Below, piece by piece: positions 1-33,123 of a stretch of 33,123 bases of DNA (position 1 is the stretch's first letter; every line of letters starts with the position of its first letter). Position numbers and translations under genes: made by a program. Location of the stretch: positions 1 to 33,123 of the forward strand of contig VJWM01000368.1 in NCBI GenBank assembly GCA_010909165.1. Reading direction: 5' to 3'. This DNA is from Anthoceros angustus (Eukaryota; Plantae; Anthocerotophyta). The notes under the pieces are model-generated. The model was given only the letters and a program-made list of their open reading frames with translations, did no database searches and was not told where the DNA came from.

Positions 1-408
1 CAAAGCCAAGCTTTTATCAAGCTCTTCTTTGACGGTGAATGGAAGGTCATCCAGGGAGAAAGACTGCTCGGCTCTTCAGAGCTAGGTCTTCTTCTGCCCG
101 TCCTGAAAATGCTTTTTGCTGGGGCATTACAGCTCTTTTTCTTTCGGTAGTCATAGGCCGATTGTCTTGTAATCTTTCCAAGTGGTGATGATTATATCGT
201 CGTATCCATTTCTGAATAGTACTTGTACTATATCCCAGAGCTTTCCTATCTGATAAGCGCTTTCTTCCATCGCCATGGCTATGGCTCTTAATGGGTGGCT
301 GTATCTAGCAGATGGTTGCCTCTTTGCCAGGGCGTTTAGCTCCTCGATTGTATGATAAGCAGCTACAAACATGGGTGCCTCCTCCTTCTTCCATACCTTT
401 TCATTCAA
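1..408 (-). mobile_element. IS630-family transposase, 5' part (continues past the window start); element end probably near 515-518
   Basis: Reads MFVAAYHTIEELNALAKRQ..AIAMAMEE.., then across a frameshift IQKWIRRYNHHHLE.LQDNR. This is the winged-helix N-terminus typical of IS630 transposases. The family call is from motif recognition. Confidence 0.7.
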
Positions 409-538
409 TTATCCTCCTTATTAAAATTTAGTAAAAGACAGTTTGTATCCTTAAACTTTATGGTTGGCAAAGTTTTTTAATCATAAGCATTCTTCATTCT
501 TTTGCGCGGAGTTATTAACAACGCTAAAGTTCCTAAAA

Positions 539-2353
539 CGGAAGTTCCATTTTTTTAAACCAATCAGTAGTAAACAAGGTTTTGATTGTTAAAACTTATG
601 TTTGTTTCGACGCTTTTTCTAGTGACTACATGTGCATGATTCTTTGGCAAAACTTTTGGTAACTCTATCTTTAAAGCCTCAAGCATTTGTCTATTTTGGT
701 GACGTGGTTCTGGAATTTGCTGAAAACTTAAGCCTTCATTTAACGTCCATTCTATTAGCGTTAATGTAGATAAACTGCGCAACCCTCTTCTACTGTTAAA
801 TAAAGGTCCTTCCAGGCTTTATCAAGCTCTCGGATAATCATGTAGGCTAACATTACAACCAAAACATGGCCCCTTGTACTTTCTTCTGAACGTACATAGA
901 CTGGCTGTATTTCAAGATCGCTTTTACTGTTCTAAAAGCTGATTCTACCCTAGCTAAATCTTTGTAACGGTCATGTATCTCTTGCATACTCACTTCGTGA
1001 GCTAGATCGGTTTTAATTACATAGCAGCCATCTAGCTTAGCATCTCCTGCTAACATTTCTTGATTAAGGCATAACGATAAGCTTCTATCTTGTGCGCTAA
1101 CTGTTACACAGCTTTTAAGTGCTAAACGCTCAATTTTAGCCTTAATTTTCTTTAGCGCTACTTCCATGTGTGCTTTGGGATGAGCCTGCAAATAGGCATT
1201 TTGCATAGCAACCAATTTCTCTATGCTAGCTAGCTAAGACGAGAATGAGCGATTTCTTGGGCGCACAGGATTGCGTCTAAGAATATATCTTATCCATTTT
1301 CTTTGACTTCAACCAAGTTTTCATCAAATAGGGTATATTCACACCTTTTTTCATTAAAGTCTCTATCTGGGCTTTTGTCAGAGCGGTAATATAATGAAAA
1401 CCATGCGCTTGCAAGTTCTCGATCTGCCCGCTTTTAATCATTCCTCTATCGCCTACAAAAGTGACCTTTTCGCAGTTAAAGCGTTCTTTAGCTTTTTGAT
1501 TTGGGCATGAAAAGTAGAGTGTCTTGCGTATGACCTTTAAATACTTCTGCCGATACAGGTGCACCTCAGCTGAACTCCGATAACAATTTGTTTTTACCTT
1601 TCTTTTGTCTCGGTTGTAACCCCAAGCGGCAAGCTCATTTTTTCGCCTTCTAAATAGGAGCTAGTGACATCATACAAAAATAAGTGAGGAGCTTTCTTGG
1701 GAAACTTTTAGTAAACAATCGATCTTCGATAGAGGCTTGGTTTTGGCATAACCACAAAAGATTTTATAAAGATCTTCTTCATTAAAGCCTTCTTGCAGAT
1801 CAATGACCGGAGCAATAGCATAGGTTTTGCCAGCCTGACTGCAGAAAGTCTTGAGCCTTGCTCCAATACGCGTGCCAGCACTTGCCATAACGCGAGCTGA
1901 CCTTCTCGGTTGTTGCCAAGAGCATCCACAATTCCTAAACGTTTAGCCATTTGGTAGATCACCCATACGCCACCAATAGATAGACCTTCTTGCATTGTGG
2001 CTTCACGGCAAGAGGCTAAGGCTTGAGATTACCTTTGTATTTTAAAGCTAACTCGATAGCAGTAATTTTCTTCGGTTGTGCAATTGGATAGATTACCAAC
2101 CGTACGTTTTTGACGGTTTTGCCTTCTCTGTAGGATTCGCGTAGCAAAATCGTTTCATAAACTTTACCAGCAGCTGATTTGAATTTTGATCTTACTATAT
2201 GCATACCTACATAAATACACTAGTAATCATATTTATGTAAATACTAAAACACATTTCAATAAATTTTTGGTGACTACAAATTTTTATAAAAAGCTGTAAG
2301 CCTCTAATAATAAAACAATTAACCGCTTTAACTTTATAAAAATGGAACTTCCG
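539..2353 (-). mobile_element. IS1634-family insertion sequence, complete (1815 bp)
   Basis: 21-bp terminal inverted repeats: CGGAAGTTCCATTTTTTTAAA (539-559) and the reverse complement of 2333-2353 match at 20/21. Flanked by a 6-bp direct repeat CTAAAA (533-538 and 2354-2359). Encloses a transposase. Confidence 0.9.
564..2204 (-). CDS. IS1634-family DDE transposase (frameshifted in this read)
   Basis: Fragments ILLRESYREGKTVK, ALWQVLARVLEQGSRL, VTFVGDRGMIKSGQIE, LDGCYVIKTDL and YKDLARVESAFRTVK are characteristic IS1634 blocks. They span about 545 codons. Confidence 0.9.
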
Positions 2354-2616
2354 CTAAAATATAAAGAGTAAAAGCAAGAGCAAAGAGAAAGGTTTAAAAA
2401 TTTTTTGCTTGGGACAGGGAGTAGTAAGTTATCAAAATAGCTGAAGCCTTTCCTAAGCCTTACACCTAAAGTTGTGGTATGTTTATGGGAGAGTCGGGGA
2501 GTTTGTTCTCTCCTAGGTTTTATGGCTTTCTAACCAGGAAAGGAAATCCGACTTTAATCCATCTTTAAGAAGAGACGCATAAAAGATAAGAGCTCTGAAA
2601 ATTATATGGTAAACTC

Positions 2617-3779
2617 TCAAATTAGGTTAATAATAAAGGCCTGCGAGTAGATGGAGCGCGATGAAACCTCATCCCAAAAGGATGAAGATTTAAGTTCTTC
2701 CATGAGATAAACTTTAGAGCTATCCTCTTTGTCTTGCCTTTGAAGGTAAAATCCTGTGAAACCATGGAGTTGCGCATCTGCTAGATGATTCACCTCAGGA
2801 GTTCTTATACTTGCAAACAAGCGGGCAGCTGCACTCTCTACTTTAAATTGAGTATAGTCACTCCACTTGTTTCTTAATACAGGAGTTACAAGAAGTCCTC
2901 CCTTTGGCCTGAGGTTCAAGGGGCGTTAAGCTAACTGAGAGTCTCTCTTTAATTTTTTGAGCCAACTTGTCGGCAGAGCCAGGAAAATAGCTAAGGAAAA
3001 GTGAGGGCTCAATCATTTCTACTTCCACCACGGCTAACGCAGAACCTTTCTTGATCGTCTACCTAGCATGTAAATAAGGTTGTTCAGTAGCAAAGATTTT
3101 TAACTTCGTTGATCCAAGTAGGTGGAGTAACTGGTTGAACGGAGCCTCCATGTGCGCTTTGTACTAAAATTGCCCATCTGCCGGTTTTTAACACACAATG
3201 GATAAACTCTTCTTCGAAGAAGATAAAGGACCATTCGCCTTCTGTCATGATTTCTTTCATAAAGGTTGAACTATTAAGTCATAAGGATAACCTTCAAAGT
3301 GAGCTTGCATTTCTTGGACAGTAGAAGAATTAAATCAAGTGTGATCTCCACTAGCAGAAATACTAGGTTTTATCGCATTCTTCCCATCCATATTTTTCTA
3401 AAAGGTTGGGTAAATTTTTAAATCTTTAGAAGATAAATAAATACTATCAATGACCTTAACTCCTTTCTCTGCTAGCTTTTTAAATAAACTTTTGAAGCAT
3501 TCAACAGATGGTGCTAAGGGGTTAAAAGTGGGATTCCTTGTTTTCAATATTGCCTAAGGTTTGCAAGAAAAAGTTAAACTTATCGGTATGATAGTCCCAA
3601 GTAGAAAAACTAACACTTTGATAGTCTTTCCAATTGTTTTGAGGATCATCCCAAATCACTGAGCGAGCATCTATTTGCTGTTTTGCAAGGCTCTTATTAA
3701 TAAATTATCATCTTCTTGATTCGGAGCAATTGCTACTTGTGAGCAAAGCAAGGCTAGCTAAGAGAGTCGTTAAAATCAT
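2617..3779 (-). CDS. ATP-grasp ligase, RimK/GshB-like (DcsG-like subgroup), with a possible ~100-aa C-terminal extension
   Basis: Joined across frameshifts: LALLTSS..EDDNLLIRAL..VIWDDP..STWDYH..AIKPSISASG..IVQPFMKEIMTEGEWSFIFFEEEFIHCVLKKPADGQFLVQSAHGGSVQPV..VEVEMIEPSLFL..ADKLAQKI. These match the conserved blocks of this family. The true stop may be near 2930 or at 2617. Confidence 0.75.
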
Positions 3780-4213
3780 ACATTCCTCAATTTATAAATT
3801 TTATCTAACGTAGGAAGCTAAAAAGATTGTAAGCAATGATAGTTTGTTTTCTATTTAAAATTTTTATAGCTAGTCTTAAATTAAGGCTGGCTATCCTTAG
3901 GTAAAAATAAATTAATCATTGATGTCCAAACAAAGGCTCTGGGAGAGAGCTTAAGTTATCTATCCTAACCCTTACGACCGAGCGTATAGAGCTGCCTCTT
4001 TCAAAGCAGTGTTTTGCTTTAATATTTTTATTTATTAATTTATTAATTGTTCTGCGCTTTATTTTAAAGAGACCATAGAAAATAGTGAGTGAGGATAGGC
4101 AAAATGGATTTTATACAGGCAGATCGCCAAAAGTACTGGAAAGGTGAGGTAAGAAGAACTTGATCAAAAACTTGCGTAAAAGGTACTAATCCGAATTAGC
4201 TGCTTAAAAATTC

Positions 4214-4240
4214 TTGAAAATGTATCCCATAAGATACAAT
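4214..4240 (+). promoter_or_regulatory. Putative sigma-70-type promoter with an internal operator palindrome for the TA operon
   Basis: TTGAAA (4214-4219) and TACAAT (4235-4240), 15 bp apart as read. Inverted repeat TGTATC-N6-GATACA at 4221-4238. Toxin ATG is at 4249. Confidence 0.5.
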
Positions 4241-4248
4241 AAGGATAT

Positions 4249-4571
4249 ATGGAAGGAATAGAAATCGAATTACACGAAACAGCAAATGGTAAGCAACCCT
4301 TTGAAATCTGGATCAAGGATATCAAAGAAATCCATACACGGGCCAAAATCCTGACACGGCTTGATCGCTTAAGGCTGGGGACTTCGGCGATTGCAAAACC
4401 TTACAAAGGGGTTTGCGAGCTTAGAATTCATTACGGACCCGGATTATTACGGAAAGATTGGGAATAAAGTCATTTTGCTTCTTTGTGGCGGTGATAAAAG
4501 CTCCCAAGAAAGGGATATTGCTAAAAGCAAAAGATTATCAATTAAGAGAGTTAGATCATGGCAAGAAGTAA
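4249..4571 (+). CDS. Type II TA toxin, RelE/ParE superfamily (HigB-like 'addiction module killer protein')
   Basis: MEGIEIELHETANGKQPFEIWIKDIKEIHTRAKILTRLDRLRLG..GVCELRIHYGPG..YYGKIGNKVILLLCGGDKSSQERDIAKAK. Classic toxin-first (HI1419-like) family sequence. Confidence 0.9.
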
Positions 4572-4853
4572 AAATATCAAAATTTCTGCTCAAGCACTTA
4601 AAGGATCACGATGAAGCTGTTGCATACCCTAAATGCTGCGCTAGAAGAAAGCCTTAAAGGCGGTGAGGAATCACAACATCTTTTTAATGGCTCTACGTAA
4701 CGTCGCAGAAGCTCAAGGCGGCGTTGGCGCATTGGCTAAAAGCTCATGTAGGCCGTGAAAGCCTCTACAAAACCCTTTCAGGAGCCGGTAATCCTAAATG
4801 GCACACGCTTGTTTCATTATGTAGCAATGGAATTGAACTTGAGATTAAGTTAG
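4558..4853 (+). CDS. Type II TA antitoxin, HTH (HigA-like 'addiction module antidote protein')
   Basis: LLKHLKDHDEAVAYLNAALEE..LFLMALRNVAEAQGGVGALAK..VGRESLYKTLSGAGNPKWHTLVSL..MGLNLRLS*. Overlaps the 3' end of the toxin gene. Confidence 0.9.
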
Positions 4854-4928
4854 ACTATGAAGATTGACATCGACGTTTTCAAGCTTCATTAAAAATAAAA
4901 TTTTCATGGGGATACCTTAAGAGAGTAG

Positions 4929-5016
4929 TTAACGCGAGTTATCAGATAAGGAAATAGTTTAAGGCATGATTTGAAGCAGCCTTAGATTGTTTTCCTTATC
5001 CGATAACTCGCGTTAA
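4929..5016. repeat. 88-bp long inverted repeat (MITE/REP-like palindrome)
   Basis: TTAACGCGAGTTATCAGATAAGGAAA (4929-4954) pairs with TTTCCTTATCCGATAACTCGCGTTAA (4991-5016) at 25/26. Imperfect pairing continues inward (TAAGGC/GCCTTA), leaving a 13-nt loop. Confidence 0.8.
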
Positions 5017-5039
5017 TGAGATATCAATGCCTAGGGCCA

Positions 5040-5629
5040 TCAATCTAACCTCTAATCTCATTAGGTGTTGATGGTAAAGGATATTATCGAGGGAACTAAA
5101 ATAAGAGTTATATGAACCAACAAGCCATTATTGCTAGATACCTCTTGAAAACGTGAATGGAGTATGAAGTTCCTCATGCGTTAGATGTTGCCATTTCTAA
5201 TTTTATGTACTACCTTCGCTTTAAGAAACATCTGTTTTCTAATAATTCTTTGTCCTACACTCTGCCAAGAAAAAGAGTAATGGCTATCGAGGCCTGGTCA
5301 TTTTGACCGGCGCGTAGTTATTAGTTTGTCGCTAGTTGTGGGCTGCTATTTCTACGCCGGCCTTGCTGTAGAGGTCGGCTTTTCTTTTAGCTCTAGGAAT
5401 GAGAGGTACGGCGGCGCAATGGAAATTCTGCTGCTAGGGGAACGTGAAAACTGGCCATTAATAAAAGGCTTTATTTTTCTTGGGAAGTAGGATTAAAAAT
5501 AACAAGAGCTAGCGCTTATCCTCTTATACTCAATAGCCGTTTTTATCGCTTTGGGGTAACGTCTCTTGATAGGCATAAGATAAAATTCTCAAATAAGACA
5601 GCCTTTGATTGATTTAAAAGCTTATCCAT
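5040..5629 (-). CDS. Possible hypothetical protein (fragmented)
   Basis: Protein-like stretches on the minus strand (MDKLLNQ.., ALALVIFNPTSQEK, AAVPLIPRAKRKADLYSKAGVEIAAH). No family recognised and both ends are uncertain. Confidence 0.3.
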
Positions 5630-5728
5630 TTATTTTCAAATGCCATTCATCATGCTTGAATGTTGAAATATTATTTTAATAGCATTTATTTCAAACCCTC
5701 TCTAATATGATCGTTGATGAATATAGAA

Positions 5729-7977
5729 AAAGAAATTTAAAGTCCTTACATATAAAAAGGTAGCGAAATGAAAATTTAGATAAAGAGGTTAAACAAATGA
5801 ACCCTTTGCATCCAAATCCTCTGTTTTATTTCCTGTATTTAAGACTCTTTCTTGGTTTAGAGAAGAAACAAATATTTATTCCGAGATCGCAGTCAAGATT
5901 TCTCAAAATTGGGAGCCTCGATCTATGTCAAGCAGAGGAGTTTGCCAAGAATGGAAGCAACTGATTCAAGCAAGTAACTTATGGAAAAGCTCTATTTCCA
6001 AGAAGCTAGCAAAGTTTCCTCGTCAGAAAAAGAATCCGCTATAGGTACACTCCTTCGGAAATATTGTTAAAATTTTTTCCTTTTGCCTGTTAAAGAACTT
6101 GTCTTAGCCAGCAGGTATGCAAGAGCTGGTATGAATTAGGCAGAAACTGCACTTTGGAAATGTTTACTTGGGAAAACTTATCCTACTTTATCTGCTATAC
6201 TCGAGACGATGAAAATCTCTCCCAAAGATCTAATTGTGGCTCAATACAATATAGAAGCTAATCGTGTGCAAATTATTGATTTACTTCCTATGGCATTGGA
6301 AAAAGGATATAATAAAACTCGCAAGCAGCGTTTTCTTCTAATGGTAAGCATGTAATTATTTTAATAATGACCTACTTACCCTTCCTTGGGACATTGCTCG
6401 TGACATTGTTAGCCTTTGGGATGCTAATACGGGAAAATGTCTACAGGTTTGGGAGGAATTACTTGGAGCAAAGATCTATTTCTTTTCTTCAGGTAGCCAG
6501 TGGCTAATTATCAATAGATCTAAGTCCATTAGTCTTTGGAATGCCAACACAGGAGAATGTCTAAAAGCCATAGAAGAAGACCCATTGGGCTGACAAGTAT
6601 TCTTTTCTCCAAATAAGGAACGGCTAGTTACCTGGGGTAGCTCCATTTGCCTTTGGGATGCTAAAACGGGAGAATGCTCTACAGGCTTTAGAAAGACGGG
6701 AATAGAACATCGGAGTTCACAAACACCTTTTCTCCGGATGGCAAGTGGCTGTTTATCGATAGCTCTAAATCCGTTAGCCTTTGGGATGCTAAAACTGGGC
6801 AATGCCTACACACTTTGGAAAAACTGGATAAAAAAAGCCTGTTCACAGAATATCTTTTTCTCCAGATAGCGCGTTGCTAGTTATCACTAGTAATGAATCC
6901 ATTAGCCTTTGGAGTGCTAACACTGGGGCGTGCTTGTTTGGGATGAAATCAGTGAGGTAAGCTCAGTAACTTTTCACCAGATAGCCAGCAAATAGTTATC
7001 GACGACTATGAATTCATCTGCCTTTGGGATCTTAAAACTAGAGAATGGGTCTGCACTTTGGATGAATGCGGGATGCCTCCATCATATCTTTCAGATGGTC
7101 AGCGCCTAATTATTGAGAATAGGCAGTCTCTTTGCCTTTGGGATGTTAAAGCGGGGGAAAAGCTAAAAACTTTAGATGATAAGCTAGCGGCACACACCAC
7201 GGATAATCCTCTTTTCTCCCGACAACCAGCGGATAATTGCCGATACGGTGGATCTCATTCGCCTTTGGGATGCCAACACAGGAGAATGTCTACAGACTTT
7301 AGAAAAACTGGAAAAAAGAGTGGCTTGCAAAAATATCTTTTTCTTCAAATAGTGAAAAGGTAGTTATTTACCTCATCGACTCCATCCACCTTTGGGATGC
7401 ACAAACAGGGAAATGCCTAAAAATTTGGAAGAGCCTGGAAATTTCAAACAAGCATTTTTTCTCCAAACAGTCAATGGTTAGTTATTTCTGACCCACGTGA
7501 AGTTCAATTGTGGGATGCTCAAACAGGTGAATACTTGCGCCCTTTGGGAAAACACTTCGGATACGGGGATACGAGCCAGCATCCTTTTCTCCTAATGGGG
7601 ACAATTATTGATTGGAATGAAAGTTTTCGATTATTTCCCGCCTTAAAGCGGTAGTTTTCAACCCGCGGAATCTCCAAGAAATCTAGAAAAAGAGAGAGAG
7701 CAAACAATCCAACTGAAAAATTGGTAGCAAAAGATCTAAAAAGGAAAGCCAGAAGTGCTAAAAGCCAAGAAGATAGTAGCACCGTTTCAGCGGCCGTGGA
7801 ACATCTTCCACCTCCTCACCAGAAAAAGGAAAAAGGGGAGTAGAGTTAAGGTTTCTATATTTTAAGCATTTATTTTAAAGGGGTAATAAAGCAAATTTCC
7901 CATCTAGTGCTACAATAATTTGGCTCTTCGGGGGTTTACGTGGTAAAAGGTTTATCTAATACTTAAAGTAGTTAAAT
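5729..7977 (+). repeat. Tandem duplication, copy 1 (upstream region, gene and downstream region)
   Basis: Collinear with 8295-10545 from AAAGAAATTTAA through GTAGTTAAAT. Many substitutions between copies, roughly 80-90% identical by eye. Confidence 0.9.
5797..7843 (+). CDS. Eukaryote-like protein with two F-boxes and WD40 repeats, copy 1 (probable secreted effector)
   Basis: F-box 1: IYSEIAVKIFSKLGASDLCQAEGVCQEWKQLIQASNLWKKLYF (~5875-6000). F-box 2: PSEILLKIFSFLPVKELVLSQQVCKSWYEL..ALWKCLL (~6045-6170). Then about 10 LWD(A/N)xTGECL-type repeats roughly 120 bp apart and a basic C-terminal tail. Confidence 0.85.
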
Positions 7978-8294
7978 CTACATGCCTCAGCAAAAAATAA
8001 TTAGGAAATTTGAAGACTAATCAAGTAATATGTTTTCTTTAAAGGTTCAAACTAAGCGACTAAAAGCTATGCAAATAGATACACAAAACATCGATCATTT
8101 AGGATTAGTGGCTGGAATGTGTGAGGAAATAGGATTAGATTGACCTTATACCAAGCAGTAGGTAGCCAGGCGAAGAATAAGCATCTAACCTATGGGCAAG
8201 CTGTTAAATGTATGATCTTAAATAGATTAGGTTTGTAAGCCGGACGCTTACATGTATTCTGAGTACTTTGAAGACAAGCTCATTGACCATTTGT
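7978..8294 (+). mobile_element. Truncated IS left end with the 5' part of a DUF4277-type (IS1634/IS4-like) transposase (ATG at 8069)
   Basis: MQIDTQNIDHLGLVAGMCEEIGL..QAVGSQAKNKHLTYGQAVKCMILNRLGFVSRTL.MYSEYFEDKLIDHL matches the DHLGLVAG..ILNGLGF N-terminal block. It ends abruptly at 8294. Confidence 0.8.
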
Positions 8295-10545
8295 AAAGAA
8301 ATTTAAAATCCCTGCCTATAAAAAGGTAGTGAAATAAAAATTTAGATGAAGAGAAGTTAAATAAATGAACCCTTTGCATTCAAATCCTCCTGTTTTATTT
8401 CCTGTATTTAAGACTCTTTTCTTGTTTTAAAGAAGAAACAAATATTTATGCGGAGATTGCAGCCAAGATTTTCTCAAAATTGGGAGCCTCCGATCTATGT
8501 CGAGCAGAGGAGTTTGCCAAGAATGGAAGCAACTGATTCAGGCAAACTTATGGAAAAAGCTTTATTTCCAAAAGCTAGCAAAGCTTCCTCGCCAGAAAAA
8601 GAATTCTCACTGTGGTACACTCCTTCTGAAATGTTGTTAAAAATTTTTTCCTTTTTGCCTGTTAAAGAACTCGGCTTTAGCCAGCAGGTCTGAAGAGCTG
8701 GTGTGAATTAGGTGCAGACACTTCACTTTGGAAATGTTTACTTGGGAGAAACTTATCCTACTTTATCTGCTACATCCGACACGATGAAAGTCTCTCCCAA
8801 AGATATACTAGCGGCTCAATACAATATAAAAACTAATCGTGCGCAAATTATTGATTTACTTCCTTTGGCATTGGAAAAAGGACATAAGAGAACGCAAGCA
8901 GCGTTTTTCTAATGGTAAAGCATGTAATTATTTTAATAATGACTCACCTACCTTTCCTGGGGACATTGCTCGTGACATTGTTAGCCTTTGGGATGCTAAT
9001 ACGGGAAAATGTTTACGATTTTGGGAGGGAATTACTTGGAGCAGAGATCTATTTCTTTCTTCAGGTAGGCAGTGGCTAATTATCAAGAGATCTAAGTCCA
9101 TTAGTTTTGGGATGCCAACACAGGAGAATGTCTAAAAGTTTTAGAAGAAGACTCATTGGGTACAGAAGTATTCTTTTCTCCAAATAAAGAACAGCTAGTT
9201 ACCAGGGGTAGCTTCATCTGCCTTTGGGATGCTAAAACAGGAGAATGTCTGCAGACTTTAGAAAGACGGGAAACAAAAAATTGGAGTTCACAAACACCTT
9301 TTTTCTCCAGATAGCCAGTGGCTGGCTATCGATAGCTCTAAATCCGTTAGCCTTTGGGATGCTAAAACTGGGAAATGCCTACACACTTTGGAAAAACCGA
9401 AAAGAAAGTCTCTTCACAAAAATATCTTTTCTCCAGATAGAGTCGTTAGTTATCCATAGTAATGAATCTATTAGCCTCTGGAATGCTAAAGCCGGGAATG
9501 TCTACTCCATATTTGGGAAGAATACAGGGGAAGCTCGGTAACTTTTTCACCAGATAGCCAGCAACAGTTATTGACGACTATGAATTCATTCTGCCTATGG
9601 GATATTAAAACTAAAGAATGGGTCTGCACTTTGGATGAAAGCGGATGCCTCATCATATCTTTTCTTCAGACAGTCAGCGCCTAATTGCTGATAATGGGCA
9701 GATCTCTTTGTCTTTGGGATGCTAAAGCTGGAAAAAGCTAAAACTTTGGATGAAGAGCTAGAGGAATGGGCAGAAATAACCCTCTTTTCTCCCGACAACC
9801 AACGTATAATTGCCGATACCTTAGATTTCATTCGTCTTTGGGATGCTAGCACAGGAGAATGTCTACAGACTTTAGAAAAACCGGCAAAAAGATTGGGATA
9901 CAGAAATATCTTTTCTTCAAATAGTGAAAAGATAGTTATTCACCTTATCGACTCCATCCATCTTTGGGATGCACAAACAGAAATGTCTAAAAATTTGGAA
10001 GAGCCTGGAGATTTCAAACAAGCATTTTTTCTTCAAACAGCCAATGGTTGGTGATTTCTGACCCACATGATGTTCAACTGTGGGATGCTCAAACAGGTGA
10101 ATACCTGCACAGTTTGGGAAAACACTTCGGACATGGGGACACAAGCCGGCATCCTTTTCTCCTAATGAGGGACAATTATTAATTGGAATGAAAGTTTTCG
10201 ATTTTTCCCCGCTAAAAGCGATAGTTATCAACCCACGGAACCTCCAAGAAATCTAGAAAATGAAGAGAGACAAACAATCCAACTGAAAAATTGGTAACAG
10301 AAGAATCTAAAAAGAAAAGCCAGAAGTACTAAAAGCCAAAAGATAGTAGCAACGTTTCAGCGCTAGTGGGACATCGTCCGCCTTCTCCTCAGAAAAAGGA
10401 AAAAAGAGGAGTAGGTTAAGACTTCTAGATTTTCAAGCATTTATTTTAAGGTAATTATTTAAGCTAATTTCCCGTCTATCGCTACAATAATTTGGCTCTT
10501 CAGGGGTTACGTGTAAAGGCTTATTAATAGTTGAAGTAGTTAAAT
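8295..10545 (+). repeat. Tandem duplication, copy 2
   Basis: Collinear with 5729-7977. Confidence 0.9.
8365..10414 (+). CDS. Eukaryote-like protein with two F-boxes and WD40 repeats, copy 2
   Basis: F-box 1: IYAEIAAKIFSKLGASDLCRAEGVCQEWKQLIQ..LWKKLYF (~8444-8570). F-box 2: PSEMLLKIFSFLPVKELGFSQQV.KSWCEL..SLWKCLL (~8615-8740). LW(D/N) repeat cores at about 8988, 9106, 9222, 9351, 9475, 9594, 9712, 9836, 9962 and 10077. Confidence 0.85.
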
Positions 10546-10702
10546 AAAATAGCGTTTGTCACATCCTACTGTTTGCAAATGAAAGAAGAGAGTGAGCAAA
10601 TGCTAAATCATTCGCGTTAACTAAAAGCCAAGTGTGATTTCTGGCACACTTCTTAATGAATAGGAGTTAAATTTTACTTAAGTAAATGATTCCTCTCAAA
10701 AT

Positions 10703-11750
10703 TTACTTATAAAGGTTGTCTTTGAGAATTTTTATCTCTTCTTGTAGAGCTTTAATTATTTTTATGTATTTTCTATATGGTTGAGAAATACGCTAATATG
10801 GTTATGAATTTCGATAGGCTGGGCCGGTAACCCTCCGTACTTACCAGACGTAGGCAAGGATTTGGTCACCCACCGCGTCCGGCTAACATCACTTCATCGG
10901 CAATCTTAAGATGTCCTGCTACCGCTACTTGACCTCCCATCACGACATGACGGCCAGTTTTAGTGGAGCTGGCAATTCCTGTCTGAGCGACGATAATATT
11001 ATGAGCCCCTATCGTGACGTTATGTCCAATTTGCACAAGATTATCTATTTTAGAGCCTTTCTTAATATGCGTAGTTTCAAAGCGTGATCGATCGATAGTC
11101 GTATTGGCTCCAATTTCAACATCATCTTCTATTTCCACTTTACCTAATTGCTGCAGTTTAATGTGTTCACCAGCTTTGTTGGTAATATAGCCAAAACCAC
11201 AAGCTCCTATCACAGCACCTGGTTGTAGAATAACTCTATCTCCTAGGGGCAGCGTTCACGGATTACAGCCTTAGGATGGATAAGGCAATCTTTTCCTATA
11301 GTAACATAAGGACCTACATACTCCTGCACCAATAAAGGTGTTGTCATCTATTTTAGCTTCTTTATCTATAACAGCATGAGGTCCAATTTTACATTAGCGC
11401 CAATTTGGCACGTTTCGTGAATCACAGCTGTCGGATGAATTCCTTCAAAACCTGTAAGCTCTTCCTTCTCTTTAAAAAAGCATCAATTAATTGTTGAAAT
11501 GCTAAAGAAGGGTTTTCATTAATCAAAAGTTACGATCACCCGCCAAAGGCATATGCGAATTAACAAATATTACACCTGCATGAGATTTTTTGCATCGCTT
11601 GCTCATAGCGGGGTTTTCTAGAAAAGAGGCCTCTTTGGCACTCGTTTTTCTAGATCGGCAACCCTTCAATTTCATAATCAGGATTGCCTATCAGCTTTGA
11701 TTGTGTCATCGCTGCTATATGGGCCAGCTTAAAGGTTTTAAGGAATTCAT
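10703..11750 (-). CDS. lpxD: UDP-3-O-(3-hydroxyacyl)glucosamine N-acyltransferase
   Basis: [46 protein letters not shown] hexapeptide repeats. Syntenic after skp. Confidence 0.95.
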
Positions 11751-11767
11751 CGATTTCTCTTATGACT

Positions 11768-12353
11768 TTATGGATTGGATCCTGTGGATGTCTTTGGCTC
11801 TTTAACTTCTTTATCAAAAGCTCATCCATCACACTCACAATATCATCAGAAATATCTAATTCCCTTATCATAATAGTAAGCTCCTTCTTCGTTCATCACC
11901 ATGTGGTAGCCATACTTTTTAGCAACAGTTTCGGATGCTTGAGTGATCACATCAGCGAGCTTATCCAATATCTTATAATTAGCTTGTTGTATTGTGATAA
12001 TATTGCGACTGCTGTTGGCTTGCTTTTGGCTTAAAGTTCTAAATTTACGCTTAAGCTCTGTTTCCGCTTCAGGAGAGGCTGTCAAGATAGTCAGGATCAT
12101 TAAGCTTATCGGCCATCTCATTCAATGTTTTTCTTTTCGCCTAGCATTGTTTCCATTTGCTTTTGAGCGCTTCAAAGCTAGCTTGTTCTTGTTTGCCTAA
12201 TTTGGATTTTCTACGCAAGTCTTAAAGTTTACCAGACGCATTTTAATTCCTTGATCAGCTTTAGCTGCGGAGGCTTCTATTGCTGCAGGACATAGGGCTA
12301 CTAAAGCGAAACTTACGCTAACTGCTTGCAGGATTTTTAGATAACTTTTTCAT
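11768..12353 (-). CDS. skp: OmpH/Skp periplasmic chaperone
   Basis: Signal peptide, then VNFKTCVEKSKLGKQEQASFEALK..EMADKLNDPDYLDSLSPEAETELKRKF..DISDDIVSVMD. Lies between bamA and lpxD. Confidence 0.9.
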
Positions 12354-12381
12354 TAAATTTTTCTCCTTGTTTTGATAGATC

Positions 12382-14751
12382 TTAAAGACGCCCGCCCACG
12401 CTAATGAAGAAGCTTTTAACCTCTCCGCGTGTTTTAGGATTGATAGGGATTCCATAACCCATCGTAAGAGGGGAATGCTTTCGACTATTTTGAAACGTAT
12501 ACCCAAGCCAACGGATGTACTAATGCGTGCTTTTAACCCGAAATCAAAAGTGGCAAAAGAAAGATGACCGGCATCACAGAAAATGAAACCTTCGAGGTTT
12601 TTCATGAACCGTCGAGAAGCCTCTATCGAATAAATCTCCATGGACATCCCACCTCGTGGATCTCCTTCAATAAAACGTGGCCCCAGTTTATAAGGACGAT
12701 AGCCTCTTATCATGTTATCGCCACCCAAATAACCGCTCGTCAAGGGGCATTTTTTTAGCAGTCGTCCTCCAAAGGGATAAAGAAAGCGAAAATCCATGTG
12801 TAGCTTTAAAACACTACGTCTGTCTAATTTATGAAACCAGCTATTGGTGTAAGCGCCAAAGAAACGATAGTTACCGCCCAATCCAGCTATCTCCAATTCT
12901 AATCGTGATTTAAATCCTTGGGTAGGTTTGGCCGGGTGATCAGTAGAATCGTAAGACCATGTTAATCCGGTGGCTGAAACCATCCCATCATTATGTGATT
13001 CTTCAACTAACGAAGCCCCATGCTCATGCTTGGCGTAATATTTATACTGTTCTTCATAAAGCAAGTCATGCGAGGTTTGAATATCTGTATGTTTTAAGCG
13101 GTAATGCCATCCCAATTTCATAAACTGATTTAACTGATAAGCAGTATGACCATTCCCCATAAGTTTTTATATCATAGTCTTTGGCTATATAGCGATTGAC
13201 AGAATTTTCTAGCTCAAATCCTACAATCCATTGAGTATCATTAAAAATGGCTTGGTCAAGAAAAAACATAGCTGCGGCTTTTTGGAGCCCACTGTAGCGG
13301 TGGCATGGGCATATTCTGCCTCCTCCTCTTAAGGCTTTATAGCCATCTTGAAAGAAACGACCTAAGCCTTTATAGTTAAAGTTTTTTCAGTGATATTAAA
13401 GCCGCCAAAAATACTTTCTGCGGTGCTAAATCCAAAGAATGCACCAAAATGTCCCTGGTTTCTTCGACTTCAATATGGACATCGCGATAATTTTCTCCTA
13501 AGCCATAAGAATCTTCTGATTTAACAGCATAGACGTTTACATGAGAAAAATAGCCAATGTTGGCTAAACGTTCTTCAGTTTTTTCAGCTTTTCAATATTA
13601 AAGACTTCTCCAGGAATAATCAGGGTTTCATGGAGAATAACTTTGTTTGGGTCTGAGAATTTCCAAATACCTTAATTAAACCTACCCGAAACTGCTCACC
13701 TTCTTCAATAGTAAGTTTGAGGTTGTAGATCTGTTCCTGGCTTTCAGAAAGAGTAGGTTCATGATCAATGATGGCATCAATATAGCCTTTACGCCCATAG
13801 AGATTTGTAATGTTTTCTATACTTTGACGAATTTTTCAGGAGAAAATATCCCTCCTTCACAAAAAGTTAACTGCTGATAGATTTCTTCTGCACTAAATAG
13901 GTGATTTCCTCGATCGTAATATTACCTACTTTATAAATAGATCCTTTGTTTGCAGTAACTATAATGATCACGCGGTTTTCTTTGAGTGGTTTCCACAACT
14001 TTAATATCGACAGCTGCATCAGCATATCCTTGATTATGAAGATAATTAAGAATAGTGGCTTGATCATGCTGCATGGCCTCTTCATTATAAGTTCCTTCAT
14101 TGCTTAGCCAACTTAAAAATATATTATATTTTTAGTCACCAGCTATTCACTTATCTCTTCTGTTCATGATCTGTAAAATTAACAAATACAATTTCTTTGA
14201 TAGCCTGAGCGCCCTTCAGTAATGGAGATGTTAATATCTACTTCGTTAGTAGTGGCATCTAGCTGTACATCAGGTAAGCTCCGCTTCAAAAAAAACCTTT
14301 TTAATATAGTAAGCTTTTAGCTTGTGAAAAGCTTGATTAAAGCTTTACGGTCAAAAACAGAAAAGCAAGATACTTTCAACTCTTGCTTTAACCTTTTAGT
14401 TTTTATATGTTCGTTACCCTGCCAGTTGATAGAGCGAATGATAGGCTTGGGCCATATTTTAAGGTAATATATAGCTTATCAGCTAAGCTTTTCAACAAGG
14501 GGTTCAACACGGTCATAATCTTGAGAAAGAATTTTAAGATCGTTATCAAAATGTGTTTGCGAAAAATCTCCTTGCCGTGTTTTGATTCAGTTATGAGAGC
14601 CTCTTCAAAATGGTCGCAAGGCCCTTGAAGAAAATTTCAATTTTCTATTTTTGATTTTCATATTGGGTAGACTGACCGAAAAGATTTGATGAGTAGCCGT
14701 CATTAGAAGCAAAAATCCTATATTAAGGAAAAGCATTAATTTATTTGTCAC
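12382..14751 (-). CDS. bamA: Outer membrane protein assembly factor BamA (Omp85/YaeT)
   Basis: GTG start after a GAGGA RBS. POTRA-like N-terminus, then YDSTDHPAKPTQGFKSRLELEIAGLGG and IRGYRPYKLGP..GDPRGG barrel motifs. About 790 codons. Confidence 0.95.
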
Positions 14752-14843
14752 AGATTCCTCTGAAAATTATAGATGATAATCGAAAAAGAGTAATCATAGG
14801 GTAAGTTTTGTAATATTGTAAAGAAGAAGGAGAGGGACTGAGA

Positions 14844-15433
14844 TTAAAATTTGCTTCTTCCGGAGAAAGCTCGTGCTAATGTACCTCCATCTACATAATC
14901 GAGGGGCTTCCATAGGAAGTCCAAAAGCTAAACGAGAGATAGCAACTCTCAAGGGAGCTAATTCTTGCTTTAATAAAAGAGAGTAGCATCTCCTTCAAGA
15001 GTAGAATCTAAGGCGATGACAATCTCTTCTATTTTAGCAAAGCAATACGTGTTTTAATGCTGCAATAGTCAGTTTATCGGGACCTATGCCTTCTAAAGGA
15101 GACAATAAGCCTCCTAATACGTGATAAAGGCCTTTATATTCGCCTGTTGTTTCAATGGAAAAGCTTCTCTTGCACACGAAATAATACAAATAACCTTAGA
15201 TTGCTGGCGTTGCTCTGTACAAAAGGGCAAGCATATTCGCCTTTTTAAGCAGCCACATTCCTCACACTGCGGCAATTTTTCATGAATATCTTTTAGAGTG
15301 CTAGCATTTCATCTAAATATTCTTGTGGCCATCCCAGCATATGGAAAGCGTAACGCTCGGCACTTTTGGAACCTACTCCCGGTAGCCTTTTCAAGACATT
15401 TATAACTTTTAATAAATGAGGAGGATAATGCAT
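14844..15433 (-). CDS. recR: Recombination protein RecR
   Basis: [17 protein letters not shown], a C4 zinc-finger region, a Toprim region, and the C-terminus [26 protein letters not shown]. Confidence 0.95.
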
Positions 15434-15489
15434 AGGTTTGCCATAATTTTAAGAAAGAGCATAGCATAAAAGGTTATTTTATTTAAAAC

Positions 15490-15646
15490 CTAAAGAGTGG
15501 AAGAAAAACTCCATCTTGTAATCGCTACTGTTGCTGTTTTTTAGTTTCATCTTTAAATGTATTTTAGCGAGTCCTTGTCTTTTCCTTAAAAAGCAGTTTT
15601 TCAATCGTCTTGTCTGCTTAATTTTAAGTTTTTCTGCTTAACCCAT
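15490..15646 (-). CDS. Possible ~50-aa Lys/Arg-rich small protein
   Basis: AGGGG RBS-like motif upstream of the ATG at 15646. Reads MG.AEKLKIKQTRR / IEKLLFKEKTRTR / TFKDETKKTATVAITRWSFSSTL*, but needs sequence corrections. Confidence 0.3.
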
Positions 15647-15788
15647 AAATATATACCCCTATAATTTTATCTCTCTTTTCACTGAATTATCTATATTATC
15701 CATGTAGATAGCTTGGGGCTCTAAAGGAGCGCTTCTTTTAATAAGCATTTTGATACAGTTTTGCTTTTAATAAATAAGGGACAGACAA

Positions 15789-16779
15789 ATGCCAATTCAA
15801 CTAAAGCGCGTATCGTAGGAATGGGCTCTTTTTACCTGAACGTATTTTAACCAATCAAGATTTAGAAGAGATGGTTGAAACAACCGATGACTGGATTGTC
15901 TCACGTACAGGAATAAAAGAACGTCGAATTGCCGGCACTCACGAACCTCCTTCTTTAATGGGGTTTTATGCGGCCCAAAAGCTTTGCAGGAAAGTAGCGT
16001 GTCAGCTGCAGATATAGACATGGTTTTAGTGGCCACAATGACACCCGATTACATCACACCAAGTACAGCTGCTATTATTCAGGCTAAGCTAGGGCGTCTT
16101 CTGCGGCGGCCTTAGATAACAAGCCGCTTGCAGGTTTTTGTATGGATTGTCGATTGCTAAAGCTTACATTGAAGCAGGCATCTATCGTATTCTTTTAATT
16201 GCTTCAGAAAAGCTCTCTACTATTATCAATTACAAAGATAGAAATACCTGTGTTCTGTTTGGCGATGGAGGCCGCGGTGATCTCTAATCAAGGAAAGGGA
16301 TTTTCCCTCGACGCATTTTGCTTAGGTTCAGATGGAGAAGTTGCCGAACTTTTAATGATTCCGGCGGGTGGCGCGCGTCAGCCTTCAAGCATCGAAACCG
16401 TAACCAAGAGTTGCATTTTTGAAATGGAAGGAAAGGAAGTTTTCAAGCATGCTGCACGAAGAATGGGGGCCGCAAAGAATGTTTAGTTAAAGCCGGTATA
16501 ACCGAAGAAGAGATTGATTGGTTAGTACCCCATCAAGCTAATATACGGATTATTGAAGCATTAGCTAAAAGTTTTAATCTACCGAGTGAACGCGTGTATA
16601 AAACCTTGCATAAATATGGGAATACCTCGGCATCTAGCGTGGCCATAGCCTTGAAGAGCTTAAGACGAAACCAAATTTTACAAGGTGAAAAGCTGCTATT
16701 GGTAGGTTTTGGAGCCGGGCTTACTTGGGCAGCCGCCATTATAACCCAAATAGATGATCTATCCTCTTCATTCGACTGA
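15789..16779 (+). CDS. fabH: 3-oxoacyl-ACP synthase III
   Basis: [58 protein letters not shown] and [10 protein letters not shown] motifs. Confidence 0.95.
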
Positions 16780-16801
16780 TAAGCTATAAGGACGCAAAGA
16801 T

Positions 16802-17725
16802 ATGTCGCATTCTAAAAATTGCTTTTATTTCCTGGCCAAGGAGTTCAATATCTTGGGATGGCAAGATATTTATGAAAATTTCTCAATAGCTAGGCAAACT
16901 TTCAAGAGGCCGATGAGGTGTTACATCGCCATCTATCTAAAATAATATTAGAAGGCCCTGAGGAAGAACTGCTTGAAACAAAAAATAGCCAGGTGAGCAT
17001 TTATGTTGTCTCTATGGCACTCTTAAGAATTATTAAAGATTTATATCTAACATACAGCCAGATGTGTGTGCTGGCTGCTTAGGTGAATATTCAGCATTAA
17101 CAGCTTCTCAGAAACTAGATTTTGCCTCCTGCCTCTCTATTATTCAATATAGAGGCCATTATATGAATGAAGCCTGTGAGGCTCATCCAGGGGCATGGCA
17201 GTGGTTTTAGGTCTTACAGCTCAAGAAGTAGAGGAAGCTGTGCAAGCAGTGAATTGCCTCATGATTTATGGATTGCTAATTTTAATTGTCCAGGCCAGAT
17301 AGTGATTTCGGGAACTCGAAAAGGAATTGATAAGCGCTGCGTCAGCTCTAAAGATAAAGGTGCCAAACGTGTCTTGCCTTTAAATGTATATGGAGCTTTT
17401 CATAGCGGCCTTATGAAGACAGCTGAAGAACGTCTTGCTGAACATATCCATTATGCCTCTATCCAAGATAGCCCGATAGGTTTAATCATGAATGTGCCTG
17501 GTAAAAGGTAGAAAATATTCTCGATATTAAAGCCATTTAATTAGGCAGGTGACCTCTCCTGTTCGCTGGGAGCAAAGCATTCGCCACCTGGGGAAGAGGG
17601 AGTTGAGCTATTTATTGAAATAGGCTGTGGAAAAACACTAGCAGGTTTTAATAAACGTATTCTTCCCATATAAATACCATTTCTGTAGAAAATTAACGGA
17701 ACTTGATCAGCTCGCTAAAATATAG
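16802..17725 (+). CDS. fabD: Malonyl-CoA:ACP transacylase
   Basis: FPGQGVQY, G.SLGEYSAL (His codon lost in this read), ANFNCPGQIVISG, LNVYGAFHSGLM and QVTSPVRWEQ motifs. Confidence 0.95.
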
Positions 17726-17736
17726 GAAAACTTTAG

Positions 17737-18468
<732 letters not shown>

Positions 18469-18547
18469 CCCTAATTACATCATTGAATGTAATTGGTAAA
18501 ATGATATCTTATTTTTTTAAGAAATCTATTAATTAAAAGGAATGTGT

Positions 18548-18784
18548 ATGTCATCAACAGAACAAGAAGTCATCGACATCATTGTAGAACAGCTGGGTGT
18601 AGATAGAGATGATGTAACTCCTTCTAAAAAGCTTGTCGAAGATCTAAATGCAGATTCTCTGGATTTAACAGAGCTCAATATGACTTTTGAAGAGCGTTTA
18701 GGAAGAGATCCCTCAAGAAGAAGCTGAAAGTTTAAAACTGTAGGCGATATCATCCAATATTTCGATCGTATCACCAAAGAATAG
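18548..18784 (+). CDS. acpP: Acyl carrier protein
   Basis: [50 protein letters not shown]. The phosphopantetheine site DSL is intact. Confidence 0.95.
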
Positions 18785-18794
18785 AGCATTTATA

Positions 18795-18819
18795 TAGGGC
18801 TCTAGAAGCCAGAGCCCTA
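18795..18819 (+). terminator. Hairpin downstream of acpP (possible fab operon terminator)
   Basis: TAGGGCTCT-N7-AGAGCCCTA, a 9-bp perfect stem 11 bp after the stop. No clear U-tract. A second imperfect hairpin follows at 18829-18872. Confidence 0.35.
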
Positions 18820-18999
18820 CATCTCAAAGCGTTAAGACAGGCTTTTATCTAATAGATAAATGCTTTTAACGCCTATAATATTTTAAGTTTAAAATTTCTC
18901 TGTTCCTTTATTCGTTTCAAATAAACCTTAAGCGGGCTTAAAAAAATTATTAACGTTTTCTTGTACAATTACTATCATCTTTATGCCCGTATGATATTT

Positions 19000-19900
19000 G
19001 ACCTCTTTCCAATTTCATTTATTTAATTACAAATTATGAATTTCTGCAGTCAAGTCAAAGCGAAGTGTAAATCTTTTAGGTCTATTTCTATATCGATCGG
19101 CTGTGATTTCGAATAGCTTGAAGATTAATGACACTCTCATTGGCAATTCTTTCTCTTGATATAATTTGATTTATTTCTTTTTCCTTTAATTAAAGGGTTT
19201 CTTTTTACTCTTTTCTTAGGCATCTACGTTTGAATATGTAGCTTTTAATCCTTGATAGCCTGCATCCGTTAATACTTGGGTTAGGGAGGATGAGTTTAAT
19301 CTTGGATTCCTTGGATGGCCTAAAATCATGTTTTGTCGTTACAATAGGATGCACAAATCACTTTTTACTCTTTTTATCGACTTCAAGGTGAGCTGGCTGG
19401 GCGTATTTCCTTTTCTTTTAAGTTGTAGCGCTTTTGTTTTCTGGCGCTCATAGCCGTTTCTATAGCATTACTTAAAAATAACCTCATATTTATTCCCCTA
19501 TCGCCTTTCAAATGTTCTTTCCTCCATGGGAAAAGAAATCAGGATGCTTGATTAGCGTATCTTCAATCCACTTCACCGCTTTATAAGCTGAGCTTTCACT
19601 AAACTCCCCAACTTTAGTAAATATGAAAGAGGTCCTATATTCTTGCCTATATTCCAAGCCCGTAAGAACTATGTTTTCCTAGACTTAATTTGTATTTACG
19701 TCTGTCTTTAATTTTCTCTGCTTTATCTGCTTGCTGTAAAATTTGTAACCTCGTATTAAAGATTGAGCATTTTAACCCTGCCAATCGCCGAAAGTGTTCA
19801 TCATTTAACTTTTCTATCTTATTAAATTTCAGTAAGCCTTTTTTAGATGTTGAGTCACCCTTTACTGAAATTTATAATTATTCCGTTGTCGAAAGAGGTC
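19000..19900 (-). mobile_element. Decayed IS5-family (ISL2-like) element with a transposase pseudogene (~19027-19832)
   Basis: Terminal inverted repeats TGACCTCTTTC (18999-19009) and GAAAGAGGTCA (19891-19901). Protein remnants KFNKIEKLNDEHFRRLAG, SESSAYKAVKWIEDTLIKHP, QVLTDAGYQG and ERIANESVI..ADRYRNR. The start is apparently CTG and there are many substitutions. Confidence 0.85.
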
Positions 19901-20158
19901 ATGTAAGAAGGCTTTTCAAAGAGAGGGCCAATGAGATACGTTACGACCTCAATCCTATCCAGCTAAGTACGCCATTGCTCCTTTTTGGAGAAGCCCTCTT
20001 ATAATTACAGGGCAATGTGCCTTCACAAAAATTGAGCTTTCTTTAGCACATACTTAAAAAGTTGTTTTGAATTGAATTTAGTGGGAAGAAGAGCTATTGT
20101 TCTTTTATTCTACTGATTTTAAAAATACTAATTTAATGAGACAATCTGGGAGAGATTT

Positions 20159-33123: not shown

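Follow-up and report, generated by a model that had tools for sequence, protein, structure and literature searches.

The question raised by this locus is whether a bacterial gene can encode an Fbw-type protein that carries two complete F-boxes in tandem ahead of its WD40 array, and, if so, what the additional F-box does. Bacterial F-box effectors are a well-known route for hijacking host ubiquitination, and the eukaryotic receptors Fbw7, Cdc4, and beta-TrCP dimerize via a dimerization (D) domain located just before the F-box. To our knowledge, the characterized bacterial F-box effectors and the eukaryotic FBXW receptors all carry a single F-box. A preliminary description of the 33-kb stretch of DNA analyzed here (the window), made from its letters, had proposed two such genes, read after correction of frame breaks, in DNA of chlamydial and amoeba-associated origin.

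The proposed origin was confirmed, as the window was a locus of Neochlamydia, an amoeba symbiont, in an error-rich assembly. Across the whole window there were only 16 open reading frames (ORFs) of at least 100 residues, and bamA, lpxD, fabD, and trxB matched NCBIfam models as fragments only. Reading of the coding strand required 4–9 frame shifts in each kilobase, these numbers being lower bounds. The plus strand contained a tandem duplication, of which copies A and B shared 85% DNA identity and were distinguished by approximately 50 one-base indels, mainly at short base runs. A reading of the F-box genes with the minimum number of frame shifts gave 10–13 shifts, again a lower bound, along a path that wandered through open junk frames.

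Intact members of the family were retrieved with a profile of the helical linker between the second F-box (F-box 2) and the propeller, a segment specific to this family, in a HMMER search against 1.84 billion representatives. The search gave four true relatives: P0001 of Neochlamydia sp. S13 (694 residues, 136 bits; AP017977.1), P0003 of Candidatus Protochlamydia amoebophila (688 residues), and P0004 and P0005, both of Parachlamydia sp. AcF125 (619 and 516 residues, respectively). One further match, the ankyrin/STAND protein P0002 (2899 residues), was a repeat artefact and unrelated to the family. Near relatives of P0001 occurred in Neochlamydia sp. TUME1 and in further Neochlamydia. The Neochlamydia sp. 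S13 locus contained four intact tandem copies of 690–694 residues, compared with two in the window; the S13 copies were separated by small DUF4277 ORFs and followed by lpxD, ompH, and bamA. The lpxD-ompH-bamA neighborhood was common to the S13 locus and the window, and the DNA of the two was approximately 92.6% identical, with many gaps. Tandem pairs were also present in Protochlamydia and Parachlamydia, at unrelated genome positions. The linker profile gave no match in either genome contigs or metagenome contigs, where the exact patterns of eight residues apparently did not encounter a Neochlamydia record. Similarly, no match was obtained when a BamA piece was used as a synteny anchor against the genome contigs, or when the BamA ORF of 280 residues was looked up for exact identity. 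The double F-box gene family is confined to the Parachlamydiaceae. Public genomes already annotate these proteins as "F-box/WD40 repeat-containing protein"; the genes themselves are known, and what is new is the double F-box variant, which seems to have remained unstudied.

Frame breaks were counted by aligning the intact proteins to the window with frame shifts allowed; plain tblastn of the same proteins against the window returned almost nothing, because the in-frame pieces of the window were too short. Alignment of copy A with the first S13 copy, g1 (P0001), revealed 28 breaks (13.4 per kb) and what appeared to be two in-frame stops, at positions 6591 and 7644. Copy B had 33 breaks relative to its nearest relative, P0009 of TUME1, and 31 breaks (15 per kb) relative to S13 g2, with which 574 of 690 residues were identical; it contained no in-frame stop. 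The housekeeping neighbors were in a comparable state, with 12 breaks (11.4 per kb) in lpxD and 9 breaks (15.2 per kb) in ompH, whose products shared 327 of 352 and 181 of 198 residues, respectively, with those of S13. The majority of the breaks were one-base deficits at short base runs. Since the F-box genes were no more broken than lpxD and ompH, assembly error was the parsimonious reading of the breaks, as the preliminary description had supposed in treating them as sequencing errors. Most likely, therefore, the living bacterium has intact F-box genes, and the approximately 30 breaks per copy are assembly errors. It is extremely improbable that both genes are genuine pseudogenes in the strain of the window and that the breaks are mutations. 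Such decay would account for the number of breaks per copy, for the two apparent stops of copy A, and for one break in the first F-box (F-box 1) that lies at the identical place in copies A and B; however, bamA, fabD, and trxB were fragmented likewise, the scarcity of long ORFs extended over the whole window, the breaks were chiefly of the one-base type described above, and the S13 and TUME1 orthologues were intact. The break shared by the two copies also fits a context-dependent error. The two apparent stops of copy A, which may be errors as well, weigh against the intact-gene reading. The gene content of the window is therefore best read via the intact Neochlamydia orthologues, the frame breaks being assembly errors.

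In the stop-free pieces of the raw window, Pfam gave complementary half-matches only, each box being split by frame breaks. F-box 1 of copy B matched PF12937 in two different frames, at profile positions 7–24 (16.1 bits) and 25–47 (16.9 bits), and F-box 2 matched positions 5–22 in copy B (18.4 bits) and 25–37 in copy A (13.5 bits). In each of the intact proteins P0001, P0003, and P0004, Pfam showed two stretches each for the F-box-like and the F-box family, with WD40 propeller families after them. The two boxes were then scanned separately in three of the four S13 copies (g1, g2, and g4), with cut-offs of 24.3 bits for PF12937 and 20.5 bits for PF00646. The PF12937 scores in g1, g2, and g4 were 45.6, 41.6, and 39.1 bits, respectively, for F-box 1 (residues 29–70) and 57.3, 55.3, and 56.0 bits for F-box 2 (residues 85–127), all of which exceeded the cut-off. 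For PF00646, residues 1–80 of S13 g1, containing F-box 1, scored 29.9 bits, and residues 81–140, containing F-box 2, scored 39.0 bits. The two separate F-box matches that HMMER had been expected to give were thus obtained with the intact S13 orthologues, and F-box 1 was joined to F-box 2 and the WD40 repeats in a single uninterrupted ORF in the intact genes.

Each protein of approximately 690 residues began with a short conserved leader; F-box 1 and F-box 2 came next, with a spacer of 14 residues between them, and were followed by the linker, approximately 10 WD40 repeats, and a basic tail. The positions of these parts in the window are listed in Table 1. In the preliminary description, the two pairs of motifs had been placed at 5875–6170 and 8444–8740, with about 15 residues between the boxes of a pair; the frameshift-aware alignment to the intact orthologues agreed with both positions, and the spacer length was close to the estimate. 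The proposal of an Fbw-type, eukaryote-like chlamydial protein with two F-boxes ahead of the WD40 repeats therefore held for both paralogues, by way of the intact orthologues.

Table 1. Positions of the double F-box/WD40 genes and their parts in the window.
Feature	Positions	Strand	Basis or remark
Copy A, double F-box/WD40 gene	5797–7843	+	Frameshift-aware alignment to S13 P0001, 645 of 694 residues identical
Copy A, F-box 1	5868–6001	+	Residues about 25–70; beta-TrCP-like, without Leu-Pro; 4 frame breaks inside
Copy A, F-box 2	6044–6169	+	Residues 85–128; canonical, with Leu-Pro; 4 frame breaks inside
Copy A, helical linker from F-box 2 to propeller	6170–6324	+	Linker profile retrieved whole family; aligns with Fbw7 linker
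Copy A, WD40-like repeats (about 10, period about 41 residues)	6325–7640	+	Motif scan, Pfam beta-propeller families, AF2 strands
Copy A, C-terminal tail with two basic clusters resembling nuclear localization signals	7641–7840	+	Family alignment
Copy B, same gene	8365–10414 (end approximate)	+	Nearest relative TUME1 P0009, 618 of 690 residues identical
Copy B, F-box 1	8438–8571	+	One frame break
Copy B, F-box 2	8613–8743	+	One frame break
Copy B, helical linker	8744–8897	+	Alignment to intact orthologues and linker profile
Copy B, WD40-like repeats	8898–10222	+	Motif scan

The part of the protein from F-box 2 onward resembled a known receptor. Residues 17–276 of human Fbw7 (chain 2ovp_B) aligned with residues 82–346 of the present protein at 98.7 bits, a region running from F-box 2 through the linker into the first repeats; F-box 2 therefore has the canonical placement with respect to the propeller. 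The Leu-Pro pair of F-box 2 was present in most members and was replaced by Leu-Ser in Protochlamydia. The presence of an FBXW-type unit (F-box, helical linker, and WD40 propeller) was indicated by the Fbw7 alignment, the Pfam propeller families, and Foldseek. Motif scanning and the family alignment gave ten LWD-type repeats and a closing segment, a number at odds with the 7–8 blades of Fbw7 and beta-TrCP. In an AF2 model of the full protein based on a family alignment of 14 sequences, the mean pLDDT was 69.5; the propeller was mostly at 75–94 and the linker was well predicted, whereas F-box 2 reached only 50–60 and residues 1–86 were below 50. Three helices plus one were predicted in each box (residues 26–38, 41–50, and 52–60, and residues 89–98, 101–110, and 112–117), where F-box helices are expected, with pLDDT of 30–60. 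The model of the N-terminal 190 residues alone had a mean pLDDT of 43.7, which was too low for conclusions on how the boxes fold or lie relative to each other. A Foldseek search with the model of the full protein retrieved generic WD40 proteins, including Fbw7 at E = 8e-19, with TM-scores to solved propellers of at most 0.55. These low TM-scores are consistent with a predicted propeller of unusual repeat number.

Among solved structures, the best match of F-box 1 was beta-TrCP2/1 (26.7 bits). F-box 1 was full-length by profile and kept all hydrophobic core positions. In Parachlamydia it aligned with the beta-TrCP F-box without gaps, and the aligned region included Leu-Pro, a spacer of five residues, and an eight-residue motif that was identical in the two. 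In Neochlamydia and Protochlamydia, Leu-Pro was absent at either possible position of F-box 1, and Ile/Ala-Tyr occupied the position of the Leu-Pro of F-box 2. The segments of the protein differed in constraint: the summed pN/pS among the four S13 paralogues, obtained from small counts and non-independent pairs, was 0.16 for F-box 1, 0.40 for F-box 2, 1.16 for the linker, and 0.72 for the WD40 repeats. Identity between genera was 55–62% for F-box 1, 34–43% for F-box 2, and 45–52% for the linker. All four copies of S13, both of Protochlamydia, and one of Parachlamydia had kept F-box 1, and F-box 2 occurred alone in P0005/P0013 and in the gene adjoining P0012, all of Parachlamydia. The double F-box layout is under selection and has been conserved across three genera of chlamydiae.

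The two boxes of one protein were 40% identical over 42 residues. This identity, together with the loss of Leu-Pro in two genera, would be compatible with F-box 1 being a non-functional, decaying leftover of an internal duplication, but such an origin of its present state is very unlikely given that F-box 1 had the lowest pN/pS of all segments and the highest identity between genera, and was retained in the copies mentioned above. F-box 1 is the most constrained segment of the protein and not a relic. Being better conserved than the rest of the protein, it must do something.

The function of F-box 1 depends on the weight given to the missing Leu-Pro. Substitution of Leu-Pro with Ala-Ala abolished the interaction of Legionella AnkB with SKP1, and the same substitution is stated to abolish SCF1 polyubiquitination in eukaryotes (PMC2790608). 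In light of the AnkB result, a second Skp1 contact by an F-box 1 that lacks Leu-Pro is possible but far from given. Instead of binding Skp1, F-box 1 could be a helical accessory module that self-associates, has a regulatory role, or binds another host partner, and that in effect replaces the D domain. This is possible, although we consider it doubtful. The position of F-box 1, which is that of a D domain upstream of a canonical F-box-linker-WD40 unit, would suit such a role, as would the absence of Leu-Pro from F-box 1 of Neochlamydia and Protochlamydia and the dependence of AnkB on this pair; in addition, the stretch before F-box 1 aligned weakly (E of about 0.04–0.09) with the residues just before the F-box of beta-TrCP1. 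However, residues 1–80 matched no D-domain family, including Beta-TrCP_D, and gave no families other than those of the F-box at E values up to 1. The full-length profile match and the intact hydrophobic core also argue against an accessory module, as does the Parachlamydia member with Leu-Pro at the spacing of beta-TrCP, and the very high conservation of F-box 1 is what would be expected of a segment that binds the highly conserved Skp1. We lean slightly toward an F-box 1 that still engages a Skp1-type surface in spite of the loss of Leu-Pro in Neochlamydia.

The preliminary description had suggested that such a protein could recruit two Skp1-Cullin1 modules, sequester Skp1, or mimic SCF dimerization in one chain. 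In a stronger form of Skp1 engagement of this kind, both F-boxes would bind host Skp1 simultaneously and give two Skp1-Cul1-Rbx1 arms, so that a single bacterial polypeptide would amount to an SCF dimer in itself or would act as a sink for Skp1. We regard this as rather unlikely, and it would call for a contact of F-box 1 that is independent of Leu-Pro. If true, the protein would form in cis the dimer that Fbw7, Cdc4, and beta-TrCP achieve via dimerization domains.

Taken as a whole, the protein is probably an exported, Fbw7-like mimic of an SCF receptor, in which F-box 2 would dock on Skp1-Cul1, F-box 1 would act as a second functional module, and the propeller would select substrates. Export into the amoeba is suggested by the family context and the eukaryote-like domains. 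There, F-box 2 may dock on the host Skp1-Cul1 in the geometry of Fbw7 and beta-TrCP, and the propeller may bring host proteins up for ubiquitination, which, in view of the motifs of the tail, might take place in the nucleus. F-box 1, at the position taken by the D domain in Fbw7 and beta-TrCP and more constrained than F-box 2, would provide the second module. Should F-box 1 bind a second Skp1, nature would have provided an SCF dimer in a single chain, and with it a tool for studying the effect of dimerization on chain building; should it bind something else, the F-box fold would have been put to a new use.

The closest likeness in domain order was to Fbw7 and Cdc4 (2OVP and 1NEX), in which a Leu-Pro F-box, a helical linker, and a WD40 propeller follow each other as from F-box 2 onward here. 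In contrast to these eukaryotic proteins, the present gene is bacterial, a second F-box stands in place of the upstream dimerization domain, there are approximately 10 repeats instead of eight blades, and the protein ends in a basic tail resembling nuclear localization signals. Beta-TrCP1/2 (FBXW1A and FBXW11; 1P22 and 6WNX), the best solved match of F-box 1, differed in that Leu-Pro is missing from F-box 1 of Neochlamydia and Protochlamydia, in the lack of a Beta-TrCP_D match, and in domain order: in beta-TrCP the linker and propeller come directly after the F-box, but here a further F-box lies in between.

In agreement with the preliminary description, which knew of no characterized protein with the double F-box/WD40 layout, no characterized double F-box protein was found in the literature; two remarks in passing were found. 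One concerned the soybean protein GmFBX505, which belongs to a set of 725 F-box proteins and was noted with two F-boxes (PMC5412402), and the other a Dictyostelium RasGEF, also noted with two F-boxes (PMC1273635). Both have two F-box motifs in one polypeptide, but they are uncharacterized and have other partner domains.

Among bacterial proteins, Legionella pneumophila AnkB, GALA, and VirF likewise imitate F-box proteins of the host and hijack Skp1-Cul1, and they act in amoebae (PMC2790608; PMC2244805). These three combine a single F-box with ankyrin repeats or leucine-rich repeats (LRRs), and their secretion and SKP1 binding are experimental, whereas the assignment of the present family is based on sequence. 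Bacterial F-box proteins with WD40 repeats have been mentioned in general terms (PMC2244805). The expanded F-box families NEX1 and NEX2 of Neochlamydia and Protochlamydia have been argued to be secreted effectors in a study that mentioned WD-40 only generically and described neither a WD40 family nor a double F-box (Domman et al. 2014, PMC4209131). NEX1 and NEX2 have in common with the present family the genera, the idea of a eukaryote-like E3 adaptor, and the tandem or expanded paralogues; they carry one F-box (or BTB or RING/U-box) with LRRs in NEX1 or TPRs in NEX2, whereas the family described here carries WD40 repeats.

Frameshift breaks occurred at approximately 11–15 per kb throughout the window (positions 1–33,123), including the housekeeping genes, and the majority of them were one-base deficits. 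Any ORF-based reading of this genome requires intact Neochlamydia orthologues as guides. In both tandem paralogues of the double F-box/WD40 gene, copies A and B, F-box 1 had a one-base deficit at the matching place, at window positions 5936 and 8508, respectively. Because the same break was found in two paralogues, this result pointed to a systematic, context-dependent assembly error.

Coordinates of control genes and of protein regions encoded by copies A and B
Feature	Window positions	Strand	Remarks
lpxD	10706-11750	-	control gene for break density
ompH	11771-12353	-	control gene for break density
WD40-like repeats	6325-7640 and 8898-10222		~10 repeats, ~41 residues each
C-terminal tail	7641-7840 and 10223-10413		columns ~740-794 of the protein family alignment A3

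When F-box 1 of Parachlamydia sp. AcF125 (L003:8001-8225) was compared with human β-TrCP1 and β-TrCP2, the sequences aligned without gaps and shared the Leu-Pro, a spacer of five residues, and a motif of eight residues that was identical in sequence. The residues upstream of the Parachlamydia F-box 1 also showed a weak alignment with those just before the β-TrCP1 F-box; together, these alignments hint at a eukaryotic β-TrCP-like donor. Some Parachlamydia members of the family had the canonical F-box alone (L003:10625-12493 and the proteins P0005 and P0013), and one single-F-box member directly adjoined a double F-box copy. As judged from these single-F-box sequences, lineages of this family have evidently either acquired or lost F-box 1.

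The present proteins had more WD40-like repeats (approximately 10) than the 7–8 blades of Fbw7 or β-TrCP. Among the paralogues of Neochlamydia sp. S13, the pN/pS of the WD40 region was 0.72, a value based on small counts and non-independent pairs, which suggests that the predicted substrate-binding part is diversifying from one tandem copy to another. In the C-terminal tail, there were two basic clusters of the KKRK type, which resemble a eukaryotic nuclear localization signal. In alignment A3, these clusters were lacking in the Parachlamydia proteins P0004 and P0012, and were conserved in the Neochlamydia and Protochlamydia proteins as well as in a single relative from Parachlamydia.

The S13 locus had four tandem gene copies (L001:9930-20048), with a small DUF4277 ORF located after every copy and separating the copies, whereas there were two gene copies in the window (5729–10545). 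The nearest relative of copy A was the first S13 copy (g1), and that of copy B was a protein of another Neochlamydia strain, TUME1. The difference in number reflects either a true strain difference or a repeat collapsed in the assembly. An IS1634-family transposase fragment (NCBIfam NF033559, 52.9 bits) was located at window positions 853–1215 on the minus strand.
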